Positions 1 through 58,413 of a stretch of 58,413 nt of DNA are shown here, piece by piece; positions within the stretch are counted from its first letter, which is position 1; the number at the start of each line of letters is the position of its first letter. This stretch comes from an uncultured bacterium (GTDB taxonomy: Bacteria > Hydrothermota > Hydrothermia > WGAB01): contig CAYQZW010000001.1 of NCBI GenBank assembly GCA_964422065.1, positions 1 through 58,413 on the forward strand, written 5' to 3'. The notes beneath the pieces are model-generated. The model had not been told where the DNA came from. It worked only from the letters and a program-made list of their open reading frames with translations, and did not search any database. The position numbers and the translations under genes are program-made.

Positions 1-475
1 CGCGGGTGCCGATGCCCCCGCCGAGTCGGGAGAGTTCCAGGCCCTTGCCGGTCAGCCGGCTCAGGCGGTATTCCAACTGTGCGAGTTCCACCTGGATCTT
101 GGCCTCCGCGGTCCGCGCATGCTGTGCGAAGATGTCCAGGATGAGTTCGGTCCGGTCGATGACCTTGACGCCGATCTCGCGCTCCAGGTTCCGGTGTTGG
201 GAAGGGGTCAACTCGCGATTGAAGATCACCATATCCAGGCCGAACTGTTCGACGATCTTGCGGATTTCGTGGACCTTTCCTTTCCCGATGAGGTAGGCGG
301 GGTCAGGCTCAGGCCGGATCTGCATGACCTTTTCAAAGACCTCGGCGCCCGCGGTCTGGGTCAACTGTGCAAGTTCCTCCAGGCTATCCATTTCCTTCCA
401 GCGGTCCTGGGGGGAGGTCGCGAAGCCTACGAGGAGGGCCTTTTCCTTCTCGGAATCCCTTAGGGGCTGATCCAT
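1..475 (-). CDS. hflX: GTPase HflX, N-terminal part (gene continues past the window start)
   Basis: Not in the ORF track because it is open at the window edge. Hand translation of the minus strand from ATG 475 gives [18 protein letters not shown]...AYLIGKGKVHEIRKIVEQFGLDMVIFNRELTPSQHRNLEREIGVKVIDRTELILDIFAQHARTAEAKIQVELAQLEYRLSRL, which is the typical HflX N-terminal domain. The start overlaps the lon stop by 16 nt. Confidence 0.8.
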   Translation of the reverse strand, partial: MDQPLRDSEKEKALLVGFATSPQDRWKEMDSLEELAQLTQTAGAEVFEKVMQIRPEPDPAYLIGKGKVHEIRKIVEQFGLDMVIFNRELTPSQHRNLEREIGVKVIDRTELILDIFAQHARTAEAKIQVELAQLEYRLSRLTGKGLELSRLGGGIGTR

Positions 476-2826
476 GCTTGGCGGGCCGACGGCTTCTCCT
501 TGCTGGGAGGTGACACCGATGGGGCGGTCGGGAAGATCTGGCGGACCAGTTCCTCGGCGCGTTCTACAAACCGCAGGGTCAGACCCTCTTTGATCTCGTT
601 TTCCATCTCCTGGATTTCCGGCTCGTTGGCTTTAGGCAGGTAGACCACGCGGATCCCTGCGCGTTTGGCGGCCAGGAGTTTCTCCTTGAGGCCGCCGACC
701 GGCAGGACCTCGCCGGAGAGGGTGATCTCGCCGGTCATGGCGATCTCGCCGGACACGGGCTTCTGGGTCAAGGCGGAGACCATCGCGATCAGGATCGCGA
801 CGCCCGCGGAGGGCCCGTCCTTGGGGATCGCACCCTCGGGCACGTGGAGGTGGATATCGTACGTGGCATAGAAGTCTTCGTCGAGGCCAAGTTCCTCATA
901 ATGGGCACGGACAAAGGTCAAGGCCGCACGTGCCGATTCCTTCATGACGTTCCCCAGTTGACCGGTGAGTTCGAGGTTGCCTTTGCCGCGGACGGGCACG
1001 ACCTCAATGCGGAGGATCTCGCCCCCGTATTCGGTCCAGGCCAGGCCATACACCACGCCGACGGGCAGTTCGGGCTTGGCGATATGGATGCGTTGTTTGG
1101 GCAGGCCGAGGTATTGCCGGACGCGTTTCGGGGTGACCCGGACCCGCTTGCCGGTCTCCTGGTACTCCCGTGCGATCTTGCGAAGGATCCGTGCGATTTG
1201 CCGCTCGAGGTCGCGGACCCCGGACTCCCGCGTGTACTCCCGGATGATGGTCAGGATCGCCTTCTCCTCAAAGGTCACGGCGTTCTTCGGCAGCCCGGTC
1301 TCCTCAAGTTTCTTCGGGATCAGGTGACGCTTGGCGATCTGGATCTTTTCGTGGTCCAGGTAGCCCCGGATCGGGATGATCTCCATCCGGTCCATCAAGG
1401 GCCTGGGGATGCCATACAGGGAGTTGGCGGTGGTGATAAACAGGACCTCGGAGAGGTCAAACTCAACCTCTAAGTAATGGTCAACGAAGGACTTATTGAT
1501 CTCCGGGTCCAGGACTTCCATGAGTGCGGCCTGCGGGTCGCCCCGGAAATCGGCGCCCATCTTGTCAATCTCGTCAAGCAGGAACACGGGGTTTTTGGTG
1601 CCTGCGCGGCGGATCTGTTGGATGATCCGGCCGGGCAATGCGCCGACATAGGTCCGACGGTGTCCGCGGATCTCGGCCTCATCCCGGACGCCGCCGAGCG
1701 ACATCCGGACAAACCGGCGGCCCAAGGCCCGTGCGATGGACTTCGCCAGGGACGTCTTGCCCACGCCCGGCGGGCCGACGAAGCAGATGACCTCGCCTTT
1801 GAGCCGGCCCTTGAGTTTCAAGACGGAAAGGTATTCCAAGATCCGGTTCTTCTGCTCTTCCAGGCCGTAGTGGTCCTCGTCCAAAATCTTGCGGGCGTGT
1901 CGGATATCCAGGTTGTCCTGGGTCTTCTTGGACCAGGGCAACGAGATGAGCCAGTCGAGGTAATTGCGGAGCACGGTGGCTTCCGGAGAGATCGCCGGGG
2001 TCTTCCGCAGTTTGTTGAGTTCGGAGAGCGCCTTTTTCTCGACCTCAGGGGGCATCTTTGCATCCCGGATCTTCTGTTCCAGGACTGAATACTCGTCTTC
2101 TTCGTCTTCGCCCAACTCGCGCTGGATTTCCTTCATCTCCTGCTGTAAGAACCACTGGCGCTGGTTGCGTTGGATTTCCTCTTTGACCCGTTCCTCGATC
2201 TTCTTCTTGAGGTTGATGAATTCCAGTTCGCGGATGAAGAATTCAATGAGCAGTCGGAGTTGGTGTTCCAGGGTCTCGGCCTCCAGGAGTTTCTGGCGGT
2301 CTGCGGTGGGCAGAGGGAAGTGTGCCGAAAGGATATTGGCAATGACTTGGGGGTCGGTCTCGTTGTCCATGACGTTCCGGACGATCTCGTCTAACGGATA
2401 GGACTTCGCTTCCAGGAGTTGCCGGAAATAGTCCTGGGTGATCCGGAGGAGTTCGGGGATGTGCTGGCCGGTCTGGACCTGGGGATAGGGCTCCACGGTG
2501 GCGACATAGTAGCCTTCGGACTCCAGGGTGATCCATTCCCGGAGGCGGACCCGCTCGAGCCCCCGAACGAGCGCCCGGATACTGCCATCCGGAGGGGTGA
2601 TGTACTGCACGAAGGTGCCGGTGACGCCGACGGGATAGACGTCGTCCTGATCGGGCTCTTCCACACTGCTGTTCTTCTGTGTGATGAAGAGGACGTTCTG
2701 TTTCATGGACAGGGCGTGTCGGGCTGCACGGAGGGAGAACGGCCGGGCGATCAGGATGGGATGCATGCTGTAGGGGAACAGCACAATCTCCCGCAGTGGA
2801 ATCACAGGCAACGTGAGGGTTTCCAT
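460..2826 (-). CDS. lon: ATP-dependent Lon protease (LonA type)
   Basis: From ORF 460..2901. LON N-domain ([14 protein letters not shown]), Walker [10 protein letters not shown], proteolytic PKDGPSAG. Start moved to METLTL (ATG 2826), 1 nt after the clpX stop. Confidence 0.95.
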
Positions 2827-2827
2827 C

Positions 2828-4075
2828 TCAGGCACGCTTCTTTCGACGGCCACGGATGAACCGGGGCAAGGTCCCGTTCCGGACCGTGTCCCCATCCACA
2901 ACGATCTCCACGACGTTCTTCATGGACGGGACCCGGAACATCGTTTCCATGAGGAGATCTTCCAGGATAGCGCGGAGTCCCCGTGCACCGGTCCCCCTCT
3001 GGATCGCAATCTCTGCGATGGTCTCCAGCGCGTCCTGGGTCACGGTCAGCCGGATGCCCTCCATCTCGAAGTAGTGGGTGTATTGCTTGATCAGGGCGCG
3101 TTTCGGCTCGACCAGGATCCGGACCAGGTGCTCCTTGTTCAGCGGATGGAGCGTCGCGACAACCGGGAATCGCCCCACGAATTCTGGCAAGAAGCCGTAC
3201 TTGATCAAGTCCTCGGGCTGGACCGGGAGCACCTCAGCCTCTTTGGGTTGGGTGTCTTCATTGCCCAGGGTTGTGGCAAAACCCAGGCGGTTCCGGCCTA
3301 ACCGGGCCTTGACGATCTCCTCCAGGCCGGAGAACGTGCCTCCACAGATGAACAGGATGTTGGTCGTGTCAATCTGGATAAAGGGCTGTTCCGGGTGCTT
3401 CCGGCCGCCTTGGGGCGGCACATTGGCAACGGTGCCCTCCAGAATCTTGAGGAGCGCCTGTTGGACCCCTTCACCGGAAACGTCGCGGGTGATGGATGGC
3501 GAATCGCTACGGCGTGCGAGTTTGTCGATCTCGTCAATATAGACAATGCCCATCTGGGCGCGCTCGACGTCATAGTCTGCCACCTGCAGGAGCCGGACCA
3601 GGATGTTCTCGACATCCTCGCCCACATAGCCAGCCTCTGTCAGGGGCGTGGCGTCATAGATGGCGAACGGGACCTTCAGAAACTCGGCGAGGGTCCGCGC
3701 GAGCAGGGTTTTGCCGGTGCCCGTAGGGCCGATCAGCAGGATGTTCGCCTTCTCAAGTTTGAGGTCTTTGTTCTTCTGGCTCAGCCGCTTGTAGTGGTTA
3801 TAGACCGCGACGGACAAGACCTTTTTTGCCCATTCCTGGCCGATCACGTGCTTGTCCAGGTACGCCTTGATCTCCTCCGGCGGTGGGGGACTCAAAATGG
3901 AGACTTCCCGGCTCAGGATGTGCTCTTCCTGCAGGATGTCCCACGCGATCTTTACGCAGTCGGAGCAGATATACGCGTCTGCACCGGAGATCAGGCGGTT
4001 GACCTCGCTCGCCGTCCGATTGCAAAAGGAACACTTGGGCTCTTGTTTACCGGCTGCCTTTTTCTTTTGTGCCAT
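2828..4075 (-). CDS. clpX: Clp protease ATP-binding subunit ClpX
   Basis: Zinc ribbon [17 protein letters not shown] and Walker A GPTGTGKT. Start set at MAQKKK (ATG 4075), which follows AAGGAG by 9 nt. The longer ORF start at 4186 lies inside clpP. Confidence 0.95.
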
Positions 4076-4679
4076 GTTTCGGGATCTCCTTTCGGCTTGT
4101 GATGACATCGTCAATGATGCCGTATTCCTTTGCTTCCTCTGCGGACATGAAGAAGTTCCGGTCGGTATCCTTCTCGATCTGTTCAATGGGTCTGCCGGTA
4201 TGTTTGGCCAGGATCTCGTTGAGGATATTGCGGAGCCGCATGATCTCGCGGGCGTGGATATCGATATCGACGGCCTGGCCCTGGACCCCGCCCCACGGCT
4301 GGTGGATCATCACGCGGGAATGGGGCAATGCGAACCGCTTGCCCGGGGTCCCAGCGGCCAGCAAAACCGCCGCCATAGACGCCGCCAGCCCCACACAGAT
4401 GGTGGAGACGTCCGGCTTGATGTACTGGATCGTGTCGTAGACCGCGAGGCCTGCGGTGATGACGCCACCCGGCGAATTGATGTACACATAGATGTCCTTC
4501 TCCGGGTCCTCGGCCTCCAGAAAGAGCAGTTGGGCGATCACCAGGTTCGCCACGTGGTCATTGATCTCCGTGCCAATGAACACGATCCGGTCCTTGAGGA
4601 GCCGCGAATAGATGTCGTACACCCGCTCCCCACGGCCGGTCTGCTCAATGACATACGGTACGTATTGTCCCTTCATCAC
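4047..4679 (-). CDS. clpP: ATP-dependent Clp protease proteolytic subunit
   Basis: 210 aa with [13 protein letters not shown], active-site Ser context GLAASMAA and His context VMIHQP. Confidence 0.95.
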
Positions 4680-5914
4680 TCGACAATCACCTCTAATTTC
4701 ACAAGGTTTTTCATCTGTTCCATGGCCTTCCGTCGGCGGATCACGGTCTTGATCCAGCCGAGGTTGTTCTTCTTTTCCAGGGCCTCCCGGTACTTCTCCG
4801 GGGGCACCCGATACTCCTTGGCCCGACGCTCGATCTCTTCCTGGATCTCCTCTTCGGTCGGCTCGATGTTCATCTTCTCCGCATACCGGTCCAGCAGGAT
4901 CTCCCGGATGATCTGGTTCGTGGCCACGGCCTGCAGAAACTCGTCGGGCTTCTCCAGGTTCTCCAGGAAGTCCGGGTTCAGTTGCTGTTTCAGGATCTCG
5001 ATGCGTTCCTGGACCAGGGTCGGGGGCACCTCGAACTGGATGCGCTGGTACACTTCGTGGATGATCTGATTCTCCACGTCCCGTTCCGAGTCTTCGCGGG
5101 CCCGTGCTTCCAATTCCTCGCGGATCTTTTTGAAGAGTTCGTCCACGTTTTCGTAGCCCAGCATCTGAGCGAATTCGTCATTCACTTCCGGCAGGACCCG
5201 GCGTTTGATGGACCGGATTTTGTAGATAAAGGTCCGATGGACTTCGTTCCCCTTATCGTCCTGGAAGGTCATCGGCACTTCCACGAGATCGCCAGGGGCT
5301 TTGTCCAGGAGGTGTTCCACGATCTTCGGGTTTGTCCGCTCCGGATCGAGCACGATATAGGCGTTTTTCAGGCGGTCTCGGACTTTGCCCTTTTCGTCCC
5401 GTTCTTCGTAGTCCACAAACACGTAGTCTCCGGGCTCGGTCTTGCCGTCCTTGGTCTCAAATTCTGCCAGCGATTCCCGGAGCCCCTGGATCCGGCGTTC
5501 GACCTCGGCCTCGGTAACCCGGATCACCTTTTTCTTGACCTGGATGTCTTGGATCGGGGGGAACTCAAAGTTCGGGATGACCTCGATCCGGGTCCGGACC
5601 TTGATCTTGCCGTCCTCTTCGGTCTGTTCTAAGAGGTGGATCGGTCCGACGAGGTGGAGGTTCCGCAGTTTGGCTTCTTCAAGGATTTTGTCTTTGAGGA
5701 CGTCCTCAAAGGCCTGGCTCCGGATCTCGTCCCGGTAGACGGTCTTGACCACCTCTAACGGGGCCTTCCCGGGTCGGAAGCCCCGAATCTTGACTCTTCG
5801 CTGCAGTGCGCGTGCAACGCGGTCGATCCGCTCCTGGATCTCTTGAGGATCGAGGAGGATCTCCAGTTCGCGAGTTGCAGAAAGCGAAGTATCCGTAATG
5901 ATCTTGTCGGCCAT
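4676..5914 (-). CDS. tig: trigger factor
   Basis: 412 aa with a ribosome-binding N-domain ([11 protein letters not shown]). Sits at the head of the conserved tig-clpP-clpX-lon arrangement and overlaps clpP by 4 nt. Confidence 0.9.
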
Positions 5915-5953
5915 TCAGTGTCACCATCCTTGGCGTTTTTTTGGCCCTTAATT

Positions 5954-6913
5954 TTACAGGTTCTTCAGGCGTTGGGTGAGTTCAGGGACCGCCTTGAACA
6001 GGTCCTCCACCAGGCCGACATCGGCCACCTTAAAGATCGGGGCCTCCGGGTCCTTGTTGATCGCGACAATGAACCGTGAGTTCCGCATTCCAGCGAGGTG
6101 TTGCAGGGCGCCGGAGATCCCGATGGCAAAATAGAGCCGGGGTGTGATCACCTTCCCGGTCTGCCCCACCTGATGGCTATGGTCGATCCAGCCCGCGTCT
6201 ACAGCGGCGCGGGAGGCACCGATGGCCACCGACTCCCCGGTAATCCGTTCAATCTCTTGTGCGAGGGCCTTGAGGAGATCAAAGGCCTCAGGCCCACCGA
6301 GCCCGCGTCCACCAGAGACCACGATGTCCGCCTCCGCGACGTCCGTCTCGCCCTTTGCCTTCTCGTGGACACCCAGGACCTGGACCGGGCTATCCGGGAG
6401 TTGCGGGGTAAACTCCTCTACCTGTGCGCTCCCGGCGTCCACCGTCTCGATGGGCAACGCCTTGAGTTTCATCGCCAAGACTGCAGGCTGTGCGTTCAGC
6501 CGGAAGAAGCCGAAGATCTTGCCGGTATAAACCGTTTTCTTGAGGAGGAGGCCCGAGCCTTGTCGTTCCGCCTCCAGGACATCCGTCACCGCCGGCACGC
6601 CCAGCAGGGCCGCCACCCGGCCGGCCAACTCCTTGCCGTTCGGTGTGCCGGGGAACAGCACGGCCTCTGGCGACTCGTTGTCCACCACCTGTTTCAGGGC
6701 CTGGGCATAGGCTTCGCCGACATAGGTCGCCGGCAGTCCCTGGAGCGACACCACCTTTTGGGCGCCGTATGCCCCCAGGCTCTGTGGATCGGACAAGTTC
6801 GCTGTGACCGCAACGATCTCATCGCCCCACCTGCGTGCCAAGGTAAAGAGTTCCAAAGCGCCTTTCTTGGCTTGGTTCTCAAACGTTTCAACGAAAATCA
6901 AGGTCTTGGCCAT
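5954..6913 (-). CDS. etfA: electron transfer flavoprotein subunit alpha
   Basis: From ORF 5954..6919. The C-terminal FAD-binding region (AIGISGALQHLAGM) is typical of EtfA. Start moved to ATG 6913, 9 nt after GGAGG; ATG 6919 is only 3 nt from the SD. Confidence 0.9.
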   Translation of the reverse strand: MAKTLIFVETFENQAKKGALELFTLARRWGDEIVAVTANLSDPQSLGAYGAQKVVSLQGLPATYVGEAYAQALKQVVDNESPEAVLFPGTPNGKELAGRVAALLGVPAVTDVLEAERQGSGLLLKKTVYTGKIFGFFRLNAQPAVLAMKLKALPIETVDAGSAQVEEFTPQLPDSPVQVLGVHEKAKGETDVAEADIVVSGGRGLGGPEAFDLLKALAQEIERITGESVAIGASRAAVDAGWIDHSHQVGQTGKVITPRLYFAIGISGALQHLAGMRNSRFIVAINKDPEAPIFKVADVGLVEDLFKAVPELTQRLKNL

Positions 6914-6928
6914 GATCATCCACCTCCT

Positions 6929-7684
6929 TTAGAGGACCTTTTTCTCGCGCAGGATCTCAAGGAGCCGTTCCACATTTTTCGGGAACTCGTCTTGGATCAC
7001 GATCCCAGCCTCTTTTTGGGGCGGCATTTCCATGTGATCCAGAGCGAGTGCGCTCTCCGGGAGTGAGACCTCTACCTCGTCAATCGGTTTCCGTTTGGCC
7101 ATCATGATGCCCCGGAGCGTGGGGAGCCGGGGCTCATTCAAGCCCTTTTCCGTGGTGATCACGCAGGGCAGCGGCGCCTCCACCTCAATGGCGCCATCGT
7201 CCGTCTCCCGGTGTGCCTTCACCTTGCCGTCCTGGACCTCCAGGTGCACGACGTAGGTCAGGAGGGGAACCCCTGCGAGGGTAGCGAGGTAGGCGGGCAC
7301 GAGTCCGAAGTTATCGTCCACCGCCTCTTTCCCCATCAATACGAGATCAAAGCCTTCCTGGCTCAGGAACTCATGGAACGCCTTTGCGGTGGCCTCGGGC
7401 GACACAAAGGGTGAGGCATTGATTTTCAGATGGACCGCGCGGTCGGCCCCCAATGCCAACGCATTCCGGAGCGTCTCTTTTGCTCCATCGTCGCCCAGAG
7501 AGACAGCCACGATCTCTGCGTCCCCGGCCTTTTCTTTGATCCGGAGCGCCTCTTCAATGGCGAACTCGTCATAAGGGTTGACCACATAATTCAGGTTTTC
7601 ACGGACGATATCGGTCCCCGTGTCGTTGACCTGGACGGGGATCCCGGTATCGGGAACTCTTTTGAGGAACACGATGAGTTTCAT
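6929..7684 (-). CDS. etfB: electron transfer flavoprotein subunit beta
   Basis: 251 aa starting MKLIVFLKRVPD, EtfB-like throughout, directly upstream of etfA. Confidence 0.9.
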   Translation of the reverse strand: MKLIVFLKRVPDTGIPVQVNDTGTDIVRENLNYVVNPYDEFAIEEALRIKEKAGDAEIVAVSLGDDGAKETLRNALALGADRAVHLKINASPFVSPEATAKAFHEFLSQEGFDLVLMGKEAVDDNFGLVPAYLATLAGVPLLTYVVHLEVQDGKVKAHRETDDGAIEVEAPLPCVITTEKGLNEPRLPTLRGIMMAKRKPIDEVEVSLPESALALDHMEMPPQKEAGIVIQDEFPKNVERLLEILREKKVL

Positions 7685-7704
7685 GGTTCACCTCCTTTTC
7701 CGGC

Positions 7705-8898
7705 TTATGATGGGCGGATGACGGACATGGCGACGGCCATACCGCCCCCGATACACAGGGTTGCGAGGCCACGATAGGCCTGGTATCGCTTCATGGCGTA
7801 GAGCAGGGTCACGAGGATCCGGGTCCCACTGGCACCGATCGGGTGCCCCAGCGCGATGGCGCCCCCGTGGACATTGACCTTGGACCAGTCAAATCCCAGG
7901 GCTTTGCCGTCGGCCAGGGTCTGGGAGGCGAACGCCTCGTTGATCTCAATAAGGTCAAAAGCCCCGATATCCTTCAGGCCGAGGAGGTCCATGAGTTTCT
8001 GGACCCCTGTAATCGGGGCAAAGAAGAGTTCCTTGGGCTCCACGGCCCCCGAGGTATAGCCCTCAATGATGGCCAGGGGCTCTAAGCCGCGTTTTTCGGC
8101 CTCCTCCTCGCTCATCAGGACCACCGCCGCGGCGCCATCGTTCAGGGTGGACGCATTGCCGGCGGTGATCATCCCGTCCTTTTCAAAGGCCGGCTTCAGT
8201 TTCGCGAGTTTCTCGACCGAGGTATCCTTCCTCGGCCCCTCGTCCACACGGACGACCTGGACCTCGCCCTTCCGGCCGGGCACTTCTACCGGCACAATCT
8301 CTTCATCAAAGAGGCCGTCCTCTATCGCTTTCACGGCTTTCCGATGGCTCTCGTACGCAAACTGGTCCAGTTCCGCTCGGGTCAACCCCGCCTTTTTGGC
8401 GGTGTATTCGGCGAGGTTCCCCATATGCAGGCCGGAGAACGCGTCGAGCAAGCCGTCATAGATCATGAGGTCAATGAGTTCCGCGTTGCCGTATTTGTGG
8501 CCCTTCCGGTAGTTCTTGATGGCGAAGGGGGCGTTGGACATGGACTCCATGCCGCCGGCGACGACGATCTTGGCCTGGCCCAGCGCAATGGCCTGGGCCC
8601 CGAGCATTACAGACTTTAAGCCAGACCCACAGACCATGTTGACCGTAAAAGCCGGGGTATGAGGGCTGACCCCTCCCTTGATCGCCGCCTGACGGGCCGG
8701 TCCTTGTCCTGCGCCACCCTGGAGCACGTTGCCCATGATGACCTCATCCACCTCTGCGCCGTCCAGGCGCGCCCGTTTGAGCGCCTCCCGGACCACGATG
8801 GCCCCGAGATCGGTCACCTCTAAGGCCGATAAGCCCCCCATGAACCGACCGATCGGGGTCCGAACTGCAGAAACAATGGCTACTCGCTTTTGTGCCAT
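7705..8898 (-). CDS. acetyl-CoA C-acetyltransferase (thiolase II)
   Basis: 397 aa with VAIVSAVRTPIG, active-site Cys context VNMVCGSGL, and C-terminal GLATLCIGGGMAVA. Confidence 0.9.
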   Translation of the reverse strand: MAQKRVAIVSAVRTPIGRFMGGLSALEVTDLGAIVVREALKRARLDGAEVDEVIMGNVLQGGAGQGPARQAAIKGGVSPHTPAFTVNMVCGSGLKSVMLGAQAIALGQAKIVVAGGMESMSNAPFAIKNYRKGHKYGNAELIDLMIYDGLLDAFSGLHMGNLAEYTAKKAGLTRAELDQFAYESHRKAVKAIEDGLFDEEIVPVEVPGRKGEVQVVRVDEGPRKDTSVEKLAKLKPAFEKDGMITAGNASTLNDGAAAVVLMSEEEAEKRGLEPLAIIEGYTSGAVEPKELFFAPITGVQKLMDLLGLKDIGAFDLIEINEAFASQTLADGKALGFDWSKVNVHGGAIALGHPIGASGTRILVTLLYAMKRYQAYRGLATLCIGGGMAVAMSVIRPS

Positions 8899-8944
8899 GC
8901 GAAACCTCCTTGTTTCCTCTCCCGCCCTGCCTGACCCGATGCTC

Positions 8945-9553
8945 TCAGACTACACCATTTTTCTTCTTGTGGTACTCCTGGAGTACCGACCGTTCATACG
9001 GCAGATCAATGAGTTTTTTCAACCCAATGACCGCCATCAGCCCCACGAGACGGATCCAATTGGCGGTGGACCCCACGACGCGAATCCCGGAAAATGCGAA
9101 GATCACCATGCCGATCGCCAAGGACAGATCAAAGTTCCGGGTGATGGCAAAAGCCAGGGCCACCACCGCCAGGAAGAAGGTGGTCAATCCGGGATAGAGT
9201 GCGAAGAAGAACCCATAGAGGGTGGAGATGCCTTTGCCGCCGCGGAACCGGAGGTAGATCGGGAACTGGTGTCCCAGCAACACGCAGAGTCCGGCGAACC
9301 ATACCGTTCCGGACCCCGGCCCATAGAGCCCCTGAGCCACCACGCCGACACTGAACCCTTTCAGGCCATCCAGGAGGGCTGCCAGGAACCCGAAGGGGAG
9401 CCCGGCAGCGCGTGCCGCATTGTGTGCGCCGACATTCCCATCGTATAGGCGTCGGAGATCTATCCCGCTCCGCCACCGGGCGATCAGATAGGAAAAGGGG
9501 ATCGCCCCGACGAGATACGCCCCCACAAAAAACAGCCATGGAGAAACGGCCAT
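8945..9553 (-). CDS. plsY: glycerol-3-phosphate acyltransferase PlsY
   Basis: 202-aa polytopic protein with GAIPFSYLIAR, GNVGAHNA and FRGGKGIST motifs. Confidence 0.9.
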   Translation of the reverse strand: MAVSPWLFFVGAYLVGAIPFSYLIARWRSGIDLRRLYDGNVGAHNAARAAGLPFGFLAALLDGLKGFSVGVVAQGLYGPGSGTVWFAGLCVLLGHQFPIYLRFRGGKGISTLYGFFFALYPGLTTFFLAVVALAFAITRNFDLSLAIGMVIFAFSGIRVVGSTANWIRLVGLMAVIGLKKLIDLPYERSVLQEYHKKKNGVV

Positions 9554-9616
9554 GATACACGCTCCTGTTTGGGTCCACTTTAATTTTACACCTTGTCAGG
9601 AAATCCCCGGACCGGG

Positions 9617-10711
9617 CTATGCCGTAGGTTTCCAGACCACAGATTTTGAGGTCCGGGTCTGCGCCCGGGCCAATGCCAGTTCGATCAGCCGGTCAATGAG
9701 GTCCGGGTAGGGGAGCCCGGAGGCTTCCCAGAGTTTGGGATACATGCTGATGGGGGTAAACCCGGGGATCGTATTGATCTCGTTGACATACATCGCGCCG
9801 GTCTCCCGATCCAGCAGGAAGTCGATCCGGGCCATGCCGGCAGCGTCAATGGCCCGGTAGGCGCGGATGGCCAGGTCCTGGAAGGCCTGGACCTGCGCCG
9901 GCGATAAGGGGGCCGGGATCAGGAGTTCCGAGCGGTCGTCCAGGTACTTCGCCTCGTAGTCGTAGAACTCCCGAGAAGGCCGGATCTCGCCTGGAACCGA
10001 GGCCTCGGGACGCTCGTTGCCCAGGACACTCACCTCAATCTCCCGCGCCGGGATCCCCTGCTCGACCAGGACCTTGGTATCGTACTGGAACGCCAGGGTA
10101 AGGGCCTCTGCCAGGTCATCCCACCGCTTGACCTTGGTGATGCCGATGCTGGACCCCAGATTGGCGGGTTTCACAAAGACCGGGAGCGGGAACTGCTCCC
10201 GGAGGCCCCGAACCACGCCCGCCGGGTCGTCCTGGAAATCCACCTCAAACACCACCTCAAACGGGACCACCGGGATGCCGTGGGCCTGAAGCACCGCCTT
10301 GGTCAGGACCTTATCCATGGCGACCGCGGATGCGGTGACCCCAGCGCCGACATACGGGATCCCCTCCAGTTCCAGGAACCCCTGGACCGTCCCGTCTTCG
10401 CCGAACGGGCCGTGGAGCAACGGGAAGACGACATCCTGTTGCCGGAGTACGTGGAGGACCTGGGCGGAGAGCCGTTCCTCTCGGGCCTGGACCAGCGGAT
10501 GGTCATCTTCAAACGCCGGGAGGCCGGCCAGGAGTTCTTGCTCGAACCGGGGATCCGCGACCCAGAACCCACCCCGGGTGATCCCGATGACCGTGACCTC
10601 ATAGCGGCTACGGGAAATGACCTGGAGCACGGAACGAGCAGAGATTAAACTGATCTCGTGTTCGGCGGACCGACCGCCACAGAGGATTGCGAGTCGGATC
10701 GGCTTACGCAT
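9617..10711 (-). CDS. ddl: D-alanine--D-alanine ligase
   Basis: 364 aa with LCGGRSAEHEISL, an ATP-grasp region and EINTIPGFT. Confidence 0.9.
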   Translation of the reverse strand: MRKPIRLAILCGGRSAEHEISLISARSVLQVISRSRYEVTVIGITRGGFWVADPRFEQELLAGLPAFEDDHPLVQAREERLSAQVLHVLRQQDVVFPLLHGPFGEDGTVQGFLELEGIPYVGAGVTASAVAMDKVLTKAVLQAHGIPVVPFEVVFEVDFQDDPAGVVRGLREQFPLPVFVKPANLGSSIGITKVKRWDDLAEALTLAFQYDTKVLVEQGIPAREIEVSVLGNERPEASVPGEIRPSREFYDYEAKYLDDRSELLIPAPLSPAQVQAFQDLAIRAYRAIDAAGMARIDFLLDRETGAMYVNEINTIPGFTPISMYPKLWEASGLPYPDLIDRLIELALARAQTRTSKSVVWKPTA

Positions 10712-11198
10712 GGAGCAGGTCCTGGAAAATGGGCTTGAGGCGCCGATAGGTCTCCTCCAGGCCCTCGGGGATGACCTTGGTATCGCCGATCACGGGCATA
10801 AAGTTGGTGTCCCCGGTCCATCGGGGAACCACATGCATGTGGAGGTGCTGGTCAAACCCGGCACCCGCAACCTTGCCCAGGTTGATCCCCAGGTTGAACC
10901 CTTCGGGCTGGAACGCACGCTTGAGGGCCTGAACAGAGACCGTGGTCAGGTGGAGGAGTTCGCGCTGTTCGTCAGGGGTGAGTTCTTCCAGGTTGGCGAT
11001 GTGGCGGTACGGGGCGACCATCAGATGGCCGGTGTTGTATGGGAAGATGTTGAGCAAGACAAAGGTGTGTTGCCCACGGTACAGGATGTAGTTCTGATCG
11101 TCCTGCTGTTCTGCGGGCTTGGTGCAGAAGATACAGCCCTCAATCTTCTCAATTTCTCGGATATAGGTGATCCTCCAGGGAGCCCAAAGCCGTTTCAT
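10704..11198 (-). CDS. HIT family hydrolase
   Basis: Histidine triad HLHMHVVPR. Start moved to MKRLWAPWR (ATG 11198), supported by a promoter placed immediately upstream. Confidence 0.8.
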   Translation of the reverse strand: MKRLWAPWRITYIREIEKIEGCIFCTKPAEQQDDQNYILYRGQHTFVLLNIFPYNTGHLMVAPYRHIANLEELTPDEQRELLHLTTVSVQALKRAFQPEGFNLGINLGKVAGAGFDQHLHMHVVPRWTGDTNFMPVIGDTKVIPEGLEETYRRLKPIFQDLLHA

Positions 11199-11205
11199 AA
11201 CCCCG

Positions 11206-11234
11206 ATTTTACGCCAGGCGTTCAAAGAATTCAA
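11206..11234 (-). promoter_or_regulatory. sigma70-like promoter TTGAAT-17-TAAAAT, 7 nt upstream of the HIT ATG (leaderless-type geometry)
   Basis: Minus strand reads TTGAAT (11234-11229), 17-nt spacer, TAAAAT (11211-11206), cggggtt, ATG 11198. There is no SD. Confidence 0.45.
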
Positions 11235-11314
11235 AACCACGGCTTGGACCGCCGAGGGCATGCCTCATAATATCAGGGCAATCTGAACCACAAAAATCTT
11301 GGAGGATGGACTCC

Positions 11315-11827
11315 ATGGAGCCACAAAAAGCCCGGAAGGGGTTCTGGAATACCGCCTTCTGGATCCGGTTTCTGGAAGGTGCGGACGACATCTTCCAGGT
11401 GCTCGTGGCGCTCGCCCTCTTGATCACAGCCGCACTGGTCTTCTGGGACCTCATGACCAAACTGCTGGGCGGGGTCGCACGAGGGGAACAGATCCTCCAA
11501 CTCGCATACCAACTGATCCATGACGCCCTGCTCGTGCTCATCATCCTCGAGTTGGTGTGGACTGCCGTGGGTTATCTTCGGAGCCGGACGTTGCCTTTGG
11601 AACCCTTCTTGATTGTCGCGGTGATCGCATCGGTGCGGCGGCTCCTGTTCCTCGGCGTCCAGACCGTGGAGGGCGAGATCCAGGTCATGATGCTCTGGGA
11701 TATCGCGATCCATACCATGATGGTCCTGATCTTTGCGTTGGCGCTCTATGCGGTGCGGAGAAGCCGTAAGTTTTTGAGTTTTCCTGCGGGCCCAACAGAG
11801 CACAGGAAAGGAGGAGCCACGCCATGA
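11315..11827 (+). CDS. PsiE-family (phosphate-starvation-inducible E-like) membrane protein
   Basis: Four-TM protein whose pattern (LVLIILELVW..IVAVIASVRRLLF) resembles PsiE. GGAGG abuts ATG 11306, so ATG 11315 (9-nt spacing) is the preferred start. Confidence 0.55.
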   Translation: MEPQKARKGFWNTAFWIRFLEGADDIFQVLVALALLITAALVFWDLMTKLLGGVARGEQILQLAYQLIHDALLVLIILELVWTAVGYLRSRTLPLEPFLIVAVIASVRRLLFLGVQTVEGEIQVMMLWDIAIHTMMVLIFALALYAVRRSRKFLSFPAGPTEHRKGGATP

Positions 11828-12708
11828 AGGTCTGGATGTTCCCCGGCCAGGGTTCCCAGAAGGTCGGGATGGGCCAAGCGCTCTATGAGACCCATGCCTG
11901 GGTACGGGAACTTTACGAGACGGCGGAGCGGATTCTGGGGTTGCCCTTACGGGAGGTCTCGTTTGAGGGGCCGGAGGCACGGCTGACCCAGACCCTGTTT
12001 GCGCAGCCTGCCCTGTTTGTGTATGAGGCCGTGTTGGCCCGGAGGCTGGAAGAACAAGGACAGACGCCGGACCTGGTCATGGGACACTCTCTTGGGGAGT
12101 TGACCGCGCTGTATGTGGCAGGGGTGTGGGACTTTGAAACCGCGGTCCGGATCGTGGGGGAACGCGCCCGGCTGATGCAGGAGGCATCAGAACAGGCGGC
12201 GGGGACCATGGCCGCAGTCATTGGCCTGCCGGTCCAGGAGATTGAGGCGGCGCTCCAAGAGGTGGACGGGACGGTGGTGGTGGCCAACCTGAATTCTCCA
12301 GAACAGGTGGTGATCTCCGGGGAGGTTGCGGCGGTCCAAGCGGCGATGGAGCACCTGAAGGCCCGAGGGGCACGGCGCGTGATCCCGCTGAGGGTCTCCG
12401 CAGCGTTCCACTCGCCGCTTATGGAGCCGGCGGCACAGGCCTTTGCAAAGGTTTTGGACGGAGCGGAGTTCCGGGCCCCCAGGGTGCCGGTCCTGTGCAA
12501 TGTCACAGCAAAAGCCACGACGTCCGCCGAAGCCGTACGGGAAGCCTTGAAGTTACAACTCCGCTCACCGGTCCGGTGGGCCGAATCCCTCCAAGAGGCG
12601 TACCGACAGGGGGCACGGTTCTTCCTGGAAGTGGGGCCCGGCCGGGTCCTCCAGGGGCTGGCCCGACGCACCCTCAAAGACGCTGAAGTTCAAGGCTATG
12701 AGGAATAG
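11824..12708 (+). CDS. fabD: malonyl CoA-ACP transacylase
   Basis: FPGQGSQKVGMG and active-site GHSLGE. ATGA overlap with the upstream gene. Confidence 0.9.
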   Translation: MKVWMFPGQGSQKVGMGQALYETHAWVRELYETAERILGLPLREVSFEGPEARLTQTLFAQPALFVYEAVLARRLEEQGQTPDLVMGHSLGELTALYVAGVWDFETAVRIVGERARLMQEASEQAAGTMAAVIGLPVQEIEAALQEVDGTVVVANLNSPEQVVISGEVAAVQAAMEHLKARGARRVIPLRVSAAFHSPLMEPAAQAFAKVLDGAEFRAPRVPVLCNVTAKATTSAEAVREALKLQLRSPVRWAESLQEAYRQGARFFLEVGPGRVLQGLARRTLKDAEVQGYEE

Positions 12709-12809
12709 GCAAGCCAGTAAGACATCGTGGATCATGATCCCGGTGAGGTCAAACCGTTCTTCTGGCCCTTGAGGATAGGGACTCTTCGCTATGCCGGAAA
12801 GACAGGAGT

Positions 12810-13973
12810 TTATTTGTCGGGAGGGGGTGTTTTCTGGATGGCGGGAAAGCCCGGCTGAAGGGTGAACGCCATCCCCAGATCGGAGAATCGGCCCACCTGG
12901 ACCGAGGGAGGGAGGGGTTTCTCAGTCGTCAGCCATTCCGCAAGCCATTGCATCATTCCGGGCGCACGCATGATGCCTGCGCCGTTGAAGCCTGCCGCAA
13001 GGACCAGACCTTCGGTCCCAGGGTACGGCCCCAGGAGCGGCACTTGGTCCGGAGTCCCTGCAAGGAGACCGGCCCATCCCTGCCCCAAAGTGGCCCTGGA
13101 AGACAATCGGGGGAGGAAGGTGCTCAGGGTTTCAGAGACGTGCTCATAGAACTCCGGGTCTGCTCCCTCCTTGTACCCGTCCGGATCTTGCGGAGTGAGT
13201 TGGGTCCCATTGCCCACAATCCATCGCGCAGGTTGTTCCGGCACGAGGTAGACGCCGGAATCCAGATCGTAGAGCGCCGGTCCTTCCAGGGTATCGCACT
13301 GTAAACTTCCGGCCTGGGCGCGGTAAGGGACCAGGGGCAGGGGCAGGCCCAGCCACTCCTTCAGGCGTTTGGCGGTCCACACCCCCATAGAGAGCACCAC
13401 CCAATCTGCCCGGACCTTTTCTTTGTCCTCCACGACCACGCCCACCACCCGTCCACGCTCGGTCCACAGCCCGGTGACCTTCTCTAAGAGCCGGACCGGC
13501 GTACCTGTATGGCGGAAATAGGTATAGAGGGCATAGCCGACGGCATAGGGGTTGACGTAACCGTCCTCCGCGCAGTAGGTGGAGCCGAGGATACCCAGGA
13601 TGCCATCCGGCAACTGCGGGCCAGGGCCGTCGTAGAACTCCACGGGGACCCCTCCATCTCTCTGGATGCGGTAGGCCTCATGGAGCGCTTCCAGGGCTTC
13701 TGGGGATCGTGCCAGCCAGGCCAGGCCGGTCCGTCGATACCGGAAAATCCCCCCAGACTTTTCCTGTACGGTCTGGTAGAAGGCGATGGAACCGCGGACG
13801 GCCAGGATATCCAAGGGCTTCCGCAATTGAAGTGTAACGATCCCGGCCGCTTTGGCCGAGCTTCCGCCGACCAAGTTGGCCTGGTCAAAGAACACCACCT
13901 CCACCCCCGCTTGCTTGAGGAAGTAGCCCAAGGAAAGGCCGGTGATGCCGGTGCCGACGATAGCGACCTTCAT
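12810..13973 (-). CDS. FAD-dependent oxidoreductase (DAO family)
   Basis: N-terminal dinucleotide fold KVAIVGTGITGLSLGYFL...FFDQ. Length and C-terminal pattern resemble sarcosine/glycine-oxidase-type enzymes. Confidence 0.8.
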   Translation of the reverse strand: MKVAIVGTGITGLSLGYFLKQAGVEVVFFDQANLVGGSSAKAAGIVTLQLRKPLDILAVRGSIAFYQTVQEKSGGIFRYRRTGLAWLARSPEALEALHEAYRIQRDGGVPVEFYDGPGPQLPDGILGILGSTYCAEDGYVNPYAVGYALYTYFRHTGTPVRLLEKVTGLWTERGRVVGVVVEDKEKVRADWVVLSMGVWTAKRLKEWLGLPLPLVPYRAQAGSLQCDTLEGPALYDLDSGVYLVPEQPARWIVGNGTQLTPQDPDGYKEGADPEFYEHVSETLSTFLPRLSSRATLGQGWAGLLAGTPDQVPLLGPYPGTEGLVLAAGFNGAGIMRAPGMMQWLAEWLTTEKPLPPSVQVGRFSDLGMAFTLQPGFPAIQKTPPPDK

Positions 13974-15331
13974 GAGGAAGGCAACCCGACGGCCATCTGG
14001 CGGGTTCGGTTGAGCATCTGGCGCCGCGCCAGGGCCAGCAGCCGGATCCGGGTTTTCTGAAGGGCCTTGTGCCGGTACTCCCGGGTTGCGTCTGTTGAGC
14101 CGGGGTGCCGGCGATAGTTGTACAGGACCCGATGAACGCGAAGGATCCGGAAATGTTCTGAGATCCGTAAGACCATATCGTAATCTTCGCCGTAATCGCC
14201 AAAGGACTTCTCATTGAAGGGGCCCAGGACTTCAAAGACCCGTTTTCGGAAGAACCGGAGTGCACCGGCCCCATCCACCCGGAGGATATTGTTCCGATCA
14301 AATTCAAGGTGGGTGACCGGGGCCAGGGGTACGGGTTGGCCATCCGGGTCCACGATGCGATAATACGAGATGGCCAGGCCGGCGTCCGGATTCCGCTCCA
14401 TGGTCTCCACCATTGCCTCCAGGGTCTCGGGCTCGTAGAAGTCATCGGAATCCAACTGAGCAATGTATTTCCCTCGGGCATGACGAATTCCGAAGTTAAT
14501 GGCCTCGGCGATATTGCCTGGGGGCTTGGAGACCAGCCGGACGCGGGGGTCACGGCGCTGGAATTGCCGGACGATCTCCGGGGTCTGGTCGGTGGACCCA
14601 GCGTCCACCACCACAATCTCAAAGTCCTGGAAGGTCTGTTTCAGCACACTCTCCAGGGCTTCTCCGATGTAATCTTGTCGGTTCCGGACGGGGATGACGA
14701 CGGAGACCGTTACGGGATAGGTCTGGGGGTCGGGCAGGGACTCATAGGTGCCGTCCAGGAGTGCTCCGCGCCGTCGGAGCATGGCTTTGAAGACCTGTTC
14801 GTATTCGCGTTCCGCGGCCTTGCCGTAGAAGAGGTAGTCAAAACTGTCGGAGAACGTGTATCGGTGGCGAGGGTCCTCCTGCAGATCGACACGATAAAGG
14901 GGCTCGGGGATATGTACCGCATACCATCCGTGCTCCTGGAACCGCAATCGGAGATCATAAAGCCAGGCATACCGAAGCGGTCGGACTCCACCCACGGCGT
15001 CCACGGCCTGTCGCCGGAGAAGGAAGACCTGTCCCAATTTGAACCGCTCCGTGATATCCCCGATGTCTTCCACCAGGGGCTGGACGGTGCCCTCTTCTTC
15101 GTAGTCGGAGAAGACCAGTGCACCAGGGGTTGTGGCAAATTTGGAAACCGCATGGGGGAAGAGCCGGACCAGTGGGGATTGGACAACGAGGAGATCGTAA
15201 GGGACTTCTTGGAGGAGTTGCCAGAGGAACGAGGGGGATGCGGGGTCCACAAACAGGACCCGATCCACGCTGGGGTCGCTGGGAGGCTCCCAGGAGCCCT
15301 GGAACAAGCAGACCAAGGTCACCCGGTTCAT
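13970..15331 (-). CDS. family 2 glycosyltransferase with an extra ~190-aa N-terminal domain
   Basis: GT-A core VSVVIPVRNRQDYIGEALESVLKQTFQDFEIVVVDAGSTD...AQLDSDD. 4-nt overlaps with both neighbouring genes. Confidence 0.8.
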   Translation of the reverse strand: MNRVTLVCLFQGSWEPPSDPSVDRVLFVDPASPSFLWQLLQEVPYDLLVVQSPLVRLFPHAVSKFATTPGALVFSDYEEEGTVQPLVEDIGDITERFKLGQVFLLRRQAVDAVGGVRPLRYAWLYDLRLRFQEHGWYAVHIPEPLYRVDLQEDPRHRYTFSDSFDYLFYGKAAEREYEQVFKAMLRRRGALLDGTYESLPDPQTYPVTVSVVIPVRNRQDYIGEALESVLKQTFQDFEIVVVDAGSTDQTPEIVRQFQRRDPRVRLVSKPPGNIAEAINFGIRHARGKYIAQLDSDDFYEPETLEAMVETMERNPDAGLAISYYRIVDPDGQPVPLAPVTHLEFDRNNILRVDGAGALRFFRKRVFEVLGPFNEKSFGDYGEDYDMVLRISEHFRILRVHRVLYNYRRHPGSTDATREYRHKALQKTRIRLLALARRQMLNRTRQMAVGLPSS

Positions 15332-15675
15332 GGCCGATAATACACAGAGAACCTTGGGGATTCCCAGAGGACCACGCCGATGAGCCGGTAATTCGGGCCG
15401 TGGAGCAGGGGTTCAAGGATCTCAAAGATCGCCCTTGCGATGTGTTCGGCGGTCGGGTTGTCAAAAAAGGCGTTCAGGTTCTTGCCGTGGAACCGCTGGA
15501 CCACATGCTCCTGAAGGATCCGGTCCACGTATAAGAAGTCCACAACGATATCGGGATTGGGGGTGCCCTCAAGGATCACCTCGCCACGAAAGCGGTGACG
15601 ATGGGTTTCCTCCCGGACCCCTTGGATCCGGACGGAATGTTCCGCGCGAAAACTGAACTGGACCCGAAGTTCCAT
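15328..15675 (-). CDS. PTPS/QueD-fold protein, divergent (catalytic Cys absent)
   Basis: FSFRAEH...THRHRF...VDF pattern of 6-pyruvoyl-tetrahydropterin/6-carboxytetrahydropterin synthases. ATG 15675 lies 4 nt after the archease TAG; the ORF-track start at 15690 is a TTG inside archease. Confidence 0.7.
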   Translation of the reverse strand: MELRVQFSFRAEHSVRIQGVREETHRHRFRGEVILEGTPNPDIVVDFLYVDRILQEHVVQRFHGKNLNAFFDNPTAEHIARAIFEILEPLLHGPNYRLIGVVLWESPRFSVYYRP

Positions 15676-15679
15676 GGTG

Positions 15680-16099
15680 CTACACGTCAAAGATGACCCG
15701 GGCGTACCAACCGTGCTCCCGTTTTTCGATCTGGAGCATGTGGTAGGTGACGGCCTTAATGCCCAGACGGACCCGATGCTTTTCGGGGTTCAGAGACTCT
15801 CCTTGTGCGGTGCCGGAAAGCATGAAGAGGTTGGGATCGACCTGCACAGAGAGGACTCTGGGGATAAACCCTTCGGCGTCAAAGTAAAACAGGAGTTCGG
15901 AGAGGAAGCCGAGGAAGAGGTCCTCAAGGCTGTGTTCCTGAAGGGACAGGGGCTTGGTGATTCGTGGCTGGACCTCGGAGAAGTTTTCGATCATCTCCTG
16001 GAACATGGCGAGCCCGGCCTCTTCAAAGAGGCCGTCGAGCGTTTTGGACTCCACCTCAATCCCAATGTCGCCTGTGTGATCTAAAACCCTATAGGTCAT
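15680..16099 (-). CDS. archease
   Basis: 139 aa with the hallmark N-terminal LDHTGDIGIEV, KAVTYHML and C-terminal ARVIFDV. Confidence 0.85.
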   Translation of the reverse strand: MTYRVLDHTGDIGIEVESKTLDGLFEEAGLAMFQEMIENFSEVQPRITKPLSLQEHSLEDLFLGFLSELLFYFDAEGFIPRVLSVQVDPNLFMLSGTAQGESLNPEKHRVRLGIKAVTYHMLQIEKREHGWYARVIFDV

Positions 16100-16177
16100 C
16101 GTCGGTGTTTTTCAGGGTTACCCCTGATCCAACCCATTGCCGATGCCATCCGTGGTGAAAGCCTCTGGAACGGCGTA

Positions 16178-16206
16178 AGTATAAGGCCCACCCAAAAATC
16201 CTTCAA
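16178..16206 (-). promoter_or_regulatory. sigma70-like promoter TTGAAG-17-TATACT upstream of archease
   Basis: Minus strand reads TTGAAG (16206-16201), 17 nt, TATACT (16183-16178), about 78 nt before the archease ATG. Confidence 0.4.
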
Positions 16207-16267
16207 AAGCGGAGATAAATATTGGGGACGAGTTTGCTCCCGGTCCGGGGAAATCAGGAGAAGGAGT

Positions 16268-17902
16268 TCAAGGGATCCAGAGTTTCAAGACCCGGTGATT
16301 GACCCGGAGGAAATACACGCCCCTCGAGGAAGGCTGATCGAGGGGAAGCACAATGGTGCCACGGGAAAGAGAAAGGGACCGGGCCCACAGCAAACGACCA
16401 GCAAGATCGTAGAGGGAGAGGCTGATCTTTTGAGGATGGGACAGTGTCAAGGTGAGGATAGGCCGCCCATGAGCATACTCCACAGAATACGCCGGTGGGA
16501 GAACGGACGTTGGACCTCTTTCCGCAACACTGACCGGGGGATTGAAGCCATAAATCCCGGAATTCCAAAGGTCATGGGCATATTGCCCCCAGGGCACCAT
16601 CGCAGAGTCAAAGGGCGCAGGAAGGTCAAAGACATAAATGATCATTGTATCCTGCATCATCACCGGATTACCAAGGGATAACACAGCCATTTCCAAGAGT
16701 CCGTCATTGTCGAGGTCGTCAATAAGAGGTGTACCAATTGTAGTCCCATACACTGAGACTGGCCAACCGTCGGGTTCTGAGCCATCGAGCCTATAAGCAT
16801 GCCATACACTCAAACTATCTTGGGTAAAGTGTCTTCCAATGACAACTTCTAACTGTCCGTCTCCATCCACATCTGCTATTGCAGGTTCACCCCCAATCAA
16901 CAATCCGTCATCTGGTATTTGCAAGTAAGATCCATCTCTCTTAATGATGACAAAATCAAAAATTCCATCGATTATAGCTTCTAATTGGCCATCATGATCA
17001 ATGTCTGCAATTGCAGGAGGGGCGTGGAAATCTTCATCCGGTATTTTGATTGGGAATCCATAAAGTTCTGTACCATCATATTTAAAGACATGAAAAAAAG
17101 CAGTATCTGATGTTCCTGGAGCTAAATTTGTTGGAAGAAGAATTTCAAAGGTATCGTCTTGGTCAAAGTCCGCAATTACTGGGGTAAGCCCATATATGAT
17201 ATTATTTAGATTAAAAACAACCGGAAAACCTGGCAGGAACGAATGTGTGTCTAAATCCCACACACCAAGAGCAGGTAATGAATCCTGCATAAATAATCCT
17301 ATTATTTCGGGAACACCGTCGTTATTTAAATCTCCCGCTATCATTCTGGTGTATATTGGGTTATTAAGAGGTTCCCAGTTGGGATATATTGAGCCATCGC
17401 CATTAAGGATTAATTGGTGACTGTGAACAAGAATTTCTGCGTCACCGTTATGATCAAGGTCACTTAAGGTGACAGGATATCTAACTCCGATCCCATAAGG
17501 AAGTAAATAGGGGAATCCGCTTGCTGATTCTCCACCAATATCATTTGAATAAACATTGGCCTGTGAAAATCCAGATATGGGTTTGTTGCCGAAAATAATG
17601 TACGGAGAATTGTTAGCCAGAATATTACCTATACCTACCGACTGCTGTGATGTTAAATTAGGCTGTTGGTACACGATTGGATAGCCAAAGATATTCTCGC
17701 CATTAATCCGGAATCCGTGCAATGAGAAAAATAAGGAGTTTCCTGTCACTACAAAAATTTCTTTATTTCTATCACCGTCAAAATCAAATGCCTTCAGACC
17801 ACCGTAAAACTCTATCCACGAACTACTTTGAACATATATTGGCCAGCCCGGTCTTACTTGAGGAGGTGTCAATATCAATAATATATATAAAAAATTCAAC
17901 AC
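16268..17902 (-). CDS. FG-GAP/VCBS-repeat beta-propeller protein with T9SS C-terminal sorting domain
   Basis: About seven DxDxDG-type repeats (FDFDGDRNKEI, DLDHNGDAEIL, DLNNDGVPEI, ADFDQDDTFEI, ADIDHDGQLEA, ADVDGDGQLEV, DDLDNDGLLEM). C-terminus SLSLYDLAGRLL...GVYFLRVNHRVLKLWIP is Por-tail-like. GTG/TTG start with no SD. Confidence 0.8.
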   Translation of the reverse strand: MLNFLYILLILTPPQVRPGWPIYVQSSSWIEFYGGLKAFDFDGDRNKEIFVVTGNSLFFSLHGFRINGENIFGYPIVYQQPNLTSQQSVGIGNILANNSPYIIFGNKPISGFSQANVYSNDIGGESASGFPYLLPYGIGVRYPVTLSDLDHNGDAEILVHSHQLILNGDGSIYPNWEPLNNPIYTRMIAGDLNNDGVPEIIGLFMQDSLPALGVWDLDTHSFLPGFPVVFNLNNIIYGLTPVIADFDQDDTFEILLPTNLAPGTSDTAFFHVFKYDGTELYGFPIKIPDEDFHAPPAIADIDHDGQLEAIIDGIFDFVIIKRDGSYLQIPDDGLLIGGEPAIADVDGDGQLEVVIGRHFTQDSLSVWHAYRLDGSEPDGWPVSVYGTTIGTPLIDDLDNDGLLEMAVLSLGNPVMMQDTMIIYVFDLPAPFDSAMVPWGQYAHDLWNSGIYGFNPPVSVAERGPTSVLPPAYSVEYAHGRPILTLTLSHPQKISLSLYDLAGRLLWARSLSLSRGTIVLPLDQPSSRGVYFLRVNHRVLKLWIP

Positions 17903-17914
17903 AGTTCTTGTTTA

Positions 17915-17950
17915 TTGGGGGGAGGGAAACTGCAGTTTCCCTCCCCCCAA
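17915..17950. repeat. perfect 36-nt palindrome (18-bp stem): TTGGGGGGAGGGAAACTG/CAGTTTCCCTCCCCCCAA
   Basis: Read directly from the sequence. It lies 7 nt after the stop of the small upstream gene and 12 nt before the FG-GAP gene start. No U-tract follows it on the minus strand. Confidence 0.9.
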
Positions 17951-17957
17951 TTTCTCC

Positions 17958-18329
17958 CTACCACTGGTCAGGATGGATATCTACATTTTTTGGAGGACTA
18001 ACAGGTCCGGTACCACTCGTTGCATTAGGTGCATATGCTAAATAGAACCTTTTGTACTGACATCCAAGACACATGTACAGTTCATAACTCCCATCGGGAT
18101 TTATAGCAGCAGGGCCATAGACCTCACTTGGGTCATCCACGTTAGTCGCCCAAACGTATCCGTCTGTCTTTAGTTTCCCGTTAATATCGTAGGCGTAGCC
18201 CCAGAACTTTGGTGCCTCTTGCGGATTATCTGCATGGGCAATTCTAGGCGTGATGCCCACAAGCCCGATGATGACAAGGGCTCCTATCAGAACACCCAGC
18301 ACCCTTTTGTTTTTTAGATACGTCCTCAT
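17958..18329 (-). CDS. small secreted protein of unknown function
   Basis: Signal peptide KRVLGVLIGALVIIGLVGITPRIAHA. GGAGGTG lies 6 nt before ATG 18329. AT-rich codon usage. No family recognised. Confidence 0.6.
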   Translation of the reverse strand: MRTYLKNKRVLGVLIGALVIIGLVGITPRIAHADNPQEAPKFWGYAYDINGKLKTDGYVWATNVDDPSEVYGPAAINPDGSYELYMCLGCQYKRFYLAYAPNATSGTGPVSPPKNVDIHPDQW

Positions 18330-18363
18330 CACGCACCTCCCACATTTTGGCTTTGATGATCCC

Positions 18364-18392
18364 CATTATCCCCCCCCCTACATGTTTGTCAA
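18364..18392 (-). promoter_or_regulatory. near-consensus promoter TTGACA-(16/17)-GATAAT/ATAATG with a G9 tract in the spacer
   Basis: Minus strand reads cTTGACAaacatgtaGGGGGGGGGATAATGGGG. The -35 is at 18392-18387, the C9 run on the plus strand at 18370-18378, and the -10 at 18370/18369-18364. It sits about 35 nt upstream of ATG 18329. Confidence 0.5.
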
Positions 18393-18795
18393 GTTCTATT
18401 TGGCTTATTAAAATCTATACGGAATTGGGATCATCGGTTTATTGAAAAAAGGTGTAAAAACCATTCCATTGGAGTCTACCTGGCGATGAACCATGAAAGA
18501 GAGCGAACCACTGAATCGCCGTTCAAGCGACTCCTACAAAAAACAGATCTTACAAGAAAACAGAGAAGGAAGGTCACGACCAGGCCAACGAAGAACGATG
18601 TAGGAACGCTTCCGCCGCGATGAAAAATTTCACAAAGTAACACCCTTATCATAGGAACTTCCCATCAATTGAATGTAACCTGTGTCAACGGAAAGCCTTC
18701 CCCATAGATTTTCTCCTGAACCAACGAGAATGCGAAGATGCAGGGGGGTTCGAATTTTCGCCCGACCGAGAGGAAGGTTTATCATAATTGCCGTT

Positions 18796-19890
18796 ATGAA
18801 AGACCTTTATGTGAAGGACCTGGAAGAATGGATTGACCAGCCCATCGAGTCGGTGTTTGTCGTGGCAAAAGCCGAGTCCCGGCTCCGGAAGACCGGCGAA
18901 CGGTTCCTCGTCGTAGTTCTTTCGGACAAGACCGGCAAGATTGAGGGCACCGTCTTTGACGACGTTGACGCGCTCGCGCCCGTGTTGACCCGTGGCCAGG
19001 TGGTGCGGATCCGCGGCCAGGTCTCCCTTTACCAGAACGCGCCCCGGGTCCGCATCCACACCGCAGAGGTAACCGAGGACTATGACATCGCCGACCTCAT
19101 CCCTTCCTCCCCCCATGAAATCCCTGCCATGTTTCAGGAACTGCAAACCCTCCTGAACACCCTCCGAAACCCCTACCTTCGGGATCTGGTGACCGTGCTC
19201 TTTGACGACCCGGAGTTTGTGGAAAAACTCAAGAAGGCGCCCGCCGCGATCCGGTATCACCACAATTACATGGGTGGCCTCCTGGAACACACACTGAACC
19301 TCCTGCGTCTGGCGGATGTGGTCGCAGCGACCTATCCCAGCGTAGATCGTGACCTCTTACTGGTCGGTGCCCTCCTGCATGACATCGGCAAGATTGACGA
19401 GTACACGCTGTTTCCGGTTATTGAACAGACCGATGAAGGGCGGCTTCTGGGACACATCCTGATGGGGTATGAACGGGTCCAAAAGGCCATAGACAGGGTG
19501 CGTGAACGGCGGGGGGATTTCCCGGAGGAACTGCGTCTCCGATTGCTCCATCTTATCCTTTCCCACCATGGGGAGTTGGCGAAGGGGTCGCCCGTTGAGC
19601 CCCGCACCTTAGAGGCCCAGATCCTCCACTTTCTGGACTATTTAGATTCTCGCGTCTGGATGTTTGAAGAGGCGGCCCAGCACCCTACCGAGCCCGGTGC
19701 CCGATGGTCTGAATACTGGAAACCCCTCTCCCGGTCCGTGTTTATCGGGGGTCCAGAAACCGGACCCGTAGACCCAGAGGACCCACAAGCGATGGAGGAC
19801 GCACCTCCTGAGGATCCAGGCAGACACCATGAACCGCATCTCTTTCGCACTTCTGGGTCCGAGGATACGTCCAAGGAGGGTTTGTTCTGA
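18796..19890 (+). CDS. OB-fold + HD-domain 3'-5' exoribonuclease, YhaM-like
   Basis: N-terminal OB region (FLVVVLSDKTGKIEGTVFDD) and HD domain (HHNYMGGLLEHTL, ALLHDIGK). Start moved to MKDLYV (ATG 18796). Confidence 0.75.
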   Translation: MKDLYVKDLEEWIDQPIESVFVVAKAESRLRKTGERFLVVVLSDKTGKIEGTVFDDVDALAPVLTRGQVVRIRGQVSLYQNAPRVRIHTAEVTEDYDIADLIPSSPHEIPAMFQELQTLLNTLRNPYLRDLVTVLFDDPEFVEKLKKAPAAIRYHHNYMGGLLEHTLNLLRLADVVAATYPSVDRDLLLVGALLHDIGKIDEYTLFPVIEQTDEGRLLGHILMGYERVQKAIDRVRERRGDFPEELRLRLLHLILSHHGELAKGSPVEPRTLEAQILHFLDYLDSRVWMFEEAAQHPTEPGARWSEYWKPLSRSVFIGGPETGPVDPEDPQAMEDAPPEDPGRHHEPHLFRTSGSEDTSKEGLF

Positions 19891-21971
19891 TGCCACCGTC
19901 GTTTCTTTTGGAGATCGGGCATGAGGAGTTGCCGGCTTCTTTTGTGCCCCTGAGCGGCCGAGGGCTCCTCAAGGGGTTGCAGCGTGTCCTGGATGCCCAG
20001 CATGTTGCGTACCATGGCGGCCGGTGGTTTGCGACGCCTCGGCGGACCGCGGTGTACTTCGAGCATATCGCGGAGCGGGCCGACGTCCGTCTCAAGAAGG
20101 TCATGGGCCCCCCGAAACAGGTGGCATACGACCCAGAGGGGCGTCCCACTCGTGCCTTGTTGGGGTTCATCAAAAAATTGGGGGTCCAACTGGAGGATGT
20201 GCGGGAAGAGGAGACGCCGAAGGGCGTTTATCTCTATGCCATGGTCCAAGAGGGTGGGGATTCCCTGGAAGCCATCCTCCAGGCGCATCTGGCGGACATC
20301 CTGCAGGCGATCCCGTTCCCCAAAGTCATGCGTTGGCAAGGGAGTTTGAAGTTTCCTCGCCCCATCCGTTGGATTGTGGCGCTCCATGGCGACAACGTGC
20401 TCCCTATCCAACTCGCAGGGCTGCAGGCCGACCGCATCACGTACGGCAACCGGATGACACATCCGGACCCCATCCCCCTCACCCGTGCCGATGAGTATCT
20501 GGATCGTCTTAGAGCGGCCGATGTTTGGGCAGACGCGGAAGAACGGAAACGCCGCGTATGGGAAGAACTCGTAGCGGCGGTCGAACCGGTCCACGGTCAG
20601 CCCCTGGAAGACCCTGACTTGCTGGAGGAGGTCACCCATTTGGTGGAAGCCCCCCGTGCGGTCCTGGGGTCCTTTGATCCATCATTTCTGGCGCTCCCGG
20701 CCCCGGTTGTGGTCACCGCCATGAAACAGCATCAGAGGTATTTTGCGGTCTTTGATTCCCAAGGCCGACTCTTGCCCCACTTTGTGGCGATCATCAATAA
20801 CCCCAAAGCCGATGTAGAAAAAGTCCGCCAGGGCCTGGAAGAGGTCTTACAGGCCCGCCTGGAAGACGCGGCCTTCTATTTTGAGGTGGACACGCAGCGG
20901 AAACTGGAAGATCGGGTGGAAGACCTCAAAGGCATCACCTGGTTCCCCAAACTTGGCACGGTCTATGATAAGGTGAAGCGGGTGCAGACGATTCTCCAGC
21001 ATCTGAGCCGTGCGATAGACGCGCAAGGCCTCACCCTGGACATCCCTGCGTTGACCCGGGCTGCATGGCTATACAAGACCGATCTGACCACCGAGATGAT
21101 CCGGGACGGCAAGGAGTTCACCAAACTGGAGGGAACCATTGGCAAGTACTATGCCCTGCACGACGGAGAACCCCCAAAGGTAGCGGAGATCATTGAGCAA
21201 TCGCATTTCCCCCGTTTTTCCGGTGACCGATTGCCTGAGATCCCCGAAGCGGCCCTGCTGGGCATCGCCGACCGCGTGGATACCCTGGTCGCCCTTTTCC
21301 ACACCGGCTATGAGGTCAAAGGGGCTCAAGACCCGATGGGCCTCCGCCGGACCGCCTATGCGCTCATTGATCTGATCCTCAAGTTCCGGTTTTCCCTGAA
21401 CCTCACGGACCTCTTCCGCTGGGCCAACTTTTCAGCGCAGGCTCAACAGAAGGCCCTGGAATTCACCCTGACCCGTTTTGAACACTACCTGGAGGAACGC
21501 CAGGGGATCCGGTATGACATTGTGGACGCGGTCATTGGGTCCGGACTTTCCGATCTGGTCATCCTGGCCAAGCGTGCCGAGGTGCTGAACCGGATGATGA
21601 AGGAGGCCCCAGAGGACTTTGAGCGGTTGGTCATTGGGCAAAAGCGGTTGGCGAATATCCTGAAAGACTTTGAGGGGTCTGGCCCACCAGACCCGAATCT
21701 CTTTGAGAAAGAGGAAGAACGCGCCTTATACGACCGGATCCAGGCAATCCGGGAGCCTTATCTCCAGGCGATCCACGAACACCGGTATCCCCAGGCGCTC
21801 CGCCTGCTCATTGAGACCCGGGAACTCATTGATCGTTTCTTTGATCACGTCTTCGTCATGGTGGACGATCCCCGAATTCGCGAGAACCGGCTGAAACTCC
21901 TTGCGGCCACACGCTCGCTGTATCTGGCTTACGCAGACTTCTCCCGCATTGTGATCCCCTCGGAACGTTGA
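19890..21971 (+). CDS. glyS: glycine--tRNA ligase beta subunit
   Basis: 693 aa with the N-terminus FLLEIGHEELPASF, typical of GlyS. TGATG stop/start overlap with the upstream gene. Confidence 0.9.
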   Translation: MPPSFLLEIGHEELPASFVPLSGRGLLKGLQRVLDAQHVAYHGGRWFATPRRTAVYFEHIAERADVRLKKVMGPPKQVAYDPEGRPTRALLGFIKKLGVQLEDVREEETPKGVYLYAMVQEGGDSLEAILQAHLADILQAIPFPKVMRWQGSLKFPRPIRWIVALHGDNVLPIQLAGLQADRITYGNRMTHPDPIPLTRADEYLDRLRAADVWADAEERKRRVWEELVAAVEPVHGQPLEDPDLLEEVTHLVEAPRAVLGSFDPSFLALPAPVVVTAMKQHQRYFAVFDSQGRLLPHFVAIINNPKADVEKVRQGLEEVLQARLEDAAFYFEVDTQRKLEDRVEDLKGITWFPKLGTVYDKVKRVQTILQHLSRAIDAQGLTLDIPALTRAAWLYKTDLTTEMIRDGKEFTKLEGTIGKYYALHDGEPPKVAEIIEQSHFPRFSGDRLPEIPEAALLGIADRVDTLVALFHTGYEVKGAQDPMGLRRTAYALIDLILKFRFSLNLTDLFRWANFSAQAQQKALEFTLTRFEHYLEERQGIRYDIVDAVIGSGLSDLVILAKRAEVLNRMMKEAPEDFERLVIGQKRLANILKDFEGSGPPDPNLFEKEEERALYDRIQAIREPYLQAIHEHRYPQALRLLIETRELIDRFFDHVFVMVDDPRIRENRLKLLAATRSLYLAYADFSRIVIPSER

Positions 21972-22014
21972 GCATCTCCGGTTCAAGGCGTTCATCTCCA
22001 ACGAGTTCCAGAAG

Positions 22015-23403
22015 ATGCGTGTAGCCAAAAACGCGATTTTGTATGCCCTGGCCGGCATCTCGGTCAGTCTCTTGGCCTTCGTGCAGGTCAAGATCCTTAC
22101 CCAGGGCCTTTCCAAGCACGATGTCGGGCTGTATTTCGGTCTTTCCGGAACCGTCCTCTTTGTTGCGGAATTGCTCAAAGTGGGCATCCCCCAGATTCTC
22201 CCCCGGTTCGTGCCGCTGTACGAGGCGCAAGGGCAAGGGCACAAAGCACAAAAACTCATCAGTGTCCTCGTGTTGGGGTATGGAGGGCTCTTAGGGATCG
22301 CCGGTCTGGTCGTGCTCGCGCTCGCCCGGCTGGCTCCTTCGGACAGTGTGTTCTGGCAAACCCTGCCGTGGGCGTTTGTGGCCTTCGGGGTCCTGGCATT
22401 TCTTCAGACGGTCTCGGTCGGCCTGGTTGCCCAACGCCGGGTCCGGACCGCAGCCCTGCTCCCCTTCGTGGCCCATCTGGGGTTTACCCTGCTCCTGCTC
22501 CTTCACCGACACCGGCTGACCCTGGGCCTGGTCTTTGGGGACCTCCTCCTGGCGGCCGGGATGGTAACCGCCGTGGGGTGGATCCTGCTCCGACCTACCC
22601 TGCCCGGGGGCTGGGCCCCAGACCCCGAGTTCTGGCACTTCTCAAAGTACGCAGCGATGAGCACTGTGTTTGCTCCCGTGTACCACTACTTTGACTACCT
22701 TGTGCTGGCAGGACTCACCTCTTATCCGTCGTTGGCCCTTTTCGGGGTTGCGCGCCGCATTGAAAACTTCCTCCGCAGACTCCTCTGGCTCCCTCTGGAA
22801 GCCCTGGCCCCAGAACTGAGTTTCCAGAGCCGACACCCAGAGATCGCAAGGGAGGCGGCCGCGCTTTTGATCCGGAGTTATCTCTTGATCGGCGTCATGG
22901 TTGCGATCCCGATCCTCTTGTTCCGGCGGGATCTCATTGTGCTGATCTCCAGAGCAGACTATCAGGGGGCATCCGTCTTCCTGGTCCTGCTCACCCTCCA
23001 TGTCGTCCTCCTCTCCATGGCCGGGCCGATGGGCGTTGTGGCCCGTTCCCTGGGAAACATGAAGGCGCTGTTCTGGGGAGACGCCCTGCGCAATGGAATC
23101 TATGTAGGTGTTGCCCTGGTGCTGACCCAGCGGTTCGGGCCCTTGGGGATGGCGATTTCTTTCCTGGTCGCCACGGGGATCGCCCTGATTTATTGGGTGC
23201 TTGTGATCCGGAGCATGCGGGTTCGCCTCCCATCCCTGGGATACCTTGGAGCCCTGGCGATTTGGGCCCTTGCCCTTTGGGGGTTTGGGGAACAGGTCCA
23301 CCGATGGTGGGCCCTGGTATGGGTCCCCTCCCTGATCATCCCGTTCTGGTTCTCCATGTCCCCGATCCAACGCCAACGATGGCTGCAATTCCTTCGGGGC
23401 TAA
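22015..23403 (+). CDS. polysaccharide biosynthesis protein / MOP-family flippase (Wzx-like)
   Basis: 462-aa protein of roughly 12-14 TM segments with a Wzx-like N-terminus (AKNAILYALAGISVSLLAFVQVKILTQGL). Confidence 0.65.
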   Translation: MRVAKNAILYALAGISVSLLAFVQVKILTQGLSKHDVGLYFGLSGTVLFVAELLKVGIPQILPRFVPLYEAQGQGHKAQKLISVLVLGYGGLLGIAGLVVLALARLAPSDSVFWQTLPWAFVAFGVLAFLQTVSVGLVAQRRVRTAALLPFVAHLGFTLLLLLHRHRLTLGLVFGDLLLAAGMVTAVGWILLRPTLPGGWAPDPEFWHFSKYAAMSTVFAPVYHYFDYLVLAGLTSYPSLALFGVARRIENFLRRLLWLPLEALAPELSFQSRHPEIAREAAALLIRSYLLIGVMVAIPILLFRRDLIVLISRADYQGASVFLVLLTLHVVLLSMAGPMGVVARSLGNMKALFWGDALRNGIYVGVALVLTQRFGPLGMAISFLVATGIALIYWVLVIRSMRVRLPSLGYLGALAIWALALWGFGEQVHRWWALVWVPSLIIPFWFSMSPIQRQRWLQFLRG

Positions 23404-23468
23404 CGGGTTCCGATTTGCGTCATATTTGAGGTTCGGTTAAACTGAAAGCCTAAAAAGGAGGTCGAGCC

Positions 23469-25202
23469 ATTTTCAAGGATCATGAGTTAACGGTTCGAGC
23501 ACTGATCCTGGGGATTGTGTTGGCCATCGTCTTCGGAGCGGCCAATGCCTATCTCGGTCTCAAGGCGGGCATGACTGTCTCTGCCTCGATCCCGGCGGCT
23601 GTTGTCTCCATGGCGATCCTGCGCGGATTGCTCAAACGTGGGACGATTGTAGAAAACAACATGGTGCAGACCATTGCTTCTGCGGGCGAATCCCTGGCAG
23701 CAGGCGTGATCTTTACGGTCCCGGCCCTGATCCTCCTCGGTCTTTCCCCCAACATCTTCTACATCTTCCTGGTTTCCGCAACTGGTGGGCTCCTTGGGGT
23801 CCTCCTGATGATCCCGGTCCGGAAACATCTCATTGAGGAGGAACACGATCGGTTGCCCTATCCCGAAGGGACAGCCTGCGCCGAGGTCCTGGAGGCCGGC
23901 GAGGAAGGCGGTGTCAAAGCCAAAGAAGTGTTCCTGGGCATGGGCATTGGCGGTCTGTTCAAGTTCTTTGGCACGGGCATCAAACTCTTCCAGGATGCCC
24001 CAGCCTGGCTGATCGCACCGTTCCGGACCTTGGTGGGCATTGACCTTTCGCCCGCTTTGATTGGTGTGGGATACATTCTGAATATCCGGATCGCGGCCCT
24101 GGTGCTCGCCGGCGGCGTACTCGGATGGCTCGTCTTTATCCCCCTGATCGCTGCCTATACCGGACTGCCCACGCAGACCACGGATCAGGTCTACCAGATC
24201 TGGTCTCAGTACCTCCGGTATATCGGTGCGGGTGCCGTGTTGACGGGCGGGATCTTCAGTCTTATCCGAAGCATCCCCGCGATGGTCAAAACCTTAAAGT
24301 CCGTGGAATTCAAGGCCGGGACGCGGGATCTCCCGATGAAGTATGTGTTCTGGGGGACCGGTGCGATCTTGATCCTTCTTGCGGTCGTCCCGGCGTTTCA
24401 GATGGGGCCCCGTGCCGCGATCTTTGCGGTGATCTTTGCGTTTCTGTTCGTCATCGTATCGTCCCGGATCGTCGGGCTGGTGGGGAGTTCCTCCAACCCG
24501 GTCTCGGGCATGACGATCGCCACCCTGCTCTTTGTGTCGTTGATCTTTGTGAAGATGGGGATCCAGGGCACCGCGGGCATGATCAAGGCTCTGACCCTCG
24601 GCGCCGTGGTCTGCATTGCTGCAGCGATCGCGGGCGATACGTCCCAGGACCTCAAAACCGGCTATCTGGTCGGTGCCACCCCGTGGAAACAGCAAATCGG
24701 GGAGTTCATTGGGGTTCTGGCCTCGGCCGTGTTCATCGGGTGGACCTTATTCCTGCTTCACAGAGCCTATGGTATCGGCTCGAGCGAACTCTCGGCACCC
24801 CAGGCGACCCTGATGTCCCTGGTGGTCAAAGGGGTCTTTGAAGGGACGTTGCCGTGGCTCCTGGTTGGTGCGGGGATCTTCACCGCTCTGGCCGTCGAAC
24901 TCCTCGGGGTCCACTCCCTGCCGTTTGCTGTGGGCTTATACTTGCCTCTGGAACTCTCCACGTCGCTGTTTGCCGGGGGGCTGGCAGCCTGGGTCTTTGG
25001 TTACCGTGAGAAAGGGGTGCTGTTTTCGTCTGGATTGGTGGCGGGGGACGCCATGATGGGGATTCTTCTGGCCCTTTGGATCGCAACGGGCCGGGTGTTG
25101 CCCGTCACCTGGGAGTCTCGAGGATTGGCCCTCGTCGTCCTCATCACCCTCTTCCTCCTGATCGGATGGCGCGCCCGTGAGACAAAAGCGAACCATGGCT
25201 AA
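23469..25202 (+). CDS. OPT-family oligopeptide transporter (probable ATT start)
   Basis: ELTVRALILGIVLAIVFGAANAYLGLKAGMTVSASIPAAV and NNMVQTIASAGESLAAGVIFT are OPT hallmarks. The conserved N-terminus lies upstream of the first GTG/TTG (see finding). Confidence 0.85.
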   Translation: MFKDHELTVRALILGIVLAIVFGAANAYLGLKAGMTVSASIPAAVVSMAILRGLLKRGTIVENNMVQTIASAGESLAAGVIFTVPALILLGLSPNIFYIFLVSATGGLLGVLLMIPVRKHLIEEEHDRLPYPEGTACAEVLEAGEEGGVKAKEVFLGMGIGGLFKFFGTGIKLFQDAPAWLIAPFRTLVGIDLSPALIGVGYILNIRIAALVLAGGVLGWLVFIPLIAAYTGLPTQTTDQVYQIWSQYLRYIGAGAVLTGGIFSLIRSIPAMVKTLKSVEFKAGTRDLPMKYVFWGTGAILILLAVVPAFQMGPRAAIFAVIFAFLFVIVSSRIVGLVGSSSNPVSGMTIATLLFVSLIFVKMGIQGTAGMIKALTLGAVVCIAAAIAGDTSQDLKTGYLVGATPWKQQIGEFIGVLASAVFIGWTLFLLHRAYGIGSSELSAPQATLMSLVVKGVFEGTLPWLLVGAGIFTALAVELLGVHSLPFAVGLYLPLELSTSLFAGGLAAWVFGYREKGVLFSSGLVAGDAMMGILLALWIATGRVLPVTWESRGLALVVLITLFLLIGWRARETKANHG

Positions 25203-25249
25203 TCAAAGGGTTTCGAGCATACACAGGACTTCCGGACCCCTGTGACACG

Positions 25250-26464
25250 ATGCCTACGGTGCTCTTTCTCACCCATCAACTTCCCAGTCCTTATGGAGGG
25301 GGGGTGAGTGTGTCGTATGGAACCCTTCAGGCGTTTCTCCAGCATCAATGGCGTGTGGGCTTAGTGTCTTTTGTGCCACGGGGCTGGGAGGGTGCACCGC
25401 CCTTTTCGGGCCTGGATTTTTTTCGTACCATCCCGTTGGATTATCACAATTCCCCGCGGCACTATTTCCGGAGTCTCATCACCCCGCTTCCCTTCACTGC
25501 GCAGAAATACCGAAGTTCGGCATATGGAATTGCCATCAACGAGGCGATGACAAAGCTTCAACCCGATGTGGTCTTTTGTGATCACCTCCACACGGCTCTC
25601 TATGGGTCATGGGTTCGGCAAGCCTTCTCGGTCCCAGTGGTTCTCCGTGTGCACAACGCTGAGCATGAGTTGTGGAGGAAAACTGCGCGATACTACGGTG
25701 CGGTGCCCACCAAGATGCTGACCCTTTTCCAAGCCTGGAAGATGTGGCGATACGAACGTCGTTTGTGGCCTGGGTTTGATCGGGTCATTTTCCTGAGTCC
25801 TGAGGATGCAGCCCGATGCTGGGGGGCCCCTCGATCCGTGGTGATTCCTCCTGGGGTGGATTCCACCGCGTTGCCCCCCCAACCCGTATCGCCTCAGCAC
25901 CATGTCCTCCTCTTTGTTGGCTCCCTGGATTGGATTCCGAACGTGGAGGGCCTCCAGTGGTTTCTCCGTAAGGTGTGGGAGCCCTTGCGACAGGCCATGC
26001 CCGATCTCAAGTTCTATGTGGTGGGGAAAAATCCCCCGGAACACCTTCAGAGGCGACGGATCCCTGGAGTGACCGTCACCGGGTTCGTTCCGGATCTTCG
26101 GGACTACATTCGGAGGGGCGGAGTGATGGTTGTCCCCCTGCGTATCGGGAGCGGTGTGCGGATCAAGATCTTGGAAGGCCTGGCCATGGGGATCCCCATC
26201 GTTACGACACCTACCGGGATCCAGGGGTTACCGCAACTTCGGGATGTGGTGCGCATCGCAGAAAGCGAAGGCTCTTTTGTACACGAGGTCCTCCGTCTGT
26301 TCGCGTCTCCGGAGGAGTATTGGGCACTACGACAGCGAGGGCTCCAGAAGATTCGCCAGATGTTTTCCTGGGATCGCATCGGAGACCGCTTAGTCACCCT
26401 CCTCCAGGAGATGGTCAACAAAGCCTCAACGCAGGGACATGTCCCCGGAGTTCGACGATGTTAA
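25250..26464 (+). CDS. family 4 (GT-B) glycosyltransferase
   Basis: 404 aa with a C-terminal nucleotide-sugar-binding region GSGVRIKILEGLAMGIPIVTT. Confidence 0.8.
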   Translation: MPTVLFLTHQLPSPYGGGVSVSYGTLQAFLQHQWRVGLVSFVPRGWEGAPPFSGLDFFRTIPLDYHNSPRHYFRSLITPLPFTAQKYRSSAYGIAINEAMTKLQPDVVFCDHLHTALYGSWVRQAFSVPVVLRVHNAEHELWRKTARYYGAVPTKMLTLFQAWKMWRYERRLWPGFDRVIFLSPEDAARCWGAPRSVVIPPGVDSTALPPQPVSPQHHVLLFVGSLDWIPNVEGLQWFLRKVWEPLRQAMPDLKFYVVGKNPPEHLQRRRIPGVTVTGFVPDLRDYIRRGGVMVVPLRIGSGVRIKILEGLAMGIPIVTTPTGIQGLPQLRDVVRIAESEGSFVHEVLRLFASPEEYWALRQRGLQKIRQMFSWDRIGDRLVTLLQEMVNKASTQGHVPGVRRC

Positions 26465-27771
26465 CGTTTCTGTATTTTTTGGTTTCCCCGCTGATCGATC
26501 TCTCTCCGACGGATCAAATGCAATACTTTTTGAGCATTGCCCTGCCGACACTGGTCATGGTGGCGATCCTCGTACGAGTAGGCTTAAATGGGTTTTGGCT
26601 CGAGAAGAAGCGGATTCGGATTGAGCGGGCGGAGATGTGGTTTCTCCTGTTCTTCCTGTACATGATGCTCGCCGGCCTGGTGCTCTCCATTCCCCTGATG
26701 GGGAAGCATATCCTGGGGGAGACCGGCATTGTGAAGAGCATCAAGCAGAGTTTGATGATCGGCCTGGCGGTGGGATTCTACATCACGACGTACCGGGTGA
26801 GTTTCTGGTCCAAAGGCTCATGGATTGCGCGGGCTTTGGCGTGGCCCCTGGGATTCCTCCTGGTGTATGGCTTTTTAGAATACCTCAAATACGGACTGGG
26901 GATTTCCGGTGCCCTACCCTTTGAAGCAGTATTCCATCCGTTAATTCCGGACAGTTATTATGGGCTCCAGAGTCGGCTTCGGCTCACCGCCCCGGAACCA
27001 TCCATGGCCGCTCCCTATCTCGTGATCTTTTCAAGCATCCTGCTATATCTGTTTTGGAGAGGCGTGAAACGATGGGTATACCCCGTGTTGGTTTTATTGG
27101 CGTTCCTCTTGTTGCTCGTCTTGGGGTCAAAGGGCGCCCTGATCTCCGTCGTCCTGGCCTTGGTCTTTACGTCCATCTTTGGCGGATGGGTCTCCCCTCA
27201 CCGCAGACATCGACTTCGTTTCCTCTTGGGTGGATTGGCCCTCACCCTGCTGATTGGAGGGGTCGGACTCTTTTCGAAAACCGGAAGGGAACTCTTGGCG
27301 CTCCAGGTTTATGAAAATACCGTACTGACCCGGGTCTTGGAGATGCTTGTAGGGTTAAAGATTTTTGTCGAACGGCCTTTCTTCGGCATCGGGGCGGGGA
27401 ATTTGGTGTTTTACTTCAACACGTATTTGAACAAAGTGGGCATCATCAGCGAGGAGTTATTCTGGGTGCTCTTCGCTCAGACCACGGATCGAGCGATCGG
27501 GTACAAAAACATGTATATCTCCGTGTTGGCCGAAGGGGGGCTGGTGGGCGGGATCCTCTTTGGGCTGTTCCTTTACCAGATCTTGAAGACGCTGAAGAGG
27601 GCCACGCGACGCACACCCCATGCTCTTATTCTCGTGTTCCTCTTTTTCTTTATCCTGATGACCATGCTGTATACGGATGGCTACAACCGGATCTACTGGT
27701 GGTTAGGACTCGGCTTGATCAAAGGGCTTGGCGATCACATCCAGTGGGAGGTGAGTCATCGTGCAGCATGA
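26458..27771 (+). CDS. O-antigen polymerase/ligase-family (Wzy-like) membrane protein
   Basis: Polytopic protein. Start taken at MLTFLYFLV (ATG 26458), overlapping the GT4 stop by 7 nt. The upstream 160 aa of ORF 25975..27771 overlap GT4 out of frame. Confidence 0.65.
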   Translation: MLTFLYFLVSPLIDLSPTDQMQYFLSIALPTLVMVAILVRVGLNGFWLEKKRIRIERAEMWFLLFFLYMMLAGLVLSIPLMGKHILGETGIVKSIKQSLMIGLAVGFYITTYRVSFWSKGSWIARALAWPLGFLLVYGFLEYLKYGLGISGALPFEAVFHPLIPDSYYGLQSRLRLTAPEPSMAAPYLVIFSSILLYLFWRGVKRWVYPVLVLLAFLLLLVLGSKGALISVVLALVFTSIFGGWVSPHRRHRLRFLLGGLALTLLIGGVGLFSKTGRELLALQVYENTVLTRVLEMLVGLKIFVERPFFGIGAGNLVFYFNTYLNKVGIISEELFWVLFAQTTDRAIGYKNMYISVLAEGGLVGGILFGLFLYQILKTLKRATRRTPHALILVFLFFFILMTMLYTDGYNRIYWWLGLGLIKGLGDHIQWEVSHRAA

Positions 27772-29047
27772 GCCGAAGGAGACCGAGAGCCTTCCCGTTT
27801 TGGGCCGGCGGACGGGCCTGGTTTCTTTCTTCCTGACCTATAGCCGTCTCCTACGGTTTCTGTTCATTATTCTTTTGGGGCGGGCCATTGGCCCGTCGTC
27901 CTTTGGCGTATATGCCTCGATGGTTGCCTTGATCCTGATTGCGGCACCCTTATCGACCTTCGGATACCAGCATCTCTTTGTCCAGCATTTGGCAAGGAAG
28001 CAGCCGGTCCCCTCCCCACTTTTTACAACAGGATTCCTGTTGACTGTGGGAAGTGCCCTGGGTTTTGGGGGCCTGGGGGCCTGGGGCTTCCGGTCGTTCA
28101 TTCATCTGCCGTTGCCGATCGGGGTCATCTTCCTTTTCCTCGCGGCTGAGATTTGGGTCAACGGGACTCGAGAACTCTTTAAAGGCATCTTCCAAGGTAC
28201 CCATGAATTCTCCAAGCTCTCCTTTACCGTCTTTGTTGCCGTTCCCAGCCTGCGCATATTGACCTTGGTGGGATTGATGCTCCTGAACCCTCCAGTCACC
28301 CTTACGAAAGTGATTGTTTTCTTAGAGCCCCTCCAGATCTTGTTGATGGTGGGGCTTTTTCTCCTGTACATCCCCAAGAACCTCTTTGCGGTGGGCTTGG
28401 ATCTCCACCGGGTGCGCGAAGGCATCTATTTTTCGGTAGCCACCGTTTCCAATGAGGTTTACGGTAATGTCGACAAACTGATGCTCTCCAAGTTGAGTAC
28501 GCTCAATATGGTGGGCTTCTATACCATTGCCTTCCGAATGATTCGGTATCTGTACATTCCGGTGACCGCAGCGTTAACCGTGATGTACCCGCTATTTTTT
28601 CATCGAGGCCAGTTCGGAATCCGGAAGACGCTCCAGTTGGGGTTTCGTGCGGCTTGGATCACACTGGCGTATGCGCTGTTGATTGTCGGGGGGATCTTTG
28701 TCAGTGCCTCTTGGATTGTCCGAACGATTTTTGGGGCCGCGTTCCTTCCCGCAACCGGCCTCATGAAGGTCATGAGCCTGATTCTCATCTTTCAGGCGTT
28801 CAGTCTGGTTGTCGGGGACGCACTGACAGGGGCAGGCTATCAGAAACAGCGGACCTATTTTCTTCTGGTAACGGTTGCCGTCAATTTCGGCCTGAACCTG
28901 CTTCTCATCCCGTTGTATGGGGCATTTGGCGCGGCATGGGCGAGTGTCTTTTCAGAAGCCCTGCTCAGTGGGCTCATTGTGGGATTTGCGCTCCGAAACC
29001 GAGTCCACTCCACACTCGCAGACCCACATCAGGCGCCGCCCTCCTGA
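27761..29047 (+). CDS. second MOP-family polysaccharide flippase (Wzx-like)
   Basis: 428-aa polytopic protein. GTG start at 27761 preceded by GGGAGGTGA. Confidence 0.65.
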   Translation: MQHEPKETESLPVLGRRTGLVSFFLTYSRLLRFLFIILLGRAIGPSSFGVYASMVALILIAAPLSTFGYQHLFVQHLARKQPVPSPLFTTGFLLTVGSALGFGGLGAWGFRSFIHLPLPIGVIFLFLAAEIWVNGTRELFKGIFQGTHEFSKLSFTVFVAVPSLRILTLVGLMLLNPPVTLTKVIVFLEPLQILLMVGLFLLYIPKNLFAVGLDLHRVREGIYFSVATVSNEVYGNVDKLMLSKLSTLNMVGFYTIAFRMIRYLYIPVTAALTVMYPLFFHRGQFGIRKTLQLGFRAAWITLAYALLIVGGIFVSASWIVRTIFGAAFLPATGLMKVMSLILIFQAFSLVVGDALTGAGYQKQRTYFLLVTVAVNFGLNLLLIPLYGAFGAAWASVFSEALLSGLIVGFALRNRVHSTLADPHQAPPS

Positions 29048-29072
29048 AAGCGAGGGTAGGCAACCCGCAAAA

Positions 29073-30227
29073 TCAGGACCGCTCCCACAAAATGCAAGCG
29101 ATCGGCATAGCCTTTGCTTCATAAGCAGAGACCAGGAAATCCTTCAGGTCCTGACGCAGGGTTTTCCCCGGGACGATGAAAAGGATCACCTTGTGTACAG
29201 CGTGGAGTGCGAACACGGCCGGGGAGTGTTTGGGGAGGGGACCCCCAAAGACAAAGGTCACCCGGGAGTCTCCCTGAGAGGGCAGGGATTCATGACCTTC
29301 CCGAAGCCCTTCCACACGCTCGACAGCGAATTCCATCCCCACAGGTTCCCATGCCTGTTGGATCGTTCCGCGGACCTCCTCCTCTGAAAGTCCCTCAAAC
29401 CAGGCCACCAAAACCCGATCGCCTGGGCGAAGAGCCTTCGCTAAGGCATGGGTAATGTTTGGAAGATCGGCTCCTGTCTGATACCTGACGAGGGGTAAAT
29501 CCGCTGAAATGCGTTGGACATCCAAAGGCGTTTGTACCCAGGGGTTCCGGATTTCCCGGAAGACCCCCCACCCCCATAAGACGGTCCAGGCGAGAATCAT
29601 CGAAAGCAAGACGTTCAGCGTCGTTTTGGGGCTGGATTTCTTTTTGGGAGGGTGTGCGTAATCCAGGACCTTTAAGAAGGGTTTGATGGGACTGATTTTC
29701 AGGGAATCGTTCAACGCTTCCACCACCTGGATGTACGCATTGGTGATCTGTGCGGCAAGACGAGGGTCTCGGGCCTTGAACTGAACCTCAATCGTCCCCA
29801 GTTGTAAATCTACCCCCACATGTAAGCGTTTGTGGGCTTCCTTTAAAAGATCCTCCCGATGGGTCTTGTTCCACAAGGTGTCCAAACGGAACTTTTGGAT
29901 GATATCCCAGGAGACCCGGTCGCTCTGGAACATGGCCAAGACCACTTCTGTGGGGGTGGCGCTCCCGCTGAGGCCGGGGACCAATCCTTTGATGAACTGC
30001 AGGCTCCCCCCTAACAGTTCTTCAGTGGGAGGCAAGATCACGGCCTTCGCCTCATAGGTTTTGGGCCAGATGAAGAGGGAGACTAAGCCTACGATCACCC
30101 CTACCGCCACCGTCCCTCCCAAAATTTGACGGGCATATTTCCTGAAGATCCCCCATAGGATCGAGAAGTTGAGGGTCGCTCCTTCCAGTTCTGGGGGCAG
30201 ATCCATGAGCGGAGCCTGGGGATTCAT
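29073..30227 (-). CDS. Wzz/chain-length-determinant protein with a degenerate BY-kinase-like C-terminal domain
   Basis: Wzz N-terminus (FRKYARQILGGTVAVGVIVGLVSLFIWPKTYEAKAVILPP), a second TM, then a ~140-aa tail with P-loop-NTPase-like strand order but no GK[ST]. RBS GGGAGGTG. Confidence 0.65.
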   Translation of the reverse strand: MNPQAPLMDLPPELEGATLNFSILWGIFRKYARQILGGTVAVGVIVGLVSLFIWPKTYEAKAVILPPTEELLGGSLQFIKGLVPGLSGSATPTEVVLAMFQSDRVSWDIIQKFRLDTLWNKTHREDLLKEAHKRLHVGVDLQLGTIEVQFKARDPRLAAQITNAYIQVVEALNDSLKISPIKPFLKVLDYAHPPKKKSSPKTTLNVLLSMILAWTVLWGWGVFREIRNPWVQTPLDVQRISADLPLVRYQTGADLPNITHALAKALRPGDRVLVAWFEGLSEEEVRGTIQQAWEPVGMEFAVERVEGLREGHESLPSQGDSRVTFVFGGPLPKHSPAVFALHAVHKVILFIVPGKTLRQDLKDFLVSAYEAKAMPIACILWERS

Positions 30228-30356
30228 GCATCACCTCCCTGGATGACCCGACCATGGGGAGGAAGACTTGTCAGCCTGTGTCTGCCCAGCCGTCCTATCG
30301 CCTCTTGATTCACCTTCATGTTCACGCCCACACTCTACCGGTTTGAAACGGTCTAA

Positions 30357-30428
30357 AGGGGTGCGTATTCACCGGTTCTAATTGTACAGGAAGGTCGCAA
30401 GACACGGTGAAAGCCTGAACGCACCCCT
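30357..30428. repeat. nested inverted repeat (10 bp + 7 bp) enclosing a TACAAT -10-like element
   Basis: AGGGGTGCGT (30357-66) pairs with ACGCACCCCT (30419-28); TTCACCG (30368-74) pairs with CGGTGAA (30405-11). The loop contains ATTGTACA (30381-88). The element lies between the beta-helix gene stop and the wzz start. Confidence 0.6.
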
Positions 30429-30451
30429 CAATACCCCAAACAAGGCCCAGT

Positions 30452-32134
30452 CTATGTTCGGTTCACAATCACGTCGTCTAAGAGGTACTTCGAGGAATCC
30501 GTACCCAAGTGAAGGAAGGTGATCCGGAGGGTATGATAGCCGGGTGGGATGACCACATAAGGAGGGCTTTGGACCGTCCATGAGGTCTGTTCCGACCGGA
30601 ATGTCCATACCGTCCATGTTGTGTCCAGAGAAGCATTGGAAGAGGAAAGCGAAAACTGCACTTTGAGTTCATTGGGCGAGGGTGAGGGAATCGCCTTCCC
30701 CCAGGCTTGAATCCAGATGACATCTCCAGGAGCGACCGCAAGGGTTTGGGAGAGGGAACTCTTGCCTTGGAACACGAAGCAAGAATCTCCGTTTTGAGCA
30801 ACGGACGGGCCTCCTACACTGACCCGACCGCTTGTCTCCCATCCTTTCAGTCCCTGTTCTGCGCCGCCGTTGATCAATTCGTTGAGGGAGGAGGCGATGA
30901 CATACATGCCTCCCCAATCGCTATACGTACGGATACCCTTCGCATAGACCGCTCCTCCTCCTGCGACCAGGACACGATTCCCGTCGTGGCGTTCTGGCTG
31001 GTAGTAGGGCTGTCGGAAGGTATAGAGATCCCGCAGGATCAGTCCACCACGTCGTGCCTCTGGCGAGACCCAAAAGATCGCGCGGTCAAAGATCCCACTC
31101 CCCGTGGGTTTCCCTAAGACCAGTTCGGTTTGCGAGATGGAGAGTAGGGCATCCTTCCCTTCCACGACCGCAAATCGGTAGGGAGGTCGGCTTTGGCCCG
31201 GGTTTTCAAAGTGGGATTGACTAACCCAGACTCGGGCATCGTTCAATATCTTCAGGGTGTGATTGAGGAAGGAACAGCCCTCGAAATGAAACTCGCCGGT
31301 CGCCAGAACGGTCTCACCGCCGGAAAGCACGCTATTGAGGATCCGCATGTTCTCACCGAAGTCCCGGACCTCCGGGGGGAACGGTGGTGCGAAGAAAAGG
31401 GTATCGTTTTGGGAGAGCAAGGCATTCTCCACTGTGATGCGCCAGGTATGGTTCCCAAACCGGATTGCGACGGGGAACCCGTGGATTTCCAAATTTTGGA
31501 GCAAGAAGAAGGCGTTGCGCGTAGGTTCTTGAGCCCTCGCATCCGGGCATTGATGTGGGTCCAGTGGGCCAATCCAGAGTGCCACGCGCGGGGCACGAGT
31601 GCCTGGCCTGTCTCCGGGAATTAACGAGATGCCGGAAAAGAAGCCCAGTTGGCGGCCCCATAAATTCTCGCCCCTTTGAAAGTGGTACTGAAGAGAAGAG
31701 TAGAGTCGGACCAGATAGGAACAGGATTTCTCGGATTCCTTCGTGGGGAAAACCGCTTGAAAAATGGCTCCACGCCCCTCAATGGAGACCACAGAAAGGT
31801 CGATCTCCAGAGGTTGTTCCAGCAGGTAGATCCCACTGGGAAACCAGAGTACTGTTCGCTTGAACCGGGAGGCCCGGTCGACCCGTTTCCCTCGTCCAAG
31901 GATTTGGAACGCTTGCGCCTGAAGGGAGTCTACCACCCGTTGAAGGGTTTTTCCATCCACCTTGGAGTCATTGGGGAAGATGCCCCACTGGGTGACAGGG
32001 AGGACGGTCGGAGGAGTCATTGGACGTCCCCAAAGGAATCCGCAGCCCAAAGCCAGCAGGAAGAGCACACCCCTGGCCTTGAAGAATTGAAGTGTCCCGA
32101 CTTTTGGCCTACTCTCGGGATTACACATAGCCAT
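30452..32134 (-). CDS. right-handed beta-helix (pectate-lyase-superfamily-like) protein with a C-terminal CBM4/9-like domain
   Basis: The N-terminus has a possible lipobox LALGC. The central region resembles parallel beta-helix glycanases. The C-terminal NGGAEQGLKGWETSG...YLLDDVIVN is jelly-roll CBM-like. The start is uncertain (32134, 32128 or 32167). Confidence 0.55.
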   Translation of the reverse strand: MAMCNPESRPKVGTLQFFKARGVLFLLALGCGFLWGRPMTPPTVLPVTQWGIFPNDSKVDGKTLQRVVDSLQAQAFQILGRGKRVDRASRFKRTVLWFPSGIYLLEQPLEIDLSVVSIEGRGAIFQAVFPTKESEKSCSYLVRLYSSLQYHFQRGENLWGRQLGFFSGISLIPGDRPGTRAPRVALWIGPLDPHQCPDARAQEPTRNAFFLLQNLEIHGFPVAIRFGNHTWRITVENALLSQNDTLFFAPPFPPEVRDFGENMRILNSVLSGGETVLATGEFHFEGCSFLNHTLKILNDARVWVSQSHFENPGQSRPPYRFAVVEGKDALLSISQTELVLGKPTGSGIFDRAIFWVSPEARRGGLILRDLYTFRQPYYQPERHDGNRVLVAGGGAVYAKGIRTYSDWGGMYVIASSLNELINGGAEQGLKGWETSGRVSVGGPSVAQNGDSCFVFQGKSSLSQTLAVAPGDVIWIQAWGKAIPSPSPNELKVQFSLSSSNASLDTTWTVWTFRSEQTSWTVQSPPYVVIPPGYHTLRITFLHLGTDSSKYLLDDVIVNRT

Positions 32135-32939
32135 AGACTTCCAGCCAATGTCCGGCCAAGTTCTCAAAGAGATTGAGCAGTTCCCGGGTAAAATGGGCTT
32201 CCCACTGTCGGGTTTGTCCTTTGCGAAACGTCGGGCTCCGTTTGGAAACCAGTTGTGAGAGGATCCACTGACGGGTTGCCGGGTCTAAGGGGAGCCCCAG
32301 AAATTCGTAGAGTCTCTCTAAGGTTTGGATCTGGGTTTCCTGCCGACCCCCTCCATGAGGACCGACCAGGTCTTCAAAGCGCAAAAGGTGGATCTCGGGA
32401 CGTAGCCAACCCGAGAATCTCTCCAGTTTTTCGGCAATCGAGGGGTACCGGAGTGGGGGATATCCCTCGATCGCGATCCGCAGACACTTCTGGATGTCGC
32501 CCTGGCTTCGGAAAAAGTCGTGCAGAGGATGTCCGGACCAACGCCAAATGAAAAAGGTATCCGATACGACGATATCTCGTGGGTCACGGACCATGAAAAT
32601 CGTCCGAATCCCCATCCTTTGAAGCATCGGCATATAGGCATCATCGTAATAGAGATGACTCAACAGCACTTCCCCGGGTCGAAGTTTTTCCAAAAGCCGA
32701 GGCATCCCGCCATAGCGCTCCACATTTTCATCGGTAATTTTCGGGAGGAGTTTCCGATAAAGTCTGGGATGGAGGCAGAGCGCACGTTCTAACAGATGGG
32801 TTCCCGCTTTGGGGATGCTGACGGAGAAGATTTTAGGTTCTCTCCGATTGGAGATCCGTGCCCACACCTTCCTCGGTGTCAGGCCGAAACGATCGAAATC
32901 CCAATAACTTTTGGGCAACCGCAACGTCTCGATTTTCAT
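32121..32939 (-). CDS. PAPS-dependent sulfotransferase family protein
   Basis: 5'-PSB-like loop SIPKAGTHLL and 3'-PB-like FMVRDPRDIVVS. Start moved to MKIETL (ATG 32939). Confidence 0.75.
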   Translation of the reverse strand: MKIETLRLPKSYWDFDRFGLTPRKVWARISNRREPKIFSVSIPKAGTHLLERALCLHPRLYRKLLPKITDENVERYGGMPRLLEKLRPGEVLLSHLYYDDAYMPMLQRMGIRTIFMVRDPRDIVVSDTFFIWRWSGHPLHDFFRSQGDIQKCLRIAIEGYPPLRYPSIAEKLERFSGWLRPEIHLLRFEDLVGPHGGGRQETQIQTLERLYEFLGLPLDPATRQWILSQLVSKRSPTFRKGQTRQWEAHFTRELLNLFENLAGHWLEVYGYV

Positions 32940-33179
32940 GGGTATGATGGTGCCAACAAAGAATAAAGGGAAATTTCCGAGAAAACGATCCCTCTTCCCT
33001 TCCGATACAGACCGTTTCTTCTCTCTTTGGCACTCCAAGGGTTGGGGAAGTGGTCCCGTCAGCTCGTCCCTCTACCCAGACTCTCCCCTTTACCCGTTCG
33101 AATCCGCACACTCTTTCGTTCTCCTACTCGGTGTTTGGACCCTTCGGATTGTCCAAGGAGGCGGGTTCGCCTGTACAAC

Positions 33180-34007
33180 CTACTTCGTGTGTTCTTCTTT
33201 CAGCAAGAAGGCTTCGGACAGGGGGAAGAAGTGGTCTGCAGCCTCGCGCAGTTCGTGCGACAGGGTGTGCAGGAACGAGTAGACCTCAACCCGGACCCCC
33301 TTCCGTTTCAGCATCCGGACGACCGGGGCAAAGTCACCGTCGCCAGAAATGAGCGCAATGATATCCAGGTAATCCGCGTCCTCAATCATATCCACGGCCA
33401 TCCCGAGATCCCAGTTGCCCTTTTGATTGCCGTCGTAAAAGACCTTAATGACCTTGGTCCGGAGTTGGAACCCGTAATTCTCCAGTGCTCGGAGAAACTT
33501 CTCTTGGTCGTGGACGTTCGGGTTAATGACCACATAGGCGTTCGCTTTTGCCAGGGTCCGACCCGCGACAATCCACTCTTTCAGCCGTTTGTAGTCAATT
33601 TTGCCGCCCAGGTCCTTGGCCGCGTAATACAGGTTCTGGATATCTACGTAGATCCCCAGCCGGTTTCCACGCTTCTTGAGGGGTGTCCCTGGCCCCTGTC
33701 CCACGGACAGGAGTTCGCGGACCGTGGTCATCTCCGCAAGGAGTTCCCGGAGGGTATGTTCCAGGTTGATGAGATGCCCTTCAATCCGTTCTACCCGTTC
33801 AATGATCGGGTGTTCCCAATCCCTCTGGCGCCGGGCAGGCTCTTCCGAGGTCCCCTCGCCTTCAGCCCGGGAGCCGGAGGGCTGTAGGGATGGGGATATG
33901 GACTTTTGGCCCTCCTCCTGCTGTACAAGCCTCTCGGGTTGGAGTGGGGAGGGAACGGAGTGTGAAGGCTGGAGATCTTCGACCTTTTTCCCATTTTTCT
34001 TTGCCAT
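33180..34007 (-). CDS. NYN/LabA-like (DUF88) domain protein with a low-complexity/coiled-coil N-terminal extension
   Basis: LGIYVDIQNLYY...NWDLGMAVDMIE...ALISGDGDFAPVV are NYN/LabA hallmarks. Confidence 0.75.
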   Translation of the reverse strand: MAKKNGKKVEDLQPSHSVPSPLQPERLVQQEEGQKSISPSLQPSGSRAEGEGTSEEPARRQRDWEHPIIERVERIEGHLINLEHTLRELLAEMTTVRELLSVGQGPGTPLKKRGNRLGIYVDIQNLYYAAKDLGGKIDYKRLKEWIVAGRTLAKANAYVVINPNVHDQEKFLRALENYGFQLRTKVIKVFYDGNQKGNWDLGMAVDMIEDADYLDIIALISGDGDFAPVVRMLKRKGVRVEVYSFLHTLSHELREAADHFFPLSEAFLLKEEHTK

Positions 34008-34135
34008 TGACGCATCACCTCTCTTTTTAAACTTTTGATAACCTCGAATAAGCCGTCTGTCTGATCATAATTGTACAGCATCTATGTGCTGATTCCTATG
34101 GAAGCCAAGGGCTTGGAACACTGGAACGGTGTTCC

Positions 34136-35689
34136 TTAGGAGGAGATGGGGATCTTGAGACGCTGGCCGGGTTGCAAACGGCGGGGGTTACGGATTCCGT
34201 TCATCCGCATGAGTTCGCGGACCGAGACCTGATACCGCCTGGCGATCTCCGAAAGGGTGTCCCCCCGCTGAACCCGATAGGTGAGATATCCCGTCTTTTG
34301 CGGGTAAGCCACGAGCCGCTGCCCTGGATGCAACGTGTTTGTCTTCAGACGGTTCCACTTTTTCAGGTCCGAGACCGTGACCCCGAGACGTCGTGCGATT
34401 TCCCAAAGGGTATCCCCTCGCCGGACCGTTACGACGACCTTACCCTCTGAAGAGGGGTCCGGGGACCGGTCCGCCACAGCAGTGCCCACCGTTCGACTGC
34501 CCCGAGTTCCGGGTACCGGGATCCACAGGAGTTGCCCCACCCGTAGATATCGGGGGTTCCGGAGGTGGTTGGCCCGCGCAATCGCGTGCATAGACACCCC
34601 ATACTTGCGCGCTATGGTCCAGAGACTCTCCCCTTTCCGCACTCGGTGCAGCAACTTCGTCACCCACCGGGATCGCGGGGTCTTTTCCATGCCGGCCAGC
34701 ACTTGCGACACTGTCCCCTTCGGGACCCGCAGGTAGAAGTTCTTGAGATCCGGCGGCGTGGCCCATCGCAGGAACTGCGGGTTGAGATCCCGGATCACCC
34801 TTTCCGTGGTACCCGCCCATTCCGCGACCTTTCTGAGTTCGACCTGGGCCGGGATGAGAACAGAGTCGTAGACCCAGGGATCAGCCGTTGTGGAGTCCAG
34901 AGTGAGACCATAGGAAGCCGGATTTTTCAGAAGGAGCAAGACCGCGAAGAATGCAGGGACATAGTTCCGGGTCTCCCGCGGGAGCCGGCGTCGGACTTCC
35001 CAGAAATCGTCCCCACCAGTCCGTTGAAGGATCCTCCGAACTTTGCCCTCTCCGACATTGTAAGCGGCGAGCGCCAGGTCCCACCGCCCGAACGCGGTAT
35101 AGAGGTCCCGAAGATACGCAATGGCGGCCTGTGTAGACCGGATCGGATCTCGCCGTTCATCGACCCACCAATCTACTCGGAGCCCATATTTCCGGGCTGT
35201 CCCCCGCATGAATTGCCAGATGCCGACAGCCCCGGCCCGGGATCTCGCCCTGGGGTTAAACCCGCTCTCCACTAACGGCAGGTAAGCCAGATCCCTCGGC
35301 AGTCCAGACGCTTCAAAGAGACGGAGAATGACGGGCAAGTACCGTAAGCCGCGGCGATAGAACCGCTCCAGGGTGGCCCGACCCGGGCCCCGATAGAACT
35401 CCAACCATCGGATCACCGCTTCCTCGTCCTGAGGGACCTTGAGATGGAAGACCTCCAACTGGGCTTCCAGACGTCCCTGTTCGGCTCGTAAGATCGCTTG
35501 AAGGGTCGACTCCGGGATCGAGGCGCCAAATGCAGCCCCTTCCTCTAAGACCACCTCCGTCTCCGAAGGCAGGGAGTCCGATGGATACAGGGGGAGTTCG
35601 GGATCTGAAGACCCCGAATGGCGTCCATGCCACACGGGGGTACACGAGACCCCGATCAGGGCAAGAAGGAAAAACAGGTGGGGTTTCAT
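34136..35689 (-). CDS. membrane-bound lytic murein transglycosylase (MltD-like) with three LysM domains
   Basis: SLT motif [25 protein letters not shown]. LysM repeats [36 protein letters not shown] and [18 protein letters not shown]. Confidence 0.85.
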
Positions 35690-36171
35690 CCTTGCTTGTA
35701 TCCGATTTGCCGGAGAAAGGCCGTACGCTTCTGGATATCTTCCTCCCCTTCCACCCCCAACGGGGTCCCTCCATCCACGACGCCCAGGACCCCACGACCC
35801 TGTTCGGTCTCCGCGACAATGACCTCCAGGGGGTTGGCAGTTGCTGCGAAGATTCGAACCACCTCCGGCACAGACTTCACCGCATTCAACACGTTGATGG
35901 GGTAAGCGTTCCCGAGGAAGATGAGGAACGTGTGTCCGGCGCCGATCCGCTCGAGGTTCTGGATGGCCAGGGTCTCCAAGTCTGGATCGGTCCCCGTGTG
36001 TCGGATCAACCGAGGCCCGGAGGACTCACAGAACGCCAGTCCGAACTTGATGCCCGGAACACTGGTGACCAACGCCTCGTAAAGGTCCTCCACGGTCTTG
36101 ATGAAATGGGCCTGGCCAAAGATCAGGTTCACATCGTCTGGTTTTTCGATTTTGATGACGTTCAGTTCCAT
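35686..36171 (-). CDS. adenosine-specific kinase family (PF04008-like) protein
   Basis: 161 aa. [34 protein letters not shown] matches my recollection of this family. 4-nt overlap with the MltD-like gene. Confidence 0.6.
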
Positions 36172-36250
36172 GGTGCACCTCCGGTCCTCCGTATAGAGTA
36201 AACTCCAAATTTCCTGACTTCAAGGAAAAGCACGGCAAGAGGGGGAGCCG

Positions 36251-36709
36251 TTACCCCTTCAGGAAGTCCGAAAGGGCCTGATAAAGGGTGTCGAGATCGG
36301 GGATCTGTTGAAGGCCAGGGAGTGGAGTCTGCCAATGGACTGCAAGGACAGGCTTTCCCAGCCTAAGGGCCATTGTCACTTCGGTGCGCGTCCCGGGGCT
36401 TTCGCCCACCGCGACCATGAGGTCACAGGCCTGTGCCAGCAGATAGTTCCGGAACGGCCCCAGTCCGGTCGGCAACGCAACGCTCAGGTAGGGATTCCCG
36501 TCCGTCTTCGTGTGGGTCGGCAACAGGCCGATGCAGATCCCACCCGCTTCCTGAACCCCTTTGGCCGTGGCCTCCATCACCCCGCCCATACCGCCGTTCA
36601 GGACCACGACTTCAGGGTGTTTTCCAAGGAATTGGCCGATCTGATAGGCGCTTTCGTAGACCTGGCGGTCGGGTTGACTCGGCCCGACAACGGCGATCAA
36701 GGTGGGCAT
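36251..36709 (-). CDS. TIGR00725-family / LOG-like (SLOG) protein
   Basis: IAVVGPS...VVLNGGMGGVMEATAKGVQEAGGICIGLLP...FRNYLL...VAVGESPGTRTEV. Start at ATG 36709; the longer ORF start would run into the tRNA. Confidence 0.75.
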   Translation of the reverse strand: MPTLIAVVGPSQPDRQVYESAYQIGQFLGKHPEVVVLNGGMGGVMEATAKGVQEAGGICIGLLPTHTKTDGNPYLSVALPTGLGPFRNYLLAQACDLMVAVGESPGTRTEVTMALRLGKPVLAVHWQTPLPGLQQIPDLDTLYQALSDFLKG

Positions 36710-36721
36710 AGAAGAAAAGAG

Positions 36722-36796
36722 TCGGGGCGAGTGGATTCGAACCACCGACCTCTTGGTCCCGAACCAAGCGCGCTAACCTGGCTGCGCTACGCCCCG
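36722..36796 (-). tRNA. tRNA-Pro (anticodon CGG), no encoded CCA
   Basis: Folded by hand: acceptor CGGGGCG/CGCCCCG, D stem GCGC/GCGC, anticodon stem CTTGG/CCAAG with loop TTCGGGA, T arm GGTGG-TTCGAAT-CCACT, discriminator A. 75 nt. Confidence 0.95.
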
Positions 36797-36813
36797 ACTT
36801 CTACAGCCTCAAT

Positions 36814-36842
36814 ATTGTACACGGCTTTGGAAAACACCACAA
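36814..36842 (-). promoter_or_regulatory. promoter TTGTGG-17-TACAAT upstream of tRNA-Pro
   Basis: Minus strand reads TTGTGG (36842-37), 17 nt, TACAAT (36819-14). The -10 ends 17 nt before the mature tRNA 5' end. Confidence 0.5.
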
Positions 36843-37049
36843 GACCGCGATGCCTGTGCTGACCCCTCCCCTGGGAGACCGTCCAAGGCCAATCCCCAGG
36901 CCATGGTGTGCCCCTGATCAGTCCTCATCCCCGGTACATTTCATCGTTCTGTGTCCATCCGTTCCGTGGAATTCTTGGTCTTTCGACCGGTTGACCCCAT
37001 TTAGATAAGCCCCTTCAGCCCCCATCCCTCTCGTAAGAGAAGCAGGACC

Positions 37050-38060
37050 TCAGGGGATTGTGGCGTTCTGTTTGACCTCCTGGAAGGCGTCGAGGAGGGT
37101 CTGCCAGACGACCTCTGGGCGGCCGGGTCGAATGTAGGACATCGCGGCCGTGGCCCGGAAGCTCCACGCCATCAAATTCAAGACCCCAGCGTCTACGGCG
37201 CCCCGAACAGCGTACCGGACATCTTCTTCGGTCCCTTCTGGGATCTTAAAGGCCTGAATCCAGATCTGGGGCTCCTTCTGGTGGGCAGTGGCCAGGGCTT
37301 TGACCCGTTTCGCAAACGTGTGGACATGCGCGTATACCTGGTCTTTACGCAAGCCTAAGACAACCCAGTAGGGGTCGGTTCCGATGATGTCCAGGGCTTC
37401 AATTTGGAAGAAGGATTCCCAATGCAGCCATTCCTCCTCGCGGGGGAGTAAGCAGAGAGAGGTTTTTAGCCCCAGGGTCTTGGCGGTCTCGGCGAGGTCC
37501 TGGATAAGGCGGCGGAGGGAGCGGAGACGGAAGGTCTGGACCTCCGGGGTCAGGATCTGGGGCATGGGCTCTCCGAATTCTTCTTGAAATTGGTGCTGGC
37601 ATACCGGACACCGGCAGGCCCAGGCCTCATGACTTCGTCCAAAGAAATGAGGTTCGTCTAAGAAGACGCCATCGGCTCCGATATCAGCCGCATGTCGGAT
37701 CCACGCTTCAAGAAATGTGCGGGTTTTCGGATGATTCGGGCAGGCTGCGGGGACTGGAGAGCCATCTGCACGCTGTTGGTTCGCCTCTCGTACTTCTGCA
37801 ACGAACTTTGAGAACGCTTCCCCGCCGAAGATGCCTGCAACTCCCCAGGGGTCGGCATAGACTTCCAGCCCATAGGCCTTGGAGCGCGATACGATCTCTG
37901 CCATGGTCCCCTTGTAGAACGTGACGTCATTCTCGGAGAAGGTATGCACCACGACGTCCAGCCCCGCCTGGGCCATTTCCTCCAGATCTTCGGCCACGTG
38001 ACGCAGATCCCGAACCCCAAAATACGAGACCCCTACCGTGATCTTTCGGGCCATGGACAC
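37050..38060 (-). CDS. hypothetical protein, possibly a TIM-barrel glycosidase-like fold
   Basis: 336-aa ORF with alternating beta/alpha character and a CxxC (CRCPVC). No family motif confidently recognised. Confidence 0.4.
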   Translation of the reverse strand: MSMARKITVGVSYFGVRDLRHVAEDLEEMAQAGLDVVVHTFSENDVTFYKGTMAEIVSRSKAYGLEVYADPWGVAGIFGGEAFSKFVAEVREANQQRADGSPVPAACPNHPKTRTFLEAWIRHAADIGADGVFLDEPHFFGRSHEAWACRCPVCQHQFQEEFGEPMPQILTPEVQTFRLRSLRRLIQDLAETAKTLGLKTSLCLLPREEEWLHWESFFQIEALDIIGTDPYWVVLGLRKDQVYAHVHTFAKRVKALATAHQKEPQIWIQAFKIPEGTEEDVRYAVRGAVDAGVLNLMAWSFRATAAMSYIRPGRPEVVWQTLLDAFQEVKQNATIP

Positions 38061-38070
38061 CTCCTGGGTT

Positions 38071-39366
38071 TTACCAGTACCAGCGGACCGTATATTGGAT
38101 CACGGTTTCCCCATGTGCGGGCACCGTGGGACGAAACTCCACGGTATAGGCATCCCGTTTTTGATAGGGTTCTGAACTCGACACGATTTCCCAATCCCCG
38201 TAAAACTTTTGGACTACGGTGACGGCAACTGGCTGGTCTTTACTGTTCCGGAGCCGGACCTCGCGTTCCTCTTCCCGGACCTTCTCCCGGATCTTTTGGG
38301 AACGGATCACGCGGGATTCCCCTTTGAGGTCAAAGGCATCCCCTACGTAGAGCCGGACGGGGGCTCCCTCCGGGACATGGGGGATCTGGTCTTCGCCCAC
38401 GAATATAGGTGTGCCCTCAGCATCGACCTGGAAGACCCGAACGATGCCGGAAGGCAGAGGTTGGCCGAGACCGGTCTCCTTTTTGTTTTCGAACTCAATC
38501 TTGATCTTGACCCGTTCGTCGCCCTCGTAGACATACACCTTTTGGGCGGGGACACGGTGGGGGGCCAGGAAGAGGAAGTGCTGGCGCTCGCCATCCTGGA
38601 TCGTGATGGGCCGGGGGAAGGGGTAGAGGTGGTACTCGAAGAAGGCCTGAGCACGCGGGGTAGGGGCTGCCGCCTTCCGCTGTTCCGCGTAAAACACGGG
38701 AGGCGGAGAAGTCAGCTGCGCACGGTGGATCGTTCCGGCAACCAATTGGAGAGTGGCGTCTTGGAAGGTTTTCCCTGAGGTGTTGGTGATCGTAACCCAG
38801 CCGGAGAGCGTCAGGGTGTCGTTCTGGAACTGGGCATCGTAATACGCTTGCCAGGAGAGGCCTTGGGTGAGGTAGGAGAGGTGTGCAGGTTGTGTGCCGG
38901 TGCGCCGGGAGACGACGGTCGCAAGAAGCGTTGCCTCACGGTCGGAGGGGAGAGAAAGTTCCGGGAAGTCGATCCGGGAAATTTCATCCTGGGCAATGAA
39001 ACTGGGATGCCCGTCAAGTTCAACGATCAGGCCACCGGAGGCGGTGGCCAGGTAGGTGGCTTCCAGGGTCTGACCGTTGGTAAGGGAAAGACGGAGGGGT
39101 TTCCCGGCCGACTGCTGGTACAGGGTCTGGAGGGTGAGAGAGGGCGTATGATACCGCTGTTCCAGGACCTGGGTGCCTGGGATCTGGATCCGGATGCTCG
39201 TCGGGTCAACCTGCAGAGGGAGGTCCCGAAAGATGAGGGTTTGCGTCCCCTTTTTCATGGCGACGGTTCGGGATTCCTGGACCAACGCCAGGTTCTCCTG
39301 ATATACCGTGACCTTCGGACTCACAGAAAGGATCACGAACCAAAGACTGCCGATCATGCCGGACAT
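38071..39366 (-). CDS. DUF4139/DUF4140-like (MuiA-like) protein
   Basis: N-terminal anchor, then VTVYQENLALVQESR...LPLQVDPTSIRIQ, which is DUF4140-like, followed by a long beta-rich region. RBS GGAGGTGA. Confidence 0.55.
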   Translation of the reverse strand: MSGMIGSLWFVILSVSPKVTVYQENLALVQESRTVAMKKGTQTLIFRDLPLQVDPTSIRIQIPGTQVLEQRYHTPSLTLQTLYQQSAGKPLRLSLTNGQTLEATYLATASGGLIVELDGHPSFIAQDEISRIDFPELSLPSDREATLLATVVSRRTGTQPAHLSYLTQGLSWQAYYDAQFQNDTLTLSGWVTITNTSGKTFQDATLQLVAGTIHRAQLTSPPPVFYAEQRKAAAPTPRAQAFFEYHLYPFPRPITIQDGERQHFLFLAPHRVPAQKVYVYEGDERVKIKIEFENKKETGLGQPLPSGIVRVFQVDAEGTPIFVGEDQIPHVPEGAPVRLYVGDAFDLKGESRVIRSQKIREKVREEEREVRLRNSKDQPVAVTVVQKFYGDWEIVSSSEPYQKRDAYTVEFRPTVPAHGETVIQYTVRWYW

Positions 39367-39513
39367 GGATCACCTCCATTCACACTTTATTGTAACCGAT
39401 TTTCTCAGTCCTCTGATGAGTCCAGGTTCGGGTGTAAAATACAGGCTCAAAAGCCAGGCTTGGTCAAAAATCAAAGAACTTGGGTGGTGTGAGGCCCAGG
39501 GAAGGAGTTGGGA

Positions 39514-42500
39514 ATGATTCTGAGGGTGTTGGTTCTTGCGGTGGTTGCTGGGACGGGGGGTGGCATAAAGGTGGAGGCCCAATCAACTCAGGTTACTCGG
39601 CTCCGGATTTCCGTGGTCCCCCACTCCCGGATCGCGGCCCTCGTGGCTGTCCCGGAGGGGAGTGTCCCCGAGGTCCGTATGGTTGAGCCGAAGAGCGCCC
39701 CCGGCCTTCAACTGGAGAGCCATCCCGTGGCCAAGATCCGGGACTTTACCGTGATCCCCGTCACGATCCGGGCAGATTCCCTGGACTCTGTGGCGGAGGT
39801 CGTTGTGGACGTACTCCATCCCGGCGGGGCGTACCCCAGGACATACACTCCGAGTTTTGAGGGCTTGTACCGTCAGGTGATTGTGAACTTTGAGGCCCTT
39901 TCCGTCTCTCCGGCCCCTCCTGTGGTGCTGGAGCACCCCGAGGGTGCCCGGTACCTCATCATTGCCCCGGACAATTTCGTAGGGGCGTTGCAGCCCCTTG
40001 TGGAGTGGAAGACCCAAAAGGGGATGCTGGCGAGGATTGTGCCCCTCTCGTTGACCGGGGCGTCGTCCGCGCAAATCAAGAACTACATCCAGACAGCCTA
40101 CGATACCTGGGAGATCCCTCCCGAGTTTGTCCTTCTGGCAGGGAGCGCCCAGCAGATCCCCTTCACCGGCACGGACAACTTCTATGTCACCGTGGATGGA
40201 ACCGATCCCTTGATCGACATCTTTGTGGGCCGGTTCCCGGCGAATACGGAGACAGAGATCGCCACCATGGTCGCCAAGACCGTAGCCTACGAGACGGTCG
40301 ATCCGGTATGGCCGGACACCCTATGGTTCGAAAGGGCCACGATCATTGTTCGCAACGATTATGATGATGACGATTCGATTTATTACGCGGACGCCCAGGT
40401 CGCCCAGACCTACCTCCGGCATGAGGGGTATACCCAGGTGGATCTTTTTGACCGTTTACATGGGAACACGGCGTCGGATGTCATCCTCAGTGTGAACGAG
40501 GGACGTTCGATCGTTTTTTATCGGGGCCAGGGGGTGGGCAACTGGTGGCCTCCTTTCGAAGTGAACCCCTATGGGCTCCAAAATGGATGGAAACTCCCCA
40601 TCGTCATCTCAACGACCTGTGCGACCATTGATCCCTACACCGGAAATGCCGCTGGAGAGCAGTGGATGAAGGCCGGAACAGCGTCGAGTCCCAAGGGGGC
40701 CGTGGGCTTCTTCGGCACCACGACCGTCCGAAGCCATGTCGCTCACTTACGGAGTGCCGTGGCCCAGGGGTTTTTCTATGCGGCCTTCGATACCCCCTAT
40801 GTCTCGACTCTGATGGAAGCCTGCGAGGTCGGCCGGCTGAACCTCCTCTTTACTTACGGGGACCTGACCGACTACAACGGCTTTCTCCTATTGGGCGATC
40901 CGGAATTGACCCTCCGCACAAAGGTCCCCCAACCCCTGAATGTCATGTATCCGAACGTGGTTCCCGTGGGTCAGGCTGACCTGACCTTCTGGGTCTCCGA
41001 TCCTAACGGTCTCCCCGTCCCCGGCGCCCTGGTGGCCCTCTCTCTGGATACCCTTTTTGATGCCTTTGGCTATACGGATTCCACGGGTTCCGTGACCTTT
41101 TCGGTAGATCTGAGTGTGCCGGGGTTCCTGGATTTTCAGGTGACCCGACGGAACTATTTGCCGTACCAGGATTCGTTGGCGATTATCCCGGAGGGGCCCT
41201 ATCCCGGTGAGGTCTCCTACCTCTTCCACGACGATCAAGGGAATGCCGATGGCCACCCAAATCCAGGTGAGACCCTCAGGTTGGACCTCAGGGTTATCAA
41301 TGTAGGAACACAAGACGCCCATAACCTTCAGGCAATCTTGCGTTCTCCCAGTCCTTCCCTTGTGCTTCAGGATTCCACGGCGTGGCTCGGGACCCTGGCT
41401 GCCGGAGACTCCCTCTGGATCCCCGACGCCTTCCGGCTCTGGATCCGTCCGGATGCCACAGCCGAAGAGCCTTTAGCCCTCGGCGTGGCCTTCGAAGCGA
41501 CGGAAGGTTCCTGGACCCTCCCTCTGCCTCCACTGGTGGTTTACGCCCCCAAGGCCGTTGTCCTGGGGTTCCGCCTGGAAGACCCTGTCCCAGGGGGCAA
41601 CGCCAACGGTCAGCCCGAGCCCGGAGAAGCCGTGAAACTTTACCCGATCTTCAAAAACACAGGCAACGCCCCCCTGGGGCTCTCCACCCTTCACCTCTTA
41701 CCCAACGACCACTATGGCACGTCAGACGGCCAGAGTTACCTCCTCTCCCTGAACCCTGGACAAACCGATACCCTCTCTGATCCCCTGGCCATCGTCATTG
41801 ATCCGTCACTGGTAGCAGGCACCGTACTCACCCTTCCCATTGAAATTCAGGGGGACGCGGAGACCTATGTGTATCGAGATACGACCTCGTGGGATCTTGT
41901 CATTTCAGGAGTGCCTCAAACCTCGTTGCCTACAGGGCCAGATGGGTATGGCTATTACATCTACGACGACACGGATCTCTCCTCCGGGAACGCTCCGCCC
42001 TTTGCGTGGGTAGAGATCGCCCCACCCGACGGGCCGGGCACCTTGATTCCGGAGATCACCGACCAAGATGCGGATACGGTGACCCTACCGCTCCCGTTTA
42101 CGTTCGTCTTCTACGGCGATACCTTTACCCAGATCGGAGTTGCGTCTAACGGGTTCCTCGAGCTCGGAGGCTCTACGTATCGGTTTGGCGCCAACGAACC
42201 GATCCCCCAGGCTGGTGGGCCGCGCGCCCTGATCGCCCCCTTCTGGGATGACTTGGACCCGTCCGTGGGCGGCGATATTTATCAATGGTATGACTCCGTC
42301 GGACACCGATGGATCGTGGAGTTCAAGGATGTGGAACATTACGGCGGTGGAGACCCAGAGACCTTTGAGGTCATCCTTCTCGATCCCGCATATGATCCCA
42401 CGCCGACCGGGGACGGTGAGATCCTGATCCTATACCAGGTCGTCTCAGACATCTCTTCGGCGACAGTTGGGATCGAGGACCCGACGGAATCGATCGGCAT

Positions 42501-43260
42501 ACAGTACGTGTTCAACAACGGGTATGATCCCTATGCGACGCAGATTGCGAGCGGTCGAGCCCTCCGCATCACGACGGTTCCTCCCCAGGCCCAACCGCCC
42601 ACTCTTTGGGTCCACACCGTAGACACCTTTGCCCTCGCGGATACCGTAGGAGGCAATGGGGACGGTGTCCCCGAGCCCGGAGAGACCCTGGAAGTCTGGA
42701 TTCCGTTAACCAATGGCGGAGTGGCGACCGCCCCAGAAGTCCGATTGACGGTCACTCAACCCCTCTCCCAGGTCCATCTCCTGGATTCCATCGTCACGTA
42801 CGGGGATCTTGCCCCTGGGGATACGGTCTGGCCGACATCGCCCTGGCGGGTGGCCATCGCACCAGAGTTTCCGGATACTGGGGTGGAGTTCACCTTGAAC
42901 ATCGAAATCCAGGACACTCTGGGGACGTTGATTGAATATTGGGGGCTCCTGTTTACGGTATACCAGACCCAGGAAGCCTCTCTACGACCTCCTCTGGTCT
43001 GGCGCTTGGGGCCGGTCTATCCGAACCCCTCTCCGGGGTCAATGCTGCTGCGGTTTGAAGTGCCGAAGCGGACCTCGGTGTCGTGGAGGGTATACGATTT
43101 GAGTGGCCGTCGTATCGTTGCGCACCGGCAGGTCTTCCGGCCTGGGATCTACACCGTCCCGGTCTTTCAGCCGGCCGAGGTTCCGCCCGTAGGCCTTTAC
43201 TTCCTTACTGTCCGTGCAGGACGTCATCGCTGGACGACGAAGGTCATGTTGGTCCGCTAA
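39514..43260 (+). CDS. peptidase C25 (gingipain) family protein with CARDB-like and NIDO-like modules and a T9SS C-terminal domain
   Basis: C25 core YLIIAPDNFVGALQPLVEWKTQKG...FVGRFPANTETEI...FYRGQGVGNWW...LPIVISTTCAT. Repeated xPEPGET modules. C-terminal WRVYDLSGRRI...GLYFLTVRAGRHRWTTKVMLVR. ATG 39514 lies 6 nt after GAAGGAG. Confidence 0.8.
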   Translation: MILRVLVLAVVAGTGGGIKVEAQSTQVTRLRISVVPHSRIAALVAVPEGSVPEVRMVEPKSAPGLQLESHPVAKIRDFTVIPVTIRADSLDSVAEVVVDVLHPGGAYPRTYTPSFEGLYRQVIVNFEALSVSPAPPVVLEHPEGARYLIIAPDNFVGALQPLVEWKTQKGMLARIVPLSLTGASSAQIKNYIQTAYDTWEIPPEFVLLAGSAQQIPFTGTDNFYVTVDGTDPLIDIFVGRFPANTETEIATMVAKTVAYETVDPVWPDTLWFERATIIVRNDYDDDDSIYYADAQVAQTYLRHEGYTQVDLFDRLHGNTASDVILSVNEGRSIVFYRGQGVGNWWPPFEVNPYGLQNGWKLPIVISTTCATIDPYTGNAAGEQWMKAGTASSPKGAVGFFGTTTVRSHVAHLRSAVAQGFFYAAFDTPYVSTLMEACEVGRLNLLFTYGDLTDYNGFLLLGDPELTLRTKVPQPLNVMYPNVVPVGQADLTFWVSDPNGLPVPGALVALSLDTLFDAFGYTDSTGSVTFSVDLSVPGFLDFQVTRRNYLPYQDSLAIIPEGPYPGEVSYLFHDDQGNADGHPNPGETLRLDLRVINVGTQDAHNLQAILRSPSPSLVLQDSTAWLGTLAAGDSLWIPDAFRLWIRPDATAEEPLALGVAFEATEGSWTLPLPPLVVYAPKAVVLGFRLEDPVPGGNANGQPEPGEAVKLYPIFKNTGNAPLGLSTLHLLPNDHYGTSDGQSYLLSLNPGQTDTLSDPLAIVIDPSLVAGTVLTLPIEIQGDAETYVYRDTTSWDLVISGVPQTSLPTGPDGYGYYIYDDTDLSSGNAPPFAWVEIAPPDGPGTLIPEITDQDADTVTLPLPFTFVFYGDTFTQIGVASNGFLELGGSTYRFGANEPIPQAGGPRALIAPFWDDLDPSVGGDIYQWYDSVGHRWIVEFKDVEHYGGGDPETFEVILLDPAYDPTPTGDGEILILYQVVSDISSATVGIEDPTESIGIQYVFNNGYDPYATQIASGRALRITTVPPQAQPPTLWVHTVDTFALADTVGGNGDGVPEPGETLEVWIPLTNGGVATAPEVRLTVTQPLSQVHLLDSIVTYGDLAPGDTVWPTSPWRVAIAPEFPDTGVEFTLNIEIQDTLGTLIEYWGLLFTVYQTQEASLRPPLVWRLGPVYPNPSPGSMLLRFEVPKRTSVSWRVYDLSGRRIVAHRQVFRPGIYTVPVFQPAEVPPVGLYFLTVRAGRHRWTTKVMLVR

Positions 43261-43282
43261 TGGTTTCGCTCCATACCGACAC

Positions 43283-43311
43283 TTGAAAAACCCACCCGGA
43301 GCCATTACCCT
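43283..43311 (+). promoter_or_regulatory. putative csoR-copA promoter TTGAAA-17-TACCCT
   Basis: TTGAAA at 43283-88, 17-nt spacer, TACCCT at 43306-11. The -10 abuts the operator palindrome. Confidence 0.45.
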
Positions 43312-43329
43312 ATACCCCCATAGGGTATA
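43311..43329. promoter_or_regulatory. CsoR-type operator: TATACCC-N5-GGGTATA
   Basis: 7-bp perfect arms read directly from the sequence, with an overlapping ACCCTA-N8-TAGGGT repeat. It lies 22 nt upstream of the csoR ATG, between the -10 and the RBS. Confidence 0.6.
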
Positions 43330-43350
43330 AATTGACTTTGGAGGTGCAGC

Positions 43351-43635
43351 ATGCGATACCAAAAACTCAATCCAAGATCAAAGGAGAAAGTGATGCCCCG
43401 CCTCCGCCGTATTGAAGGACAGGTGCGCGGGGTTTTGCAGATGGTCGAAGACGAACGATACTGTCCGGAGATCATCCATCAGATCACAGCGGTCAAACGC
43501 GCACTGGATCGTGTGGCTTTGATGATCCTGGAGGACCACATCAAAACCCACGTCCACGAAGCGCTACGGGCAGAGGAGGACGGAGAGAAGATCGTTGAAG
43601 AGTTGACGAAAACCCTCTTTCAACTGTTGAGGTAA
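43351..43635 (+). CDS. csoR: CsoR/RcnR-family metal-sensing repressor
   Basis: [39 protein letters not shown], with the Cys and His ligand positions present. Confidence 0.9.
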
Positions 43636-43640
43636 GAACC

Positions 43641-46076
43641 ATGGCAAACAAAAAGAAGGTTGTCGTTCCCGTTTCTGGGATGACGTGCACGAGTTGTGCA
43701 CGCACAGTGGAGAATGTGGCCAAGTCCACACCCGGCGTGGAGGAGGCCAAGGTGGAGTTCGCGGCCGGGCAGGCCGTGTTGGTCGTGGATCCCGATGTTC
43801 TGGAACCGGAGAAACTTCGCAAGGAGATTGAAGAGTTCGGATATCACCTCGGCATCGAGTCTACCCGACTCCAGGTCTTGGACCCCATCGATCCTGACGA
43901 GGCCCGGACAATCGAGCAGGTATTGCTCGAGGCCCCCGGAGTCCTTGACGTCGAGGTCCATAAGGTCACGGGGGTCATTCAGATCCGGTACACCCCAGTG
44001 GACTACCGGACAGAGGAAGTCCTCCGGCGTCTCCGTAGTCTGGGGAAGCGGGCCGAGGCCTTGGAGGAGATCCAGGATGTCTTCGAATTGGAGGAACGTG
44101 AGCGTGCACGCCACGTTCGGGCCCTGCGGAATCGCGTCATCGTAGGGATTCTCCTTTCAATTCCGATTGTGATCGGTACCTATGTGAAGAACCTGCCCTT
44201 CCTCTCGAATCCCTGGGTCCTCTGGCTCTTGGCAACTCCCGTTCAGTTCTACGTCGGCAGTAAGTTCCTCCGGGGTGCCTGGGGCGCACTCAAACACCGA
44301 ACGGCGGACATGAATGTCCTGGTTGCCCTGGGTACGCTGGCGGCTTACTTCTCCTCTCTGGCCTTTCTCCTGTTCCCCCAATTTTTCGCGAGATCCCAGA
44401 TCATTCAGGCTGAGGTCTATTTTGATGCCGCCGCAGTCATCGTCACGTTGGTGCTCTTAGGGAAATACTTGGAGGCCCGATCCCGAGCAAGAACAACAGA
44501 AGCCATGAGGAAACTCATGGCGCTCCAAGCGAAAACCGCCCGCGTCTTACGAGACGGTCAGGAGATCGAGGTCCCGATTTCGGAGATTCGTCCCGGGGAT
44601 CAAGTGATTGTACGGCCGGGCGAACGGGTCCCGGTGGATGGCGTGGTGCTGGAGGGGACCAGTTATGTAGACGAGTCCATGCTCACCGGGGAGCCCGTGC
44701 CTGTCCAGAAGGCACCGGGAGACGAGGTCGTGGGTGGAACCGTCAACCAATCCGGGCTCTTGAAGATCCGGGCCACGCGGGTGGGCGAGGAGACGGTCCT
44801 GGGTCAGATCATCCAGTTGATCCGTGACGCCCAGCGGAAGAAGGCCAACATCCAGCGCCTCGCCGATCGGATTGCGGCCATCTTTGTGCCCATTGTCTTT
44901 GGGATCGGGGCCCTCACCTTTATCGTCTGGATGATCTGGGGCCCGGCCCCGCAGTTCAACCACGCCCTCCTCTCCATGATCGCGGTGCTCGTTGTGGCGT
45001 GCCCGTGCGCCCTGGGGATCGCGACCCCTCTGGCCCTCACCGTAGGTGTAGGGAAAGGGGCAGAACATGGCATCCTCATCAAGAACCCGGAGGCCCTGGA
45101 GAAGGCACGCGAGATTGATGCGGTGGTCTTCGATAAGACCGGGACCCTAACCCTTGGCCGTCCAACGGTCACCGAGGTCTGGGTCCTCCACCGGGATGCG
45201 TCTGAGGTTCTCGCCCTGGCCGCTTCGGCGGAAACCGCGTCGCAGCACCCCCTCGCAGAAGCGATTGTCGAGGAAGCCAAAAACCGTGGCCTCTCCATCC
45301 AGATGCCGGAAGAGATGCAAGACTTTCCTGGACGCGGGGTCCAAGCCCGAATTGGCGATCAATGGGTCCGGGTCGGCCGACCCTCATGGTTTGAAGAAGA
45401 CGGGGTTCCCATCCCCGCAGAGTTCCAGGAAAAAGCTGAGGCCATGGAGCAACAGGCGATGACCGTGGTGGCTGTGGGCTCGCCGGAGGAGGTCTGGGGG
45501 CTCCTGGGCATTGCAGACCCGATCAAGCCCGAGGCGGCGGAAGTGGTGAACATCCTCAAACGCCAACACATCCGGGTCATCCTTTTGACGGGAGATAATG
45601 AGCGGACCGCGAAGGCCGTCGCACGATCCGTAGGGATCGAAGAAGTGATCGCACAGGTCCTGCCCCAGGACAAGACGCATGTGGTCGAGACCTTACAGGC
45701 CCGAGGGCACCGGGTGGCAATGGTCGGGGACGGCATTAACGATGCCCCCTCGTTGGCGACCGCGAATCTGGGGATCGCGATGGGGACAGGGACCGACATT
45801 GCTGGCGAGGCCGGGGACATCGTGCTCCTTTCCGGCAATCTGAAACTTGTCCCTGCCGCCATCCATCTGGCCCGCGCGACCCTTCAGACCATCAAACAAA
45901 ACCTGTTCTGGGCCTTCTTCTACAACGCTACCCTGATCCCCATAGCCGCGGGTGTCCTGTATCCGTTCACGGGTTGGGTGTTCCACCCGGTCTGGGCTGC
46001 CGCCGCGATGGCGACGAGTTCGGTCTCCGTTGTCTTGAACTCCTTACGACTCAAACGAACGCGTTTGGAGGTGTGA
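43641..46076 (+). CDS. copA: copper-translocating P1B-type ATPase
   Basis: N-terminal HMA domain [13 protein letters not shown] motif (VVACPCALG), [15 protein letters not shown]. Confidence 0.95.
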
Positions 46077-46085
46077 ACATCAAGG

Positions 46086-46115
46086 GGCGGGGGCGCCCTC
46101 GAAGGCGCCCCCGCC
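46086..46115. terminator. GC-rich hairpin (12-bp perfect stem, loop CTCGAA) 10 nt after the copA stop; no U-tract
   Basis: GGCGGGGGCGCC ctcgaa GGCGCCCCCGCC, read directly from the sequence. Confidence 0.5.
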
Positions 46116-46474
46116 AAATCCATTCTGGAGCGTCCATCCATCCGTTGATTCGAAGCCCCGCCGTTGCACCCCTAAGGACCAGGTACCCCCTCACGAGTTG
46201 TATGAACTCCCACCCCTGAGAGGCTCTGGGGATCCCTCTCGGTCATCCCTTGTCACAGTTCCCCATTCTGGACTGGTCGGCCCGTAGCCCCAAGGATGGG
46301 AAGCGGGTCCGGAAACCAGGCAAGAAAGACGGCCCGAGGAGTGGCCGGAATAGAGGGCCCTGGGGACCGGAAGACCCTAAAGAGTCCAATCGCTCCCCTG
46401 GCCTGAACGATAGGCGTGTCGGTGGACACGCCGGAACAGGCCGTTGGCCAAGCCAGGGATCGTCCGCGCGGGGG

Positions 46475-49099
46475 TTACTCTACTTTCACAAAACGCAAGG
46501 CCGTTCGTTGTCCCGCCGGTGGACTGTCCAGGCGAATCAAGTACACCCCGGCCCGCAGGCGACTCGTGGGGATGACTGTACGGGTCGTGGTCGGTGTCAA
46601 GGTGAGTGTGGGAAGGACCCTTCGGCCGGTGATATCGAGGATCTGGGCCTGAACAGGACGGTCAAGGCGGTGGATCAGCACCAATTGGGTTCGCACCACA
46701 GGGTTCAAGAGTTGGATTGTGGGAGGGAGCACATGGACGGGGTCCTGCTCTTCGACCCCTACGCCCAGCCAGTTGAGCATTCGGGCCAGGAGTTCCGCCC
46801 GGGTGGTCCGGCCCTGAGCCTCACTCGTGATCGCTTCGAAGGGGAAGGACATGAAAATGGTCTTGTATGTCCCGGCATCGTATTTCACCATCGCGGGCCC
46901 GAAGTTGCCAGAGCCGGTGGGTAAGGTGAAGTACAGGGATGTATCTGCCGGTGCGATGGCCTGGATCACATCACAGGACTGGCTGTTCCCAGCGCTTCCC
47001 GTTCCGTAAAGCTTCAGCAGTACGGAATCCCCAATGGGGTCTCCGTCATAACCCCGCGCCCCACGGTAATAGTTTCCAGTGCTCTGAACGGACGCCTTGA
47101 GGTAGTCTGTCATGAAGGACTGGGCCTGGTTGTCCTCAGCGAGGTTTTGGGAAGAGAGGATCAGGGAGCCGCCGGCGTTGAGATGGGCGATCAGGGCGTT
47201 CTGCTCGTCCGGGGTGAGCACGTTTCCCGTTTCATCGCCCGTAAACCAGAAGACCACACTCCGAGGATGGGCCAACAGGTCCGGTGCGCCGTCCGTTTGG
47301 GTTTTCCAGACTTCATAGACCAGTCCCATCTGATCCAGGGTTTGGGTGTAGTAGGTGAGGTAATCCGAGGTTCCCGCATCGTCCACCAACAGGAACGGGG
47401 GATACCCGATCAGGACCCGGAGGGTTTCTGCCGCATAGACGGGTTGGGGCGTGGAAGAGAATTCGATGATGAAATTGGCAAAACGGGGGACTCCGGCGAC
47501 CTGGAATTCAAAGACGTCCGACGGGACCACGGTATCCCCGTCTGCCAAGGCCCCAATGGTGATTGTGGGATCGGTAACGGTGATCTCGGGATCGTCTGTG
47601 GTCAGGGTCAGGGTGAGATCGGACGCATCTCGCCAGTGCCAGCGGTTCGAGACTTTGACGGTCATCTGGACAGTCTCGCCAGGCTCGGGTCGCCCGTCCC
47701 CATCGAACCAATAGTCTGTCACCCAAGGATACGTATAGAGGCCCAAGGCCAGGGATTGGTAGACATTCACCAGGCCCCAGCCAAGCATCCCTTCGTATCC
47801 CGGATTGACCTCATCGACATTCACGGCTCCCCACATGATGGCAGAGTCCACCTGATAGGCGGTCCAGGTGGGATGGAGCGAACGGATGAGGCCGGCGAGC
47901 CCACACACGATCGGAGACGCCATGGACGTTCCGTCGAGTTGCGTGTAGTTGCCGCCCGGAACGGTGCTCAGGATATTGGTCCCTGGCGCAATCACATCGA
48001 CCCAGGTCCCGTAGTTGGAGAAGTCCGCCTTGATGCCGTTCCTTGCGGAAGCCGCAACCGCAATCACGTTGGGGTAGGCCGATGGATAGTGGGGCGAGGC
48101 AGTATTGTCATTGCCTGCCGCAGCAACAATCGTGACCCCCATACTATGGGCATATTGCATGGCGCTGTTTTCTGAACCGTTGTAGTTGTAACTGCCATAG
48201 GAGTGGTTGGTCGCAACCGCACCTTGGTTGGCCGCGTAGTAAATGGCATTGATGGCAGCCGAGATGGAGACATATTGACCGTTTCCGCACTTGAAGGCCA
48301 TGCCCTTGACGTTCCAGCCGACCCCGGCAACCCCGATGCCGTTGTTCGTTGCGGCAACCGCGATCCCAAAGACATGCGTCCCGTGCTCATTCCCTGGCTC
48401 TGTCGGGTTAGGGTCCCAGGTATAATTCGTGAAGTTGAAACCGATGATGTCGTCAACATAGCCGTTGCCATCGTCATCCACGCCATTCAGGTCATCGGGA
48501 TAATCAAAGACGCCGTTCCCATTGAGGTCTTCCCCGGGGTTGACCCAGAGGTTGGGAAAGATGTCCGGATGGTCCCAGTCTACACCGGTGTCCACGGGCC
48601 CCACAACAATCGAAGAGTCTCCGGTGGTGATGTCCCAGCCCTCGGGAGAGTGGATATCGAAGTGGTGCCACTGTTGGGTCCAGTAGTCCGGGCCAAAGAG
48701 GGGATCGTTGGGCTCGAGATCCAGGGGTTTCAACTCATCTACTTCCGCCGATTCTACAGAAGAGAGCCGTTCAAACTCTTGGGCCAATGCAGGTGCATCC
48801 ACGTCCTGACCGAAGATCAGGAGGTAATAGCGATCCAGCCCGAACTCCTTGGCCTTGGGGGTCATCTTTCCGACGATGAGGCGTCGGACCTCTTTGAGAC
48901 CATACTGCTGTGCCAATTGGTCGATTTCCGGGATCCCCAGTTGGTTCCCGACCAGGGTATAGGCATCTCCCACACGCCCCCAAGAAAGGCTGGAGAGGAC
49001 CTTGGATTGGCTGGCCGGGGTGACCTGGATGATGAGATGGCGGGGATGATAGAGGATCTGAGGACTTGCCAATACCGCCGCAATCCACAACAAGATCAT
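46475..49099 (-). CDS. subtilisin-family (S8) serine protease with a T9SS C-terminal domain
   Basis: Catalytic triad contexts VGPVDTGVDWDHPD, HGTHVFGIAVA and GTSMASPIVCG. A CARDB-like GRPEPGETVQMTVKV module. C-terminal ILDITGRRV...GVYLIRLDSPPAGQRTALRFVKVE. Start moved to MILLWIAAV (ATG 49099, GGAGG 5 nt upstream). Confidence 0.9.
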   Translation of the reverse strand: MILLWIAAVLASPQILYHPRHLIIQVTPASQSKVLSSLSWGRVGDAYTLVGNQLGIPEIDQLAQQYGLKEVRRLIVGKMTPKAKEFGLDRYYLLIFGQDVDAPALAQEFERLSSVESAEVDELKPLDLEPNDPLFGPDYWTQQWHHFDIHSPEGWDITTGDSSIVVGPVDTGVDWDHPDIFPNLWVNPGEDLNGNGVFDYPDDLNGVDDDGNGYVDDIIGFNFTNYTWDPNPTEPGNEHGTHVFGIAVAATNNGIGVAGVGWNVKGMAFKCGNGQYVSISAAINAIYYAANQGAVATNHSYGSYNYNGSENSAMQYAHSMGVTIVAAAGNDNTASPHYPSAYPNVIAVAASARNGIKADFSNYGTWVDVIAPGTNILSTVPGGNYTQLDGTSMASPIVCGLAGLIRSLHPTWTAYQVDSAIMWGAVNVDEVNPGYEGMLGWGLVNVYQSLALGLYTYPWVTDYWFDGDGRPEPGETVQMTVKVSNRWHWRDASDLTLTLTTDDPEITVTDPTITIGALADGDTVVPSDVFEFQVAGVPRFANFIIEFSSTPQPVYAAETLRVLIGYPPFLLVDDAGTSDYLTYYTQTLDQMGLVYEVWKTQTDGAPDLLAHPRSVVFWFTGDETGNVLTPDEQNALIAHLNAGGSLILSSQNLAEDNQAQSFMTDYLKASVQSTGNYYRGARGYDGDPIGDSVLLKLYGTGSAGNSQSCDVIQAIAPADTSLYFTLPTGSGNFGPAMVKYDAGTYKTIFMSFPFEAITSEAQGRTTRAELLARMLNWLGVGVEEQDPVHVLPPTIQLLNPVVRTQLVLIHRLDRPVQAQILDITGRRVLPTLTLTPTTTRTVIPTSRLRAGVYLIRLDSPPAGQRTALRFVKVE

Positions 49100-49195
49100 A
49101 ACAACCTCCAGTTTTTCACGTTGGGCCAATGATACTTCTCAATCTTACTTCACAAAAGTGGGGAGAGCAAAACCGTGCTCCCGTGGACGACCCCC

Positions 49196-49828
49196 TCAGA
49201 CCAGGTGCAGCCAATCGTGGAACAGGAAGAATAGACGCCCGATCAACAGCGAAATACGGGCCATGATGGTGGACCCAAAGGACGCGCCAAAGGCGACCAT
49301 GATGAACATGATGCCGACCTTGGCCAGAAAGCCCAAGCCTCCCCGGTGCTCCTTGGAGAAGAAGAAGTAGACCAAGGTCGTGATGGTACTGACGACCAGG
49401 ATGATGTAGTTGATGGAGGTCCCCAAATGCCCGGTCCATAACGGGAGCATCCCTGCCTTGACCTGAGGCACGATGTAGCCCTGGATCGCACCGGTAATGC
49501 CCAAGCCTGCGCCCATCCCCACGGTGAAGGCGATGGCCCAACGGGAGAGCCAGGCGACCTTCGGAATGAACCGCAACAGCATCAAGAAGGACAAAAACGC
49601 CGGCACAATCAGGATATACCGCTCAAAGCCCGTGTTCGCGATCCAGGCATCAATCAGTTTGGGCTTGACATCAAAGAACCACAGATAGATAAACCAATAG
49701 GCGGCTGCGCTCCCCACATAGATGTGCTCGGCAAACTTATAAAACGGGTTGTCCCGATACAGGAAACTGAAGATGGCGAGCGTCAAACCCGCAGCAATCC
49801 ATGTGAACAGCACGTTCATGAAGGTCAT
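49196..49828 (-). CDS. polytopic (~6 TM) membrane protein, unknown family (operon gene D)
   Basis: 210-aa ORF with six hydrophobic segments. ATGA overlap with gene C. Confidence 0.7.
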   Translation of the reverse strand: MTFMNVLFTWIAAGLTLAIFSFLYRDNPFYKFAEHIYVGSAAAYWFIYLWFFDVKPKLIDAWIANTGFERYILIVPAFLSFLMLLRFIPKVAWLSRWAIAFTVGMGAGLGITGAIQGYIVPQVKAGMLPLWTGHLGTSINYIILVVSTITTLVYFFFSKEHRGGLGFLAKVGIMFIMVAFGASFGSTIMARISLLIGRLFFLFHDWLHLV

Positions 49829-50655
49829 GTCGGTCTCCTCCGGGTTCGCGTAAAGTAATAGCCGATGTTTCCGAGCAAGATGAAGAGGACGATGAGGATG
49901 TGGACCGCGGTCTGTGAGGCCATGCCAATCGACGCCGAGCCGGGTTGCTTGACCAAGACCTCATAGTCTGCTGCGCCCCGGAGCCCGCCGATCAGGCCCA
50001 CAATCTGATCCGCCTGGAGGTAAGGATAGAGGTCTGGCCACACCACGGCGGTAGCCGCCAGGATGATCTTCTGCCGGAACCGCGCCTGCGCAAACTGCAC
50101 CCAGTAGTCGCCCACCGATCCTGCCTCAAATCCGACGAGAAGCGCAATGTCGTTGTAATTGTGGATGTTTCGCATCATCGGCAAACTGTCCACAGGCGTC
50201 CCCCGATAATCTGTATTGAAGACGGTGCGGATTTCTTTGCCCATGTTGAGGATCACGGCCGCCAGGCCGGGCCGGTACCCCAGGAAGACATAGTCCACGC
50301 CATAGGTCTTGTTGAACTTCTGTGCCATCTTCTCCAGGGCGATCTGGCCTAAAGGCAGGCCCAAAGGCCAGTGGCCCATCATGACCACCTTCAGATTTTT
50401 CCGGAACAGATGGGTCAACATCGCCTCCAGCAGAGGCTGGAGTTCCGGCATGGAGGCGGCGTCGTAGTCAATGGAGATCAACACCACAGAGCCTTCCGGC
50501 AGTTCATCAATGGCCTTGTACGCCCGGGCCACCTCGGGGCTGGGCTGGAACTTCGGAACCAAATGCATAAAGAGGGGGATAGACGCCCCCAAGAAGACAA
50601 AGAGATAGACGATCCGTCGGTCAATTTTGCTGATTTGTTCCCAGAACTCTCTCAT
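49825..50655 (-). CDS. bitopic membrane protein: TM, ~210-aa globular domain, C-terminal TM; unknown family (operon gene C)
   Basis: 276-aa ORF. N-terminal anchor IVYLFVFLGASIPLF and C-terminal anchor VHILIVLFILLGNIGYYF. ATGA overlaps on both sides. Confidence 0.7.
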   Translation of the reverse strand: MREFWEQISKIDRRIVYLFVFLGASIPLFMHLVPKFQPSPEVARAYKAIDELPEGSVVLISIDYDAASMPELQPLLEAMLTHLFRKNLKVVMMGHWPLGLPLGQIALEKMAQKFNKTYGVDYVFLGYRPGLAAVILNMGKEIRTVFNTDYRGTPVDSLPMMRNIHNYNDIALLVGFEAGSVGDYWVQFAQARFRQKIILAATAVVWPDLYPYLQADQIVGLIGGLRGAADYEVLVKQPGSASIGMASQTAVHILIVLFILLGNIGYYFTRTRRRPT

Positions 50656-51437
50656 CGCAGATACGTCCTCTCAATACCCAAGATGATCCGCAGGGAGATC
50701 GCCACCGCACCCAGGGCCACACCGATCAAAATCCCGCGCTTGGCCCCCAGGTGCGGCACATTCATGATCCAATCTTTGACCGCAGGTAGGTTGTGGTACA
50801 GGAACTGGGTGACCGGATAGATCAGGATCAGGATTGCGATCGCGATGCCCCAGTTCAAAAGCCGCATGCTGGTCTCGGCCGTCTCCTGGCCCTCCCGGAA
50901 GAAGTGGAAGGCGAGGAGCGCTCCGGTCAAGACCACGACCGGCGGGATCGCGTAATAGCCTTTAGGCACATTCCCCAACATGACCAGCGCCGCAGCGACC
51001 AACAGGAGGGTCGCCGTCGACGTCCGTGCCCGGAACGCTCGGTACGCCGCCGACGCAATAAAGAACGCCAACAGAGAGAACATCGTCGCCTGGAGGGAGA
51101 CGAAGACGTACGTGTAGAAATAGCGCAGGAAAGTCGACGCGGGATCGAACGGGTTGCCGTATTTCACGCCGTCCCACACCCCCCAGATCAGGGTCAGGAA
51201 GAAACTCAAGATGAGGGCCAAGGAGTGGAACGCGCCCGGCTGCCGACGCCGGATGATCTTCCAGTGGTGCGCGAGTAGGCTGTCCACGCCCAGGATCAAT
51301 GTGAAGCCGGCCACGATAATGTACCAATCGTTGAACCGTTGTTCCAGGTCCCCAAAAGGCCAGTGCGGCACGAACAGGGCCACAATCAGGAGAAATCCTG
51401 AGATGAAGGTAATGGCTAACGGGACTTCTTTCTTCAT
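50652..51437 (-). CDS. polytopic (~8 TM) membrane protein, unknown family (operon gene B)
   Basis: 261-aa ORF, strongly hydrophobic throughout. 4-nt gap to gene A and ATGA overlap with gene C. Confidence 0.7.
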   Translation of the reverse strand: MKKEVPLAITFISGFLLIVALFVPHWPFGDLEQRFNDWYIIVAGFTLILGVDSLLAHHWKIIRRRQPGAFHSLALILSFFLTLIWGVWDGVKYGNPFDPASTFLRYFYTYVFVSLQATMFSLLAFFIASAAYRAFRARTSTATLLLVAAALVMLGNVPKGYYAIPPVVVLTGALLAFHFFREGQETAETSMRLLNWGIAIAILILIYPVTQFLYHNLPAVKDWIMNVPHLGAKRGILIGVALGAVAISLRIILGIERTYLR

Positions 51438-51441
51438 GGCC

Positions 51442-52605
51442 TCAATAGGTGGTGAAGAAGCGGGTTAAGAAGTGCAGATCCGCGCCTGTTAACAACGAAA
51501 TCGTTTCCAGGATGGAGCCGAGGAGGAACAAGAGGATGAGGATGAGTTTGACCAGGTCTTCGCCTTTGATGGTTGCCAGGGAGAGCGGGTCTTTGGAGAG
51601 ATATGCGCTCGCGGCATACATCTCTTCGCCGATCAGGGTGTAGTCCGTCGCCGCGATGAAGAACGGCAACTGGGTCACCGCGGTGGTCCCGGAGATCTGG
51701 ATCGCGCCGATGGAGTTCCCGGTCTCTGCCAGGATCAGGGATTCGGCATAGAAGTAGCCCTGGAGGAAGACGGCACCGGGCCGTTCGCGGACCATGATGC
51801 CGTCCACCCCGGCAGCATAGCCAAACTGGTCGTAGGAGAGGAAGAAGACATCGCCCTCGTTGTAGAGATCTGGCCGCCCAGCCTCGGTATAGCCCTCTTT
51901 GGTCACCTCTTGGGCGGCGACATAGACGACCGGATCAAAACACGGGACAATGAGTTTTGTGCCGTATTCGGCGGCCTTGAAGGCCACCCGCTTGAGGATG
52001 GCCAGGCCGGCCAAGGTGGCGATATTGGAAATCGGCTCTAAGCCCAAGACGAACAGGATGGGTCGGCCCAACTCGGTGGACCGCCCCACAGCATCGTCAA
52101 TGGCCTCAAGCCCCGCGATCCGACGGATGTAGAGTTCCCCGCCAGACTTGGCGCGCTGCAGGAAGTACAGCAGGACCCCGACGAAAAAGACCAAGATGAT
52201 CAAGGCATTCAATCGCCCTCGATGGAACCATTGGGCCGAGGCGATGGCCGGCTCGGTGGTCGTCTCTGAGTCCATATACTCCGAGTCTAACCAACTCCGA
52301 ACAAAGTAGTAATAGGGCTTGCCGTTTTTGACCCCCACGTCCTCAAACTTATGGGTTCCCCGGAGGACAAAGCCGGCGGACACCGGCTCGGCATCTGGGC
52401 TCCCCTCCAGGCGAAAGACCTCATATTTGGTGATCAGGGAGTCCATTGGGGAGGGCTCCCATTCGACGACGATCGCACCACCGTCGTCGTTGGGTTTGTC
52501 GTAGGCCCGGACATGGGTCACCGGGACGGGGATCAACGGAGGACGGGTGACCGTGTCTTGAACAGGTTGTCCGATCAGGAGCCCCAGTGCCAGGGTGAGA
52601 AACAT
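51442..52605 (-). CDS. membrane protein: signal/anchor, FN3-like ectodomain, TM, ~220-aa domain, C-terminal TM; unknown family (operon gene A)
   Basis: From ORF 51442..52611. ATG 52605 is preferred because it lies 6 nt after a -10 box. The FN3-like region is AYDKPNDDGGAIVVEWEPSP...KYEVFRLEG...GKPYYYFVRS. Confidence 0.7.
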   Translation of the reverse strand: MFLTLALGLLIGQPVQDTVTRPPLIPVPVTHVRAYDKPNDDGGAIVVEWEPSPMDSLITKYEVFRLEGSPDAEPVSAGFVLRGTHKFEDVGVKNGKPYYYFVRSWLDSEYMDSETTTEPAIASAQWFHRGRLNALIILVFFVGVLLYFLQRAKSGGELYIRRIAGLEAIDDAVGRSTELGRPILFVLGLEPISNIATLAGLAILKRVAFKAAEYGTKLIVPCFDPVVYVAAQEVTKEGYTEAGRPDLYNEGDVFFLSYDQFGYAAGVDGIMVRERPGAVFLQGYFYAESLILAETGNSIGAIQISGTTAVTQLPFFIAATDYTLIGEEMYAASAYLSKDPLSLATIKGEDLVKLILILLFLLGSILETISLLTGADLHFLTRFFTTY

Positions 52606-52611
52606 GGGCAA

Positions 52612-52641
52612 ATTTTAGAACGTCCCCACCTATGTTGTCAA
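52612..52641 (-). promoter_or_regulatory. promoter TTGACA-18-TAAAAT placed 6 nt from ATG 52605 (leaderless-type geometry)
   Basis: Minus strand reads TTGACA (52641-36), 18 nt, TAAAAT (52617-12), ttgccc, ATG. There is no SD. Confidence 0.5.
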
Positions 52642-52736
52642 ATCGTAAAAGCCGGTTGCCCGCGTGCTCGACTTCTCACACAATATACGGGATGATCCTC
52701 GCACCCACGGAACGCCTGTGAAACCAAGGAGGTGCC

Positions 52737-53714
52737 ATGAAGACAAGGAACCTGGGATGGACCGGTGAGCCTTTGACCGTGATCGGCTTGGGCACATGGG
52801 CCATGGGCGGCGGCGATTGGTCCTACGGCTGGGGCCCGCAGGACGATCAGGAGTCCATCCGGACCATCGAACGGGCCCTTGACCTGGGGATCAACTGGAT
52901 CGACACGGCTCCGGTCTATGGACTCGGGCATGCCGAAGAGATCGTGGGCCGAGCGATCCAGGGGAAACGCGACCAGGTGTTCCTCGCGACCAAGTGCGGA
53001 CTGGTCTGGGACGATCAGAAACGGATCACCGGCAACCTCAGCCGGGAGAGCATCCGCAAAGAAGTCGAGGCCAGCCTCAAGCGGCTCCGGACGGACGTCA
53101 TTGACCTGTACCAGATCCACTGGCCCAACCCCGAAGCGCAGATCGAGGAGGCCTGGGAGGCCATGAGCCGGCTCGTCGAGGAGGGCAAAGTCCGGTATAT
53201 CGGCGTCTCAAACTTCAGTGTGGCCCAGATGGATCGGGTTCGGGAGATCCATCCCATCGCTTCCCTTCAGCCCCCGTACCACCTGTTTGATCGGGGGATC
53301 GAGCGAGAGATCTTGCCCTACTGTGCACGGCACCAGATCGGGGTGATCGTCTATAGTCCGTTGGCCTCGGGGCTACTGACCGGCAAATACGACCGGCAAC
53401 GGATCCAGAATTTACCGGCCAACGACTGGCGACGCAGGAGCCCACTGTTTACAGAGCCGGCGGTAACCGTGAATCTTTGGGCCGTCGACGCCCTCAAGGA
53501 GGTGGCGTCGGATCTGGGCGTCACCCTGGCCCAACTCGCGATTGCGTGGACCCTCCGGAGATCTGAGGTCACTGCGGCCATTGTCGGCGCCCGGAGGCCT
53601 CACCAGATTGAAGAGACGGTCAAGGCCGCGGAGATCGAGATCCCCCAAGATGCGTTGACGAGAATCGAGGAGATCCTGGCCGAGCGGGCCCGTCGCCTGG
53701 CTAAAGCCGGCTAA
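52737..53714 (+). CDS. aldo/keto reductase
   Basis: 325 aa with GLGTWAMGG, DTAPVYG and IGVSNF motifs. RBS AAGGAGG. Confidence 0.9.
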   Translation: MKTRNLGWTGEPLTVIGLGTWAMGGGDWSYGWGPQDDQESIRTIERALDLGINWIDTAPVYGLGHAEEIVGRAIQGKRDQVFLATKCGLVWDDQKRITGNLSRESIRKEVEASLKRLRTDVIDLYQIHWPNPEAQIEEAWEAMSRLVEEGKVRYIGVSNFSVAQMDRVREIHPIASLQPPYHLFDRGIEREILPYCARHQIGVIVYSPLASGLLTGKYDRQRIQNLPANDWRRRSPLFTEPAVTVNLWAVDALKEVASDLGVTLAQLAIAWTLRRSEVTAAIVGARRPHQIEETVKAAEIEIPQDALTRIEEILAERARRLAKAG

Positions 53715-54637
53715 AGGAGCCCGATCGTACGGGCGATCGCCCGCAGTTGGTACCGGAGGTTGGCCCGGAAGGCAAATTCGGGCTGGCGGATCTTCTTCGG
53801 GCCGTAATAGCGCTCAAAGACCCGATCCTCGGCGGCCTGGAGGTCGCCCCCGCTTTCCCGCAGGGCCTGGGCGAGATCCGCCGCATACGCCTTGGTGGTC
53901 TCAAGGGATTCCTGTAGGTACTCCTGGACCGCGGAGGAGCCGAGGATCAGCCGCTCGTGCGGTAGGCCGATCACCTCGAACTCCGAGGCACGGACGGCGA
54001 GTTTCTCCAGTGAGGCCAGGTAGGCCTCGTAATCGGAGACGAACTGAGGCAAAATGAACGACCCCTCTGCGTTCGGGACCCCGACGGCCTCGCCAGGGAG
54101 GATCACCCCGTCGGGCCGGACCAGATAGGTCACCGAGTCCCGGGTATGCCCCGGCGTTTCCAGGGTCTGCACCCGCACGCCATCGCCCAGATCGAGTTCG
54201 GCGCCCTCCTGGACCGTCTGATGGATCCGGAAAGGGCGGAACCGATACCGCTCGATGCTCTGTGCAGACCGACCCCAGAGTTGCAGTTCCTTTTGGTTCA
54301 TCCGGGTGATGTGCTCGACCGCTCGGGGGCTCTTCAAGACCTTCTGGACATGGGGATGCGCATAGACCCGGAGGTCCCGGAAGGCCGCTAAGAGTTCCGG
54401 TGTGCCCCCCAGATGGTCGTAATGGGAATGGGTCAGCAGGTGATGTCGGAACTCCTCGTAATCCAGGTACGTGGGGATGGCCTGGACCAGTTTCCGGCCC
54501 CAGACCACCGTGCCTGCGTCAATCAATGCGGCTTCTGCCCCGATGACCCAGTAGACATAGGCATAGGGGCCACCGAGCGCAATCACATGCTCGGAGACCG
54601 GATAGACGTCAAAGACCTTTTCGCGTCCCTTCTGCAT
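53711..54637 (-). CDS. MBL-fold metallo-hydrolase
   Basis: HSHYDHLGG motif. Convergent with the reductase gene, with the two stop codons overlapping. Confidence 0.8.
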   Translation of the reverse strand: MQKGREKVFDVYPVSEHVIALGGPYAYVYWVIGAEAALIDAGTVVWGRKLVQAIPTYLDYEEFRHHLLTHSHYDHLGGTPELLAAFRDLRVYAHPHVQKVLKSPRAVEHITRMNQKELQLWGRSAQSIERYRFRPFRIHQTVQEGAELDLGDGVRVQTLETPGHTRDSVTYLVRPDGVILPGEAVGVPNAEGSFILPQFVSDYEAYLASLEKLAVRASEFEVIGLPHERLILGSSAVQEYLQESLETTKAYAADLAQALRESGGDLQAAEDRVFERYYGPKKIRQPEFAFRANLRYQLRAIARTIGLL

Positions 54638-54707
54638 GGCTATGAGTATACGCGATAGAGGAGCGTCAGTCCCTTGACTGGTCTGGGGGGAGGGTTAAAA
54701 TTTAGGC

Positions 54708-55130
54708 ATGGCGGCATCTGTTGTGGAAGTTCGCGTCTTCCGGCTCCTCTACGATGAGTCCACAAAGACCCCGGTGGTACTTCTGAAAGAGGTCCAGGGG
54801 AACCGCATTTTGCCGATCCTGATTGGGCATCCCGAGGCGCAAGCGATCGCCATTGCGCTCCAGGGCATTGAAGTGGAGCGTCCCCTGACGCATGACCTCC
54901 TCAAGAACATCATCCAGGGCTTTGGCGGGCGGGTCGAACGTGTCGTCATCAACTTGTTGCGCAATAACACCTTTTATGCTCGGATCATCGTGCGGGCCGA
55001 CCATACGGTCTATACCGTAGATGCCCGGCCGTCGGACTCCATTGCGTTGGCCCTGCGGACCGGGTGCCCGATCTATGTCTCCGAAGCGGTGATGGAGGAG
55101 TCTGCCGCCCCCGAGAACCTGGAGATATGA
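54708..55130 (+). CDS. bifunctional nuclease (DUF151/BFN) family protein
   Basis: PVVLLKEVQGNRILPILIGHPEAQAIA...ARPSDSIALALR is typical of DUF151. Confidence 0.75.
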   Translation: MAASVVEVRVFRLLYDESTKTPVVLLKEVQGNRILPILIGHPEAQAIAIALQGIEVERPLTHDLLKNIIQGFGGRVERVVINLLRNNTFYARIIVRADHTVYTVDARPSDSIALALRTGCPIYVSEAVMEESAAPENLEI

Positions 55131-55594
55131 ACCGCATCGTCAAGATCTGGATCAGCCTCCTCTCCCTTGCGGCCCTGGCGGCGCTGGGGGCAGTGCTCTA
55201 TTTCGGGGTCTTCCATTCCCCACTCCAGAACCCTCAACCCGCCGAAAACCCCTGGCGGATCCAGCCGGATTCTTCGTATCGCCAGATCCGGGTGGAGGTC
55301 TTGAACGCCAGCGGGGTCCGGGATTTGGCCCGTAAGACCACGATGTTTCTCCGGGACCTGGGGTTTGATGTCGTCTACTACGGCAACTATCCCAAGGGGA
55401 CGGTGGAGCATACGGTGATCGTGGACCGGGTCTCCCCGGACTACGCGAATGCACGGGTCCTCCAGAAGATCCTGGGGGTACCGATTTTGGATTACGAACG
55501 GGACCCGGACAAACTGCTGGAGGTCTCGCTCGTGCTTGGCAAGGACTACGAGCAGTACCTGGGCCGATACCTCAAAAAGACCGTCCTGTATTGA
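55127..55594 (+). CDS. LytR_C-domain membrane-anchored protein
   Basis: ATGA overlap with the BFN gene. N-terminal TM, then IRVEVLNASGVRDLARKTTMFLRDLGFDVV, which is LytR C-terminal-domain-like. Confidence 0.6.
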   Translation: MNRIVKIWISLLSLAALAALGAVLYFGVFHSPLQNPQPAENPWRIQPDSSYRQIRVEVLNASGVRDLARKTTMFLRDLGFDVVYYGNYPKGTVEHTVIVDRVSPDYANARVLQKILGVPILDYERDPDKLLEVSLVLGKDYEQYLGRYLKKTVLY

Positions 55595-55598
55595 GCCC

Positions 55599-57494
55599 CT
55601 AAGGGGTGCCCTCTAAATCCCCGCTGGATGCTCTGGAATGTCGGTAGAGGCGTTGGTACATCCGGTAGGACCGCATGACGCGCCGCACGTAGTTCCGGGT
55701 CTCGCGGTAGGGGATGAACTCAACGAAGACCGTGAGGTCTTGCGTTCTTGCCGCCTTTTGCCAGCGTTGGAGCCAGCGGGTGACGGCGCCGGGCCCGGCA
55801 TTATAGGCAGCGACAGCCAGCCGAGGGTCGCCAAAACGCTCCAGGAGTTGGGCCAGATACCGAGCCCCGACCCGGAGGTTTTGGAAGGGATGAAACACGC
55901 CCAACGGATGAGGCTCGCCGGTCACGGCCTGGTAGGTCCGGGGCATGAGTTGGGTCAGGCCGATGGCGCCGGCCCGGGAGATGACCCAGGGGTGGAAATG
56001 GCTCTCCTCCCGCATGATGGCCATGAGGAGGAAGGCGGGGACCGGCATGTCCCGGAGTTTCCGGGCCCAGGGATCGGGATATGGGAAGAGGAGCGTAAGG
56101 CGCAGGGAGTCCCATACCGGAGGGGAGGCCAGGGTCCGCCAGACCAAACGGGTCGCAAGGTAGGGCGCACCGACCTCAACAGCGATCTTTGCGGCCTGGA
56201 GTGCACACGCAGGCTCGGAGTCCACGACCGCTAATGCCCATGCGTACTCGTGGAGTTTCGCATAGAGCCGGAAGGCCGGGGAGAGGGCACAGGTGTCCTC
56301 GGATATCCTGGACGGCGGGAAGGCAAAGGAATCCGGGAGGATCGCCGTGTAGTACGACAAGGGATAGCGGTGAATCAGCGTGTCCCGGTACTGGGTGTTG
56401 CCGGTGAGCTTGTAGAGGAAATACAGGGCCTGGGCACGGTAGAAGTCGTCGGAACTGTGGAGGTTCTTCTGGAACCATTGCCAGGCGTCGGCACGTTGGT
56501 CCATGGCGAGGTACAGCAGGGCGACCCGGCTGACGGCGGCCGGGTGGCCCGGTGCAACGGGTTTCAGGGCCTTCAAAATGCGATAGACCCAGCGTTTCTG
56601 GAGGGCCAGGTGTGAGAGTTCGTAGGCGGCGCGTTCGCCCCAAGACCCGCCAGTTTTGACCAACGAGACCAAGGTCCGGATCGCCTCACTGTAGCGATCC
56701 AACCGTTCCAGGGTTAAGGCGCGGAGAAAGGTGAGCCTTGCTCGGGTGGCCGGCGGGAGGAGGGGGCGGAGCCGGGCTTCGGCCTTCAGGAATTCCCGAT
56801 CTTTCCGCAGGAAGTACAGGCTGAGCAGATGCTCTTTGGGGTAGTCGTCTGGCGGGAGGAGACGCAGGGCGTCCTCATATCGCCCGTGCGCAAAGGCGAT
56901 CCGACCGACAGTGATCGAATCCAGACCGGAGATCTCGGAGACGATCCGGTCCGCATAGGGCGAGGAGGGATACGTCGTGGCCAACAGCCTAAGGAGGGAG
57001 TCGGCCTGGGGCGGGGAGCGACGGCGAAGGGCCTGGGCTTTCCACCAAAGGATCTCGTCTTCACGGTCCTGGAAGCCATACGGCTGGGCCAGGTCCAGGA
57101 GGGTGAAGAGGGTTTCTGGGGGCAGGGTCTGGCCAAAGGCATAAAAGAAACTCCGGATGACCTCCTGGATCGGCGATCGGGGTGGGGCGGCCGTCAGGAG
57201 TTTGCGGAGGTAGATCCGGGCACTGTCTTGGTGGCCGAGCCCGATTTCCTTTTCAAGGCGAAGGGCAAGGAGCCAGGAGCGGTAACGGGGATATCGGGGG
57301 TAGAGCCAGTGCCACCATTGGAGATATGTTGAGTCGGCGACGGGACGGTTGTGGAGCCTCGCGAAGAGTTCCAGGTATCGGGTAGGAGGGGATGTTCGGG
57401 AGGGATCTCCCGGGGCCTGGAGGAGGAGAGTACTGATCAGGAGGAGGCCAACCACTGTGCGATCTCCTGCAGGTCTTGGGCAAGGGAAGCCCAC
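55599..57494 (-). CDS. soluble lytic transglycosylase (Slt70-like)
   Basis: Long helical-repeat N-region plus a C-terminal SLT motif AIMREESHFHPWVISRAGAIGLTQLMP. The exact start is uncertain. Confidence 0.8.
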   Translation of the reverse strand: MGFPCPRPAGDRTVVGLLLISTLLLQAPGDPSRTSPPTRYLELFARLHNRPVADSTYLQWWHWLYPRYPRYRSWLLALRLEKEIGLGHQDSARIYLRKLLTAAPPRSPIQEVIRSFFYAFGQTLPPETLFTLLDLAQPYGFQDREDEILWWKAQALRRRSPPQADSLLRLLATTYPSSPYADRIVSEISGLDSITVGRIAFAHGRYEDALRLLPPDDYPKEHLLSLYFLRKDREFLKAEARLRPLLPPATRARLTFLRALTLERLDRYSEAIRTLVSLVKTGGSWGERAAYELSHLALQKRWVYRILKALKPVAPGHPAAVSRVALLYLAMDQRADAWQWFQKNLHSSDDFYRAQALYFLYKLTGNTQYRDTLIHRYPLSYYTAILPDSFAFPPSRISEDTCALSPAFRLYAKLHEYAWALAVVDSEPACALQAAKIAVEVGAPYLATRLVWRTLASPPVWDSLRLTLLFPYPDPWARKLRDMPVPAFLLMAIMREESHFHPWVISRAGAIGLTQLMPRTYQAVTGEPHPLGVFHPFQNLRVGARYLAQLLERFGDPRLAVAAYNAGPGAVTRWLQRWQKAARTQDLTVFVEFIPYRETRNYVRRVMRSYRMYQRLYRHSRASSGDLEGTP

Positions 57495-57886
57495 CGGATC
57501 CGAAGTTCTAAGATCACGCGGTCGGGGAGGATGCGGTGCCGGAGATGGGGCAGGGACGGCGGGTTGGACTCGGTTTTTGGCGTCCGGGGGAACGCAAAGA
57601 GGAGCCGGTCGCCACGGGCTCGTAGGTACGCCACGGGATAGTAGAGCCAGGTGTGGCGGGGCAAAAGCAGGAGGGTGACCAGGAACTCCGGGATCGGGCC
57701 GTGCCGGCGGTAGATCGCTTTGAACCCTAAGACGCCGCCCAGCCAGGTGTATTCCACGTCTTGGGGGGCAAAGGTCTCTTCGAGGGTGACCATGGCATAA
57801 CGGGCGAGGCGGAGGTTCTTCGGTTGCCCCCAGAGATAGCCAATGAAGAGCACCAGCGTCAAGATCAGGAGGACCAAAAACAGCAT
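57437..57886 (-). CDS. hypothetical N-terminally anchored membrane protein
   Basis: From ORF 57437..58057. ATG 57886 (MLFLVLLILTLV...) lies 6 nt after a good -10 box. The longer start at 58057 cannot be excluded. Confidence 0.45.
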   Translation of the reverse strand: MLFLVLLILTLVLFIGYLWGQPKNLRLARYAMVTLEETFAPQDVEYTWLGGVLGFKAIYRRHGPIPEFLVTLLLLPRHTWLYYPVAYLRARGDRLLFAFPRTPKTESNPPSLPHLRHRILPDRVILELRIRWASLAQDLQEIAQWLASS

Positions 57887-57892
57887 GAAGCG

Positions 57893-57921
57893 AATATAAG
57901 CGGACTTTTGCGGAAGTTCAA
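57893..57921 (-). promoter_or_regulatory. promoter TTGAAC-17-TATATT placed 6 nt from ATG 57886 (leaderless-type geometry)
   Basis: Minus strand reads TTGAAC (57921-16), 17 nt, TATATT (57898-93), cgcttc, ATG. Confidence 0.45.
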
Positions 57922-58413
57922 GACGAGGGCAGGGCAAAAAAAAGCGCCAATCCGGGACCCCCTCTTTCCCGATTTTCCGGAAAGGTTCCTTCCAATCTTT
58001 CCTTGAAAAAATGAAAGATTTCACCGTCCTGCCAAAGTTTCCTGGATCGTAAAGCACCTAAGATTTTTCGTGGGGATCGAATCAACCCCAACTTCCCGGA
58101 GAAAAGTTCAAGGATTTTGGAGGCTGGCAAGCAGTTCTCGGCCTTTTTCTGAGATTTCCCAGATCCCATAGGGAGAGCCTGACTTCATCAGTCCTTCCCA
58201 CACCAGGATTTAACTCTTGCCATTTTATCATGCCAAAATATTGGAAGATGGACACGGAGATTATTGAATTCCCTTATATCTTCGGACGTTCAGTGCTTTC
58301 CACTTGAGCATGGGATGCTGTTGGATCCGTTTCGCCAATGCCTCGTCACGGGTCAACAAGGAGTCCCTCCCGTGAGACTTTCATGACACCTCTTCCCAGC
58401 GTCTTTCCAGGAT

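Follow-up and report, generated by a model that had tools for sequence, protein, structure and literature searches.

A four-gene string headed by archease in a WOR-3 bacterium, including a probable PTPS-III-type protein

Gene content and junctions of the locus

The window, meaning the whole stretch of 58,413 nucleotides that was analysed, comes from a MAG of the WOR-3 phylum (G000; 88% complete). Gene calls and Pfam matches identify four open reading frames at the locus, all on the minus strand. These encode archease, a PTPS-fold protein, a GT2 glycosyltransferase, and a DAO-type FAD oxidoreductase (Table 1). The sequence, read directly, places a 4-nt gap between the archease TAG and the PTPS-fold ATG, at position 15675. 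The remaining junctions are ATGA overlaps, at 15328–15331 (PTPS-fold/GT2) and 13970–13973 (GT2/DAO). Hence, the original prediction of four co-directional genes, joined by one 4-nt gap and two 4-nt overlaps, is correct. The length of 116 amino acids given there for the PTPS-fold protein should read 115.

Table 1. Features of the locus, with positions in the window
Feature	Position	Strand	Evidence or note
Sigma-70-like promoter match, TTGAAG-17-TATACT	16178..16206	-	9/12 consensus matches; 79 nt upstream of archease ATG
Archease, 139 aa	15680..16099	-	PF01951, E 2.3e-39
PTPS/QueD T-fold family protein, probable PTPS-III type, 115 aa	15328..15675	-	PF01242, E 1.6e-18
GT2, whole gene	13970..15331	-	PF00535, E 9.1e-40
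GT2 N-terminal domain, aa 1-205, degenerate GT-A-like	14717..15331	-	Foldseek; no Pfam match
GT2 catalytic (GT-A) domain, DSDD motif, basic C-terminal helix	13970..14716	-	PF00535
DAO-family FAD-dependent amine oxidoreductase, 387 aa	12810..13973	-	PF01266, E 1.2e-49

Tight coupling of the genes had been taken as the sign of a shared pathway. However, the 4-nt overlap is the commonest gene junction across this genome. In a crude ORF set, it is found exactly in 130 of 785 same-strand neighbour pairs, and 48% of such pairs are spaced by 10 nt or less. We conclude that tight coupling of the four genes is not above chance. The proposed promoter is present as a sequence match, but three such sites occur in the 4-kb region, where 0.9 are expected. 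Hence, this is weak promoter evidence and a consensus match only. The archease leader had no Rfam match, so no riboswitch was found upstream, and its predicted folding is not unusual (z -0.17). Compared with the same-genus genome G088, purifying selection is evident in each of the four genes, with dN/dS values between 0.06 and 0.09 (archease, 0.06; GT2, 0.08; PTPS-fold protein, 0.09).

The PTPS-fold protein and the missing FolB step

We aligned the PTPS-fold protein with E. coli QueD and with the genome's own canonical PTPS. The three Zn-binding residues (His16, His31, and His33) and the pterin-binding Glu110 are retained. Conversely, Arg occupies the position of Cys27, and His-Gly replaces Asp70-His71. 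The earlier assignment of these residues, made by eye, is therefore upheld by alignment, and canonical Cys-dependent QueD/PTPS chemistry is out. What had been missed is the Glu beside the Arg. In the motif R-E-E-T-H-R-H, this Glu is at -3 relative to the first residue of the His pair, and R-E-x-x-H-x-H resembles the published PTPS-III signature. The QueD signature is CxxxHGH, while that of PTPS-III is ExxHGH (PMC5041015), and the PTPS-III Glu replaces or accompanies the Cys (PMC5615194). P. vivax PTPS entries in the PDB are labelled 'E37A/E37C catalytic residue mutant'. Cys is absent and the PTPS-III Glu present in 46 of the 136 nearest representatives. Hence, the absence of Cys, presented as an oddity in the original prediction, is not mysterious in itself once the neighbouring Glu is taken as pointing to a PTPS-III FolB bypass.

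Comparison with known proteins points the same way. The best solved relative is PH0634 (PDB 2dj6; E 9.8e-14), which has the motif WEDVHGH, and the predicted model (pLDDT 89) matches 2dj6 with a Foldseek TM of 0.85. As in PTPS-III proteins generally (COG0720, from Plasmodium and diverse bacteria, with the archaeal PH0634 solved as 2dj6 and 2dtt), there is a T-fold, three Zn His residues, and the pterin-binding Glu, and the QueD Cys gives way to a Glu at -3 from the His pair. The window protein differs from these relatives in having HRH, Arg at the Cys position, His-Gly for Asp-His, and archease ahead of it. E. coli QueD (PTPS-I; PDB 4ntk) shares the fold, size, and Zn site (Foldseek TM of about 0.8). 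However, the window protein lacks the catalytic Cys and departs from CxxxHGH. It scores 39.6 bits with the TIGR03367 QueD model (cut-off 89.25), and both the QueD and PTPS equivalog models are far under cut-off. We rejected a queuosine role, because there is no Cys and no queC. As originally noted, the window contains neither queC nor queE, and the only queC candidate in the genome is a weak, partial PP-loop match to the QueC model (23.8 bits; positions 1–61 of 210). Tgt is present in the genome.

Note that the protein is not a typical PTPS-III. The residue between the two His residues is Arg or, in the Logan contig L009 (REDHHTH), Thr, rather than the Gly of ExxHGH; other Cys-less, Glu-bearing homologues also vary here. 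The Asp-His dyad is kept in PH0634 and in the orthologues of families f2 to f4, but lost in the window protein. Since HGH has become HRH, and the dyad is gone, activity of the window protein could have changed. The PTPS-like proteins of its own family, f1, share the derived changes REExHRH and WESPR(F/Y)SV. Searching for homologues of the PTPS-like protein by word matching returned just two near-identical proteins.

The genomic context is that of a folate pathway with a hole. FolB is found in none of the 64 genomes of the class, FolK in 60, and a PTPS-family gene in 63, being the sole copy in families f2 and f3. The search for que and fol genes elsewhere in the source genome, advised by the original prediction, recovered FolE, FolK, and FolP; neither FolB nor FolE2 was found in this 88% complete MAG. 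A FolB-less genome with FolE, FolK, and FolP is a further likeness to PTPS-III systems. So too is the position of the gene, since in sister families the orthologous site belongs to a FolE2(-FolP-FolK) cluster. A second locus, on contig C16 of the same genome, encodes FolE, a double PTPS (CxxxHGH and CxxxxxHGH), and a short-chain reductase. The double PTPS lacks the PTPS-III Glu, and we found no FolB substitute other than the PTPS-like protein.

With the Cys and the Asp-His dyad all replaced, and scores far below the equivalog cut-offs, the protein might instead be a dead, pterin- or metal-binding pseudoenzyme, leaving the FolB step to another enzyme. We think this quite unlikely. The Zn His triad, the PTPS-III Glu, and Glu110 are conserved, dN/dS is 0.09, and the double PTPS encoded on C16, without its Glu, offers no substitute. 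Our analysis of motif and context suggests that the protein is a probable Cys-less, Glu-bearing PTPS-III type, serving as a FolB bypass in folate synthesis.

Archease, RtcB, and the pterin genes

Archease is known to assist RtcB as well as a tRNA m5C methyltransferase from archaea. The window archease is full length (PF01951 positions 1–136 of 136), with an N-terminal DHTGD motif, and RtcB is absent from both the window, as originally stated, and the source MAG. The wider picture is different. Archease is found in 251 of 272 genomes of the phylum and RtcB in 248, including all four other genomes of family f1 (G088–G091). Both are missing from six genomes (genera g22, g23, and g25) that are 91–99% complete, and in G020 the two genes are directly adjacent. 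The distribution of archease follows that of RtcB, not that of PTPS or FolE2. The contig that carries RtcB in G088 has no orthologous counterpart in the source assembly, where its flanks find only paralogue-level matches (44–51% identity); this fits an assembly gap or a deletion. Given that the MAG is 88% complete, and that RtcB is so widespread in the phylum and the family, an assembly gap is the probable cause. Hence, an 'archease without RtcB', as originally proposed, is probably an effect of viewing one window of an incomplete MAG. Full-length archease, phylum-wide co-occurrence, and the adjacency in G020 are all as in the archease-RtcB system for RNA ligation and repair. The difference is that in this class RtcB lies apart from archease, which at this locus stands instead at the head of a pterin/folate gene pair.

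This linkage extends beyond family f1. Archease and PTPS genes are adjacent in families f1, f2, f3, f4, f10, and f11, and the pair is followed by FolE2 in f3, f4, and f11. FolP comes after FolE2 in G034, with a FolK match just beyond on the same strand. In f12, FolE2 directly adjoins archease. Altogether, archease is linked directly to PTPS and/or FolE2 in 7 of the 12 families of the class. Archease-PTPS is the only old, conserved pair within the four genes. Note that in the PTPS tree, built from short proteins, archease-adjacent genes from different families do not group together and the deep nodes are unresolved, so orthology rests on synteny. An AU test marginally rejected a single clade for all archease-adjacent PTPS copies (p 0.033), but is not clean, since unlabelled database representatives may be archease-adjacent genes themselves. 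Scans of further contigs added, from genomes, a single close relative plus a canonical PTPS-FolE2 locus that is unrelated, and, from metagenomes, eight loci, only two of them informative.

One reading of the linkage is that, in this WOR-3 class, archease serves a second client, a GTP- or metal-dependent pterin enzyme (FolE2 or PTPS-III). More than one client enzyme of archease is known in general, the linkage persists while archease identity falls to 29%, and the junctions are frequently overlapping. However, the seven linked families all fall within a single class, and shared inheritance of the gene order would suffice to account for the linkage. Furthermore, 18 archease loci sampled elsewhere in the phylum (f5, f7–f9, and 14 families outside the class) have no adjacent pterin gene, archease follows RtcB rather than PTPS or FolE2, and our literature search found no link of archease to PTPS, FolE2, other pterin genes, or a glycosyltransferase. 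A second client is, on balance, improbable.

The glycosyltransferase, the flavoenzyme, and the origin of the string

The extra N-terminal domain ascribed to GT2 is real, in that PF00535 covers only residues 210–368, and residues 1–205 matched no Pfam family. The motifs QLDSDD and GEDYD are invariant across nine orthologues. Among PDB sequences, the best match is the GlcA-transferase domain of K4CP (E 1.8e-35), which resembles the GT2 C-terminal domain. The full-length model (pLDDT 84.6) aligns with K4CP, an enzyme with two GT-A domains, over 515–532 columns (Foldseek E 3.7e-26), and this top match spans both domains. Tandem GT-A-like domains are thus shared with two-GT-A synthases (E. coli K4CP, PDB 2z86; Pasteurella heparosan synthase). 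However, GT2 is shorter by about 230 residues and has one, not two, GT-A domains bearing a DXD motif. In distant orthologues (L051–L053), BLASTP aligns the N-domain region with the GT2 catalytic domain (E 1.8e-8 to 5e-11). A direct hhalign comparison of the two domains is weak (E 0.0034; probability 9.6%) and aligns QSPL with DSDD. Since it lacks both a DXD motif and a Pfam match, the N-domain is probably non-catalytic.

The DAO protein matches PF01266 over its full length and has an N-terminal GxGxxG FAD motif (VAIVGTGITG), as do ThiO, sarcosine oxidase, and the FAD domain of dimethylglycine dehydrogenase. It differs in having no folate-binding C-terminal domain. Its closest relatives of known structure are dimethylglycine dehydrogenase, sarcosine oxidase, and glycine oxidase (E 3e-21 to 4e-16), and the protein falls under every equivalog cut-off. 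We rejected assignment as ThiO. The score with the ThiO model is 103.6 bits (cut-off 250.8), and the genome yields only weak, partial matches to ThiG models (31.6 and 23.4 bits). With no true ThiG, a ThiO role is unlikely.

The four-gene order does recur in relatives: it is found in f1, the metagenome loci L007, L008, and L062, and the Logan contig L009. Nevertheless, the neighbours of GT2 and DAO vary. A GT2 orthologue is encoded by 34 of 272 genomes of the phylum, and adjoins archease-PTPS only in f1 and three closely similar metagenome or Logan contigs. At 14 other GT2 loci the neighbours are variable, and none of archease, PTPS, and DAO lies closer than about 6 kb. Orthologues in seven other families, with catalytic domains 50–58% identical, lie in unrelated contexts. 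Clear DAO orthologues are confined to families f1 and f10. The gene is adjacent in G000, G088, G090, G091, and L009, but detached by 3–5 kb in G089, L007, and L008. Such unrelated GT2 contexts and variable DAO adjacency count against the single pathway originally envisaged, making a pterin- or deazapurine-glycoside or a nucleic-acid modification.

A related idea is that the f1 PTPS-like protein has been neofunctionalised and acts, with GT2 and DAO, on a pterin-derived molecule, such as a glycosylated biopterin-type pterin. The four genes do stand together in G000, G088, G090, G091, and L009, the C16 cluster could make a biopterin-type pterin, and the derived f1 motifs are under purifying selection. 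We regard this as unlikely, because GT2 orthologues occur in seven families away from all three partners and DAO is detached at three loci. Moreover, f1 genomes would be left with no candidate for the FolB step, despite FolK and FolP, and Cys-less, Glu-bearing homologues have often lost Asp-His (only 8 of 46 keep it). Taken together, a pterin/folate role of archease behind the linkage, or a glycosylated pterin-type compound made by the f1 PTPS-like protein, GT2, and DAO, seems doubtful.

We favour, with a probability of about 0.6, a probably co-transcribed, lineage-specific gene string serving different processes, in which the PTPS is a probable FolB bypass. Archease would act in its usual capacity, as cofactor of the RNA ligase RtcB, which relatives encode elsewhere. 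The PTPS-fold protein would convert dihydroneopterin triphosphate to 6-hydroxymethyl-dihydropterin, as motif and context suggest, and so take the place of FolB in a folate pathway whose other enzymes include FolE, FolK, and FolP. GT2, a single-copy gene in part of the phylum, would be a peripheral-membrane glycosyltransferase whose duplicated GT-A domain is dead, and DAO is a putative amine oxidase or dehydrogenase. The ancestral unit was probably archease-PTPS(-FolE2). In family f1, FolE2 would then have been lost, and GT2, usually with DAO, placed behind the archease-PTPS pair. Against this reading, archease-PTPS-GT2 is kept across two genera and L009, despite N-domain identity as low as 43% and differing flanks. 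The arrangement in family f1 may therefore have some selective reason.

What is new is a conserved linkage of archease to PTPS and/or FolE2 across seven families of one class. Two leads follow: archease heading pterin/folate genes in those families, and a conserved glycosyltransferase with a degenerate, duplicated GT-A domain. For the organisms themselves, the PTPS-like protein is a candidate, proposed from sequence, to fill the FolB hole throughout this class of uncultured WOR-3 bacteria.

Arrangement of the four genes

The four open reading frames run head to tail, and none of the encoded proteins reaches an NCBIfam equivalog cut-off. The sequence observation behind the original prediction was confirmed. 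The archease TAG is followed, after 4 nt, by the ATG at 15675, ATGA overlaps are found at 15328-31 and 13970-73, and a promoter-like TTGAAG-17-TATACT sequence is present at 16206-16178. The archease leader has no Rfam match, and its fold is not unusual. For all four genes, comparison with a genome of the same genus gave dN/dS values of 0.06-0.09, indicating purifying selection.

The four-gene string: positions in the window and Pfam matches
Gene	Positions	Strand	Pfam match	Protein length
Archease	15680-16099	minus	PF01951, E 2.3e-39, full length	
PTPS-fold protein	15328-15675	minus	PF01242, E 1.6e-18	115 aa
GT2	13970-15331	minus	PF00535, E 9.1e-40, spanning aa 210-368 only	453 aa
DAO-type FAD oxidoreductase	12810-13973	minus	PF01266, E 1.2e-49	387 aa

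The organism is a member of candidate phylum WOR-3, and among public contigs, WFXO01000067 ('candidate division WOR-3 bacterium') is nearest to it. Its metagenome-assembled genome comprises 130 contigs (1.64 Mb, 88% complete). We used a crude set of open reading frames from this whole genome, yielding 785 same-strand neighbour pairs, to place the junctions in context. An overlap of exactly 4 nt, by far the commonest spacing, occurs in 130 pairs, and 48% of pairs are spaced by 10 nt or less. Since tight junctions are commonplace, coupling of the four genes says little about shared function.

Directly upstream of the operon is a low-GC stretch (16268-18332), containing an FG-GAP repeat protein gene (PF13517) and a small upstream gene. 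GC content is 0.45 between 16001 and 18000, compared with approximately 0.59-0.63 in the flanks. The same-genus genome has different genes at this position. On its upstream side, the conserved block ends at this stretch.

Neighbourhoods of the glycosyltransferase and oxidoreductase

A single-copy GT2 orthologue that includes the N-terminal domain was found in 34 of 272 genomes, and these represent eight families. Among genomes, GT2 adjoins archease-PTPS only in the window's family (G000, the window's own genome, and G088-G091). The order archease-PTPS-GT2 also occurs in three metagenome loci (L007, L008 and L062) and a Logan contig (L009). At 14 loci, from seven other families, GT2 neighbours vary by family, and archease, PTPS and DAO genes are all absent over a distance of about 6 kb. 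One further GT2 locus is flanked by GAPDH and an HhH-GPD gene.

The best match to the GT2 model (pLDDT 84.6) is K4CP, a chondroitin polymerase with two GT-A domains, over 515-532 columns. At the sequence level, the catalytic domain resembles the GlcA-transferase domain of K4CP (E 1.8e-35). The N-domain of distant orthologues can still be matched to the GT2 domain (BLASTP E 1.8e-8 to 5e-11). In the window's family, the two halves are weakly similar (hhalign E 0.0034) and QSPL occupies the DXD position. Together, these observations make a degenerate GT-A duplicate, without catalytic function, the best reading of the extra domain.

Clear DAO orthologues were found in two families only, the window's own and f10. 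The gene abuts GT2 in G000, G088, G090, G091 and L009. In G089, L007 and L008 the two genes are 3-5 kb apart, with DAO downstream of an inserted SPW gene and of a two-component system; there, era and a radical-SAM gene come after DAO. Among solved structures, dimethylglycine dehydrogenase, sarcosine oxidase and glycine oxidase are the closest relatives. The enzyme is unlikely to act as ThiO, because the ThiO score is below cut-off and no ThiG was found in the window's own genome.

Active site of the PTPS-fold protein

We aligned the PTPS-fold protein with E. coli QueD and the canonical PTPS of its own genome. The pterin-binding Glu and three Zn-ligand His residues are kept. Conversely, Cys27 is replaced by Arg, and Asp70-His71 by His-Gly. 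Note that Glu directly follows the Arg at the Cys site (R-E-E-T-H-R-H). Published subfamily signatures are CxxxHGH for QueD/PTPS-I, CxxxxxHGH for PTPS-II and ExxHGH for PTPS-III (PMC5041015). The closest solved relative, Pyrococcus PH0634 (2dj6/2dtt; sequence E 9.8e-14), has the motif WEDVHGH, and its structure matches the window protein's model (pLDDT 89) with a TM score of 0.85. PDB entries for P. vivax PTPS are titled 'E37A/E37C catalytic residue mutant'.

An exhaustive HMMER search with the window protein returned 435 proteins at E <= 0.001, among which only one cluster is at least 50% identical to it. We aligned 136 proteins from among the best 150 matches; 61 have Cys only, 20 have Cys and Glu, and 46 have Glu without Cys. 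In this last group, just 8 keep Asp-His, and the residue between the His pair varies (G, E, R, T, W and others). Hence, the oddities of the window protein are typical of a broad class of proteins that lack Cys and bear Glu, rather than unique.

Archease, PTPS and the folate pathway

RtcB was not found in the window's own assembly. Across the phylum, 248 of 272 species genomes encode RtcB and 251 encode archease; both are missing from six high-quality genomes, which represent three genera. RtcB is encoded in each of G088-G091 (94-100% complete), the four remaining genomes of the window's family, always on a different contig from archease. In the window's assembly, no contig is orthologous to the one that carries RtcB in G088. 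The simplest reading is that archease is a normal RtcB cofactor, with rtcB unlinked and, in this genome, unassembled. While the two genes are unlinked in the window's class, G020, from family f15 of the same phylum, has the classical pair, with RtcB immediately after archease (L085, contig G020:C139, 4071-5912). In a sister genus, a reverse gyrase gene (zf_Rg, DEAD, Toprim and Topoisom_bac domains) is directly upstream of archease (L007/L008 1718-5212, L043 109-3258), indicating a thermophilic lineage.

Archease and PTPS genes adjoin, and often overlap, in six families, with archease identity as low as 29%.

Residues of archease-adjacent PTPS proteins, by family
Family	Motif	Asp-His
f2	CExxHGH (published I/III hybrid motif)	kept
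f3	SExxHGH	kept
f4	PExxHGH	kept
f11	FExxHGH	Asp kept, His replaced (DR/DK)
f10	RExxHGH or EExxHAH	lost
f1 (window's family)	RExxHRH	lost

FolE2 follows the pair in f3, f4 and f11, CTP synthase follows it in f10, and in f12 FolE2 is directly after archease. Archease heads pterin or folate genes in seven families of one class. No adjacent pterin gene was found at 18 archease loci sampled elsewhere in the phylum (f5, f7-f9 and 14 families outside the class). A tree of the short PTPS proteins resolved only family-level clades, and a single clade of all archease-adjacent copies was marginally rejected (AU test, p 0.033). Across families, the case for orthology is therefore positional rather than phylogenetic.

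G034 (f3) has the order archease-PTPS-FolE2-FolP, and just beyond it a same-strand FolK match. This HPPK match (L036, contig G034:C91, ~3897-4622, minus strand) starts before the first ATG/GTG/TTG in its reading frame and directly adjoins the end of folP. The cause would be a non-canonical start, a frameshift, or a sequencing error that splits a folP-folK fusion. In f12, the HPPK domain is in open frames of 309-353 aa (e.g. G082:C17:31654-32034 and G085:C2:335759-336139), compared with ~160-190 aa in the rest of the class. A fusion of FolK with a further domain may exist here, which might bear on hydroxymethyl-dihydropterin synthesis in these FolB-less genomes.

The window's own genome encodes FolE (contig C16), FolK and FolP; neither FolB nor FolE2 was found. 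Tgt is present, and the QueC-model match is weak and partial only. On C16 (L001:3-1971, minus strand), a 305-aa protein with two PTPS domains precedes FolE (GTP cyclohydrolase IA) and a short-chain dehydrogenase/reductase. Its N-domain has KCVHIHGH (CxxxHGH, PTPS-I type) and its C-domain KCNNPKSHGH (CxxxxxHGH, PTPS-II type). This arrangement, in a genome without queC, resembles a cluster for a biopterin-type pterin. Among 64 genomes of the class, 60 have FolK, 63 have a PTPS-family gene and none has FolB. Genomes of f2 and f3 have no PTPS-family gene other than the one beside archease.

The original prediction proposed one new pathway for all four genes, which our data do not support. There is a small probability that the derived PTPS-like protein of the window's family, with its HRH motif and lost Asp-His, has a new role with the family-specific neighbours. 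The best-supported reading is a family-specific gene string, apparently built upon an older archease-PTPS-III(-FolE2) unit. Judging from its motif and genomic context, the PTPS-like protein of the window would then act in the folate pathway, as a putative FolB bypass.

Follow-up and report, generated by a model that had tools for sequence, protein, structure and literature searches.

The question raised by this locus is what kind of membrane system is encoded by four adjoining minus-strand genes within the window (the whole stretch of 58,413 nucleotides that was analysed, from an uncultured bacterium of the Hydrothermota), and whether its subunits belong to any system already described. An ORF and junction check found the gene coordinates, the junctions and the promoter as an earlier note on this DNA had given them. 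Gene A (51442-52605) opens with ATG and encodes 387 aa; it is followed by gene B (50652-51437, 261 aa, a polytopic subunit), gene C (49825-50655, 276 aa) and gene D (49196-49828, 210 aa, likewise polytopic). Genes A and B are separated by a 4-nt gap (GGCC), and the B/C and C/D junctions are ATGA stop/start overlaps; the four genes are a genuine, translationally coupled unit. A TTG codon at 52611, two codons upstream of the ATG of gene A, is likewise open.

Ahead of gene A, on the same strand, a sigma-70-type promoter (TTGACA-18-TAAAAT, 52612..52641) matches at 11 of 12 positions; the pattern has its sole match in the region here, with shuffles averaging 1.3 matches, which leaves the pattern by itself without significance. 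The promoter is backed by a 96%-identical relative (L001), in which both hexamers and the 6-nt spacing are identical while 6 of the 18 spacer bases differ. The mRNA of gene A is probably leaderless, because the end of the -10 box lies 6 nt from the ATG and a Shine-Dalgarno sequence is absent. After the D stop codon, a weak hairpin followed by UUUU (49154..49182, minus strand; 7-bp centroid stem) is a candidate terminator that is not significant: the stretch as a whole folds no better than shuffles, and a terminator scan did not pick it up.

The product of gene A comprises a signal-like N-terminus, an FN3 domain and a globular part of ~190 aa flanked by two TM helices, the second of them C-terminal, a layout that the earlier note had described and that AF2, Foldseek, profile and hydropathy analyses bear out. 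The N-terminus is signal-peptide-like across relatives. The FN3 fold of the ectodomain (residues ~28-113; 52267..52524, minus strand) is recognised by profile and by predicted structure: residues 30-120 are modelled by AF2 at pLDDT >90, the model finds FN3 domains and no other fold when compared by Foldseek with the PDB (probability 1.0, target TM-scores up to 0.78), and the family profile finds titin FN3 among PDB sequences (E = 2.3e-9). The Pfam fn3 model gives no match to the window's gene A at E <= 1.

The earlier note had called all four proteins members of an unrecognised family, which is wrong for A, a clear member of a family that is catalogued though uncharacterised. Residues 123-373 (51487..52239, minus strand) match Pfam PF20539, DUF6754, at 363.1 bits against a gathering score of 27 bits (E = 8.5e-109, model positions 2-252 of 257). 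All A paralogues tested match this model, seven of them from other phyla at 361-413 bits. No exact copy of the gene turned up when source contigs were searched for its sequence. The domain occurs in 2193 clusters at 50% identity and is always C-terminal, preceded by 30 to 890 aa of FN3 repeats or unrecognised sequence. Members among the distant cluster representatives are named only "DUF6754 domain-containing" or "hypothetical", and in the literature we found no publication mentioning DUF6754 or PF20539 and none on a WOR-3 FN3 operon. Within the DUF6754 region of A, TM1 (residues 129-153) is followed by an alpha/beta half-domain (166-265), a strongly conserved segment (261-335) for which AF2 gives no usable model, and the C-terminal TM helix (~350-373). 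Twelve charged residues are invariant in the globular domain, and residues 261-324, within its most conserved part, have pLDDT <50 in AF2, their fold being left unmodelled.

The remaining subunits were also outlined correctly in the earlier note, which had given B ~8 TM segments, D ~6, and C a globular domain between two TM helices. The window's B has 8 hydropathy peaks, around a family core of ~6 TM helices, and residues 162-209 form a two-helix insertion present in part of the family. Its most conserved motif, SAAYRAFRAR, lies at the end of TM4, and R133 and E256 are invariant residues in or bordering TM helices. D has 6 hydropathy peaks and a probable seventh (6-7 TM), with N27, Y30, E34, R96, Q122, S158, R191 and R198 invariant across all paralogues. 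C consists of a TM helix (residues 13-30), an alpha/beta domain (40-235), a second TM helix (240-270) and a basic C-terminal tail; the AF2 model (pLDDT 89.5) gives the domain a six-stranded, Rossmann/flavodoxin-like fold. Invariant in C are D63, E71, D121, D149, Q217 and E232, together with Q248, H252 and N263 in the second TM helix. Foldseek against the PDB returns weak, generic Rossmann-like matches for C, including glycosyltransferase GT-B C-domains (best E = 2e-4, TM 0.34-0.45, rmsd ~13 A).

In searches that covered the window proteins and diverged relatives of B, C and D, these three subunits have no match in Pfam, NCBIfam, PADLOC or PDB sequences, and PDB-sequence profile searches with all four families find only the FN3 domain of A. 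Matches to Anthrone_oxy, DUF2298, ILEI, TrkH, LptG and SecD in Pfam, NCBIfam and PADLOC were rejected as noise, being far below the cut-offs and inconsistent between members. The PADLOC anti-phage defence models give no match to A-D at E <= 0.1. A motif scan detects neither a Walker A nor a Walker B motif in any of the four proteins; Cys content is 0-1 per protein, and the complex contains no redox or nucleotide-binding motif. The earlier view that the set lacks an ATPase, Walker motifs and any detectable tie to a characterised transport, secretion or respiratory family holds for the module, and the same is true of ties to defence. Homology between B and D, and internal repeats within either, are not significant.

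Topology was assigned by the positive-inside rule as the sole criterion. Family-wide, A has 4.0 K+R after TM1 vs 1.6 before it, and C has 3.7 K+R in the C-terminal tail vs 1.5 before TM2; the bias around TM1 of C is ambiguous (2.2 vs 2.8). The globular domain of A is thus probably cytoplasmic, with the FN3 domain periplasmic, and the alpha/beta domain of C is probably periplasmic, so that the charge bias would place the domains of A and C on opposite faces of the membrane.

The earlier note had asked whether the four genes co-occur in other genomes, and indeed they travel together across several phyla: A, B, C and D are all present in 80 of 80 related genome loci with enough sequence, nearly throughout in the order ABCD, with median junction gaps of 7 (A/B), -1 (B/C) and -4 (C/D) nt. 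The host lineages include WOR-3, Hydrothermota, Zixibacteriota, Ignavibacteriales, Eisenbacteria, Mcinerneyibacteriota and others. At Ignavibacteriales, Zixibacteriota, Deferrimicrobium and Mcinerneyibacteriota loci the whole module is tandemly repeated two or three times, and neighbour-joining trees of A, C and D recover the same position-specific clades. That the genes are real and coupled, are inherited together and evolve together is shown by these data, as is the domain architecture set out above. Co-occurrence, order, tandem repeats and the congruent A, C and D trees therefore argue for an obligate complex; an operational definition of such a complex by co-occurrence, order, coupling and congruent phylogenies fits the module in each of these respects, as read from the sequences. 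The one apparent exception, a complete-genome locus (L048) that seems to have lost D, reflects a stretch of N in its record, and a suspected A-B fusion (P0376) proved not to be a fusion.

The surroundings of the module were surveyed by clustering all ORFs within +/-8 kb of the 80 loci. In the window, 66 nt separate the end of D from an S8 subtilase of the same orientation that carries a T9SS sorting domain (TIGR04183, 24.7 bits; cut-off 23), as had been noticed earlier; the suggested link between this protease and the operon did not hold up, the neighbour being kept only in the 96%-identical relative. The only recurring conserved neighbour is lspA (PF01252), which overlaps the D stop codon in 18 loci, and the survey found no conserved ATPase or any other conserved neighbour. 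Its adjacency may be incidental; in other bacteria, lspA is found within mixed housekeeping operons. The 617-aa proteins near several loci are three unrelated things, namely an ABC-F protein, a MutL-like protein and a transglutaminase-like protein.

To account for these observations we tentatively propose, as a reading that is possible rather than probable, that A, B, C and D form one obligate inner-membrane complex, belonging to a widespread family without a characterised member, and that this complex acts as an ATP-independent translocase of envelope components or in their assembly. The topology, the assembly into a physical complex and the function are all inferred. B (6-8 TM) and D (6-7 TM) would form the membrane core, to which A and C would each contribute two TM helices. 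On the cytoplasmic side A would carry its charge-rich, very strongly conserved domain (~190 aa), and its FN3 stalk would be exported to the periplasm. C would present its Rossmann-like alpha/beta domain on the periplasmic face, with its invariant acidic and polar residues at what would be the C-terminal edge of the beta-sheet, where a Rossmann-like fold usually binds its ligand. Because an ATPase, a nucleotide-binding motif and a redox motif are all absent, the complex is proposed to operate independently of ATP, either by facilitation or coupled to an ion gradient. Its substrate would be an envelope building block (lipid-linked, glycan or lipoprotein-related), shifted or passed on from the cytoplasmic to the periplasmic face, and the variable FN3 stalk of A might reach toward the wall or the outer membrane. 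The transport or assembly role is assigned with low confidence, from architecture and the absence of other signatures.

The earlier note had favoured a different arrangement, in which a duplicated bitopic subunit (A and C, as paralogues) goes with two polytopic ones; this would amount to a pseudo-symmetric (A+B)/(C+D) complex in which each copy has one of the polytopic subunits as its partner. Each does have an alpha/beta domain between two TM helices, and a domain-only greedy hhalign is colinear over 152 columns (score 18.7, P = 0.05) and reproduces the motif pairs that had been aligned by eye. When the C profile is shuffled 100 times by column and 100 times by block, however, 13 and 48 of the shuffles, respectively, score at least as high, so that the by-eye alignments are no better than chance; BLASTP between A and C gives E of at least 0.22, and hhalign with two independent profile pairs gives probabilities of 0.5% and 1.1%. 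B and D are unrelated to each other as well, the charge bias suggests opposite membrane faces for the domains of A and C, and AF2 is confident on the domain of C but leaves unmodelled the half of A's domain that is supposed to correspond to it. That A and C, the two single-domain subunits, are detectably duplicates of each other is not supported, and we consider this layout very doubtful. The layout of C with a small permease also recalls a diverged ABC-2 or GldF-GldG-type transporter whose ATPase is encoded elsewhere, the likeness being a superficial one between a 6-TM permease plus a periplasmic alpha/beta protein anchored by N- and C-terminal TM helices and what is found here. An ABC-2 permease with a GldG-type auxiliary protein had been named beforehand as the outcome that would speak against an undescribed system, and was looked for through Pfam: in the window proteins and among 17 B relatives, 13 D relatives, 30 C relatives and 3 C paralogues there is no ABC2_membrane or ABC_transp_aux match even up to E 0.1, NCBIfam likewise has no ABC-2 match for the B and D sequences, no ABC ATPase is conserved within +/-8 kb of the 80 loci, and the ABC genes at two of them (L077 and L014) are of unrelated types and not conserved, all of which makes such a transporter scarcely credible.

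Two further readings keep the module as one system and give it another task. A could act as a receptor in the membrane, making the set a complex for sensing or signalling, in which the FN3 array senses or binds, DUF6754 relays, and B, C and D are accessory partners; an ectodomain that varies, attached to a cytoplasmic domain that does not, is just as fitting for a receptor. The constant C-terminal DUF6754 preceded by N-terminal parts of anything from 30 to 890 aa, the several diverged paralogous modules per genome and the lack of an energy-coupling motif all speak for it. We nevertheless judge this reading unlikely, given that no gene for a regulator, kinase, sigma/anti-sigma factor or cyclase is conserved next to the module across the 80 loci, that no subunit has a known signalling domain, that FN3 repeats are more typically spacers or binding modules than ligand sensors, and that a receptor would not usually bring along three more obligate membrane subunits with ~17 TM helices. 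The module could also be mechanical and driven by ions, as a stator-like motor or force transducer akin to ExbBD-TonB, TolQRA or GldLM, in which ion flow through B, D and the polar residues of C TM2 would do work passed on by the FN3 stalk of A. The absence of an ATPase, a periplasmic stalk of variable length, host phyla that use T9SS-sorted proteins, and invariant polar or charged residues in or edging TM helices (Q248, H252 and N263 in C; R96, Q122 and E34 in D; R133 and E256 in B) are in its favour. Yet no subunit or relative matches the MotA/ExbB, ExbD, GldL or GldM families in Pfam or NCBIfam, the subunit architectures differ (stator families are not known to have a TM-domain-TM subunit), and no outer-membrane or cargo partner is conserved nearby, which leaves the mechanical unit quite improbable.

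As a conjecture that falls short of probable, the module may represent an inner-membrane machine of a hitherto undescribed class, ATPase-free and facing the envelope, with folds and mechanism unrelated to known transporters, secretion systems and stators, that serves a housekeeping role in WOR-3 and Hydrothermota, has multiplied in Ignavibacteria, Zixibacteria and allied phyla, and possibly provides a new route for envelope precursors across the inner membrane. The A and D families each number >7600 clusters at 90% identity, and the module occurs once in small WOR-3 genomes and in up to three tandem copies elsewhere. None of the subunits has a characterised relative, and Pfam lacks three of them altogether; such a four-subunit complex, if true, would fill a gap in the biology of the cell envelope across a large block of uncultured FCB-related bacteria. 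Taking A+B+C+D, instead of one DUF, as the unit makes the module testable and gives annotators three new families to name.

Among the closest known entries and systems is PF20539 itself, whose model A matches nearly end to end (363 bits); it is a catalogue entry for one of the four subunits, silent on the B, C and D partners and on function. ExbBD-TonB, TolQRA and GldLM/PorLM are ATPase-free inner-membrane complexes with polar TM residues and a beta-sandwich periplasmic stalk, and the module is likewise ATPase-free, with conserved polar TM residues and such a stalk, but it differs in subunit number and topology and has no family match to them. Cellulose synthase BcsA/BcsB, an example of synthase-type polysaccharide export, combines a cytoplasmic domain between TM helices, a membrane-anchored periplasmic partner with a flavodoxin-like domain and carbohydrate-type beta-sandwich modules outside, and has no dedicated ATPase. 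The module is alike in its TM-inserted, probably cytoplasmic domain, flavodoxin-like and probably periplasmic partner, external beta-sandwich and lack of a dedicated ATPase, whereas its membrane part is split over four proteins, none of its subunits has a GT2 or PilZ match, and the matches of C to GT-B C-domains are weak and generic. In GldF/GldG, a small polytopic permease of FCB-group bacteria is joined by a protein whose helices at both termini anchor a periplasmic alpha/beta domain in the membrane. With GldA/GldF/GldG and other ABC-2/GldG-type systems the module shares the pairing of a small polytopic, permease-like subunit with a doubly anchored, probably periplasmic alpha/beta protein, both occurring in FCB-group bacteria; it differs from GldA/GldF/GldG in having neither an ABC2_membrane or ABC_transp_aux sequence match nor an ATPase partner, in the C domain of ~200 aa, which is one Rossmann-like unit, and in possessing a second bitopic subunit with a probably cytoplasmic domain and an FN3 stalk.

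The four genes A-D form a real, coupled, co-inherited and co-evolving module with a definite domain architecture. In the window they are open reading frames on the minus strand (A 51442-52605, B 50652-51437, C 49825-50655 and D 49196-49828), at the coordinates given in an earlier note made from the sequence alone, and their coupling is as it described: ATGA overlaps join B to C and C to D, and the junction between A and B reads TGA-GGCC-ATG. That note also proposed looking for the four genes together elsewhere, and among 80 genome loci fetched from relatives, B, C and D adjoin A in every locus that is sufficiently long. These loci come from WOR-3, Hydrothermota, Edwardsbacteria, Zixibacteriota, Ignavibacteriales, Eisenbacteria, Mcinerneyibacteriota, Deferrimicrobium and a MAG labelled Bacillota. 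The order is ABCD in 33 loci, ABCD followed by lspA in 18, and tandem multiples of the module in about a dozen, with median gaps of 7, -1 and -4 nt at the A/B, B/C and C/D junctions. Incomplete sets (A, AB or ABC) are mostly found at contig ends. The apparent loss of D and the C-terminus of C from a complete WOR-3 chromosome (CP070834.1, locus L048) coincides with a run of N at 10160-10260 in the stored record, and hence is not a biological exception. In one MAG (L034), a T9SS-sorted right-handed beta-helix protein (7288-9033; Beta_helix, NosD and Por_Secre_tail) lies between A and B and breaks the otherwise tight module.

Head-to-tail arrays of two or three complete modules occur in Ignavibacteriales, Zixibacteriota, Deferrimicrobium and Mcinerneyibacteriota (L057 2621-14992, L064 7839-16723, L069 60-10636, L076 4992-14132 and L077 1908-9065). 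Neighbor-joining trees of A, C and D agree with one another: copies group by position (1, 2 or 3) into separate clades that span phyla, indicating that the duplications are old, and the single-copy modules of WOR-3 and Hydrothermota form a separate clade. If the four proteins form an obligate complex, the module would be expected to duplicate as a whole and its subunits to diverge in parallel, as is seen here. Two diverged modules are present at separate loci, on different contigs, in each of five WOR-3 MAGs (L005/L052, L009/L053, L006/L054, L007/L055 and L008/L056); relative to A of the window, the two A copies have identities of about 66% and about 52%.

The putative promoter of the module, TTGACA-18-TAAAAT (52641..52612, minus strand), is present as previously read, with 11/12 matches and as the single site in the scan, but the pattern by itself proves nothing, because shuffled versions of the region average 1.3 such sites. 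The closest relative (L001, with A 96% identical) lends it weight: when the start region of A (window 52603-52641, minus strand; L001 4265-4304) is compared, both hexamers and the 6-nt spacing from the -10 box to the ATG are unchanged, while differences are found upstream and at 6 of the 18 spacer bases. Because the ATG of A stands 6 nt past the -10 box and no Shine-Dalgarno sequence precedes it, a leaderless transcript is probable. More distant relatives have, in place of this arrangement, a GGAGG ahead of the start of A and an extended -10 element (TGGTATAAAAT).

At the other end, D is separated by 66 nt, as had been stated, from a co-oriented S8 subtilase (46475-49129, minus strand), a large secreted protein whose T9SS sorting is upheld by an NCBIfam sorting-domain score of 24.7 against a cut-off of 23 bits; the intervening sequence has a weak hairpin. 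As for the co-occurrence of the protease with the module, which had also been raised, the subtilase comes after D in the window and L001 alone among these loci. The window's own neighbors are likewise unrelated: neither the subtilase, nor a large secreted gingipain-like C25 peptidase of 1250 aa (39508-43260, plus strand), nor the CopA-type P-type ATPase between the two (43641-46076) is conserved beside the module in other genomes. When all ORFs on the 81 sequences were clustered, the only recurring neighbor was lspA, the gene for signal peptidase II (PF01252), which directly follows D in 18 loci, its start usually overlapping the stop of D (L005 11352-11840, L009 11358-11828, L031 11345-11821, L078 11369-11854 and 14 others); in 8 of the 18, a 340-aa protein without a Pfam match comes next. 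The remaining flanking genes, among them those for AdoHcy hydrolase, Lon, TrkAH, asparaginase, ABC-F and a MutL-like protein, are mutually unrelated. The MutL-like protein (PF13941, 617 aa) is found with 250- and 373-aa proteins without Pfam matches in groups that lie divergently upstream of tandem modules (L064 3442-7246 and L076 881-4642, both minus strand).

The four proteins had been described as belonging to no recognized family, which stands for B, C and D and fails for A. Residues 123-373 of A match Pfam DUF6754 (PF20539) end to end (363 bits, E 8.5e-109); this is an uncharacterized domain, and full-text literature searches for either name returned no paper. The B, C and D proteins of the window have no match in Pfam or NCBIfam, nor do 17 diverged B, 13 diverged D and 33 C relatives scanned singly. 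PADLOC yielded no match to any of the four, and profiles of the four families found nothing among PDB sequences except FN3 for A. Walker A and B motifs are absent from A-D, as had been noted, and the four proteins together contain one cysteine. Database searches returned at least 7944 clusters at 90% identity for A, 1319 for C and at least 7657 for D, named only "hypothetical", "FN3 domain-containing" or "DUF6754 domain-containing". With the DUF6754 domain alone as query, a search of 1.84 billion representatives retrieved 2193 clusters at 50% identity, and E was <= 1e-30 for 778 of these. In the best-scoring 150 of these 2193 representatives, the domain is at or near the C-terminus (fewer than 40 residues follow it in 149), behind N-terminal parts of 30-890 aa that consist of FN3 repeats or unrecognized sequence. 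DUF6754 proteins P0361-P0510 from this search range from 298 to 1146 aa, and FN3 is recognizable in only some of their ectodomains.

The FN3-like ectodomain previously proposed for A is confirmed by an AF2 model of a sandwich (pLDDT >90), by Foldseek and by a profile match to titin FN3 (E 2.3e-9). It is followed by a TM helix (residues 129-153), an alpha/beta half-domain (166-265), a stretch that AF2 cannot model (261-324, pLDDT <50) and a long C-terminal TM helix. No other part of the protein is as conserved as this stretch, which is not hydrophobic enough for TM helices. Charge counts across the family (4.0 K+R after the first TM helix versus 1.6 before) place the globular domain of A in the cytoplasm, in keeping with export of the FN3 domain that follows the signal-like N-terminus. 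For C, a confident AF2 model (pLDDT 89.5, pTM 0.85) shows a six-stranded Rossmann/flavodoxin-like domain flanked by two TM helices, with weak, generic matches in the PDB (best E 2e-4, TM 0.34-0.45). The C-terminal tail of C averages 3.7 K+R and 0.25 D+E family-wide and is thus predicted to be cytoplasmic, which would make the C domain periplasmic, although the charge signal at the first helix is ambiguous. B of the window shows eight hydropathy peaks against a six-helix core in the family alignment, because of a two-helix insertion (residues 162-209, window 50811-50954) present in part of the family. The insertion is missing from most members and common to only some WOR-3 and Hydrothermota relatives. 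Hydropathy and alignment give D six to seven helices.

Judged across all paralogues, the invariant residues are R161, R175, E178, R273, E288, E294, D321, E327, E328, K347, D350 and K353 in A; D63, E71, D121, D149, Q217 and E232 in C, with Q248, H252 and N263 in its second TM helix; N27, Y30, E34, R96, Q122, S158, R191 and R198 in D; and R133 in B, where at least 95% of sequences keep E256. The AF2 model places the invariant residues of C just past the beta-strands, the usual ligand-binding edge of this type of fold.

We infer that A-D form one inner-membrane complex, in which B and D would be the membrane core, the conserved domain of A would lie inside, and the C domain and the FN3 stalk of A outside. 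The earlier note envisaged a different layout, with A and C as a duplicated subunit, and its most eye-catching claim, their paralogy, failed. BLASTP between A and C gave E >= 0.22, and hhalign gave probabilities of 0.5% with 30-sequence alignments and 1.1% with the 81- and 73-sequence alignments from the genome loci. A greedy, domain-only alignment is colinear over 152 columns and recovers both motif pairs that had been matched by eye (score 18.7, P 0.05), but a score this high is also reached by 13 of 100 column-shuffled and 48 of 100 block-shuffled C profiles. These results and the opposite orientations predicted for the two domains leave the paralogy unsupported, and B and D likewise show no relation to each other and no internal repeat. 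A and C may still share an alpha/beta fold, since the AF2 model covers only half of the A domain.

As to function, we prefer, with low confidence, a device that translocates or assembles an envelope component without ATP, because predicted domains lie on both faces, there are about 19 TM helices and no ATPase or redox signatures, and lspA is loosely linked. A receptor, a stator-like, ion-driven unit and the duplicated-subunit layout of the earlier note are rival readings of the same proteins. A diverged ABC-2/GldFG system is disfavored, since direct tests came out against it.

The module is widespread, clean and testable. No relation to any characterized system was detected; our searches found no description of the module itself or of three of its four families, and one subunit is catalogued as a DUF. 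Structure-library comparison covered C and the FN3 part of A; applied to B, D and the predicted cytoplasmic domain of A, it may yet uncover a remote link to a known system. Tentatively, and with the odds somewhat against it, A-D may be a truly new class.
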